Notes under the pieces: model-generated
What the model saw: the letters and a program-made list of their open reading frames with translations, nothing else
Databases searched by the model: none
What the model was told of the DNA's origin: nothing
Part shown: one piece after another, positions 1 through 64,000 of the stretch
Layout: each line of letters opens with the position of its first letter
How positions within the stretch are numbered: position 1 is the stretch's first letter
Source of the DNA: the human T2T-CHM13v2.0 reference genome, Homo sapiens
Assembly: GCF_009914755.1 (NCBI RefSeq)
Contig: NC_060940.1
Reading direction: 5' to 3' (one strand)
DNA: 64,000 bases
Translations under genes and position numbers: made by a program

Positions 1-1035
1 GCACTCCAGGCAGAAATCTGATTTACTTTCCCTGAGGAGACTCTCCATATGACATGCAAAATGTCAGGGAGAGAATAATACAAACTAGAAGTTTGGAAGT
101 GCTACGAAATAAAACATGTATGGGGAAAATGCGCCTTGTGAGCCCTTTATTATTTTTAAATGAAAAGTTGTCAGATTATTCAGTTCAAAGTGTGATGTTA
201 ACTGTGTCATGCCTGTGAGCTACAAAATAGTTATTGTGAAGGCTGTGCCTGTAGATTATCTATTATGGCGTGTTTGATACAATGTGACACCTGAGAAGTT
301 TGAAGGTGCATGAATTTTTGACATTGTGCTGTAGAACTATTGATGGAAGCTGAAAATACATAAAGAATGAGGTGTTTTCTCTAGTACACCAGTCACAATG
401 AGATACGTACCTAGTTTCCTTGCACAGTTTAAGAATGGGAGAAAAGCAATTTCACTCCCAGAATACAAGCGATCACAGTGATTATGAACAAGGTGTCCAG
501 TTCCAAATGTACTGCTTCTGAAAAGTAGAATTTAAGCAGTTTCCTTACTAGTCAAACTTAGCCAAACCATTATTTTAACCTTTAATGAGGTTTGACCTTC
601 AGGCCAAATCAGAAGAAGAAAACTTTTTGGAATCTCTTGTGTGGAAAAAAAAAAATTGCATCTGCTGTTCAAGCTAACTATTTCTTTGTGGCATGTTTAT
701 CAGTAATATGCCCCTGACCAGCAAAATTGTGTCCTTGAACCAGGGATATAAAATGATACTATTAAGGGAGCCAAGCCAAGTCTGGTCAAAGAAAGCCATT
801 TATTTTCACTGACCCAGCTGGTCAAGTGAATTTAAGTTCAGCAGCTTGGCTCACTTGAGAATCAGGCACTGCCATCATGCCTGTAATTACAGCATGAAAG
901 TGATTTCCAGGAATGAATAGTGCAAAGGAAACAGACTATCCCTGGCAACACTATACTTGAGTATGGGAGTGCTGGAAAGGTAAAAAGGAAGCATATATTT
1001 TTATGTGATTCATCTAATAAAAGCAACTTCCATTT

Positions 1036-1480
1036 GTATCAGTTTTTTAATATATAACAAACCACCCTAAACTTAGTGAATTAACACAATAAACATTAAT
1101 TATTTGCTTGGAATTCTATAAATTGGCTGGCAAGTTCTAGCCTGGGCCAGCTCATGTAGGGCTAGACAGTTCAGGATGGCTGGGCTTAAATATATGGAAT
1201 GTCAGCTGGGACTATTGGGCGAGCTAAGATAAATGGGGCCTTTCTTTATGTAGTTTCTCTTCTTCTAGGAGGCTAGCTGGAGCTTCTTCACATGATTGTT
1301 GAAGAGTTCCCTGCATGAAGAGTGGGCAAGCTCCAATTTTCAACTTCTTCTTCAGTCATGTTTACTATGATATAATGGTAGAAGTCGTATTGCCAAGTCA
1401 AAATTTAACAGATGGAGAAATAAACAATCTATTGATAAGAGGTACAGCAAAGAATTTGTGGATTTCTTTTCCAATGCACT
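1036..1480 (-). mobile_element. Old MaLR LTR (MLT1 family), degraded
   Basis: Starts tgtatcagtt...aacaaaccaccctaaacttagtg, typical of an MLT1 LTR read antisense. Boundaries approximate. Confidence 0.55.
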
Positions 1481-1964
1481 ACAGCATTCTTACTGTAATT
1501 GGAGATTACCAAATTGCTGCTGTGCTTTAGCATATTTTAGTTTGGATAGTTTTTCCCTTTAAAGAATGTTTCCGAATGCATTTAAAGGTGAAAACAGTAG
1601 TATCAAATTTATCAAGGTTGAACATACAGTTATTACTGCTTACATAAGATCTCAATTGCATGATTTGTAAATTGAGCAACCAAATAGAATTAGCTGAGTT
1701 TATCTTGATTTTATTTCATCTTATTGTTCTTTATAACACAAAGTAATTCTGTGATCTGATTTATTTCCATCACAGTGGCCAACTAGTTTGGCAGAATGCA
1801 AAAATGTCTCTGTATCTGCTAGGCACAAGTATGGAACATTTTCTTGCCCTAATTTGAGGTTATCAATAAATATTTAGTATTATTTTTATCAATTTATTTT
1901 ATTCATGAGGGGTGTAAGACTACATATTTGAAAGATATAGAATTAAAACAAGATGTTGTCACCT

Positions 1965-2536
1965 AGTGTTAAAGTCATATATTCTGCATAAAAAATTACT
2001 CCAAACTTGGTGGGTTAAAACAACAATCACTTATTATCTTTCACTGTTTCTGTAAGTCAGGATTTAGAAGTGACCCAGCTGAAAGGTTCTGGTTGATAGC
2101 CTCTGATGAATTTGTGTTCAGAATGTGGCTGGGGCTCAGGTCATTTCAAAGGTTTCTTATCCCACGTACCTGAAACCTCAATTGGGAGACACTAGCAGAG
2201 GCTGGAACAGCTGGGGCGCCTTGGCATCTCTACCTCTATTGGTTTTTTCATAGGTTCTCTCCAGCATGGCATCTTTAGGGTGGCTGGATTTCTTATATGG
2301 AAGTTCAGGGCTTCAAAGTAATGTTTCCCAATAGGGAGATAGATGGAAAGTGCATCTTCTAATCTATCCTTGAGATTTCCACAACTTAACTTCCTGTATA
2401 TTCTATTAATCAAGCCAGTCACAAAAGTCCAACCAGATTCAAGGGGAGGGATGTGGACTCCAGTTCTTGATGGGAAAGTGACAAAGTTCTGTAAAGGTCA
2501 TGTAGAACTGAAATTGATTAATTTTGGAAAACTACA
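1965..2536 (-). mobile_element. Old MaLR LTR (MLT1 family), degraded
   Basis: aaattactccaaacttggtgggttaaaacaacaatcacttatt...ctgtaagtcagga and later attctattaatcaagccagtcacaaaagtccaaccagattcaagggga. Boundaries approximate. Confidence 0.6.
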
Positions 2537-3434
2537 CTCTAACGCATTTAGGGAAACTTTAAACGTTGCAATATGGACCTTTACTTTTCAGGAACATAGA
2601 TATCATTCTTCCTTGAACATTTCAGGATCATGAACTTTAGTGGATGTTTGGTTTAACCAAAAGCAGAGGCTGAGAAAGGGGTTAAGTACAGGTATCTTAT
2701 TTGGGAAATAATTCATAAGAAAGGTACTGAAGTGAAATAGGGAAGAAGAGAAAACCAAAATAAAGATGCATATTATAGTAAGCCACTGCTGTGGATGACT
2801 AGAGCTTTCAGCCTTTCTAGAACATTCTGAGAAGACGTATGCACACTATCTCAGAGCTATGCATCTAGAGGAATAAAGGGTGGAAACTGTATTAACTGGC
2901 ATTGGTTAAGTGGGGTCCCAGGATCGCTAATTCTCTTGCATTTTCTGCTTGCTTGTGTATGAGTGCACCAAGTATCCTACACAGGGTATTCAAGAAGCAC
3001 TCAAGCAGAAAGTAAGAGATGTATGACACAGGTTCACGGTGAAGAGCTTTGGGTTGCTCTCAAGCCAGGCTGATGAAAGACTGTTTAGAACTGGTCAGTG
3101 CAGCAGTGGCTAGAGAAAGAGGTTAGGCTGGGATAATTTGTGCTTGGTAAGAATACATCCATTCAAGCCAAAGAGAATCAAATAGTGAGCACTTACTGTG
3201 TTCTGGCTACAGTTCTGAGCACTAGATGCCAGGATGAAAATCATAAAAATGTAGACCCTTTGTACACACTAGTGTGGTAAAGGTCCAAGTAAACAGATCA
3301 TCACAGCACAATAAAATAAGTGCTAAGACAAAACAATGCAATGTGCTATTGGTGCAAGGAGAACTGAAAAACAAGTGTGCCAGAAAAGAGCAGCTTTGGC
3401 TAGAAAAGCCATTTTATTTATCTTACTTTTTAAA

Positions 3435-3726
<292 letters not shown>

Positions 3727-5335
3727 TTTCTTAAGCGTTTTTATAGGATAGGTGGTTGACTAAATCTTCAACAAAGAGAAGCATTTTTCTAAATGGGAAA
3801 TGGAAATGAAAGAAGGTATTCTAAATATACAGCAAAACAGGAAAAAATGTCATAAAGGTTATATATGAAAAAGTTAATTTCATTAATAAACCTCAGGACA
3901 TAACCTTTACATATAAGTAAATCGAACCTCAATGAAATTAGTCATTTGGCTTGGGTCACACCACTTTTTAGTTGACAGTTCAGACAAAAACCTAGAAATC
4001 CTCTCCTCATTTAATTTTTGTTTTTTATTTTGTTAGACTTATACCATATTTATTTTTTATTTAAAAACAAATATCATAGTCCATGGCACTTCTTTTTATG
4101 TCTTTTGGTGTTAATGTTTAAATTAATAAGAATCAATCTTGCTTGCTTTGAGTTTTCTTTTTATTGGAGGAACTATACAATCTAATCAGGAATTTACAGT
4201 GAAACTTTTTTACAGTGATCACTCATTATAAAACTGATTCCCCCAGGCAGAGGGAGCACAAAGTTCAATTTTTATTTTAGGCAGCTAAGTTAATGTAAAA
4301 CATGCTTTTAAATCCCTGGATAAAACAGCAGACTTAGACAACCCAGAATTGATGTGTCTGACAGATGGGTTGGGATATGCCAAAAGAGACCTGGTAGAGA
4401 CCCAGGGCTGGGGAATAGCAATTGGCACCTAAGGAAGAAGGTGTGAACAGGGTGAAATTGGCCTCTGATTCTGCCAGCACTCAACACTTTAGGAAACCAC
4501 TGAGGATAGTTTTCACAGGATTGCTCAAGTGTCTTACGCAAATATGTCAGAGAAAGGACATTTTTTAAGGTTTAAGAATGGATTTTCACATTGTCTGATA
4601 TAGTTCAGCAATTTTCCAGAGAGACAGCTTCTGCTAGGTCAAATATGTGATTTCTCTAACTATTCTGTCTTTCTCCTTTTTTGGGTTAATGAATAGCTCA
4701 CTTTTATAAAGGGCTCTGGAATGGACTAGCGACAGATCTTTTTTGAGCTACAATGCTGGAAAATCACTTCAAGCCATTAAGGTCACTGTAGCCACAGTGA
4801 AAGCCCAGATGAATTCGCCACTTTTCTTGGAGTCAGGTATAAGGGGGAGTCTTTCAGCAACTTCAATTTTGTTTTTTTAAAACATTTACATTTTGTTTTT
4901 TAAAACATTTAGCTATACAGTTTTGGAAAAGGAATGGTTGTTCTGAGAAGGCAAAGGTGGCATTCAGGCACTAGGAAAATACAGAGGACATGGTGATGAT
5001 GGATTCTATAAAACAAAGGAAAAAAAGGGGAGCAAAAGAAAAGGGGAGCTATATTAGTAAATGTAAAAGAGCATTCAATATAATGTGAAACACATAAGTA
5101 TAACTGAGAGTTACCACTTTTCAGGGGAACTAGTGGAGAGAAAATTTCCTATGCAGTAGAACAGGAACAAAGTGGGTAGAATAAACTTAAGCTTGTCTAT
5201 TCTGAGTCTCTTTGGTAGAGTTTGTTTCCTGTCATACTAAAGAAGTGGAGGCAACTTAGTAACATGGCAGCCTTCTCAGTCCTCAAAACCACAAACAAAC
5301 TCCAAATTAGAGACTCAAAACATGGTCAGGTCTGA

Positions 5336-5676
<341 letters not shown>

Positions 5677-7314
5677 TTCAGAGCACCTCCTGTGTCAACA
5701 AGGATGTATTGAATGACTGTTATGTCTTCCAGGCATTTTGCTTGAGACTGAAATGAAAGAAACAATGAGTATGAGTATGATATAGTCCTTACTTGCTTAA
5801 GGAACCACTTCTTAGAAACAGGATACATTTTTCCATTCGAGATGGTAAATGTCATGATAAAAGTAACCAAATTTTCCAGAGGAATTTAGAGAAAGGAAGA
5901 CCAGAGAGTATCTCACATTGATGGTGAGTTATAGGCTGAATCTTAAAGTGTCTGTTTAATTTGTCCAGATAAATAAAGTTAGGAAGGGCATCCCAGGGAG
6001 AGGGAAGAGCTAATGTTTGGAGCCAGGAAGGAGAGTGGTGTACATGGGGTTCTGTAACTACTCCAGCACCTTCACCTTAGAACTTTAAAATATAATGTAG
6101 GATGTAGCAGGAGCCAAGGAGGTGGGCAACTTGCCAGTCATGCCAAAATACATCAATTTCAGTATTTTATTCTATACACGTTGAGTATCCAGGTATTGCA
6201 TTTCGATACGTGGATTCAGGATCTTCATGTCTGGAGGTAGAAGGAGCAATTTGAAATCTACTATAATGATCCAAGTGAATAATTGCAATCAGAAATAAGG
6301 TAGTAAAGGTGAGTGGATTTGAGGAGTATTTAAGACGAAAACTTACCAATCAGATGTAGTGGGTGAAGTTATATGAAGAATGAGGGTTAGTTAAGCACCC
6401 AGGACAATACTTGTATCAGGGAGATCAAATGACCACCAAAGTATGCAGAGCTGCCAAAGCATTACAGCCAGACTCAAGGTTGTAGGGACAAACTCATGAA
6501 GCACAAGGCCAGAGACCTGACAGAAGTAATGGTTTCCAGCAAGGTGATGTGGCAACCGCTAAAAACCAAACGAAAAGATGTGCATGTCAGTAAGTGCCTA
6601 CATGAAAAGATGGTAACTCCGGGCTAGCCAGCTTGTCCTAATCCCTCAAGGCCATCTTCACTCCCATCCAAACCCACATCTATATCCAGTCACTCATAGC
6701 TGTTGGAAGGGATAAAACAAAATGGACCAAGAAAAACCCCAGACTCATACTTTACCTAGAATACTTTCGATCCATAATATTACGGATTTTGTTTGTAACA
6801 GATATTTTCCCCTATCATTAGAGCAGTATAACTGTTGTGAATCCAAAAAAGAGAGCCACAGCTAAGTTGTGAAAAGGTATCTCCTCCCCTATCTAAAGAA
6901 ATAGGCAAGCTATTCACTCTCCTACAACTTCAGGGACCAAAGAAAAAAATGAATGAGGAGGGGAGACTTTAATACCTGCTTCCTGATGGAAACGGAGCTT
7001 TAGGTAGAAACTATTTCCAGGTAACTAATGTTATAAAACACTTAGATTTACAGTTGTCGTATTTTATATTTTTATATTTTATATACCTGAGTGTCTTCTG
7101 TAGTGTCCATAAAAGGGGTTTCAGATAATTGAGTTGGAAAACCAGCAGTAAATCTCCAGTGTTTCTGAACACTGGGCTAGACATTACCAGGAGAGAGAGG
7201 AGGATCCAGGTGTACTCGCTCTGTGTTTCAGGTCTGGCTACCTCCAGCATTTGACTTATTCTGACCCTCACCATCAGAATCAATAAGGGGAGTGTGCTAC
7301 AGTACAGTTTGCCA

Positions 7315-7425
7315 GGCCCCAACCCATAGCTAATGAATCAGAATTTCTGATGATGGGTCAGAATTTCCTGCTTTTAAACTAGCTTGTCTTGTGTGTCTGA
7401 AGCTCATCTCAATTTAGAATCATTG
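7315..7425. mobile_element. MER5-like hAT DNA transposon fragment
   Basis: ggccccaacccatagctaatgaatcagaatttctg...tttagaatcattg resembles the MER5A end. Confidence 0.5.
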
Positions 7426-8013
7426 AAAGTGCTCTTAGCACACCCAAAACATCACCTGCAGGCATCACTTAAAACCCACTGGGCACTTGAACTGGAATCG
7501 AAGAATTGCTCCAGGCAGTTCTTTCTTCATCCACACGAATATCCTCATGAATCATCTCTCCTTCCTCCCTGGACAAATCCCCTTATTCTCCCTTTTTTCC
7601 CTCGTCTAAGTTTTAATTTGATAATGAGACTTTTTTCACCTGCGTTCCTTCTCATCTGGCACCCCCTGTCCCTTAGTCCTGGGACAGCTCCAGGAACCAA
7701 AGGCAACCCATGCTGAGATCCTGTCAGAGTACTGCCCCAACCCTGCCCCTGCAAGTCCTGCATGTCTTCTCCTTGACTTTGCAAATCAAAAGGAGAGATT
7801 TTCCTTTAATCTGACATTTTTATAACATGACTGAGCACTGAAACACTCATATAGAATGCAGTCACAATGACTATGGAGGTAACATATGAATAAGTGGTGA
7901 TATTTGGCTTCTAGTCCTAAGACTGGGAAAGAGAATACATGACCAGCTATGTGACCTCAGGCAATTTAGGTTCTCAGGTACCTGTTTTAGTCATCTTTAA
8001 AGAGGGATTAAAG

Positions 8014-8205
8014 CAGGATTTCTTTAAAGATGGGTTAAAGTGTTTACAAACATTGACGATATTCAAATTTGGGGCCAGATAATTCACTGTAATTGGGGTG
8101 GGGCCTGTCCTGGTCATTGTGAGATGTGACAACCAAAAATGTCTCCAGGCACTGTCAGATGTCTGCTGGGTGGGGAGCAAAATTGCCCACAGTGGAGAAT
8201 CATTG
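8014..8205. mobile_element. MER20 (hAT) inserted into a MIR, with 8-bp TSD
   Basis: gggccagataattcactgt...caaccaaaaatgtctccaggca...gagaatcattg. GATTAAAG at 8006-8013 and 8206-8213. MIR-like sequence on both sides. Confidence 0.75.
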
Positions 8206-9037
8206 GATTAAAGGTTCATACTCCAAGGATTCTTGAGATACTGAATGAGATAATAATGAAAATGTTATGAAATTCTAATGGATTATATAAATTAAGGTGT
8301 TATTTTTATAAAGTACAGCACAAAGTGTTTATGAATTTGATGTACTTAAATCTAGCATTAATATGGTTCAGGCTATCACCTGATCTTTGCAGGACATGAG
8401 TAATAATGATATGATACTTTTAAGAATGCATATGAAAGAGTTACACAAACTTGATTCTAAGCACTCTCTGACCTTGGTTAATGTTCTAGGCAGAGAGAGC
8501 AAACCAAACACTTGCTCTGCCTTAAGAAATACCCCCATCATTCATTGGAGCTGGATGCATTTTATCTAGCACTTTATGCATTTATAAATATGCACTGAAG
8601 TCACTAGGTGACTTCAGAATCAGTCACTAGTCAGTTTTTATGTTTCAACAATTGGAACGTATTTTAAATGAACAGTCCCTCTGAACTTACTGCCATTTCT
8701 GTAATATTACTCAGTAAAACAAATGTGGGAAGTCCATAGTTTTAAACTTGCCATTTCCATTTTAAAATACTACAGCTAAAATAGCTAAGCAAATAGATTA
8801 AAACCAAAACCTTATAAGGAGTTTTCTTCAAGGGAGAGAATCATATATTAGTTTTCTTCCGTTTAGATTTATAAATTTCTCTTCCTTCTGAAAAGCATGA
8901 AAGCTTTTTCCTTTTTCTGCTCTCTCCTTCCCCATTGTCCTTCACTCCCTACTCCACTCCCTAAACACAACACAAACACACACTCTCTCTCTCTCTCATT
9001 CACTCATTTTTTTTTTCTTTTTTCTTTTTTTTTTTTT

Positions 9038-9418
9038 GAGCAACATGGCTGTTTATTTCACCTGGGTGCAGGCTGAGTCCGAAAAGAGAGTCAGGGAAGG
9101 GTGGTGGATTATCATTAGTTCTTATAGGTTTTGGGATAGGCGGTGAAGTTAAGAGCAATGTTTTGTGGGCAGGGTGGATCTCACAAAGTACATTCTCAAG
9201 GGTGGGGAGAATTACAAAGAAACTTCTTAAGCGTGGGGGAGATTACAAAGTACATTGACCAGTTAGGGTGGGACAGAAACAAATCACAATGGTGGAATGT
9301 CATCAGTTAAGGCTATTTTTACTTCTTTTGTGGATCTTCAGTTACTTCAGGCCATCTGGATGTATATATGCAAGTCACAGGGGATGCGATGGCTTGGCTT
9401 GGGTTCAGAGGCCTGACA
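9038..9418 (-). promoter_or_regulatory. HERV-H 3' LTR U3-R (type II/Ia, LTR7B/LTR7Y-like)
   Basis: Minus strand begins TGTCAGGCCTCTGA, preceded by polypurine tract AAGAAGGCAGGAA (9419-9431). TATA-like CCTATAAGAA near 9119-9128; AATAAA at 9052-9057. Subtype from memory. Confidence 0.85.
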
Positions 9419-9949
9419 TTCCTGCCTTCTTACATTAATAAGAAAAATAAAATAGTGTTGAAGTTTTGGGGCAGCGAAAATTTTCGGGGGTGGTATGGAG
9501 AGAGAATGGGCGATGTTACTCAGGGCTGCTTCAAGCGGGATTAGGGGCAGCGTGGGAACCTAGAGTGGGAGAGATTAAGCTGAAGGGAGATTTTGTGGTA
9601 AGGGGTGATATTGTGCGGTTATTAGAAGAAAAATTTGTCGTGTAGAATTATTGGTGATGGCCTGGATACGGTTTTGTATGAATTGAAAAACTAAATGGAA
9701 AAGGTCTAAGAATTGGGAGGACCTAGGACATCTGATTAGAGTGCCTAAGGAGATTCAGCATAGTCCTGCCAGCAAAGATTGTTTATTTACTTCAAGAGTT
9801 AAGAGTGGCAGGTTGGGGATAGCAGGAGGAGATATCAGCTGTGATGGCTTGGAGAAACAGTGTAAAACGGCAGTGTAAACAAGAGCAGGGCATGTATGAG
9901 TAGTTGAGAATGGAGAACAGGAGTATGACTAGACAGAAAATAGTAGGGA

Positions 9950-11900
9950 TGACAAGTTTTTTGGGGGCACAGTCTAAGTTGGTCCGGTGTCTGGAATGAG
10001 ACTGGGGCCTAATAAAAAGGAGCTCAAATGGGCTGTACCTTGTAGCATGCCGAGGACAGGTCTGACTTCTAAGAAGGGAAAGTGGTAAAAGTATTGTCCA
10101 GTCTTTTTAAGTTGGTGGCTGAGCTTGGTGAGGTGTGTTTTTAAAAGACCTTTAGTCCGTTCTACTTTTCTTGAAGACAGAGGACCGTAAGGGATATAAA
10201 GGTTTCACTGAATACTAAGAGCCTGAAAAACTGCTTGGCTGATTTGACTAATAAAGGCTGGTCTGCTATCAGACTGTATAGAGGTGGGAAGGCTAAACTG
10301 AGGAATTATGTCTGACAGAAGGGAAGAAATGACTGCGGTGGCCTTCTCAGACCCTGTAGGAAAGGCCTTTACTTATTCAGTGAAACTGTCTATTTAGACT
10401 AAGAGGTATTTTAGTTTCCTGACTTGGGGCATGTTGAATAAAGCTAATTTGCCAGTCCTGGGTGGGGGCAAATCCTTGAGCTTGATGTGTAGGGAAGGGA
10501 GGGGGCCTGAATAATCCCTGAGGAGTAGTAGAATAGCAGATGGAACACTGAGAAGTTATTTTCTTGAGGATAGATTTCCACGATGGAAAGGAAATGAGAG
10601 GTTCTGAGAGGCGGGCTAGTGGCTTGTACTATAGCATAGCCTGCCTTTGCTGTTGTGTGGCGATTAGGCCTGGTGGAACTGCCATCAATAAATCAAGCAT
10701 GATCAGGGTGAGGAACAGGAAAGAAGGAAATATGGGGAAATGGGGTGAATATCAGGTGGATCAGAGAGATACAGTCATGGGGGTCAGGTGTGGTATCAGG
10801 AATAATGTGGGAGGCCAGATTGAAGTCCGGGCCAGGAACAATGGTAATTGTGGGACTTAACAAAGAGTGAGTACAGCTGAAGGAGCTGGGGAGCCGAAAG
10901 TATATGCGTCAGGTATGAGGAAGAAAATAGATTTTGGAAGTTATGAGAAATGTAGAGAGTGAGTTGAGCATAGTTTGTGATTTTTAGGGCCTCTAAAAGT
11001 ATTAAAGCAGCAGCAGCCGCTGCACACAGACATGAGGGCTAGGCTAAAACAGTAAGGTCAAGTTGTTTGGACAGAAAGGCTACAGGGTGCGGTCCTGGCT
11101 CTTGTGTAAGGATTCTGACCACACTAACCATGCTTAGGAAGGAAAGGAGTTGTTGTTTTGTAAGGGATTGAGATTTGGAAGATTAATCAGACACGATCAG
11201 CAGGGAGAGCACGTGTGTTTTTATGAGAATTATGCCGAGATAGGTAACAGATGAGGATGAAATTTGGGCTTGATTGAAGTAATGGGGGCTGTCTGTGAAG
11301 CCTTGCGGCAGTACAGCCCAGGTAATTTGCTGAGCCTAGTGGTGTCAGGGTCAGTCGAAGTGAAAGCAAAGAGAGGCTGGGATGAAGGGTGCAAAGGAAT
11401 AGTAAAGAAAGCATGTTTGAGATCCAGAACAGAATAATGGGTAGTAGAGGCAGGTATTGAGGATAGGAGAGGATACGGGTTTGGCACCACGGGGTGGATA
11501 GGCGAAACAATTTGGTTGATAAGGCACAGATTCTGAACTAACTTGTAAGCCTTGTCTGGTTTTAGGACAGGTAAAATGGGGGAATGGTAAGGGGAGTTTA
11601 TAGGCTTTAAAAGGCCATGCTATAGCAGGCGAGTGACAACAGGCTTTAATCCTTTTAAAGCGTGCTATGGGATGGGATCTTGGCATTGAGCGGGGTAAGG
11701 GTGATTAGGTTTTAATGAGATGGTAAGGAGTGCATGATTGGTCGCCAAGGAGGGAGTAGAGGTATCTTATATTTGCGGGTTAAGGTGGGGGGATACAAGA
11801 GGAGGACACAAAGGAGGCTTTGGGTTGGGGAGAAGGGTGGCAATGAGATGTAGCTGTAGTCCAGGAATAGCCAGGGAAGCAGATAATTTAGTTAAAGGTG
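9950..11900 (-). pseudogene. pol: HERV-H pol remnant (RT, RNase H, integrase fragments; internally deleted)
   Basis: RT motif SVLDLKHAFFTIPLHPSSQPLFAFT (11230-11490 ORF). DSPHYF-like sequence joins directly to SSSSVTYLG near 11270, so the YxDD segment is missing. Integrase-like WQI and IQSD codons at ~10250-10460. Confidence 0.85.
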
Positions 11901-11902
11901 TC

Positions 11903-12127
11903 TCAGCCTAATAAGGGAACTAGGCAGGTGGGGATAACTAAAAAGGAGTGCTTAAAAGAATACTGTCTAAGTTGGCACCAGAGTTGGGGAGTTTTAAGAG
12001 GTTTAGAAGCCTGGCTGTCAATACCCACAGCAGTTATGGAGGCAAGGGAAACAGGCCCTTGAAAAGAAGGTAATGTGGAGTGGATAGCCTCCGTGTTGAC
12101 TAAGAAGGGGACAGACTTACCCTCCAC
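11903..12127 (-). pseudogene. pro: HERV-H protease remnant
   Basis: VPFLVNTEAIHSTLP: the catalytic DTG reads NTE. Confidence 0.8.
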
Positions 12128-12279
12128 TGTGAGAGTTACCCGAAGCTCGGCATCCGTGATGGTCTCGGGGGCTTCTGAGGCGATCGGGCAGCGTCAGTCT
12201 TCAGCCGCTAAGCCAAGAAGATCTGGGAAGGAGTCAGAGAGCCTTAGGCCAGAGTTCCAGGGGCTCTGGAAGTGGCTAC

Positions 12280-13450
12280 CAGGTGAGTTGAACAGTCCGA
12301 TTTTCAGTGGGGTCCTGCACACATGGGACACGGCTTAGGAGGAATCCCGGGCTGCGGGCATTCCTTGGCTCGGTGGCCAGATTTCTGGCACTTGTAGCAA
12401 GCTCCTGGGGGAGGAGGTTCTGGAGGAATGCCTGGCTGCTGCAGTTCAGGCATTTGGAATTTCTTGTGTGCTGGAGATGTGGCTGGTGTTTGTCTCACAG
12501 TGGAGGCAAGTAATTGCAACTCATAAATACATTGCTACTTGGCTGCCTCTACTCTATTATTGTACACCTTGAAGGCGAGGTTAACTAAGTCCTGTCGTGG
12601 GGTTTGAGGGCCGGAATTTAATTTTTGGAGTTTTATTTAATGTCGAGAGCAGATTGGGTAATAAAATGTATTTTGAGAATAAGACGGCCTTTTGACCTTT
12701 TAGGGTCTAGGGCTGTAGCGTCTCAGGGTTGCTGCCAAACGAGCCATGAACTGGGCTGGATTTTTATATTTGATGAAAAAGAGCCTAAACGCTTCTGATT
12801 TGGGATAAAGAAAAAGGAGCATTAACCTTGACTATGCCTTTAGCTCCAGCCACCTTTTTAAGAGTAAATTGCTGGGCAGGTGGGGGAGGGCTAGTCACTG
12901 AATGAAACTGTAAGCCGGACCAGGTGTGAGGAGGGGAGGTGATAAAAGGATTATAGGGTGGAGGAGCAGAGGCTGAGGAAGAATTGGGACCTAGCTTGGC
13001 CTGGTGAGGAGGGGAGAGGTCAGATGGGTCTATAGAAAAGGAAGATTAGAAAGACTCAGCGATGCTTGGGGTTGGGACTGAGGGGACAGGTGGGAGGGAA
13101 AGAAGGAAGATTTGGGATGAGTTGCATTGGGCACAGAGACTAGGAAGGGACCGATGTGTAAAAGAATGCCTGGACGTCAGGCACCTCAGACCATTTGCCC
13201 ATTTTATGACAAGAATTATTTAGATCTTGTAGGATGGAAACATTGAAAGTGCCGTTTTCCGGCTATTTGGAACTACTGTCGAGTTTGTTTTGGGGTCAAG
13301 CACCATTGAAGAAGAAAATAAGATGCTTAGATTTTAGGTCAGGTGAGAGTTGAAGAGGTTTTAAGTTCTTAAGAACACAGGCTAAGGGAGAAGAAGGAGG
13401 AATGGAGGGTGCAAGGTTGCCCATAGTGAAGGAGGCAAGCCCAGAGAAAA
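12280..13450 (-). pseudogene. gag: HERV-H gag remnant
   Basis: Nucleocapsid zinc knuckle CYKCQKSGHRAKEC, and a second knuckle CPMCAGPH broken by a stop (12304-12519 ORF). Confidence 0.8.
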
Positions 13451-13563
13451 GAGAGCATAGAGACATGGAGGGAAGGGGTTCAGGGGTTCTTACCCTCCAG
13501 AAAAGCGGGAAAGGGGTCGGGGCATGGAAATAAGGGATTGGGGGTTCTTGTCCCCTAGAAAAG

Positions 13564-14455
13564 CGGGACTTGCCGCTAAGGGTGAAGGAGAAGGGGTTGA
13601 GGGGTACGCCCCTCCCCCAGAAAAGCAGAGAAGGGGTAGAGACACGGAGAGAAGGGGTTGGGGTACTTTCCCCTCCCCCAGGAAAACAGGACTTGCCGCT
13701 AAGGGTGAAGGAGAAGGGGTTGAGGGGTACTTGCTCCTCCCCCAGAAAAGCAGAGAAGGGGTAGAGACACGGAGAGAAGGGGTTGGGGTACTTTCCCCTC
13801 CCCCAGGAAAACGGGACTTGCCGCTAAGGGTGAAGGAGAAGGGGTTGAGGGGTACTTGCCCCTCCCCCAGAAAAGCAGAGAAGGGGTAGAGACATGGAGA
13901 GAAGGGGTTGGGGTACTTTCCCCTCCCCCAGGAAAACGGGACTTGCCGCTAAGGGTGAAGGAGAAGGGGTTGAGGGGTACTTGCCCCTCCCCCAGAAAAG
14001 CAGAGAAGGGGTAGAGACACGGAGAGAAGGGGTTGGGGTACTTTCCCCTCCCCCGGGAAAACGGGACTTGCCGCTAAGGGTGAAGGAGAAGGGGTTGAGG
14101 GGTACTTGCCCCTCCCCCAGAAAAGCGGGACTTGCCACTAAGGGTGAAGAAGGGGTTGAGGGGTACTTGCCCCTTCCCCAGAAAAGCGGGACTTGCCACT
14201 AAGGGTGAAGAAGGGGTTGAGGGGTACTTGCCCCTTCCCCAGAAAAGCGGGACTTGCCACTAAGGGTGAAGAAGGGGTTGAGGGGTACTTGCCCCTTCCC
14301 CAGAAAAGCAGAGAAGGCGTAGAGACATGGAAAGAAGGGGTTGGGGTACTTGCTCCTCCCCCAGAAAAGCGGGACTTGCCACTAAGGGTGAAGAAGGGGT
14401 TGAGGGGTACTTGCCCCTTCCCCAGAAAAGCGGGACTTGCCGCTAAGGGTGAAGG
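13564..14455. repeat. Compound G-rich VNTR in the HERV-H leader (61-64 bp subunits, 125 bp higher-order unit)
   Basis: c(g/a)ggacttgcc recurs at 13564, 13687, 13812, 13937, 14062, 14126, 14187, 14248, 14370 and 14431. Confidence 0.95.
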
Positions 14456-14998
14456 ACTAAGGCAGGCGTCCCTGCATGGTCTGACACCTTGGAAACATGG
14501 GTGAATAATCAGAGAGGTGTCCCTGCAATGATTAAACATCAAGGGAAGGCTGCCTTCCCAGTCCATGAGCGGCGCCGGAGTTTTGGGTCCACAGATAAAA
14601 CGTGTCTCCTTTGTCTCTACCAGAAAATGAAAGGAATTGAAATTAAGAGAAGGGAGAGATTGAAGTGTGGCGCCACAATTGAAAGGAGAAAGAGGTTGAG
14701 GGATAGTGAGGGAGGTTGGAGAAGAGAGTAAAAAGAGGCCACTTACCGGATTTGAAATTGGTGAGATGTTTCTTGGGCTGGTGGGTCTGAGGACCTGAGG
14801 TTGTAGGTGGATCTTTCTCACGGAGCAAAGGGCAGGAGGACAGGGGATTGATCTCCCAAGGGAGGTCCCCCGATCCGAGTCACGGCACCAAATTTCATGC
14901 ACGTCCGTGTAAAGAGACCACCAAACAGGCTTTGTGTGAGCAACATGGCTATTTATTTCACCTGGGTGCAGGCGGGCTGAGTCCGAAAAGAGAGTCAG
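14138..14998 (-). other. Uninterrupted HERV-H leader ORF, ESRG/HESRG-like (CTG start, ~286 codons); coding status unknown
   Basis: LTLFSDSARLHPGEINS...ASTPQPLLHP*. Similarity to the ESRG putative protein is from recollection. Confidence 0.5.
14873..14890 (-). promoter_or_regulatory. Primer binding site for tRNA-His
   Basis: TGGTGCCGTGACTCGGAT, complementary to the 3' end of tRNA-His, just after U5. Confidence 0.95.
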
Positions 14999-15000
14999 CC
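14893..15000 (-). mobile_element. HERV-H 5' LTR remnant (R-U5 only)
   Basis: GGCTGACTCTCTTTTCGGACTCAGCCCGCC...GCATGAAA; no U3 upstream. Confidence 0.92.
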
Positions 15001-15396
15001 TCACTCATTTTTCTTAGCCAGTTCCCAGACAATAAACATATACATTATGGCACTTACTTTGTTTCTAACTCTGGTAACCATGTAGTTCAGTGCAAAAACC
15101 ATAGCCCTTAGTCCTTGTAGCCATGAACCCATGTTCAAGGTCCTACTCTGCGTTTTGCCAACTGTGTGTTTGGAGGAGAAGTCACCATGTGACATCTTAG
15201 TTTCCTCATCTATAATGTGCAGACTTCAGTGTCTTTTTACAATACAGTTGTGAGTGCTGAATGAAAAGAATAATAGTTACCCTGGGTAAAACGTATTCAA
15301 TATTTTAAAAGACTTATCTCTTTCCCCTTCTCATTCATTTTTTTCCTTTGGTCCCTGAAGTTGTCATAGAGTGAATAGCTTGCCTATTGTTTCCTT

Positions 15397-15700
15397 AGGT
15401 AGGTGAAAAGATAACTTTTCATCACCTAGCTATGGCTCTCTTTTTGTGATTCACAAGAGTTATACTGCTCTAATGGTAGAAAAAAATATTCATTACCAGC
15501 AAAATCCATAATGTTATGGATTGGAATTTCCACTGAGGAAAATTACTTTTTCAGGTAGGTGAGGAGGTACCTTGTCATACTTTAGCTATGGCTTTCTTTT
15601 TCAGATTCTCAAGAGTTATGCTGCTCTAATGGTAGGGGAAAATGTCCATTACAAATACAATCCATAGTATTATGGATTAGAATTTCCCCTGGGGACAATG
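15397..15700. repeat. Diverged tandem duplication, period 156 bp
   Basis: aggtaggtga at 15397 and 15553; shared tagctatggct, caagagttat, ctgctctaatggtag and aatccata...ttatggatt. Confidence 0.9.
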
Positions 15701-16166
15701 ATTGCAATTCATGCTTAGGTCAGCAATAGTTACACTTAGTCTGATATCTCTAGCAGCACAGCATGAGACAGAGGCTTCTATGAGAGTACTTTGCTAGGAA
15801 GTAAGATCCCATAGACCAGAAATGAGAGATCGCTGGAAAGAGTAAAAGACAATTCAATGATTGTAAGTACTGTGTGGTGGCATGGGAAATTCATTTCAGG
15901 ACCATCTTTTTTTGGTGGGCAGGGGTGAGAACTCTTTTCCCACATTGGTAGACGTTTTCTTCCATGGTACTATAACTTTACCACATTCTGGCTTATTTGC
16001 ACACATGTGAGCACCAAGGGAATTCCTGCGACATTCCTCACTGCAGGGACAACAGACATGTCCAGGAGGCAGCAAACATCTTCATGAAGCTGGTAAAAGA
16101 CCACATAACTGCCCACTCCAGTGGCAATTAGCATAAATTAGAAGTGAGGACAAGAAGATCTTATGA

Positions 16167-16459
<293 letters not shown>

Positions 16460-18369
16460 TTACAATGTACACATTCGTGTGTTCACTACAGTGTAGATAG
16501 TGTGAGTTTTCAACATTTATTTATATTAGTACAATCCAAAGATGATTGCTAAGGTCTATCATATGCAAGTGATGTAGTGTGCCCTGGGATTAATGTGGTC
16601 ACTGAAAGAGATGGCCTTTGCTCTATTTGATCTTATAAGCTAGGCAAGGTCAAGTAGTTAATATTGAGTGCTAACAAGATAAAATATTCGCAGGAGACCA
16701 AGATACTTCTTCCCACTGCTAATTATTATGCAAATGATGATAAATATCAGTGTATCATTACTGCACACAATATATGTTTCTTAGGACATCATTTTGGGGA
16801 AAAAAAAAACCTGGGGACAAAATTAGATAAAAAAGGAAATCGAACAAGCAACAATTGTGCAAACAAATAAACCATATCAATCAGTGATTCTATAGCTTGG
16901 CTGTAGTTGATAGATTGCTGAATGTCTAGTGAAGCTCTTCCATGTATAAATTTTTTCTCTGCAAGCAGGTTACTATTTGTTTTTCTTTTTTTAGATTGCC
17001 TCACATTCTTTGCCTGATTCAGACTTTTGGGGGCTTTACTACTGCAATCATCACTTTTAGCCTGGTCCTGGGAACTTCTGTTCTGAACTAGGAACCATCT
17101 CCATTGTAGTTGTTTGTATTATTTTTGCCACCTGTGCACTGCACCAGCTACTCACTACTCAGCAGACAACGCTACACTCTAATGGTATGGTAGGAACCTG
17201 GACTTTTCTTCGTACCAGCTGGTTTGAGAAGCAGCTTACTTAAATCTGTGTTGGTGACTAGAGTGAGACTCAGGCACTGTTCAACTGGCTCTCCTTTGCA
17301 AAACCAAGTCTCAGTTGCTTTTCAGAATAGGATGGTGATATAAGCGAAAACTGATATGCATTAATTCTTTCATTTGCTTCTGTCTCATTCAGTCCTCAAA
17401 ACTAATCTTCAAAGTATGCACTATTGTATCTAGCATTCCCCTAAAGAGTAAACTGACACACATAAGATGTCTCTAGTCCATAGACATGCAACTGGCACAC
17501 ATAATCTGTTCTATTGACTCAAGAGCTATATGGCCACTTACATGGTTTCTTAATCCTTGAGCGTCTGGTAGAACTATATCTCAGTAGAGGCCTGGGAACC
17601 ATTTCCCAGGCTATAGCATCATATTCTACATCTCTTTCTCTCTCTGGAGTGCTGATACAACCCCAAAGAAATTAGACTGATATTCCGTCCTCTCCTACGA
17701 TTTCATCTGCCTATATTTATACTCCTCCACCTTGATTTGCTGCCTCATTTTTATCTAAAGTTGTAACTATTTAGAGATTTCATTTCATAATAATTAATTC
17801 CTTTCCATATATAATGTATAGGCTGTTTATAGTGCATCTTTGCATATGGCCTAACATGATGTTAAGAAAAACTATGGAAACTTGGAAATAAACGGTGTGG
17901 CTACACAATCTTTCACAGTCAGTGGGTGTGGTTTAAAAGGCTAACCCAAAGATTGTTCCATTCCCTAGGAGATGTACCTTTATTTGACTTTGCTATTTGT
18001 TATTTGATTAGAGCCCAGACACTGTAAAGTTTCATGTTAACTTACAGATTTCTGCCTCATAGAAAAGATAACCCAATGATTATGATGTTTTGCCCTGAAG
18101 GACAAGAGAAAGCTTTGTATCTAACTTAGCAAATTTATTCTACTCTGCTTTTATTTTTTTTCCTTAAATGTTTTTGCTGGAGGCCTAGATAAATTCTTCT
18201 TCCTTAAATTTTGTGAGAACCATCATTAGCATTTTACTGGTCCCTTCCTTAGTTAATGAGTTGAATAAAATCTTTGAAATGTGTTCATTTCCCATGTGTA
18301 TAAGAACATGATTTTAACTTTTGGAAAATTCTATGTTGACAATTGTTGCTTTATTCACTTGTTATTCGT

Positions 18370-18520
18370 CACCTGTTCATTCATTCATGCATCCACTCAG
18401 GCATTCCGTCATTCATTTTACAAACACTTCTTAGGTGCCTGGTATTAAGTCTTGTCCTGGGTACCTAGGTTATAGCGGTTAACAAAACAGAGTAAATCTC
18501 TGTTTTCATGGAGCTGAGAG
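18370..18520 (-). mobile_element. L2 3' end fragment
   Basis: ttcattcattcat...caaacacttcttaggtgcct...aacaaaacagag...ttcatggagct. Confidence 0.6.
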
Positions 18521-20355
18521 GAGAGAATACAACCTGAATAATAATATAAAACGTGGGAAAGTTTATTTAGAGTTGTAGGTTTCCAACCTTGCATAAAAAT
18601 CACCTTTGATACTTAAAAATCATATAGTTTTCAAGGAGTCAGCCATGGGTATTCTAAGTCTATGTAACTTTTATATGGGAGCCAATTCTTTTCATTTTTT
18701 ACCTGCTCCCTAGGCAATTTTGATGAACTTGGTTTTGGGAACATATTTTGAGAAAAAAGAAATGTGGACTTTTAACATTTTTGACCATTTGCAGTTTTCT
18801 ATTTTGTTTCAAGGGATTATCAAATCACAACAACAACAACAAAATAAGGTCATGTCAGGGGACCTGAATCCAGCTTTTTTTCCCCTTTGTTTTCGTGTTT
18901 GTATTTTTTTTTTCCCTGAGTATTTAGAAATGTAACCTTGGGCAAGTTACTTTTCATCTCATCTCTGGGCCTCATCTCTGTCATTCTTAGATCTGATTAG
19001 ACAAAATGACAGCTAATGTTTGTTCCAGCTCTAAATTCTATGGACAAGACAAAAAGTTAACTATACACATATCTCTTCATTATCCAATATTTTTTATGCT
19101 CACTGCATCCATTAATTTATTAATATTAGAATTCATTAGTGAATGCCAGAATTAATTAATGCAACAGATTATGAACTTGTACCAAATTTTGTTTGGTTTT
19201 ACTTAATACGATAGGCAATAAATCAGATCTTCTACCAGTTAACATTTTGTAACTAATCTTTCTTGCAATACTGCCTAATGAAGAACAGCTAATTAATATG
19301 CTTCTAATAATTTACTGAACCACATCCTTGGCACCTAAAATCTACACTCACAAGTAGCTGGAACCACAGTGCATAGGCATGTCTGTGGCTTCCAATGTTC
19401 AAGGAAGGCTGTGAATTACATATAGTGTCTAATGAATTATTTATAATGGTGAGAAATGAGCTGAAACATGCATACCAGCTATAGGGAAGAGTAAACTGTA
19501 ATAGCACTTGGAGCAGTGGGCAAACTCTGGCTGCCAGGCCTACTTTTTACTTTGAAATTCCTTGTAAGCAATGTGTGGCTTATTCTGACTTCAATTTTTT
19601 AAGAAAAAATAACGTAGACCTTCTCCATTAATTTCCTCTGAGTTTGTGATCACTGACATTTTGTGACAAAAAAGTACTGTTTTCGCCAATGTTTTCCACT
19701 TCTTTTATCCATCACATTTCTTTATTTCACTATATTTTAGAGGATTTGTTTCTGCAGTTGACAGATGGAAAACTGCAACCTGATGTGTACTAGAGCTCTA
19801 AATAGACTCCTTTTAAAAACATACTTGTTATTATTTTTATTGCTCTAGAAATGATAGATAAAGCAAGGGTAAAATAGAAAGTATCATCTTGATTGTAAAT
19901 TCTTCCACCAGATCAAACGCTGGTTGAAGACAGAAAATGAGAGTCATCTTTGTTTCCTCCCACAGTACCTTATGCCTACCCTGTCCCACTGTGTACACTT
20001 ATTATTCAGCAAAGTTATTGATACATTGAGAAAAAGTGCCTGGATTCATACATCTAAACATTGAGGATGGAGCAGTGCATGAAGTACAGAAGATCACTTC
20101 TTTTATGGAGTTTATATTCTAGGGGTACACAATAAATGTCTGTTGAATAACACAAGCACTCTAAACATGTACCTTATTTATATTCTAACAACTAAAGGAA
20201 GCTCCAAATGCCCTATTTGTCCCTTCCTCAGTCCTCACCTAGTGTCTTTCCTAGGATCTGACCAAATATTCCTTTTTTTTTGCTTATAATAAGTTTTCTT
20301 TCTTAAGTGCATTTAGCGTTTCTCATACCCATTAAAAATAATCAAGAACATCCTT

Positions 20356-20357
<2 letters not shown>

Positions 20358-20392
<35 letters not shown>
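20358..20392. repeat. (TG)17 microsatellite
   Basis: Perfect TG run. Confidence 0.98.
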
Positions 20393-20395
<3 letters not shown>

Positions 20396-20972
20396 CGTAT
20401 GAATCTATTTTTTATACAGCCATGGATCAGCTCAGTGTGCTGTGAGATGGGAATGTAATAAAAATAAATCAGATAAGACCCCATTTTTGCCTTTTGCATT
20501 CTCTTTCTAGAAGCCACTTTATTTTTCTGCTTAAACACCTGCTAAGCTCGAGTATCACCTCTACCAGAATTCCTCCCTTACCCTCACTTCTTATTTAAGA
20601 TTAGTTTGAAAAGACCAGTGGTCTATGTTCCCATGGACCTCTGTGCTCAGCTGGTTATAATATAATTTGCAATGATTTTTTTTAACTCTATTTCTAATTT
20701 GACTCTCTGTCTGAAAACTTTCATTTATCCCTCAAGAGTAAAGCTCATAAATAATCACCTTTGTGAAATTTCCTTTGGTTGACTTCTAGAGAAGTTGAGC
20801 TCTCACAACGTGGTGCAAACCTAAGTTAGATAATTTATCACATCCTTCTCTATTATTTATTCAATAATACATTTTATTTGGTTTTGTATCCTCAGAACCT
20901 AGCACAAGATCTTGTGCAGAGTAGATGCTTAATGAATGTTGGCTAGATTAAATATGTCAATATCCCATATGT

Positions 20973-21125
20973 GGACTGGGCATGATGGCTCACCCAGCCC
21001 ACAGGGTGGTGATCCCTGTACTGTGTGAGGCTGTGGTAAGAGTGTTGCTTGAGGCCAGGATTTAGAGACCAGCCTGGGCAACATAACGAGATCCCATCTT
21101 TATTAAAAAATAAAAATAAAAAAAA
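20973..21125 (+). mobile_element. Free left Alu monomer (FLAM-like)
   Basis: ctgggcatgatggctcac...ttgaggccaggatttagagaccagcctgggcaacata followed by an A-rich tail. Confidence 0.75.
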
Positions 21126-21798
21126 TCATATGTTAGTGTTAGTGCCCTATTAGGTTTCTTTTTTTTTTTTTTTAACAGATTTTTGGAATCTGCCTGTATT
21201 CATCATTCTACTTGAAGAATGGTTCCTTAAACATTCAGTAAAATCTAATAAAATCTAAAATCTCTGAAGCTCCAGGGTTTCCTTGCCATGACAGCTGCAA
21301 ATCTCATATTCTTCATGACAATGCCGCATGGCCACAATTCCACCTGGTATTCCCTCCTCTGAGAATGCAAGCCAGCAGGATCTGGCGTCTTCATGATCCT
21401 GTGAACGGTGGAAGCAATCAGCATCTGGCAGTGTCTTTCTTTTCTGTGAGGGGAGATTTTCCTTTTCTCTGCTGGCTCACAAAAAGTTCTACAAATTTTT
21501 GAGTACATTATATCAGGGAATTTTATTGTTGCTCTTGGTGGCACCATAATATGTATAAGCAAACATTGTTTTCAGCCAAACAGATACCCTGATACTTCTA
21601 CTTCTTTTCCTATTAGTTCTCCTTGAGTAGAACGAACCAATAAATAACGTAATGATAAATGTGTATTTATGGCAACGTGAAGGCACACTCTGTGAGGATT
21701 CCAGTTATGCCATACTACTGAAACCCAAATCAGGAAATGCTCTTGTGGTGTGATGGATACCAGGGTCTATATTCTTCAGTTAAAAGTTAACTTCCTCT

Positions 21799-21893
21799 GG
21801 AGGCGGAGCTTGCAGTGAGCCGAGGTCGCGCGCCACTGCACTCCAGCCTGGGCGACAAAGTGAGACTCCGTCTCAAAAAAAAAAAAAAAAAAA
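21799..21893 (+). mobile_element. Severely 5'-truncated AluY with 17-bp TSD
   Basis: Last ~76 nt of Alu plus A19. AAAAGTTAACTTCCTCT at 21782-21798 and 21890-21906; TT/AAAA site. Confidence 0.93.
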
Positions 21894-22062
21894 GTTAACT
21901 TCCTCTCAGTTAAAAACGTGAAAGTAATTTCAGTATCAATGTAAATTAATTTCCAAGTTATATTTTTCGATGAAAAATGCAAGGTCCAAAAGAGTGTGCC
22001 TAATACACTACCATTTATATAAAAAGAATGAAAACTATGCTTGCTTGTAGGTGTTTAATTTT

Positions 22063-22159
22063 TTTTTTTTTTTTTGTCTGAGCGGGAAAAAATGGGTTGG
22101 CTTGATTTATTTTTGCTAATTTGTATTCTCCATGTATCTATATTGATTATTTAATTAAT
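22063..22159 (-). other. L1 3' transduction (~85 nt) plus second poly(A)
   Basis: Non-L1 sequence between the L1 A-tract (~22159-22167) and a poly(A) at 22059-22075, inside the TSD. AATAAA at 22106-22111. Confidence 0.88.
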
Positions 22160-22375
22160 TTTTTTTTATTATTATACTTTAAGTTTTAGGGTACATGTGC
22201 ACAATGTGCAGGTTAGTTACATATGTATATATGTGCCATGCTGGTGTGCTGCACCCATCAACTCGTCATTTAGCATTAGCTATATCTCCTAATGCCATCC
22301 CTCGCCCCTCCCCCCACCCCACAACAATCCCCAGACTGTGATGTTCCCCTTCCTGTGTCCATGTGTTGCCATTGT

Positions 22376-26179
<3,804 letters not shown>

Positions 26180-26242
26180 TATGATGTTAGCTGGTTATTT
26201 TGCTCGATAGTTGATGCAGTTTCTTCCTAGTCTCAATGGTCT

Positions 26243-27268
26243 TTACATTTTGGCATGATTTTGCAGCGGCTGGTACCGGTTGTTCCTTTCCATGTTTAGC
26301 GCTTCCTTCAGGAGCTCTTTTAGGGCAGGCCTTGTGGTGACAAAATCTCTCAGCATTTGCTTGTCTGTAAAGTATTTTATTTCTCCCTCACTTATGAAGC
26401 TTAGTTTGGCCAGATATGAAATTCTGGGTTGAAAATTCTTTTCTTTAAGAATGTTGAATATTGGCCCCCACTCTCTTCTGGCTTGTAGAGTTTCTGCTGA
26501 GAGATCCGCTGTTAGTCTGATGGGCTTCCCTTTGAGGGTAACCCAACCTTTCTCTCTGGCTGCCCTTAACATTTTTTCCTTCATTTCAACTTTGGTGAAT
26601 CTAACAATTATGTGTCTTGGAGTTGCTCTTCTCGAGGAGTATCTTTGTGGCGTTCTCTGTATTTCCTGAATCTGAATGTTGGCCTGCCTTGCTAGATGGG
26701 GGAAGTTCTCCTGGATAATATCCTGCAGAGTGTTTTCCAACTTGGTTCCATTCTCCCCATCACTTTCAGGTACACCAATCAGACGTAGATTTGGTCTTTT
26801 CACATAGTCCCATATTTCTTGGAGGCTTGTTCGTTTCTTTTTATTCTTTTTTCTCTAAACTTCCCTTCTCGCTTCATTTCATTCATTTCATCTTCCATCA
26901 CTGATACCCTTTCTTCCAGTTGATCGCATTGGCTCCTGAGGCTTCTGCATTCTTCACGTAGTTCTCGAGCCTTGGCTTTCAGCTCCATCAGCTCCTTTAA
27001 GCACTTCTCTGTATTGGTTATTCTAGTTATACATTCTTCTAAATTTTTTTCAAAGTTTTCAACTTTTTTGCCTTTGGTTTGAATTTCCTCCTGTAGCTCG
27101 GAGTAGTTTGATCATCTGAAGCTTCTTCTCTCAACTCGTCAAAGTCATTCTGCATCCAGCTTTGTTCCATTTTGTTCCATTGCTGGTGAGGAGCTGCGTT
27201 CCTTTGGAGGAAGAGAGGCGCTCTGGTTTTTAGAGTTTCCAGTTTTTCTGCTCTGTTTTTTTCCCCAT
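26243..27268 (-). pseudogene. ORF1: L1 ORF1, frameshifted
   Basis: ATGGGGAAAAAA start at 27268; RPNLRLIGVPE, ARREWGPIF and YQPLQNHAKM end. 10-bp duplication at 27161-27180. Confidence 0.95.
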
Positions 27269-27847
27269 CTTTGTGGTTTTATCTACTTTTGCTCTTTGAT
27301 GATGGTGATGTACAGATGGGTTTTTGGTGTGGATGTCCTTTCTGTTTGTTAGTTTTCCTTCTAACAGACAGGACCCTCAGCTGCAGGTCTGTTGGAGTTT
27401 GCTAGAGGTCCACTCCAGACCCTGTTTGCCTGGGTATCAGCAGTGTTGTCTGCATAACAGCAGATTTTTGTGAACCGCGAATGCTGCTGTCTGATCGTTC
27501 CTCTGGAAGTTTTGTCTCAGAGGAGTACCCGGCCATGTGAAATGTCAGTCTGCCCCTACTGGGGGGTGCCTCCCAGTTAGTCTGCTCGGGGGTCAGGGTT
27601 CGGGGACCCACTTGAGGAGGCAGTCTGCCCGTTCTCAGATCTCCAGCTGTGAGCTGGGAGAACCACTGCTCTCTTCAAAGCTATCAGACAGGGACATTTA
27701 AGTCTGCAGAGGTTACTGCTGTCTTTTTGTTTTTCTGTGCCCTGCCCCCAGAGGTGGAGCCTACAGAGGCAGGCAGGCCTCCTTGAGCTGTGGTGGGCTC
27801 CACCCAGTTGGAGTTTCCTGGCTGCTTTACCTCAGCAAGCCTGGGCA

Positions 27848-28060
27848 ATGGCAGGCGCCCTTCCCCCAGCCTCGCTGCCGCCTTGCAGTTTGATCTCAGA
27901 CTGCTGTGCTAGCAATTAGTGAGACTCCGTGGGCGTAGGACCCTCCGAGCCAGGTGCGGGATATGATCTCCTGGTGCGCCGTTTTTTAAGCCCCTCGGAA
28001 AAGCGCAGTATTCGGGTGGGAGTGACCCGATTTTCCAGGTGCCGTCTGTCACCCCTTTCT
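27848..28060 (+). pseudogene. ORF0: L1 ORF0 (antisense), premature stop after 23 codons
   Basis: MAGALPPASLPPCSLISDCCASN, TAG at 27917-27919, then VGVGPSEPG...RVGVTRFSRC in the same frame. Confidence 0.8.
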
Positions 28061-30571
28061 TTGACTAGGAAAGGGAACTCCCTGACCCCTTGTTCTTCCC
28101 GAGTGAGGCAATGCCTCGCCCTGCTTCGGCTCGTGCACGGTGGCTGCACCCACTGTCCTGCACCCACTGTCTAGCACTCCCTAGTGAGATGAACCTGGTA
28201 TCTCAGATGGAAATGCAGAAATCACCCATCTTCTGCGTTACTCACGCTGGGAGCTGTAGACCAGAGCTGTTCCTATTCGGCCATCTTCCATTATTTCAGG
28301 TGTTTAATTTTCTCTAAAGGATACTCCATAAATCGATGACAGAAGTTCCCCCTAGGTAGGGAAACTGGTTATCTGAAGTATAGAGGTGGGAAGCAAGCTT
28401 TTTCCTCCATAACCTTTTGTGCTTTGTGAATTTTGTACCATGAAGATATATTTGCTGCCCATTCAAAATTAAAAAAAAAAAATACATTTGGCTAAAAGTG
28501 TGATGTCTAAGTCAAGTCAGTTGAGAGTGTGATGGATTTCAAAGCAGACAGGGCACTTTCATCTCCTGGGGACTTTCTTACCTCCTTTGTTTTCCTTTCA
28601 TATGTCACCAGTGAATTCTTTCCTCCTACTGGTTAATGCTAGGTGGACTCATACAATGCCTACTGCATCTGGGACTCATTGTTATCATAGACCTTTCCTC
28701 ATATTGATATCTACATAATCAAAACATGAGCACCTCCTCATTTCTTATCCAGAACTTCCCAGAGGCCAATTAGGCAAATATTTCTTTCTTGAAATTTCTT
28801 AAAATCTTAAGCCCATCTCACAAAAGAGAAAACAAACTTAAGTCGTCAATGTGTTTTCTGTGCCTACAGGACATGACTGGATAATTTACATTTATGGTGG
28901 GAGTTACATTTCACTTACCTTGAAACCAGATCAATAGGAAATAGAAGAAAGAAAGCAAGCATTTGTTAAACGACCACCATTATGGAGCTTTAGGATAGGT
29001 ACTTTCTATTCATAGGTATATGAATTATATAACGAATTCATTTAATCCCCTCAAACCCATCAGAGAGGGGTAGTTTTATTATTCTTGTCTTATAATTGAG
29101 GAAACAGATACAAGAGTATTGAATAACTCATCCATGCATCCAACCCCTCTGACTCCAAGGCTCTTTCTACCAAAGTCCTGTTGAACTATAAGAAAATGTT
29201 ATGAAATAATAGAAGTTGGAAAGCTCATATCTTTGTTTCAGTCTTGTTTTACTAATCCTGTGCAGCAAAATGTCACCACCAAATGCAAGATGTATTTCAT
29301 AAAATGCCTTAATCTGTTTATTCATCACTTAAGGGTACATTAGAGAGACTGAGAACTTGATCTTTATTTTCCTACTAACAGATGTTGTTACTAAGAAACA
29401 TGTAATTGAGCACTTTGGGGCAATTACTTTAAAATATAATGCTCACCTTTCCAATAACTTTCCACACAGTTCCCCGAAATTAAGACACATTTCATGTTGA
29501 CTCATCAAAGGGCCCCATGCCCCCTCCTTTGAGACAATCCTACCTCTAAAAGTATGGTTTAAATTTGCCAACCCAGTACAAAAAGGAAGAATATCAGGCC
29601 TCCTACATATTCACAACCGTCTGTCACTAGATCTGGAGCAGCTTTTGGAAGCTTTTTAAGCCTCTCTCAAGTGTTTCCTTTCCTTACATCCAGGTGATTA
29701 CTGCATTCAAAAAATATTTTTCTCCCTTTCAGAAATTCCAGAATCCTGAAGTACATCTGTATCAGGTAAGGTTTTAAAAGATGTTTAAAGATAATTTAAA
29801 TAGTCAGTGCAATTTCTTAATTTCTCCAAATGTGCTGTGCTCTATCAAACACACTTTTTGCCTTTGTATCTGCATTTCCCTTTGTCTGGCTTGCTGCTGC
29901 TTCGCCCATTGACCACATCATCTTTTTCTTGTCAATCTTTATTTACCTTCAGGAGCCATTTCATCATCGATTCTTCTTTGAAATATATTCTGATTCCACC
30001 CTACCCCCTAGGCAGAGTTATGAACCTCCTCACTGTGACCACATTGAATGTCTTAAACAATAAACTCTCTTACAACATTGATTTCTTACATTTGCCTACA
30101 TCCTTTCTCCGCTGCTAGACTAATGCTATTCAAAAACTGCTATATGCATACACACAGGGATGAAGTGATGGTATTATAGACTGTGCCTGGCACAGAGGCT
30201 TGCTAAATGTTTGAATAAATTTTTGTTGAATAAACAAAATAGTATTGCTTGTTTTTATGAGAACATCAGACATTTATTAAGTCACTACTGCATAGACCAT
30301 TATGCTGAGGTTAATGTGGGACTTAGACCTACAAAAGCATCTACGTAGGAGGAGGTCAAGAGCATATGCTGTGGACCAATACAGATTTGCTTCCATTACT
30401 TATTCTAAGATGTATGGCAAATTAATCAACCCCATTATGCAAATGGTCTTATTAGGAAACTGAAAATATTAATAGTATTTTGACTGCATATATTTGTCCT
30501 GTATATTTAATAAGATAAATGTATATTAGACACTTACTGATAGATCTGACACACAAGAAGCATCAGGGACC

Positions 30572-30629
30572 TTGAGAACACAAGGTAAGATTGAGAACAC
30601 AAGATAAGGTTGAGAACACAAGATGAGAT
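30572..30629. repeat. 19-bp tandem repeat x3
   Basis: ttgagaacacaag repeated three times. Confidence 0.85.
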
Positions 30630-30761
30630 TGAAACTGCCTTTGCAGGAGTTATAACAGTGAGAAAATTATGACAGTGATAGAGATCTGATTTAACCAACA
30701 CTCAGCGTGCCTTTAACCTCCAAACTGTGCTTAATCATTCCTGGATTTGAGCCAAACTAAC
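30630..30761 (+). mobile_element. LTR8/LTR8A 5' fragment
   Basis: tgaaactgcctttgca...aaaattatgacagtga...aacctccaaactgt...aactaac. Confidence 0.75.
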
Positions 30762-32343
30762 TGATATGGTTTGGCTCTGTGTCCCCACCCAAATCTCATC
30801 TCCAATTGTAATCCCCACATATGAAGGAAGGGACCTGGTGGGAGGTGATTGAATCATGGGGGTGGTTTCCCCCATGCTCTTCTCATGATAGTGAGTGAGT
30901 TCTCATGAGATCTGATGGTTTTAAAAGTGTGAAGTGTTTGGCACTTCCCCTATTGTGCTCTTTTCTCTCTCTCCTGCTGCCATGTAAGATGTGCCTTGCT
31001 TCCCCTTCACCTTCCACCATGACTATAAGTTTCCTAAGGCCTCCTCAGCCATGCAGAATTGTGAGTCAATTAAACCTCTTTTGTTTATAAATTACCCAAA
31101 TCTTGGGTATTTCTTATAGCAGTGTGAAAACAGACTAATACATTAAATTGGTGCCAGTAGAATGAAGTCCTGCTATAAGTATAACCTGAAAATGGGGATG
31201 TAACTTTGGAACTGGGTAATGGGGAGAAGCTGAAACAGTTTGGAGGACTCAGAAGAAGACAGGAAGATGTGGAAAACTTTGCAACTTGCTAAAGACTTGT
31301 TGAATGGTTTTGACCAAAATGCTGATAGTAATGTGGGACAATTAGAGTCCAGGATGATGTGGTTCCAGATGGAGATGAAGAACTTATTGGGAACTGGAGC
31401 AAAAGTCACTTTTGCTATGCTTTAGCAAAGAGACTGGTGGTATTTTGCCCCTGCCCTTGAGATGTGTGGAACACTGAACTTGAGAGAGATGATTTAGGTT
31501 GTTTGGTGAAAGAAATTTCTAAGCAGCAAAGCATTCAGTAGGTGACAGGACATATAAATTTGGAAAATTTGCAGCCTGAAGATGCAGTCAAAAAGAAAAA
31601 CTCACTTTCTGGGGAGAAATTCAAGCCAGCTGCATAAATTTGCAGAAGTAACAAGGAGCTGAATGTTAATAGCCAAGACAACAGGGAAAATGTCTCCAGG
31701 GCATGTCAATGATCTTCAAAGCAGCCCCTCACATCACAGGTCTGAAGGCCTAGGAGGAAAAAGTAGTTTCCTGGGCCAGACCTAGGACTCTTCTGCTCTG
31801 TGCAGCCTCTGGACTTGGCATCCTGCATCCCAGCTGCTCCAGCTGTGGCTAAAAGGGGACAACACACAACTCAGGCCATTGATTCAGATGGTCCAAGCCC
31901 CAACCCTTGGTGGCTTACACATGGCATTGGGTCTGTGGGTGCACAGAAGTCAATAATTGAGGTTTGGGTACCTCTGTCTGAATTTCAGAGGATGGCTGGA
32001 AGTGCCTGGCTGTCCAGGCAGAAGTCTGCTGAAGTGAGAGAGCCCTCATGGGGAAACTTTGCCAGGGCAGTGAGGAAGGGAAATGTGGGGTGGGAGCACC
32101 CACACATAATCCCCAGTGGGGCACTGCCTAGTGGATCTGTGGGAACAGGGCCACCATCCTCCCGACCCCAGAATGGTAGATCCACTGACAACTTACATGG
32201 TGCACTTGGGAAAGCTGCAGGCACTCAATGCCAGCCCATGAAAGTAGCAATGAGTGCAGAGCTGCCCAAACCCTTGGGATCCCACCACTTGCATCAGCAT
32301 GCCCTGGATGTGAGATATGGAGTCAAAGGAGAGCATTTCAGAG
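30762..32343 (+). mobile_element. THE1D-like LTR (30762-31142) plus truncated THE1 internal region
   Basis: tgatatggtttggctctgtgtccccacccaaatctcatc...cagactaataca, then internal sequence ending abruptly at ggagtcaaaggagagcatttc; no 3' LTR. Confidence 0.88.
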
Positions 32344-33521
32344 AAAATGAGTCAATACTCATTTTATAATGGTCTTCAATCTTCTTCTAAAATAAACGTG
32401 CAACCCTGTTAGAAATCTCTCCAAAAGTGAAGATAGTATATGAATTAAGTTAGCATCAGGAAGCACGAAGAACACAGATGCTCTTAATTTACTTTTAGCT
32501 TATTAATTAACATAGTGTAGTTTTTCAAGAGCTTATTCAAAAACTACTTTAATTCAGATTTAGTTTTACTTGGTCAGAGATGATGTAAATTTTAGATAAC
32601 ATTTGCAAGTGATTTTTTTAAATGTCACACCTGTCCATTAACAAATTTATTTTTGAAGATGTACTTACGAGGTGAATTTTTTAAATAAAAAAAGGTAATT
32701 GTAAAAATGTAAGTGTATTTATCAAAATACGTTGAAGAAGTATTTTGGATCATATCTGCTATTTCATAGTTGACTCTTAATGTTAAAATAAAAATATTTT
32801 AAAATAGGAAAATATAAACACAGCAACTTTACATCCTTGGTAGTGTATTTAGCAAAATGCATTAAGTACTCTAAACATATCTGTTAAGCTTTGACATATT
32901 AATTATACTTCTGGGAATCACTTTTAGATAATAAACCCTAAAAGTAGATCATATTTTAAGCAATAAAATCTCTGCTGATAAACAAGTGGAATGCCAAAAA
33001 TATATGAAGTATACAATCACCTATCAGTTCAAAATTATATGTAGCTATTGACAAGGACAATTGTATTACATAATTATCTAATGTTGTGAAAAATAATATG
33101 TATTAGATTGAGCATACATCTTGATTTACTCAGGGCAGTTCCAGTATAGCCTTTTGCAAACCAATTGAAACCTACTAAGTACTTTTAGTTTTCCTTTTAT
33201 TTTAAAGGAAAGACTATATGTTCATTCTACTTATTATATAAAGAGAAAGTCCAGGAAGAAAACAGTATGCATGCCATAATTGTAAAGGGTACAAATAAAT
33301 AACAATAATAAGACTTTTTTAATAATAAGGTCAGAAAGAAAAATATCAAAATATTAAAAGTGACTATCTTTGATATGGGGGGTGGTGGTGCTATTGTAAT
33401 TTGCCCCTATATTATCCACTTAAACTCTGGCTTAAATGCTTTTAATAATGAGCATGAATTATAGTGAAAATGATATAAAATAATTACTGTTAACCTAAAG
33501 AATATATATATTATATATAAA

Positions 33522-33968
33522 TGTATTAGGGTTATCTAGAGGGACAGAACTGTGTGTATATGTATGTATATATATATATATGAAAATTTATTAAGTATTA
33601 ACTGCATGATCACAAGGTCCCACAATAGGCCATCTGCAGTCTGAGGAGCAAGGAGAGCCAGACACAGTTCCAAAACTGAAGAACTTGGAGTCCAATGTCC
33701 AATGTTCGAGGGCAGGAAGCATCCAGCATAGAAATATGTAGGCTAGGAGGCTAGGCCAGTCTCTCTTTTCATATTTTTCTGCCTGCTTATATTCTAGCCA
33801 CACTGACAGCTGATTAGATTGTGCCCACCCAGTTTAAGGGTGGATCTGCCTTCCTCAGCCCACTGACTCAAATGTTAATCTCCTTTGGCAACACCATCAC
33901 AGACACACCCAGGATCAATTCTTTGTATCCTTCAATCCAATCAAGTTGACATTCAGCATTAACCACTG
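33522..33968 (-). mobile_element. MLT2A (HERV-L) solo LTR
   Basis: tgtattagggttatctagagggacagaac...caatccaatcaagttgacattcagcattaacca. Confidence 0.88.
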
Positions 33969-34104
33969 AAATTAATCTTTTTTTGATAACCTATAGTGAC
34001 AAGGTTTTATATTAATTGGATGTCTTAAAAACCATGACTACTGTAATGTATTTATCTGAGTTCCTTTTCTTTTTAATAGAAATTTGTAATAAATTTTTAA
34101 AAAT

Positions 34105-36900
34105 TAATATATTTTTATTTAAATAGCTTTTGAGGTACTACTCATTTTTGGTTACATGGATGAATTGTACAGTGGTGAAATCTGAGATTTCAGTGCCCCA
34201 GTTACTTGAGTAGTGTATACTGTAGCCAATATGTAGGTTTTTGTCCCAAACCCCCCTTCCTCTCCCTGCTCTGAGTCTCCAAAGTCTATTATATCACTCT
34301 GTGCACCCATAGCTTAGCTTGACAGAGGTAGTTGAAGCAGTTCTAGTAAAACACTGAGATCTTATCGGGGGAATGGTGGGAGCCACCTCAGCTCCCCTAT
34401 TAGGCCAGCAGGAAAACAATCCACCTTCCAGTCACACTCCTGACTGACCCAGTGTTCTGGCTTTTCATATCATACAGACACCTTTTTTCATATCACACAG
34501 ACACCTTTTTTCATCAGACACCTTTTTTCATGTTGATGTTCCATATAGAGAGGGATTGTGACTCTGCTCCTTGTGCAAGCCTGAACCTGGAGGACACTCA
34601 TCCTGTGGGGACACAGTGACCCTGAAATGTTCCAAAAAGGCTATGTACAGGTGCACCCACTCTAAGCTCCAATGGATAAGCTCTAGGTGTTTTTGCAGTG
34701 GTGGATGAGGAAGAAAAGAAATGTCCTTCTCCAAGACCCTTCATGAGGACCAGGGCTGCCTGACTATTGGCGTAGAGCCACAGACTCTCCCTGCTGAGCC
34801 CAGCACTTCACCTGTGCCTGTGCTGAAGGAAACTTTCCACATGCAGAAATTTCTGAGACTCAAGTCCTGCTGTCTGAATTCTTTTGTCTCATGGGGTACT
34901 CCCTTGATGTGGTGCACTCCCTGTTTCCCTAGGAATAGGAGTTCCTGAGAGTCAGACTACTGTAAATGCTGCTGTCCCTCTAGGTCTAGCCACCCAGTGG
35001 GGCTGCCAGACCCCAGGCCGGTGCTACAGAATGTCTGCAAGAGACCCAGTGATGTGATCTGTCCTCAAGTCTCCCAGCAGCGGGTAACAGCACTAACTCT
35101 GATGAGGGTGACAGAGGAGAGACAGACTCTTTATATTCACTGGTTATAAATAATCTTAATTTGTTGGCTTTCTCAAATGCTGGTTGTGATAGTAATGAAG
35201 TGGTCACGTGGACAGACTAAGGAACTCCTGTTTAGCCAGGGTGCTGCAGGCAATGTTAATAGTTAAGGTCACTCACAATAATTAAGGTCACAGTGCCCAC
35301 TGTTTTATTCTACCTAGAGCTGCTGTAACGCATTGTGTCAGTTGGCCACAAGCCAGGAGGTGGTACTTGCAAAAGAATACCAGCTGCAGTGGTAGGGGTG
35401 GGATTTGTGCTTGCCTTATGTTACCCTGGGGAGGTAGTCTCGTGTCTCTGGCAATGGATGGGACCATAGAGCTCCCAAAAGTTTCTGCCCTTTGTGTTAA
35501 GCTACCAGGGTGGATAAAGGAGTAAAGCCAGGTTGGGGCTGGGTCAGGCCAGTCTGTACTCTAGCTCTCCACATACGGGACAAACCCCATTGAGGATCTG
35601 AGGGCAGTTCTCTTGCCACTGGGGTAGTGTTCCATGGAGGAGTGCTTCCTGTACTGTACAGAAGAGTTCTCAGGAATAGTGAGGGGTGACAGGCAGCAGT
35701 AAGCCCACTGTGTTAGTCTGTTCTCACATTGCTATAAAGAAGTACCTGAGACTAGATAATTTATAAAGAAAAGAGGTTTAACTGGCTTATGATTTTGAGA
35801 GCTGTATAGGAAGCATGTTGTTAACATCTGCTTGGCTTCTCGGGAGGCCTCAGGAAACTTACAATCATGGAGGAAGGCAAATGAGGAGCAGGCACATCTT
35901 ACACTGCAAGAGCAAGGCGGGGCATGGGGGACAGTGGGGGAAGTGCTACTGCTATTCACTTTTAAACAGTCAGCTCTTAGGAGAACTCACTCCATTGTTG
36001 TGAGGACAGTACCAAGAGGATGCTACTAAAACATTCATGAGAAATTCATCCCCATGAGCCATTCACCTCCCACCAGGCCCCACCTTCACATTGGAGATTA
36101 CAATTGAACATGAGATTTGGGTGAGGACACAGATCTAAACCCATATCTCCCACCCAGCTCTCACTCAGTTGGCAAGGGGGGTCTCACGCTAGCTAAGTTC
36201 CAGGCAGTCTGTGCTCAGAACTCAAAGCTGCCCCAGGCCACACCTTCCCAGTGGAGACAGGAATGGCAGCTTTCAGGCCATGCCCCTCCCAGTCTACCCA
36301 TGAAGCTGGGGTGCCCAGCTCCTGCACTTGTAGCTCCAGCACACTTCCCACACATCCACTGGTTCTGCCCAAGGGAGTTTGTCCTCAGTGGAGACTATAT
36401 TACAAATCTTAGTTGGGAGCTTCTTGCAACCAACAACCGCTGCCTGAATTAGCTGGCAGGCTTCCACAAGATTCCTGCAAGGTTGAATCAGGAATGGCTT
36501 TTCTCCATTCATGCTGGAGACAGGGATTGCATGCAAAGCACTCCCCACTGCTGCTCCTTTTTATATATTCCCCACCACTCCCTAAATCAGCTTCAGTGCT
36601 GGGAAGTGTTAAGGCCTTCCCTCCATGGTGTGGATTGCTGGGTTCTCTGGTGGAAGTGTATTTCCCAGAGGCAGTTCTCCCCCTTCTCATACTCTGGGGA
36701 CTTACCTTTTTTCCCCTGGCTCACGGTGTAGGCTGCAACCTGCTGCTTCTTTCAAAAGGTCTGTGGTTTCTTTCAGTTTTCCCGTTAAGTTCTTGCATTG
36801 CATCTTGGAAAAAGTTCACCATGTGTATTTCTACACATTGTTTTGTGTTTCCAAATAGGAGAGGCATGCTAACAATGCCCCCAGTCTGCATTCTTGGGGG
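34105..36900 (-). mobile_element. L1PB-type element: 3' end (34105-34319) joined to 5'UTR-like sequence (34320-36900)
   Basis: ttttggttacatggatgaattgtacagtggtgaa...cccatagcttagct is an L1PB-like 3' end. The GC-richer block ends ...cagtctgcattcttggggg, like an antisense L1 start. Confidence 0.6.
35709..36148 (-). mobile_element. MSTA-like MaLR solo LTR with 5-bp TSD
   Basis: tgtgttagtctgttctcacattgctataaagaagtacctgagac...ccatatct; CCCAC at 35704-35708 and 36149-36153. Confidence 0.88.
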
Positions 36901-36910
36901 AAAAATTGAC

Positions 36911-37770
36911 TATTTTTTTTTCAGAAGTTTTAGGTTGACAGCAAAATTGAGCAGAAAGTACAGACAGTTCCCATATTCCCACCCCCATACCTCACATACA
37001 TAGGCTCTCCCATTATCAACAGCCTCCACCAGATTGATACATTTATTACAATTGATGAACCTACATGAACACATCATTATTACACGAATACTATAATTTC
37101 CATTAGGGTTCACTTCTGATGTTGTTCATTCTATGGGTTTAGACAATTGTATAATATGTATCTACCATTATATTATCATGAAGAATGGTTTTACGGTGTT
37201 AAAAGTTCTCTGTGATCTACTGATTTATCCTTTCATCCCTCCTAATCCCTGATAAAGACTGAACTTTTTCTTGTCTCCACCGTTTTCCCTTTTCCAGAAT
37301 GTCATGCATTTGGAATCATACTGTAGACTTTCTAGACAGGCTTCTTTCACTTAGTAATATGTGTTTAACATTTCTCTATGTATTTTCATGACTTGATAAC
37401 TCATTTCTTTCTAGTGTTAAATAATATTCCATTGTCTGTATGTACCACAGTTTATTTACCCATTCAGCTACAATGGGTCATCTTGGTTGCTTCCATGTTC
37501 TGGCAATTATAAATAAATCTGTTATTTACATCTGTGTGAAATTTTTGTGTGGACATAACTCCTTTGAGTAAATACTAAAGAACATAATTGCTGGATCATA
37601 TGATAAGAATGTCAGTTTCATAAGATACCATCAAAATGTCTTCCAAAGTGGTTATGCCATTTTGCATTCTCACCAGCAATGAATGAGAGTTCCTGTTGCT
37701 CCACATCCTTGCCAGCATTTGGTGTTGTCAATGTTCTGGATTTTTGCCATTCTAAGAGACGCATAGTGAG
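36911..37770 (-). mobile_element. Old L1 3' end (L1MA/L1MB type)
   Basis: ttttaggttgacagcaaaattgagcagaaagtacag...cattctcaccagcaatgaatgagagttcctgttgctccacatcc. Confidence 0.8.
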
Positions 37771-38559
37771 TTTTTTCCCATTTAAACGCTCTGCTTTTGT
37801 TTTTAATATAACTTTCTGAGAGTTTAGAACATGTGTTAACTGCTAAAAGCGAATTTTGCTTTTTTTAACTTACATCATACAGGGAACAATCAAGGATCCA
37901 CCCACTCGTTCATTAAATAAACATCAATGGCAACTTCTATGTCTTCTTAAGCAAGCTAGAAGGCATGAAGATTCTGAAATAAACATCACAGTCGTGGTCC
38001 CTGAGTTCATAACAATTTTGTTTAGAGAAAAATAATACAGAAAATGAATGTATTAAACAAACGAATAAAATATTTAATTTCAGAGAGTCTTAATCTATAG
38101 ACATTGGAACGAGTAATATGATAAGTACCCTGAATGGGGGTGGAATACTATTTTATGTAGGACAGTCTGGAAAGGTCTCTCTAGGTATACATTTATTCTG
38201 ATACTAATTATAAAAATTTCTGAGCTAAAAGCTTCCTTTTCAGCATATAAGAGTGTAAGCACAATGGAATTGAAGAAACCTTTGCTCTCTTGACACCTAC
38301 ACAAAAGCCAGAGTTCTTAGAGTCAAATAGCTTTAGTCTCCAATTAAAATATTAAAATTTGTCATTATAGAGTCAGAAACTATCTCAGAACTTTACTTTG
38401 GAAACATTCCACCAATAAGAAACCATTTGTTACCATCAAAATCATTCCAGAAAGATAAGGAGATGCCTATTAATGCACCAAAACAAACTTATACATATTT
38501 GCTGAGGTATTTAATATTGGATAATATAGCTGAACATCACATTTTATTCTTTGTGCTTT

Positions 38560-39560
38560 TGACACATATTTATTGGACACCTACAATGTGAAAGCTGCTT
38601 TTCTAGGCTATGGGGATATAAGACTGGAATGGTAAAAATTTAAACATAAAAATTTCCATCCTCATGAAAAATTATTTCATGACTAAGCAAATATTAAGTA
38701 ATAACAGCACATTGAAAGAGGGAATATTGAATAATGATAAGTATTAGGTTGGTGCAAAAGTAATTTTTTTGCCATTACTTTTAATGGCAAAAATTGCAAT
38801 TACTTTTGCACCAACCTAATAATATAGGAGAAAATAAATAGAAAAGAAGAATTAGGAAGGGTGTAAGGCTTTCAATTTTAAATAGGTATTTCAGAAAAGG
38901 CATTCTGAGAAACTGTTACTTAAAGATCTGAATTAGGTGAAATATGGGAAGAGCATTCTAAAAAAGGGGAGCTGAATGTACAAGGAAAAAATAAAGCATA
39001 GAGATAATGAATACACACTTACATAATTTACCTACATATGTGCATCCCTTATATTCAAGGGAATAAGTATAAAATACATACTGCATACATATACACAAAG
39101 AAGCACATGTACATACATGCATAAACAGTTATCAGGCTGGAAAAGAGAGAACAAAGAGGGAGAGAAGGAGTATTTGTAGAGAAACGGGTAGCAGATAGTT
39201 TTGTAGAGGATTTTATAAGCTGTTTAACATATTTAGCTTTTACTCTGAATGATATGGGAAATTAATGGACACCTTTGAGCAATGAATGATAGGTTTTAAC
39301 TTGTGTCTTAAAAGTTCCCCTCTCGCTAGTGATTACAGGTGTACTTAAAAGTGCAGTCATTATGATTAGCTGATTTAAATGTGGGTGATAGCAAAAGTGG
39401 AGAGCAAAATGACTTCATGGCATTTGGCCTAAGTAACAAGAAGAAAGTATTTTCCAATAATTAGATAAGAAAGTCTATGAGCAAAGTAGGTATGATGGAG
39501 CGTACTGGGAATTTGTTGGACATTCCAAGTTTGCAATGTGACATCCACATCTACATGCTG
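38560..39560 (-). mobile_element. L2 fragments
   Basis: atatttattggacacctac..., tttagcttttactctgaatgatatgggaaa, tttggcctaagtaac. Boundaries approximate. Confidence 0.55.
38744..38819. mobile_element. MADE1 (Hsmar1-derived MITE) palindrome with TA TSD
   Basis: TTAGGTTGGTGCAAAAGTAATT...AATTACTTTTGCACCAACCTAA, flanked by TA on both sides. Confidence 0.95.
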
Positions 39561-39644
39561 AAGGGAAAGTTGTAAAAACAAATACAGGGAAAGGAGGACA
39601 CGAGGATATCAATTTGCCAATGTACTTTACATTCATTACTATTA

Positions 39645-39931
<287 letters not shown>

Positions 39932-40164
39932 AATGAACACATTCACTTTTTTAAAACTGTCTTTAAAAATAATTCCCAAATTAGAGTTTCAAAAATAATA
40001 TGAACAAATTACACTTAGAAAAATATGTACAATCTATTTAAGCATATACCTTAAAGAGAAATAAACTCACTTAAAAATATAAATGTTTTGTTTGTTGAAA
40101 AAATATTTTTATTGTTGCTTATGTCAACACATAGACATATATTTTCTTTTAAAACATTTTTTCA

Positions 40165-40460
40165 GCCAGATGCGGTGGCTCACACCTGTAATCCCAGCAT
40201 TTTGGGAGGATGAAGAGGGCGGATCACTTGAGGTCAGGAGTTTGAGACCAGCCTGACCAACACAGTGAAACCCCGTCTCTACTAAAAATACAAAAATTAG
40301 CCTAGCGTGGTCGCACTCGCCTGTAGTCCCAGCTACTTGGGAGGCTGAGGCTTGAGAATCACTTTAACCTGGGAGGCAGAGGTTGCAGTGAGTCGAGATA
40401 GCTGTACTCCAGCCTGTGCAACGGAGCGAGACTTCATCTCAAAAGTAAAACAAAACAAAA
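40165..40460 (+). mobile_element. AluS (Sx/Sz-like) with TSD
   Basis: gccagatgcggtggctcac start; aaaacattttt(t)ca on both sides. Confidence 0.93.
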
Positions 40461-42724
40461 ACATTTTTCATGGGAAAGAATTAGGCATTTGGTGATGTTG
40501 ATGCCAGTTTAAGAGTCTCATGCTCTACTGACTGAGCTAGCTGGCCCTCCTCATTGTCCAACTTAAATTGCTTCATCTCTGATGTACAATTTCAGGCATG
40601 GGCTTTGCATGTTATTTGCTTTTCCTTCTGTTTTCATACAGAGGTTGTAAAGCTGGAAATATGAAATCCCTTGAAGACAAAATCAAATCAACAAGAGTTA
40701 CATGGGGTAGCTTTAGAAGCATTAGGCACTTATGTGAAACATAACTGGTCTCCAAAAGCGCACTGCCCTATTTACTCACACAGACTAAACACTGAATATT
40801 TAACAAAGGTGTAATACATTTTCATTGAATTAAGGTTTCTGTTTTTGCTATTTACAGTATGCCAGAGAGGAAGATGCACACTACACAATATGAATAATGC
40901 CCATACCTATAAGGGTCCCAGAAGGAGACAGATGGCATACCTAACAGGTTCATTAAGATGGTTTAAAAAAGGTGTTGATTACAAATGTGTTGGTAGGCTT
41001 CAGAAAGACAAAGAAACATGGAACTGTATCCCAGGACTAGCAAAATGAAGGAATAAAGATCTTAGATTTATGGCAAAAGAGAGAACTTAATGTGAGCAGG
41101 GAGTGAGTAGGTGTGTGGAGAGGACCACGTACCCAGAGCAGCAGCCTTTCACAAAAGGATTTTGCCAAAGTGACTGGTTAAGTGGAAGCTGAATATCTAA
41201 TATCTCAACCTTACTCTCTTCCCTCACTCTAATCTCCTGGCATTCTGAATTACCCAAACTCAGAAGCTAGTGGGTAAGGGTGCCCATGAGGCAGTACATG
41301 CAGTTTAGCTTCTTGGGGGCACGAAACAGGATAGAGAAGGATGAAGAATAGAATTTGGAAGAGCAAATGGAAAATATCCAGTTAATTTTCCTGCTATTGG
41401 GTGGTAAGATATTTAGTGACATAACACACAAGAAGCCATAAGCCCTATACGGTGCTGGGAAGATTCTCAAGCTCCTTTCTCCAGTTTGTATCAATGTAGC
41501 CCCTTGGCACCTATATTACCTATGCTTGCCTAGTAAGTAAGCAGTGCTCAATTAGTCCATTGTGCCCTTTTCTCTAAGAGTCAACTAGTGAGGGGAGGAC
41601 GACATTTAAAATACAGTGAAATAACATAGATCTAACACTCTACCTGAATGAAGCTGGAGTTCTGTGTGACAATTTTCAAGACAGTATCTTAATAGTGGAA
41701 ATGCCTTTATGATATGCCTGTGAGGTTTGACAAAATGATTCTTAAATTTAGGAGGTAAAATTTTCACTTATTGAAACATTTCTATCTCTCTCTATGATGC
41801 CTTTAAGGGGCCTTTTTTTTTTTCTGACCAATGCATGGTATCTTCATTTCACTCATTCTTCCACATGTGATGTGTGATTTTATCAGTGAAAGACATGTGA
41901 TGTGTTTTATCAGTGTAAGACTATAATTTGGTGATCTCTTAGCAGATTAAACAATTTGATGAGAAACCACATATATAATTTCCTTGAATTTAATTAGCCT
42001 GCCTGTACTTAAGTAGAATAACCATGAGGGCCTTTCATTATTTATGAAGCTCTACTAGTGAAGCAGATTGGGATTTTCTGTTCCCTTCATTTTGGGGAAA
42101 ACAAAAGAATAAGAAGCAATGCAGAGTACATGGACTCTGTCCATGCCTCCTCTCAGTACACTCCAGGAGAAGGGCACTATGCAAAGCTTCTCTTATATTT
42201 GCACTATTCTTGTGTGAAGAATTGGAAGGTATCAATCTCAAAAAATATCAAAGTTCATAGAAGGAGATTGACCAGGAGGAGTGGTGGCCATGCTTTGCTT
42301 CTTCATGATTTGGCTGAGATATAGCCTCTATTTCCATAGCTCCTAAAGAATCTGAGAAGAGATTTCAAAATTTCAGTATGCCCCTTTCAAAGGATGGAAT
42401 TTAGCTTACAGAGAAAAGAGAAAAAGTCAAGGTACAAAGAGGTGAATTGTGGGCCACTTTCTTGGGGATAAAAGGGAATATTGTGATTTCTCAGAGAGGT
42501 CACAATAATAAAAGTTGAAAATGAAGTTTAGACAAGATAATCAGGTTATCTAAATCTGTCTGAGGGATTTCTATGTGTTGTTTGGACTGATAAATCATAC
42601 TAGCCATAGTCATACCAGTCATACTAGCCATGGCTAATAGGAATAAATGGAAGCAAACGTAAGACAAACCATGATTAAGACTTTTCTCCCTACCAAGTTC
42701 CCTGGACCTTAGAATCTGAACAGA

Positions 42725-43020
42725 TAGTAGGGAATAGGAAGATACAAGTCAAAGGATACAAAGTAAAAATATGTAGGATGAACACACTGAAAGATCTAAT
42801 GTACAACATGAAGACTACAGTTAATAATAGTGTATTGTATTCAGGATTTTTGCTAAATGAGGAGATCATAGTTGCCCTTGTCATGCCCCCATAAGGAATA
42901 GGGGGCATGAATAACTATGTGAGATAATGGATATGCTAATTTGTTCAATTTTATTGTATATATGTATCTTATCATCTTGTATATCTTAAATACACATATT
43001 ACAATTTATTTTAAAAAACA
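42725..43020 (+). mobile_element. Old L1/HAL1-type 3' end
   Basis: aaggatacaaagt...gatctaatgtacaacatgaagactacagttaataatagtgtattgtat...taactatgtgag. Confidence 0.65.
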
Positions 43021-43256
43021 GATAGTTGTGGGGAGAGGAAAGTTTTGGGGTAGTGTTTTAACTTCAATATAACTGAACTGTAAATCCGAATTGACTAATG
43101 AATAATTGAAGGGTATGGAAGTAAAAAATTCCAAATTTTACCTTGGATAGAGATAAAGTTCTCTCTCATTTGAAAAACTGTAACTTCAGGATAGAAATCC
43201 AACTGAGTTAAAGAAAGAATGCTATTTGTTATTTCACACATGTAAGCTTATAACTG

Positions 43257-43930
43257 CAATAATCCCTCCTTATCCATGAGAAATGGTTTTCAAGACCCCC
43301 ATTTCTGAAACTGTCGATAGCACTGAATTCTATATACACTATGTTTTTTCTTAAACATACTTGTGATAAAATTTAAGTTATAAATTAGGTGCAAGAGATT
43401 AACCATCATAACTAATAATTAAATAGAATTATTATAACTATACAGGGTAATACAAGTTATGAGAATGTGGTCTCTCTCTCAAAATATACTTGTTGTGAAG
43501 ACATGAGATGATAAAATGTCTACAGGATGAGAGGCAGTGAAGTGAATGGCGTAGGCATTTTGATGTACCATTAAGCTACAATTGAGCTTCTGATGCTATG
43601 ACAGATGGAGGATCATCTGCTGGGGGTGATCCTGGATCATCAAGTCATGACAATGGTGATGGCTGAATGTAAGGAACAAACAATATTGATGACTAAGGTT
43701 TGGGTAGGGTATACAGCATCAATATGACGGACAAAGGATGATTCACGTCCCAGGCAGGATGGAGCTGGAACATGCGAGGTTCCAGCCATTAAGCTATTCA
43801 GAACAATCCACAATTTGAAAATTGTGAATTGTTTATTTCTGGAATTTTCCATTTAATATTTTCAGACTACAGTTGGCTGTGGGTAACTAATACCAAGGAA
43901 AGTGAAACCACAGATAATGAGGAACTACTG
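43257..43930. mobile_element. MER44 (Tigger7-derived) DNA transposon
   Basis: Degenerate terminal inverted repeats caataatccctccttatc / gataatgaggaactactg, followed by TA. Confidence 0.8.
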
Positions 43931-44551
43931 TATAATTTATACCCGTTCATATTTTTTTTTCTTCAACTTTTATTTTAAATTTGGGGGTACATGTGCAGGA
44001 TATGCACGTTTGTTACATAAGTAAATGTGTGCCACGGTGGTTTGCTGCACTGATCAATTCATCACCTATGTATTAATCCCAGCATCCATTAATTATTATT
44101 TCTGATGCTCTCTCTCCCCTTAACCTCACCCGTGACAGGCTCCAGTGTGTGTTGTTCCCTCTCTGTGTCTATGTATTCACACTGTTCAGCTCCCACTTAT
44201 AAGTGAGAACATGCAGTGTGTGATTTCTTGTTCCTGAATTAGTTTGCTGAGGATAATGGCTTTCAGCTCCATCTATGTCCCTGCAAAGGACATGAACTCG
44301 TTCCTTTTTATAGCTGCATAGTATTCCATGGTGTGTATATATGTATATATACCACATTTTCTTTATCCAGTCTATCATTGATGGGAATTTGGGTTGATTT
44401 CACGCTTTAGCTATTGTGAATAGTGCTGCAATGAACATATGCATACAATACGTGCAGGTATCTTTATAATAGAATGATTCATATTCCTTTGGGTATATAC
44501 CCAGTAATGAGATTGCTGGGTCACATGGTGTTCCTGCTTCTAGATCTTTGA

Positions 44552-45091
<540 letters not shown>

Positions 45092-45661
45092 TGAGAAATG
45101 TCTGTTTATGTCCTTTGCCCACTTTTTAATGGGGTTGTTTTTTTCTTGTAAATTTGTTTAAGTTTCTTATAGACTCTGGATATTACACCTTTGTCAGATG
45201 GATAGATTGCAAAAATTTTCTTCCATTCTGTAGGTTGTCTGTTCACTCTGATGATAGTTTCTTTTGCTGTGCAAAAGCTCTTTAATTACATCCCATTTGT
45301 CAATTTTTGCTTTTGTTGCAATTGCTTTTGGTGTTTTCATCATGAAATTTTTGCCCGTGCCTATGTCCTGAATGGTATTGCCTAGATTTTCTTCTAGGGT
45401 TTTTATTGTTTGGGGTTTTACACTTAAGTCTTTAATCCATTGTTAGTTAATTTTTGAAAAGGTATAAAGAAGGGCTTCAGTTTCAATTTTCTGCATATGG
45501 CTAGCCAGTTCTCCCAGAGCCATTTATTAAATAGGGATTCCTTTCCATATTGCTTGTTTTTCTCAGGTTTGTCAAATATCAGATGGTCGTAGGTATGTAG
45601 GCTTACTTCTGAGTTCTCTATTCTGTTCCATTGGTCTATGTGTCTGTTTTTGTATCAGTAC

Positions 45662-46026
45662 TGATATGGTTTAGCTGCACTCCCACTCAAATCCCATCTT
45701 GAATTGTAGCTCCCATAATTTCCATCATGGTGGTGGAAAAGACCCAGTGGAAGATAACTGAATTGTGGGGTCAAGTCTTTACTGTGCTGTTCTCATGATA
45801 GTGAATAAGTCTCATGAGATCTGATGGTTTTATAAAGGGGAGTTCCCCTACAAAAGCTCTCTTGCCTGCCACTATGTAAGACAGGACTTTGGTCCTCATT
45901 CCCCTTCAGTCAGGATTGTGAGGTCTCCCCAGGCATGTAAAACTGCGAGTCAATTAAACCTCTTCCTTTATAAATTATCCAGTCTTGGGTATCTCTTTAT
46001 TAGCAGCGTGAGAACAGACTAATACA
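45662..46026 (+). mobile_element. THE1 (B/C-like) solo LTR nested in L1
   Basis: tgatatggtttagctg...gaacagactaataca; TSD agtac/agtaa. Confidence 0.9.
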
Positions 46027-46866
46027 AGTAACATGCTGTTTTGGTTACTGTAGCCTTATAGTATAGTTTGAAGTTGGGTAGCATGATGTCTCCAGCTTTG
46101 TTCTTTTTGCTTAGTATTGTCTTGACTATATGGGCTCCTTTTTGGTTCCATATGAATTTTAACATAGTTTTTTTTTTCTAATTCTGTGCAGAATGTCAAT
46201 GGTAGTTTAATGGGAATAGCATGGAATTGATAAATTACTTTGGGCAGTATGGCCATTTTCATGATGTTGATTCTTCCTATCCATAAGCATGGAATGTTTT
46301 TCCATTTATGTCCTCTCTGATTTCCTTGAGCAGTGGTTTGTAGTTCTCCCTGCAGAGATCCTTCACTTCCCTTTTTAGCTCTATTCCTAGGTATTTTATT
46401 CTCTTTGTAGCAATTGTGAATGGGAGTTTATTCATGATTTGGCACTCTGCATACCTTTTGGTGTGTAGGAATACTAGAGATTTTTGCACATTGATTTTGT
46501 ATCCTAAGACTTTGCTGAAGTTGCTTATCAGCTTAAGAAGCTTTTGGACTGAGACAATGGGGTTTTCTAGAAGTAGGATCACGTCATCTGCAAACAAAGA
46601 TAATTTGGCTTCCTCTCTCCCTATAGGAATGCCTTTTATTTCTTTCTGTTGCCTGATTGCCCTGGACAGAACATCCACTACCATGCTGAATAGGAGTGGT
46701 GAGAGAGGGCATCCTTGTCTCATGCTGGTTTTCAAAGGGAATGCTTCTAGCTTTTGCCCATTCAGTATTACATTGGCTGTGGGTTTGTCATAAATGGCTC
46801 TTATTATTTTGAGGTAGATTTCTTTAATACCTACTTTACTGAGAGTTTATAATATGAAGGGATGTT

Positions 46867-47204
<338 letters not shown>

Positions 47205-49254
47205 CTATTGAGATAATCATGTAGTCTTTGTCTTAGTTGTGTTTATGTGATGAATTACATTTATTAATTTGCATAGGTTGAACCAGCCTTGCATCCTAGG
47301 AATGAAGCCAACTTGATTGTGGTGGAGAAGCTTTTCAATGCCATTCACATGTTGGATTCATCCTTTGAGTGCAGAGAACAGTTATGATGGTCAATAAGTT
47401 ATAGTGTGTTTTCTTGCTAAAATTTTATTTTCTGAGCTTTTCTATTCATTACAGAACGTAATTACAGTGTTATACATACTGCTACCCCAGGGTGAGATCT
47501 CTTTTCAACTCCTGTGCTAGCACGTTCTATTCTTGCCAAAATTAGAAGATCACAATTAGCTCCCAATCATGGTAGAATACAAACGATTAAAAATAGTTCA
47601 AATTTGTATGAAGGACATTGGGATTATGTACAGAGATGAAGGGACAGTACCTTCACAAAAAGATAGAAAAGCCATTTCCACATTGAAAACTAATTAAGGA
47701 CAGAGAATTCTTCCCTCTTAAAAGAAATCAGTTTTTCCAAATTACAATTGATTTAAAGAAACAGCAGAAAATACTACTAATTAAACTATGAAATTTTAGA
47801 CAGTTTGCAACCAATCTAGGAATAAGAATTATAATTTGAAAAACAGAGTATCCGATGAACTAGCGACAGATCAGATGGAATTATGGCACAGACAACTGAG
47901 AAACTGAGAAGCAGGGGTCCAAGGATGACTCAAAATAAAAAGGAACACAGACCAGACTAGAATGGAGGGACTTCTTTGAACCGTATCTTATATTTACCCA
48001 GTTATTTGGTGAAGCGAAAACCAATTTTTATGGTGTAGAATTTTACTAAATACACATTATAATACATCTCCTACCATAGCATGGATGCAGCCATTTATAC
48101 ATTCTTTTCATAAAGTCCTAATATAGAAACTGGTCACATATATATCAATATTTGTCTTGGAGAGGAAACTGTAAATTCTAAGTGTTTAACCCTTTTCATG
48201 ATTTATTTCTGAAGAAACTGACTCTGAGTTCTTTTGAAAAAATGTTTTTGTTTTTGACATGCCTATTAATTTACAATCACTTCTTCTCTGTTAGACATAT
48301 CTCATTGGATTATGAAAAACATGAGGTAGGTAATTTCTGCAGTGTCTTGGCTTGAAATGGTACAGAGTCTTCTTCACATTCAGTGATAACACATCATCCA
48401 AATAAAATTCTTTCTCTTAGAAAAATGTATAACAAAAGCACTCAGAGAAGATGGATTACTTCAATCTATTGTTGAAAATAATATTGAGCTATATTAAAAT
48501 GTCTATACATGAGGTCTGCTGGTCACCTTAGTCTCAGTAGTGTTCCCGTAGTAACTGTATGACTAGGAAATGACGTTACACAACACTTCAGATTTGCTGT
48601 GTACAATTACAATTCATCCCTACTGGGGCATGTCTTTCCCTTGCTATGCGGAAGAGGTATACACTGGTAGATGTCTGGATTAGATGGAGGCTGTTTGATT
48701 ATCAATTTCTAATCCTGATGACTATAGAACGAAAATAAGGTAAGAAGCCTACTTTACAGAATACTGAGTAAGCAGGGCATAAACTACACATTTACACAAG
48801 GCACTGTTTCAGCCAATATAAATACAACATGATGCAACTGCAGGAATGATTAGGACAACACAATACAAGAATCAACAATGTAGATTCGAGGGGAACTACA
48901 ACCAAATACACGCTGCGACTTGGACTCTAGCTTCCTATTTTATTCCCCAGCCATTTTCTCTTCTTGTTTACCTCCCCTCTAAATCCTATTATTTTTCCCA
49001 TCCCCTCCCCTAATGTCTTATGCCTTTCTAATGCAGATGAATTTACCTTTTTTCTTTTTCATTTTGGCAGGCCTTGGTTATTGCAGTTCTATGTCCCCAC
49101 ACTGACATTCACCTCTCACATGACTTATCAGATAATGTTCCCACATAAGAATTAGTCCCTTCCTAGAAAAATTCTCATGATAGATATTGAAAAGACATAA
49201 AAGAAAACTTAATTGTATATATGGTATATATGGAGAGATATACCATGTTCATAA

Positions 49255-49325
49255 TATGTGTGTGTATATATGTATATGATATATATGTGTGTGTGTGCGT
49301 GTGTGTGTGTATGTATGTATGTATC
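49255..49325. repeat. Compound (TG)/(TA)/(TATG) microsatellite
   Basis: Direct inspection. Confidence 0.9.
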
Positions 49326-52300
49326 TCCAATGGGTTACTTCCTTTTGAAGATTAGAAGTTTTAGGAGGAAGTAATATTTCAGAGGTCTTTTTACAATAAA
49401 GTGTATAAGGGCATGTTGATATCTTAACCTAGAACATGTCTAGTATGGAGGAAACAATGTTAAAAGCAATGAAGTGGCCAAGAAATACAGGAAAGCACAG
49501 GAAAATATGACATTTAAGCAAGACTTCTTGGAAAATAGTAAGAATGAGGTTGGCAATATAATGTAGGGTAAAATTAGCATAGGTAGTGAATGCCAGGTGC
49601 AACATTTCATGGATGATAGGGAAGAAAATGGAAGGTGAGTTTTACCTATAATACTATGATAATACACGCAAGTTCAGGAAAAGAGCAAAGAAAGAGCTAA
49701 TGGGGAAAAGATATTAACTTATATTCGCCATTTTCTTTTTGGTGATCTCCTTCCATCTCTTCTGATTTATTTTGTAAACAGCATGAGGATTTTGCTATAT
49801 CTGCTTACATTGTACAACTAAAAGCAATTCTAATGCTATCATATTACTTTGTTTTTTTTAATTCACTAATACATTTATACTTAAAAGGCCCTACACATGG
49901 AATTTGTCAAGGTACAAAGCCTCAAATATAATGTAATATAATCCTCTATAAATTGAGTATGTTCCTCAAGTAGAGCTTATAAGTGTTATTTTTATCAAAA
50001 ATTTTAATTGAAATTTGAAACTCAGACTGTATTTGGTTTTTGTACTTCTATTATACCTTCCATTTGGCTTCAAATTAAATGTGTTTTTGTCAGCTTACTT
50101 CATTTGAAAAACTCTGTGCAGGTAATTCTTAATATTAAAAAAACTTCTTGAGAAGTTTAATCAGCAAATGGATTGTGCTTGGAAAAGAAAATAACTTATA
50201 TTTTAAAAAGAATAAATTAGAAATATAATGTTTGATATAATTTTATTTACCTACAGAATGTATCACTATTTGACATCTATATCACATTAAAACAAAGTAT
50301 ATTATTGTTCTCTGAACTGTTGGATTTTTCAGACTTTATGTCTTAAATAATACTTTATAAATTTAAATATATTAATCTTTAAATCTTTATGCTTTTTATA
50401 TATTCTTATAACTTGTCAGTAATCTTTCACTTAAGAAATATTTTAAAATATTTTGGTTTTCACATTTGTATTTTATATTACTTATCTAATTAAGGAGATT
50501 CAAGGAAAAATCAAATACAATGTTTCTTCTGTAGTAGTTTAATATTTTGCAGGGAGAGTATAAGTGTTCTATATTCAAATTAAATTCTAGTGCATTGTTT
50601 GGTGTGTTCTTTTTCATTTATCTAGAATACAATATTGGTTATCAAATTGTGCTTGCAGAGATAAAGCTATCTTTATTAAATATCAAAGTATTCAAAATGG
50701 CTGATTGCTTTCTGGGCAATTGCATTTTCTTTGGGGTTTCAAAATATTTTTTTAGATTGGATTTGTGTCTCTGTTAAACAATAACTACAGATAGTAATGT
50801 TTTCATTTATTTGTGAAATAGAACTTTCTTAGAGTTTATTGTTTGGCTATTATGTAAGAAAAAAAAGCTTTTTTTTTTTTTTTTCCCAACTGCCGGCTTC
50901 ATGTTTAAATAGTAAACTTTATTTAGATTTAAACCTACAAATGTTTTCTATAGTGATATAATAATTCTGAATATAAAGTATTTGTTACAGTTGGCTAAAT
51001 AGGTCATGTTCTTGCCAGCCTGAAAGATGTTTTAATTGATTGATATGTTTTTGTATACTAACTGATAAAGATAACAGTGCCCTTAAGGAGAACATTGTAG
51101 CAGAAAAGACAGAAAATCATAACAAGATGAGACAAATGCTGTAACACATTTATATACACCTAATATAGGACCATTGGCAGGTTTTATTTAGTTCTATTCT
51201 TTTTCTAGAGCTGTAAATGTAGGATCTTTTATCTTCAGTAGAGAAAGAGCTGGAAGACAGTACCTATTGGTGTTCCATGAACAAAGTTGAAGAACACAGA
51301 CAGACAGGGAACCTAGTAGATGTGGCCCACAGGGTTCAGCATTCAAAGACATACAAAGATGGAAATGAAGAACATCCATCTGGAGGGCTAGATGAAAGAT
51401 ACTTAGCATTGCAAATACCTCCAAATACTTTTACTTATTTAAGTTTGCCGTACTTACGTGTGAATGTTTACTTCTATATAAAATTTAAAATCTATGTATG
51501 CAAGTTTTCTCAAAAGTTGTGATAGCTCTCTTAATTGGAATTGCATTAAATTTATAATTAACTTTGAGTTAATTAAAACCTTATTTTAAGTTGAACCATT
51601 AATGAACATGGTATATCTCTCTGTATCTTTGTTTTCTTTTATGTTCTTTAAGTAATTTCAAAAATTATGTCCATGTAAATCATGTATTCACTGTAATATA
51701 AATTCCTAGCTAATGTTTTATATTTGTGAAGTCTTCATATACTTCTCTCTTTTCCTTAATTGTTTATGGTTCCTTGGAGTTATTCTCTATCTTGCTATAA
51801 TGTTATCAATCTCTTCTTTTGAGCTTGATGCAAGAGCTCAGCCCAAATTTCAACCAATTAACATTTGCTTTGCCTTCTTCTGAAAGATCGTTAACTTCAA
51901 AAAAGCTACGACCATAACCATGTTTCAAAAGCCACTTTCTCAGGTTTTTTCTTAGTTAATTTTCTATTCATGTTCTGAGGCTTGAAGGGTCTATAGATAA
52001 AACGTGAAATGCTTTCCTTAATCTGTAGTTAGTAAGTGCCTTCCTTAGCTGAGCTCCATAACTGCTATGGTATTAATACCAGATATCCTAATATAACTAG
52101 AGCTGCTGTTTTCTTTCTGAATCATGTAATAAAGGCTGCTATCTTTTCCTCTAGGCAACTTTCCACTATACACACACATACACACATATGAACACATTGA
52201 AAGTGAGCTTCTCTCTATATCCTTAATCCATTTCTTAAATTCTGTATCAAGTTGTGAAATAAATATATAAATTTATTGCTTCAAAAGAATATCTAAACTG

Positions 52301-55300
52301 GTATTGCCATGGGAAGCGAAGGAGGCAGTAATCCATACTAGTTTGTCATCCTGCCAGATGAATATTTATGTATTTCTCGAGGATGCTGTGTTCTAAGAAG
52401 TAAAATATTCACTTCACATGCCAGTGTTTGAGCAAAATATCAAAGTAGGCTCAGTTTGCCTAAATGCCCAGATGAAAAAATACAAATACAGAAGTAGAGT
52501 GAAAAAAAAAAAAAAGCTCATCAAGAAGAGTGTCCCAGAAACAGTAATTTGGGTAATATGAGCCTAATTATGCACCACCTCTTCCAAATCTGCCTCTAGC
52601 CTCCCCACAAGCAAACATATGCATATACCAAAGTACTAATGAGATTGTAAGCTTGCTTCTCAGGAGAGTACTTCAAGTTTAACCCTGTTGACGTAGTAAT
52701 GGGATCAAGCTTACTTTCTTAACTGAGTACTCTTTGACTTTGCACTAATTAGTTCTTCACATATTCTAGTAAACTCTAAAAGCTTCCGTTAAGGTATCTC
52801 AAATATTCTCATAAGTAGTGTATTTTAACAATTTTATCTCATCAATGCTCTGTTTATGGACGCATTTGATAAGTCATAGATTTTGTTCTTGAACCTGTTT
52901 TCCAATTCTCTTTTTCTTAATATAATACTCACTGTATGACCTTGGGTAATGCATCATTGTTATAATTGAAAAATGATGATAATTTTCTCCCTAATAAGTT
53001 CATGTATGTAAGATTCACTGGCCGTGAGTTAACACTCAGTACGTAGTAGCTTTTTAAAAAAATTCCTTCTATTGTCTTCTGAATTCTAGCATAACATGCC
53101 TCAATAATATGCATCACTAGTAGAAAGATATAGTTGTTTTGCTATAGTTATAGTCAAGATAATTATAGTCCAGATATAGTTGTTTTGTTAATATATGTCA
53201 TTTCCACATATACAAGGAAAAGCACACACTAACCAAGCCACTGCAAACTATATGTGAGTGGTGCTCATGAGTAGCCATTCATTTTTTAGAATACTGTTTA
53301 TATGGCATGCTTAGTAGTGATAACTCTAGCCCACCCACACAACCTGCTTGGCTGCTGCATGTCTGGGACAAACTAAATCCTTACTGTCTCTCATTATCAT
53401 GAGTATTGCAAAAATTCTTCCATGTTTTATATTTTTGTTTTTCAACCATGAAAAACACTGCTTTTAAACCAGCAAAGCACTGTTTAGGGCTTTGCTGGAG
53501 AGAGCTCGACGTGTTTCAATACATATCGGACTCATAAAGATGTCATCTACATTTAGCCTTATAATTCTGTGATTAATTTTATATCCCAGTTTTGCTTATG
53601 GATGACAAATATCAAAGACAATTTAAAGGTTCAACATGAAGCAAATGATTGAAAAATACATATGAACACAATTCAATATAAGGGTAGCAACAAAGAAATA
53701 AAGGAAGTTATTATGCAATGTTACATAAAAAAATTCAAATTCAAAATTTCAAATTGTAAGAACACTGTCATTGAAATTAGTCAGGCAAAGGCTAAAAGGG
53801 TATATGAAGAAATAAATAATCATTTCATCAGAATTAGGTTATATTAGTGGATGTGCAGTGAATTTAATTTGCATTATTTTTCAAAATACCTGCATATCAT
53901 TAAGTGAAATTACCTAAGAAATCAACAAATTGCTAACCCATTCTATGAATTAGTATTACTCAAAATGTTTCTGTCTTATGGTCAAGATTTTGAAAATATG
54001 GCATTTATTTCTGATATGTTAATTTTACTCAAATAATAGTTGAGGCCTTAAATAATTCTAACACTACATAAATATAATTGTATGTTATGGTGGAAAATGA
54101 AAGTTACATACTTCAAGATAAAAGATATGTTAGAATATTTATTTTTGCTGTGAGCTAATTTACTCTGACAGGAAACTCTTCCTTCAATACATTAATTTGC
54201 TCTCTTCCACTGTAGGGATATTTTGATAAAAATATTATTGAGAAGTTCTGCTTCCTACTTCATGAAATTTAAGGTCTAATCAGAGGAAAAATTCAGAGCT
54301 GATCAATTGTATCTTAACAATCTGTTTCTAAATTAAGGCAAAGTCTTAAATCAAAGCATGAATATACAGTGTATAAATGTATATATATATGTGTATATAT
54401 ATAGGTAGATTATGTATAGCATACACAATCTAATAATTATACATACATATATACAAATATACAGCATACATAATCTAATCGTTCTAAATCAAGTTTCTTT
54501 TTCTAGCTGAGGTCTTATATATCCTCTTCTATTTCACCATGCACCCTGTGACCCAAACCGAAATGCTCATCTTGTTCCAACCCCAGATAAAAAAATAGGT
54601 GACTAAATTATTTTAAGTCGACCTCACTAGGGTTTCAAACGTATCCCACACTTTTGATCACAATGGCTGTTATTGGTATCATGGACCTCTTTGCCTATTA
54701 AAGGATCTTCCAAGACAGCCTTTTAACTGGTCTCTCAGCTTTTTGTTTCTCCTATCTAATCTGCTGATACTGCCACTCAGATCATCTGGCCCCTTGAACT
54801 GTGTTACATATAGCAGAACCAGATAGAAATAAGATACCTCAAAACACAATTATTTGACTTTCTATTATATAGGACAATGTTATATAGGACAAATTGATTT
54901 CTAAAGGAAGATTAAACCTACACTTAATAATGAGAATACCAGAATAGTGACATGTATATTTATATGAAATATCAAGTTTCTATTTTGTTTATTAAAAAGT
55001 ATCTGAAATGTACTGCTGATATGGGGGTGAAAGAAATATCTGATAGAACATATTTCTTTAAAAAAAGTTGAAATATTTAAAAGTTTGTCTAGGGAAATAG
55101 TGCCCATTATGATCAGATCTTTTTTGATATCTTTCACATTATAATTGACTTGTGAGGGCTTGTTTGAGTTTGAATATTTACTACTGTTTTATTTTTTTAA
55201 GTAATAATTTAATTATTTTTAGCATTTTCACTATTACTACTGAGTTGTCTTAAAGATTGTATAAGCATTTTCTGTTTAGTTTTCATGTTAATCCATAATA

Positions 55301-55611
55301 GTAATTATTATTTCCATTTGATTGAAAACAGAATTAAGCCTAAAATGATTATGCAACTAACCCAAGGATTCAGTGCTAGAAAGTAGAGAAATAGGAAATC
55401 AAATAGGGTTTTCTCTGATTCTAAAGTATATTTTATTAAGACCTACATTACACTGCCTCTCAGCTCTTTTCCATGTTCCTTAATATTAAATCAGAGTCGG
55501 TTTTACAGTCATAACTTATATAGGTCTTTCTCTCTTAATATTTCATGTCAAACATGAAAAATAAGTTTTAGGACTCTTTATCTAATTTTGCACATAAAAA
55601 AAGTTGCTCTA

Positions 55612-55963
<352 letters not shown>

Positions 55964-58617
55964 TCAGCATTATTATGTTCTAAGCTTTAAGAGAAAAAAG
56001 AACAACGACCATTAATGTTGAATTCTACCTAGAATCCCAAATTACTTATTGCATATTTAAAACAAACAGTGTTTACAACAATATTTATGACAAAGATTTC
56101 AGATCTGTTGTTTTCTACAAGTAGGAGCTAGTGAGCTGTGTCAAATGCTGCAGAAAGATCATTTAGGATAAGGTAAACCATAGGCTTCCAACAGTGAAAA
56201 CGTGGAACAATGTCAGCGAAGGCGTGAGACAAATTTCAGCTTGGTATGACTGGAATTGTGCAGGCAGTGACAGTTTGTATAGATTGCCATTTGACCTTGA
56301 AGGAAGAAGACAGATGATCTGCAGTGGCTTTATGGCTTTATGGTCATAGGCAAATTACCGACCATAGTGTCAGGGAAGGCTTAATTGTGCTGGTAAGCAG
56401 AGGGGATGTTCCCTAGAAGCAATCAACATCCAAATACATGGGGAAAAACAAAAGCAGCAACAAACCTGGAAGAAAATTCTAAAGAGGGAAATTAGATATA
56501 GCCTAGAAACATAATGAAAGAACTGTAAAAAGTTATTCTTAATTTTGCATTGAGAGCAGCAAAAAATTAGCTTGTGCGCATTGGAAGAATACTAAAATGA
56601 AAAATCACAAAGAAAGCACACATATGCACAATCTGACATGTAACTAGCAACAATCACACTTTAAATGAGAATACTGTTATGTGTTTCACGTGATCCTCAC
56701 AACATTCTTTTGAGGAGAAGATAGATTTAGTGTCCATTTGTCTACTAAGGAATAAAACCTCGGAGGTGTTAAGAAATATGCCAACAGGACACAGAGGCAG
56801 AAGTAGCATAAAATCTCCAGTCCAGAGAAAATGCTTGGTCCAGTGCCTATTTCATTACAATATACCCCTAATGTGCATACCCTATTATTGACACGGTGAC
56901 ACTAAAGAAATTCACAGCCAGACTTACGTCCTGCTCAGGAAAAGTAGCTAATGTTCTCTGCATAGTTTACAAAAGTCACTTCCATAATAAATGGTATTTC
57001 AGTTTTCTCTGTGGCCACTTAAATGAATACGGAGAGATAATGACATTTTCATTATTTTAGGAATATATTTGCATTTGTAATGATACAGCTCCTACCAGGA
57101 GCCAAAGCCATAGAGACAACTGTCTGAATTAATTATATTTGTTTGGCTGATTAGATAAAAAATGCAAACATAAACTGCACATCAACTACTTTAAGATTAT
57201 TTAATCCTTCTCTTGAAAGGGAAATGGGTCTCTGAAGTTGTTCTTCTTTTAAGCTCAAAAAATAGACCATTAAATCAAGCAGCTGAAACAGTTCTTTAAA
57301 AATCACCCTCCCCAAAATTCTTGCATTTTCTCAAGAGTCTGAAATAAGTATATCAATCTACATAATATCAAGATTTATTTATTAATTTGCAGTTATTTCC
57401 TAGATTAGCCTGCTCAATTTTCATGAGCCAGTCCCCATGCCTCTATGGGGAGTGATGGCTTAAACTGTGTCCATTTAGCAGACAGCAACTTTCAAGTGAG
57501 GATAAGTGCAGCTAAAATGATCCCCCTGAAGTTCTCAATGTGTGCAATTAGCTTTGCAGATGTGCTTTGTCCACACCTACCTTTTAATGATCACTAAAAC
57601 CTTGTTAAATGAAGCAGTACCAGTAGTCTCCTCCCTATACACACCAGCTGCCAGCCCACCTCTGGTTATCTAAGTTCTATAATGGAGTCCAAATGTAGCT
57701 GAAACCTTTTCAAAGCTTTGAATATTTTCGTAAGTCATGCCCCACTTATCAATGAAGAATAAATTTCCGAGTGGGAGCAGTGGTCCAAAACTTTACCATC
57801 TCTCATTTACATACCTTTCACTCCCTCACCCCATTCCACTTTATTCTAAAGTACAAATGGAATGTGTCTCCTTCCTGCTTAAAACCTTTCAGTGGCTCCT
57901 GTCACTTAAAGTTCAGGCTTCTCTATATAGTTCCAATCCATCTCCATGCTTTTTATTATTATTGTCTTCATACTTAGCATTGCAAAACTATATCTATCAT
58001 CTATCTATCCACCCATTTGTCTCTTATATTGGATTTCTATATATTTTCTAATTTCTGATATTATGACTATATTATAGATTTAAATGACATATATTTAAAT
58101 GACATATATTTAATGTCATATATTTAAATGACAGTTATTAAAATTTATAGTGACCACTTTCTACTGGGCTTAAAATAAATCAATGGAATATTTCGAAAAA
58201 GTATGTGCAAGGGAGGAGGGGTGGTACTTGTATGTGTATATGTGCATGTATGTGTGCAGATGTTCCAGAGACATAATTGAATATTAATCAGCAAGATTTC
58301 CATTTTGAGTAAAAATAAAAGGCTCTTACAGGGGCTTGAAACCTGTTTGACTTACCAAAGCAAAAGGGTCACAAGCATCACAAGCATTATTTCTCCTCTG
58401 TAGGCTAGGATAGTTCCCCACTGCAGAACTGGGTCCAGTGATACCAAGAGATAAGATAGGACAGGATCCCTAAGCAGAAAAGGCCCCAATTAATTAGTAT
58501 AATGAGTAGCAAGACAGTTGTTAGCATCCAGAAAGGATGACTAACTCATACAGAGTCACAAACCTGGTTAATAGAACATGATGCCCCTAGGAGCAACATA
58601 GATGATAGCCATTATTG

Positions 58618-58658
58618 TTGTGTGTGTGTGTGTGTGTATGTATATATATATATATATG
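58618..58658. repeat. (TG)n(TA)n microsatellite
   Basis: Direct inspection. Confidence 0.92.
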
Positions 58659-60763
58659 CAAATCTTTGCCTAGTGTCTATAGCTGAGCCAGTTTTTGAAT
58701 ATGGGACTAACTTGAAAAGAGGCCAGGTATACGTGAGGAAGTACCCTGCAGGAAAGGTACATGTTAGTAATTCCAGCATTCCTTCCACTAAGGGATCTGC
58801 TGCTATTTTTTTAGGTACTTATAGACTAGGGAAAGGGAATTACCTAGTATTTTAAGGATTATTGAACATAGGGCTCAAAATGACATTGCTACCTGGATAT
58901 GTGGGGCAGCAGCATGTTTCACCCAGTTGATCAGGGCACTAAGAAGAACTGAAAGCAGAGTTCTGGCTAAGATGTGCATCTAGAGGGTCTATTGGGTCCA
59001 TACACCTACTCAGTGGGCATGTCTCTGGTTCCTAAGGGTATCGTTAGAATATACATATAGTTTGTCATTGGTACATCCACTACATTGTTTTCTTGGAGGG
59101 ATGGTGAGAGATACCATAGTGGGGAAACCCAAGCGGATGCCCCTAAAACTGCCCCTATTCTCAATCAGGACTGAGGAGCTGAAACAATATATTCTATGGA
59201 GCAGGAGTAGAAACTAGAGCCATCTTTAAAACCCTCATAGATGAGGGAGAGGTGTATCTTCTCCTATCATATCTCCGTATAAGTCACCGGCCTGGTCTCT
59301 ACAAAACCATTAGAAAATGACAATGGACTAACACACTGCATGGGAGTAGTAGCCACAACTGCAACTGTAGGTAAAGATGTAGTATTTTTCGTAGGGCAAA
59401 TTAATATGACTTTAGGTACGTGGTATGCAGCCAATGATTTGGAAAAATGTGATTTTATCTTTTTCAGGAAAATGGATCAGAAAGTTTGGATTCACTTGAA
59501 ATGAACAGTGCCCATTGACATATTGATTAAGTTAACTATCTTAACCTTCATTATGATGAAGTCCAAAGGGTCCACATTTAACTATGCATCCTATAAAACA
59601 ATGCATTGAACAAGTATAGTAATTATATAATGCCAATCAGACCAGAAAGCAAGGAATGGTTAGTACAGTGGAGGCTTTGACAAGGCATATGCTATCCAAT
59701 GAGCAAGATATAAACCCTATGAACGCTGAGGATTCTACTGCATTATTAAAACATTAGATGTCTAATGATCTGGAGAATGCTTGGGCATCCTCTCCAAAGA
59801 AAGGGAAAACTTATTGCATCTTGCTTCTTCCTTCATAAAGAAAAAAACTCAATGTTTTAAAGCCTCTTAAGTCTCTGGAATAGCTTATTTCATACTTAGG
59901 GAGACTACTTAAAATCATATACTAGGTGATAATAAAGATGGATACATTTTATTATAGTTGGGTCTGGTGCAGGTAAAAGTCTTCAGTAGGTCAGTATCAT
60001 GACCCTGCACCTTGGACTTTTTCTTCTGTCCGGCCTTATAGTATAAAAAGTGTCAGTATTGGCATAAGATATAAAAGGAACTTAAAGGACAAACCCATTG
60101 GGGGAATGAAAATGTAGACCCTTAGGATTCCAGAGCAAATTCATTCTATCTGCAAATCACAGTAAGGTAGAAGCAGTACCTCTGAGAACCGGCCCAAGCA
60201 GGATGATAAGGCACAAGTGAGCTATAAAAGCACAGAGCCTAGATTCCTCTTCCCCATTCTACATTCTCTGAATAGTTCCCTAAATTCATAGCTATGGCCA
60301 CATAGGATATGCCTATGACCAATAGACAGATGTCAACTCATGATGTAGGTATAAGCCAACAATGGATAACAGTTGCCCTGTAGTCCTGGGGCAGCCTAGA
60401 AAGGCAAGGGAAAATCTTCCCAAGGGTTAGACATTTGCGTAGGGCACCTGGTCATCCTCTCTGTGTGACCTGAATAGTCCAGAGTTAGAATATATATAGA
60501 CTCATGAATAAGGGTGAATGGCTTGGAAGATTTGTTAGAAGCCAGGAAGGAGAAAAATTGGAAGAGAAGGAATGAAGAAGTCTGATGCAGAGGGATGGGG
60601 ATGGCATATATGAATGAACATAAAGAGAGACATAATTATATTATATGCTATGCTCCACTAGAACGCATCCACTACAGAAGACGCATTCAACTGCGTTATA
60701 GAAAAAAAAATGACTCAGCCAGTTGACAACAGCCAGACTCTCTTATATCTGCTCTCCATAATT

Positions 60764-61230
60764 TACATTAGTTTCTTGTGTCTGTAACAAATTACAAGCC
60801 GGGTAGCTTGAAACAACAGAAACACATTCTCTCACAGTTCTGGATGCCAGAAGTCTGAAATAACTATCAATGGCCAAAATTAATATATTAGCAGGGCTGT
60901 GCTTTCTCTGGAAAAGAATTTGTTCATTGCCTATTCCATCTCCTGGTGGCTCCTTGCATTTCTTGGTCTGTGGCTGCTTCAGTCTAATCTCTACCTCTGT
61001 CTTCACATTGACTTTTCCTCTGTATGTTGCAAATCTTCCTTTGCCTCCCTTTTATAAGAATACATTTGATGTTATTTAGTGCTCATCTGGATAATCAAAG
61101 AATATCTCCTCATCTCAAGACTCTTACCTTAAACACATCTGCAAAGACTCTTTTTCCAAATAAGAAAACATTTATAGGTTCCAAAATTATAAATGGACAT
61201 ATTTTGGGGCCCATTATTCACGTTACTACA
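60764..61230 (-). mobile_element. MLT1 (B/C-like) LTR nested in the ERVL region
   Basis: ctgtaacaaattacaa...aaacaacagaaacacattctctcacagttctgga...acatctgcaaagactctttttccaaataag...actaca. Confidence 0.85.
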
Positions 61231-62548
61231 AGAAATGTCCTGCACACCCACCTCCACCAGATATGCAGTGCTGGCACAATGAGTAGTTTGATAAGATAGC
61301 CATGGTGGTGGGGTTGAAAGTTACATGTGGCCTCAACAGTGTAGGCTTTCATTTACCAAGTCTGGTTTATCTATTGCTGCTGACAAATATCCCATCTTCC
61401 AACAGTAGAGATCAATGCTGGATCCTTAATACTGCACCACTCCACTAAGAGATCACTAGTGATCATAATTAGTCACTTTATGCCAAATTGACTATATTGG
61501 ATCTTTTATATTTTGAAAGGGGGTAACAATTTATTTTGGCACATATTTTGGGTATGGGTTTGCCTTTCCAGATTTAAAGACCTCAGCTAATACCACCATC
61601 TGATGACTGTATAGAGTATCATCAATTGGCACAGTCGGTCATGTATCATTTTGTCAGACCAAGGAATCTACTTAATAGTAAAGGAGATGAGAGAGTGGCC
61701 ATTTGGCTCATTCCACATAGGCTTAAGTTGCTAGCCTGATGGAATGATGGAAAGGTTTATGAAGGGTTCAGCTGAAGGGTCACCTCAAAAGGGATGACAA
61801 TTTTGTAGGATTTTCCAGACTTCAGAGTATGTTTTAAATCAATGACATTTACAAGTTGTTGTGTGTGTCCCATCCACCAATGCCAGGCATACACAGGTCT
61901 GGAAACCATGAGGTAAGAACAGAAGTGTCCCCACTTACCATCATTTCCAGAGATGTGTTTGGGGAATTTGTGCTTCCCACCAATCCTAGGCTTAGTATTT
62001 TAGATGTCCTTGCTCCCAAAATGATACTGCTTCTGCCAGTACACATAGCAAGAGTTCTGATTCACTATTAGAGGCTATTTGGATACTTTGGGATATATCT
62101 TTCAAGGTGCCAGCAAGAATTATTGACCCTGACCACCAGGAAAATGTAGGGCTGCTGTTACACAATGGGAACAGGGAGAAATATGTTTATACCAAGGTGA
62201 TTCACTTGAGTATCTCTGAGTCCTTTTTGACAAATTATGGTGTTAAAGAGATGAGTCCCACAAATTCATTCTGGGAAGAGTATGTGACCCTTCAGGAATA
62301 AGGATCTTTTTCACAACACTAGGCAAACTACCATGACGTGCAAAGCTAACAACTGAGGGTAAGAGAGATAGTAAATAGATTATTCAGCAGGGAGGCAAAT
62401 ACAAGTTGTGGCGTTGAGTTGGGTTATAGCCCGGCAGCTGTTCAGCTAGCACCCCTTCTCCTACAAACTTTCCCAGGAAGAGAGGTCTATTGGAATCCTG
62501 AATGGTTTCTCCCACCAGAACTGGATTCAAGTAGCACAAGGGTGGGTT

Positions 62549-62965
62549 GTGGTGAATCCCCTAGGTCTCTCTCATTGAGGCTTAATGACTCATTATCCCA
62601 GTTTCCAAGAGTGCTCTTGGCACACAGTCCACGGGTTAGCACCATTTGTGAATTACCTCCACTAAAGAAGGTCACTTCTCCCAAGACCACACCCTTTCCT
62701 GAAACAGCCCATATCCCATGACTGATCCAACAGGGGTAGAAAAAACAAAATTTCTTGCTCCAACTTAAGATGGTATTGAGTGGATTTCCTAACTTCAGTG
62801 TTTTCTGTGAATTGTCTAAAGACTCCACTGAGACTGAATCACAGATTCTCTTTTTGCACAATTCTGTTATCTTCTCCTTTACCTCCACAGATGTTGATTC
62901 TAAGAGCACTCTCTCACAAACTGTATGACAGTCTGCTTTCTGTTGAACCCAACCTGTAGAGTCTC
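62549..62965 (+). mobile_element. LTR16-like ERVL LTR (probable 3' LTR of the internal region)
   Basis: Begins tgtggtga after the internal region; cctccacagatgttgattctaagagcactc...gaacccaacct near the end. Confidence 0.6.
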
Positions 62966-63148
62966 CAAATTGTTCTTCTTGCCACTCTGTCTCCTGCTTG
63001 CTCAAAACCCATGGTGCATGCTGAGGCATTATATTTAAAGTAAGTTACATTACATCTACTAAACATTGTAGAATTTAAAACTTTCCAGTCCATTTTAAAT
63101 CCAATCAAACCTCTGATGAGGCTCTGAAGGAATGATCTTTTATTCAAG

Positions 63149-63880
63149 TTGAAAAATGAAAGTAAAATTCTAAGCCCCCAGTTGACAGAATGGACTCCCT
63201 CTTGGCCAAGGGAACCTCAGCTTGGAAGCTAAGTTCCAGGCCATGGCCGAATGGGAAGTTAGACAAGCCGTGTTATAACCTGTCTCTTGCTAACTGCAAT
63301 TCAACCTTCATTTCTAAGGGCTAACCAGAAGCGAGCCCTTTCAAAAAGACTCCACTGCTGATTTCAACCAACCACCTGACTGCTGCCTCTCCCTTTTGCA
63401 GTTTCAACACAACAGACCAGCATTCCTTCCTGATAAGGGGCCACCAACCCTGGGGTGGTTCTGGCCAGTCTATGGAGGATGTGCAGTGAGAGTTCTGGTG
63501 TTCTCTGCTTCACCATTTGATGTCAGAGGGCTGAAAACTCCACCTTAGATCATGCTAACACTGCCATGTTTTTTAACATTGGACCCATGGAGAGGCATGA
63601 AGCTCCATTGCACATGGGCATGCCTCTCCTTTCATAAATATTCATAAGTCCTTCTATAGCTTATTGAATATGTATATTTGGCCACCCCTTTATGCATAAA
63701 TAAATCCCTGTTTTATTCTTCTGGCCTTCAAAGTGGCTGCTTCTGGCTTTTGGCCAGAAGCTATGCTTCTTATCCTGTCAGTATGGTGACCAGTCAGGCT
63801 GCAACCCTTTCTAAAAAAAAAAAAAAAAAAAAAAAGCTCTCCTTTATACATGTATAAATCTCATCATTCTTGAGTTGACA
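63149..63880 (+). mobile_element. MER39/MER34-group ERV1 solo LTR
   Basis: gaaaaatgaaagtaaaattctaagccccc...cttggccaaggg start; ...agttgaca end. Confidence 0.7.
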
Positions 63881-64000
63881 AGATTCCAAGATTCCGTGAC
63901 TTCATATCATATTCATCCACTAACTTGGTCACTAACTACATACACACTAGTCTCCTTCCAGTTGCAAGGACAGGATATACTTTTGTTTAAACCGTGGGAT

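What the first reader, a model, noticed from the sequence alone, without database searches (positions are those of the whole stretch)
9000..15015. HERV-H copied as an mRNA by LINE-1 machinery (retroviral processed pseudogene)
Seen: the 5' end starts at the R region with no U3. The 3' LTR stops about 14 nt after AATAAA and becomes a ~31-nt poly(A), with no U5. Both ends carry TCACTCATTTTT, or 15-bp TCACTCATTTTTCTT if the left T-run expanded, which gives a TCTT/AG endonuclease-like site. Established: retroviral integrase leaves two full LTRs and a 4-6 bp TSD, whereas L1 target-primed reverse transcription leaves poly(A) and a longer TSD. This structure is common for HERV-W and, to my knowledge, much rarer for HERV-H. 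Inference: a full-length, unspliced HERV-H transcript was mobilised by L1 in the germline or early embryo.
Basis: partly seen in the sequence, partly recalled or inferred. Interest (0 to 1): 0.85.

Follow-up and report, generated by a model that had tools for sequence, protein, structure and literature searches.

The report
HERV-H RNA copy inserted by LINE-1
This 6-kb stretch is a DNA copy of a complete HERV-H retroviral transcript that was pasted into chromosome 16 by LINE-1 machinery rather than by a retroviral integrase, and it is one of a few dozen such copies in the human genome.

Summary
On the minus strand, the element at window 9000-15012 runs: 12-bp duplication, one extra G, R, U5, tRNA-His primer site, gag-pro-pol remnants, U3, R, a 31-nt A-rich tail, then the same 12 bp. 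It has no 5' U3 and no 3' U5.

Its closest relative in this genome, on contig C5, is 4.4% diverged. That relative is an ordinary provirus with two 462-nt LTRs and a 5-bp duplication. It serves as an internal control.

LINE-1 target-primed reverse transcription of a capped, polyadenylated, unspliced HERV-H RNA is the best explanation (about 0.93).

The element is not a rarity:
- A 30-nt R/poly(A) junction pattern hits 41 places genome-wide and 0 in the reversed control.
- Of the 40 other hits, 18 have clear target-site duplications.
- Seven are full-length copies that start at the same base.
- Two are spliced-RNA copies, and one contains R only.
- Eight of 10 copies that start at that base carry an extra G that neither U3 nor the duplication explains, as expected from a reverse-transcribed cap.

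I found no paper describing HERV-H processed pseudogenes, and one review calls HERV-W the sole L1-mobilised group. The key 2002 paper was not available.

Verdict: a new member of a known kind, of moderate interest.

The parts
15001..15012 (-). 5' copy of the target-site duplication (sense AAAAATGAGTGA)
   Evidence: identical 12-mer to 9000-9011; unique at this spacing in the window.
15000..15000 (-). One extra G between the duplication and R, read as a copy of the RNA cap
   Evidence: The base before GCTGAC is C or T in 19 of 20 genuine U3 contexts. An unexplained G is present in 8 of 10 copies that start at this base. An untemplated G is taken as a cap mark in PMC6425141 (passages).
14937..14999 (-). 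5' R region (63 nt, GCTGACTC...GTTGCTCA), containing the AATAAA-type signal
   Evidence: The published HERV-H 'R region' primer matches exactly at 14996 and 9092.
14893..14936 (-). U5 (44 nt), present only at the 5' end
   Evidence: aligned to both LTRs of the C5 provirus.
14873..14890 (-). Primer-binding site complementary to tRNA-His (TGGTGCCGTGACTCGGAT)
   Evidence: The identical 18-mer is given as the HERV-H PBS-tRNA-His primer in PMC3253121. It also occurs in four tRNA or small-RNA papers, two of them on tRNA-His by title or abstract (listing).
9419..14872 (-). Internal region: leader with retained splice donor (GT at about 14746-14745), tandem array, and gag NC, protease and RT remnants, all with broken frames
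   Evidence: Pfam: zf-CCHC 31.3 bits (cut-off 20.8) at 12307-12534; RVP 20.0 bits (cut-off 20.7) at 11906-12193; RVT_1 25.2 bits (cut-off 29.6) at 11233-11619. Collinear with proviral relatives. Introns retained compared with spliced copies L025 and L047.
13551..14456 (-). Tandem array of 125-nt units (7.3 copies) in the leader, about 620 nt longer than in relatives
   Evidence: Relatives jump from element position about 684 to 1304.
9096..9418 (-). U3 of the 3' LTR (starts TGTCAGGCC), with a 31-nt deletion relative to the C5 provirus LTRs
9038..9095 (-). 3' R region, ending 14 nt after AATAAA (GTTGCTC); no U5 follows
9012..9037 (-). Poly(A) tail (A13 G A6 G A5). With the five A of the duplication, the A-rich run is 31 nt
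9000..9011 (-). 3' copy of the target-site duplication (sense AAAAATGAGTGA)

Best explanation
A HERV-H provirus elsewhere in the genome was transcribed from its 5' LTR start site. The RNA was capped, left unspliced, and cleaved and polyadenylated at the normal site in the 3' LTR. LINE-1 ORF2 protein nicked a T-rich target on chromosome 16 and primed on the poly(A) tail with the freed T-run. It reverse-transcribed the whole roughly 5.96-kb RNA up to and including the cap. Repair of the staggered second nick produced the 12-bp (possibly 15-bp) duplication. The result is a promoterless copy: R-U5 ... U3-R-A(n).

Shown: the anatomy, the contrast with a proviral relative, and the recurrence of the same ends in other copies.

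Inferred: that L1 was the agent, that the event was in the germline or early embryo, and the date. The date is at most about 18 My at 0.13%/My, from a terminal branch of 0.023.
For: 1. The ends coincide with RNA landmarks. The element starts at the first base of R and stops 14 nt after AATAAA.

2. Ten independent copies with both ends seen, including this one, start at the same GCTGAC. All 41 junction hits stop at CTC(A) or CTCAC followed by A-runs.

3. The tail is 31 nt and A-rich, and the duplication is 12 of 12 identical. That duplication is unique at this spacing in the window.

4. There is one extra G before R. U3 cannot template it, because C or T sits there in 19 of 20 U3 contexts. The same extra G is seen in 8 of 10 copies that start at this base. 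It is a recognised cap mark (PMC6425141 passages).

5. Internal control. The sister element on C5 (tree support 1.000, p-distance 0.0436 over 4,354 sites) has two complete 462-nt LTRs and a 5-bp duplication, ATAGT.

6. Among the 40 other junction hits, 18 have duplications of 9-21 nt that begin with a purine-rich, mostly A-rich, stretch. This matches the TT/AAAA-type target described for HERV-W pseudogenes (PMC5016936 section 5).

7. Identity as HERV-H. The published PBS-His and R-region primers match exactly, and gag NC, protease and RT remnants lie in retroviral order.
Against: - With the 12-bp duplication, the target reads AG|AAAAA in sense orientation (TTTTT/CT on the nicked strand). This is not the canonical TT|AAAA. 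The 15-bp reading (CT|AAGAAA) fits slightly better but needs a 5-A length change.
- No empty orthologous site was seen.
- No source provirus was proven. The closest relative is 4.4% diverged, and its LTR-specific changes are mostly absent from this copy. It may be a sibling rather than the source.
- L1 involvement rests on the structural signature, not on any direct trace of L1.
Confidence: 0.93

Rival explanations
1. This is an ordinary integrase-made provirus that later lost its 5' U3 and its 3' U5 through two independent deletions. The A-run and the repeated 12-mer are coincidences.
For: HERV-H proviruses are abundant, and deletions in them are common (this copy has a 31-nt U3 deletion). 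A (CA)n/(CT)n low-complexity tract lies beside the left end.
Against: - Both breakpoints fall exactly on the transcription start and the poly(A) site.
- The same two breakpoints recur in 7 other full-length copies at unrelated loci, each with its own duplication.
- The 12-mer is unique at this spacing.
- A true provirus of the same lineage shows a 5-bp duplication and full LTRs.
Confidence: 0.01
2. The HERV-H RNA was reverse-transcribed and inserted without L1 endonuclease. This could have happened at a pre-existing DNA break, or through another reverse transcriptase such as a retroviral one with aberrant integration.
For: The nick site is not the canonical TT|AAAA. HERV-H-related reverse transcriptases existed in the same period (recalled).
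Against: - Retroviral reverse transcription regenerates complete LTRs, and this copy has none.
- From established knowledge (recalled), endonuclease-independent L1 insertions usually lack duplications and often lack tails. This copy has a 12-bp duplication, a 31-nt tail and a T-run at the priming site.
- The 18 other verified copies show the same signature.
Confidence: 0.04
3. The structure was carried here by a DNA-level event, such as a segmental duplication or gene conversion from another retrocopy, and was not inserted here as RNA.
For: Some junction hits are DNA duplicates of each other. L038, L039 and L040 share the same flanks.
Against: - The right flank is single-copy in this genome apart from a 200-nt repeat within the window.
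- The best genome-wide match to the interior is only 95-96% identical and is a two-LTR provirus.
- The duplication directly abuts both ends of the element.
Confidence: 0.01

Closest known systems
HERV-W processed pseudogenes (L1-mediated; Pavlicek et al. 2002 as summarised in Grandi et al. 2016, PMC5016936 section 5)
   Same: R-U5 at the 5' end, U3-R at the 3' end, a poly(A) tail, a duplication longer than an integrase makes, collinearity with the retroviral RNA, and no promoter.
   Different: - A different retroviral group: PBS-His, with exact matches to HERV-H primers.
- For HERV-W, pseudogenes outnumber proviruses (135 versus 65 of 213). For HERV-H I found 41 junction candidates. PMC3253121 puts the family at about one thousand elements.
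- A review calls HERV-W the sole group mobilised by L1 (PMC5537654 abstract).
Processed pseudogenes of cellular mRNAs made by L1 (Esnault et al. 2000; seen only as a reference entry, mechanism from established knowledge)
   Same: Trans-mobilisation of a capped, polyadenylated Pol II transcript by target-primed reverse transcription, giving a tail, a duplication and an occasional cap-derived G.
   Different: The template is an unspliced, non-coding retroviral genomic RNA of about 6 kb. Most cellular retrocopies come from spliced mRNAs and are shorter.
L1 5' transduction that starts at a HERV-H LTR7Y start site with an untemplated G (PMC6425141, passages)
   Same: A HERV-H LTR start site is used, the cap leaves an untemplated G, and L1 machinery makes the insertion.
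   Different: In that case the HERV-H exons are spliced onto an L1 RNA that mobilises itself in cis. Here there is no L1 sequence in the insertion.
Integrase-made HERV-H provirus (example: contig C5, 136.82 Mb, loci L029, L030 and L052)
   Same: The same internal sequence and LTR type. It is the sister lineage in the tree.
   Different: The provirus has two complete 462-nt LTRs and a 5-bp duplication, ATAGT. The window element has neither.
Spliced HERV-H sequences in genomic DNA
   Same: Genomic copies of HERV-H transcripts show that the family was amplified through RNA.
   Different: As I recall that paper, those copies carry LTRs and so went through retroviral reverse transcription. The spliced copies I found (L047, L025) end in poly(A) without U5, and L047 has a 14-nt duplication.

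Membership tests
L1-mediated HERV processed pseudogene (criteria from PMC5016936 section 5) | The 5' LTR is reduced to R-U5 and starts at the transcription start | tested here: met
   The same start base is used in 9 other copies.
L1-mediated HERV processed pseudogene (criteria from PMC5016936 section 5) | The 3' LTR is reduced to U3-R and ends at the polyadenylation site | tested here: met
   It ends 14 nt after AATAAA.
L1-mediated HERV processed pseudogene (criteria from PMC5016936 section 5) | A poly(A) tail directly after R | tested here: met
   a 31-nt run with 29 A.
L1-mediated HERV processed pseudogene (criteria from PMC5016936 section 5) | A variable-length target-site duplication (5-15 bp) flanking the whole insert | tested here: met
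   12 of 12 identical at 9000-9011 and 15001-15012. Chance control.
L1-mediated HERV processed pseudogene (criteria from PMC5016936 section 5) | A TT/AAAA-type insertion motif | tested here: inconclusive
   The sense-strand target is AG|AAAAA (12-bp reading) or CT|AAGAAA (15-bp reading). It is T-rich on the primed strand but not canonical.
L1-mediated HERV processed pseudogene (criteria from PMC5016936 section 5) | An empty pre-insertion site with a single copy of the duplicated sequence in an outgroup | not testable with these tools
   No other primate genome is held. No paralogous site exists in this genome.
HERV-H | A primer-binding site for tRNA-His next to the 5' LTR | tested here: met
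   18 of 18 identity to the PBS-tRNA-His primer of PMC3253121.
HERV-H | LTR and internal sequence homologous to other HERV-H copies | tested here: met
   The R primer matches exactly. A 144-nt query from the 5' end gave 1,906 first-look candidates genome-wide, and 40 of 40 scored were 96-100% identical. The interior is 88-95% identical to 33 other loci.
HERV-H | Assignment to an LTR7 subfamily (7, 7B, 7C, 7Y and so on) | not tested
   No repeat library is held. Only 7 loci share this U3 type across the whole query.
Integrase-made provirus | Two complete LTRs (U3-R-U5) and a 4-6 bp duplication | tested here: not met
   in contrast with the C5 provirus.

The most novel reading that the evidence does not exclude
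HERV-H RNAs were repeatedly trans-mobilised by L1. The forms include the unspliced genomic RNA, at least two spliced isoforms and an R-only transcript. They left a few dozen retrocopies, a class that the literature I could search does not describe. Its existence contradicts the statement that HERV-W is the only L1-mobilised HERV group. These copies are a fossil record of the exact HERV-H start site (with cap G), poly(A) site and splice sites used in ancestral germline or early-embryo cells.
Probability: 0.45. Interest if true: 0.5.

Novelty: new member of a known kind. Interest (0 to 1): 0.4.

Why it matters
- Annotation. Copies like this are promoterless. They should not be counted as proviruses in HERV-H catalogues, LTR-divergence dating, provirus to solo-LTR ratios or expression studies that assume a 5' U3 promoter. 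PMC4724089 states that it did not separate processed pseudogenes from proviruses.
- Biology. HERV-H RNA and active L1 protein must have met in cells that contribute to the germline. This fits the known early-embryo expression of both.
- RNA landmarks. The set of copies pins down the HERV-H start site, poly(A) site and splice junctions at single-base resolution without any RNA data.
- Limits. The locus itself sits in a gene desert with no annotated gene in the window, and it has no evident function.

Tried and rejected
- Pavlicek et al. 2002 (PMC155283) is not held. I cannot say whether it mentions HERV-H copies.
- Literature searches gave no description of HERV-H processed pseudogenes. The exact phrases gave 0 papers. 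Passages read in PMC5016936, PMC5537654, PMC6298018, PMC6995185, PMC5775608, PMC4724089, PMC4862087, PMC12228294, PMC4905674, PMC8912925, PMC12016303 and the bioRxiv preprint 10.1101/2024.04.18.590093 gave none either. These were keyword passages, not whole texts, and no supplements were opened.
I then fetched 1,050-nt pieces. As a result, 12 of those 20 have unresolved 5' ends.
- L002 (contig C11) begins like a retrocopy. My guess at its 3' end (L031) contained no HERV-H sequence, so it is not counted.
- A search for a paralogous empty site with the right flank found none.
- The source-provirus test against the C5 element was inconclusive. At sites where its two LTRs differ, this copy's R-U5 is like the 5' LTR at 1 site and like the 3' LTR at 3. 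Its U3-R is 4, 7 and 2 (like 5', like 3', other). The C5 LTRs differ at 17 of 462 sites. That makes C5 no older than its split from this copy, within error.
- Pfam found nothing in 16 of 20 ORF translations and gave one spurious weak hit (DisA, E = 0.0039).
- My first automatic 5'-boundary calls were misled by an Alu inside one reference copy. I redid them without it.
Full report
**Observation**

The element lies on the minus strand of the window. Read 5' to 3' in sense, with coordinates verified by script, it runs as follows:

| Part | Window coordinates | Note |
|---|---|---|
| 5' duplication | 15012-15001 | AAAAATGAGTGA |
| Extra G | 15000 | one base |
| R | 14999-14937 | 63 nt, GCTGACTC...GTTGCTCA |
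| U5 | 14936-14893 | 44 nt |
| TT | 14892-14891 | |
| Primer-binding site | 14890-14873 | 18 nt |
| Internal region | 14872-9419 | |
| U3 | 9418-9096 | starts TGTCAGGCC |
| R | 9095-9038 | ends GTTGCTC, 14 nt after AATAAA |
| Tail | 9037-9012 | A13 G A6 G A5 |
| 3' duplication | 9011-9000 | AAAAATGAGTGA |

- With the five A of the 3' duplication, the A-rich run spans 9037-9007: A13 G A6 G A10, 31 nt with 29 A.
- A pairwise alignment of the two ends shows that they share only R. A self-BLAST of the window finds only a 64-68-nt match between the ends and no other HERV-H copy in the 64 kb.
- The 12-mer is identical at both ends. It is the only position of 57,900 in the window with an identical 12-mer at that spacing.
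- Even with 10 nt of slack on each side, only 161 of 200,000 random window pairs share a 12-mer.
The left copy of the duplication starts at 9000.

**Identity**

- The 18-nt primer-binding site equals the 'PBS-tRNA-His' forward primer of a HERV-H expression study. That study's 'R region' reverse primer also matches exactly, at both R copies (PMC3253121 methods passage; positions).
- The same 18-mer also turns up in four tRNA or small-RNA papers, two of them on tRNA-His by title or abstract (listing only).
- Stop-to-stop ORFs on the minus strand gave the following Pfam matches, in retroviral order along the sense strand:

| Domain | Window coordinates | Bits | Cut-off |
|---|---|---|---|
| Gag zinc knuckle (zf-CCHC) | 12307-12534 | 31.3 | 20.8 |
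| Protease (RVP) | 11906-12193 | 20.0 | 20.7 (just under) |
| Reverse transcriptase (RVT_1) | 11233-11619 | 25.2 | 29.6 (under) |

- The other 17 of 20 translations gave nothing usable. All frames are broken.

**Comparison with relatives in the same genome**

The whole assembly is searchable, and the window is G000:C16:68758001-68822000.

- A 4,360-nt query from the interior plus the 3' LTR found 33 other loci at 88-95% identity. Only 34 of 2,974 first-look candidates were scored. Seven loci align across the whole query, including the variable part of U3.
- I fetched those seven. I built a FastTree GTR tree from ten natural sequences: this copy, the seven relatives and two retrocopies, over 4,549 alignment columns.
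- This copy is sister to a locus on contig C5 (136.82 Mb) with support 1.000. The p-distance is 0.0436 over 4,354 sites, and the terminal branches are 0.0232 and 0.0270.
- The C5 element is a textbook provirus. Both LTRs are complete at 462 nt each and differ at 17 sites. Its 3' LTR runs on through U5. It is flanked by a 5-bp duplication, ATAGT.
- The C5 provirus is the internal control for what an integrase leaves. The window element lacks exactly the 5' U3 and the 3' U5 and has a 12-bp duplication instead.
- From R to the poly(A) site the window element is collinear with this provirus. The one exception is a tandem array in the leader, described under 'Other things seen'.

**Not unique**

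I searched the genome for the 30-nt junction (the last 20 nt of R plus ten A), allowing up to 2 mismatches. This gave 41 hits, 20 forward and 21 reverse, against 0 for the reversed pattern. One hit is this element.

First batch: 20 of the other 40, fetched with 9.5 kb of upstream sequence (analysis).

| Class | Loci | Count |
|---|---|---|
| Full-length, unspliced, starting at the same GCTGAC, each with its own duplication | L011, L012, L014, L016, L017, L019, L024 | 7 |
| R only: start site to poly(A) site, about 62 nt, 13-nt duplication | L022 | 1 |
| Truncated inside U5, 17-nt duplication | L018 | 1 |
| 5'-truncated further in, with duplications of 15-21 nt | L010, L015, L021, L027, L028 | 5 |
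| 5'-truncated copy of a doubly spliced RNA | L025 | 1 |
| Unresolved | L009, L013, L020, L023, L026 | 5 |

I took 1,050-nt pieces instead.

| Class | Loci | Count |
|---|---|---|
| Complete copy of a doubly spliced RNA, from start site to poly(A), 14-nt duplication | L047 | 1 |
| Short 5'-truncated copies with duplications | L034, L041, L049 | 3 |
| A different composite (see 'Other things seen') | L038, L039, L040, L048 | 4 |
| 5' end beyond the piece or unclear | the remaining 12 | 12 |

In total, 18 of the 40 other hits have verified duplications. The true number of copies is probably higher. The pattern fixes one poly(A) site variant, and L002 looks like a further copy that the pattern missed.

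**Cap signature**

- Ten copies have both ends known and start at GCTGAC.
- Eight of them carry one G between the duplication and GCTGAC: this one, L012, L014, L016, L019, L022, L024 and L047.
- L011 has no extra G. In L017 the G is part of the duplication.
- In 20 genuine U3-R contexts from the fetched loci, the base at that position is C or T in 19 and G in 1.
- An untemplated G at the 5' end of an L1-made insertion is read as a reverse-transcribed cap. It was reported for an RNA that started in a HERV-H LTR7Y (PMC6425141 passages).
- The template was therefore a capped transcript that began at the LTR's own start site.

**Unspliced**

- The spliced copies L047 and L025 join the leader (ending ...AAATC[C/T]G) to internal exons and then to the 3' LTR.
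- At each of these points the window element has GTAAGT after the exon end, or AG before the exon start.
- The window element keeps both introns. It is a copy of the genome-length RNA.

**Mechanism**

These features together are the signature of L1 target-primed reverse transcription acting in trans on a polyadenylated RNA. The same features define HERV-W processed pseudogenes (PMC5016936 section 5).

Target site:
- On the primed strand the target is ...TCACTCATTTTT/CTTAGCC with the 12-bp duplication.
- It is ...TTTTTCTT/AGCC if the duplication is 15 bp and one A-run changed length by five.
- Neither is the canonical TTTT/AA. Both are T-rich at the priming end.
- The duplications of the other copies likewise begin with purine-rich, mostly A-rich, stretches in sense orientation.

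That L1 was the agent is inferred from this signature and from the established fact that L1 is the only source of such activity in catarrhine genomes. Nothing in the sequence names it directly.

**Age and source**

- The terminal branch of 0.0232 includes any time spent in the source lineage, and it includes CpG sites.
- At the 0.13% per My used for HERV dating (PMC5016936 methods), it gives about 18 My as an upper bound.
- The perfect duplication and the nearly pure tail fit an insertion that is not very old.
- The C5 provirus cannot be shown to be the source. At sites where its LTRs differ, this copy mostly lacks the LTR-specific changes. Its LTR divergence of 3.7% makes it no older than the split, within error.
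- It is either the source soon after its own integration or a sibling of a lost source.

**What is known**

- HERV-W processed pseudogenes are well described: 135 of 213 loci.
- A genome-wide HERV classification notes that processed pseudogenes were not separated from proviruses (PMC4724089 passages).
- Five full-text searches and keyword passages in twelve papers gave no description of HERV-H processed pseudogenes.
- The founding paper (Pavlicek 2002) was not available, and I opened no supplements. I therefore cannot claim that the class is unpublished.
- The mechanism is entirely conventional. The finding is a new member of a known kind, and the genome-wide set is a modest addition to it.

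**Other things seen**

- The leader holds a 125-nt tandem array of 7.3 units at 13551-14456. It is about 620 nt longer than in the C5 provirus and the other copies compared. This explains the unmasked gap in NCBI's repeat mask.
- A 6.1-kb L1 with ORF1, endonuclease and RT domains lies at about 22143-28290 on the same strand.
- Five junction hits join an SVA-like VNTR repeat to the last ~340 nt of the LTR plus poly(A), all at the same internal LTR position.

Noticed in passing
window 13551-14456: A tandem array of 125-nt units (7.3 copies, 91% matches) lies in the HERV-H leader. It is about 620 nt (about 5 units) longer than in the closest provirus and in the other copies compared. It accounts for the unmasked stretch 14045-14331 in NCBI's repeat mask. 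Whether it expanded before or after insertion is unknown.
   Followed up: partly
window 22143-28290 (minus strand): A LINE-1 of about 6.1 kb with recognisable ORF1 (RBD and dsRBD domains), endonuclease and RT pieces. ORF2 is broken into several frames. It lies 13 kb from the HERV-H copy in the same orientation. There is no evidence of any link.
   Followed up: partly
loci L013, L038, L039, L040, L048 (other chromosomes): An SVA-like VNTR repeat (GGGCAGAGGC.CTCCTCAC.TCCC units) is joined at one and the same internal LTR position (AGATCCACAAAAGAAG...) to the last ~340 nt of a HERV-H LTR ending in poly(A). L038, L039 and L040 share flanks and so are duplicates of one locus. L013 and L048 have different flanks. 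This looks like a small composite retrotransposon family or repeated 3' capture. I could not name it.
   Followed up: no
locus L047 (contig C12, 113.99 Mb) and locus L025 (contig C1, 25.75 Mb): These are retrocopies of doubly spliced HERV-H RNAs. L047 is complete from the start site (with extra G) to poly(A) in about 0.8 kb and has a 14-nt duplication. L025 is 5'-truncated. Their junctions coincide with GTAAGT and AG sites retained in the window element.
   Followed up: partly
locus L022 (contig C14, 33.49 Mb): An R-only retrocopy: G plus R (about 62 nt) plus poly(A), flanked by a 13-nt duplication. The transcript started at the LTR start site and was polyadenylated at the same LTR's own signal.
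   Followed up: partly
locus L033 (contig C4, 145.68 Mb): A 3' LTR plus poly(A) piece is preceded by a 53-nt HERV-H fragment in inverted orientation. This resembles the 5' inversions that L1 twin priming makes.
   Followed up: no
locus L043 (contig C11, 26.17 Mb): A diverged LTR-like copy begins exactly at the first U3 base (TGTCAGGCC) and ends at the R/poly(A) junction without U5. Its origin is unresolved.
   Followed up: no
locus L002 (contig C11, 42.27 Mb): A HERV-H copy whose 5' end begins GGCTGAC directly after non-LTR sequence, like the retrocopies. Its 3' end is not among the 41 pattern hits and was not in the piece I fetched.
   Followed up: partly
window 8964-8999 and 15323-15521: A (CA)n/(CT)n microsatellite abuts the 3' duplication. 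A 200-nt stretch of the right flank matches window 6770-6964 on the opposite strand at 84%, probably an old interspersed repeat.
   Followed up: no
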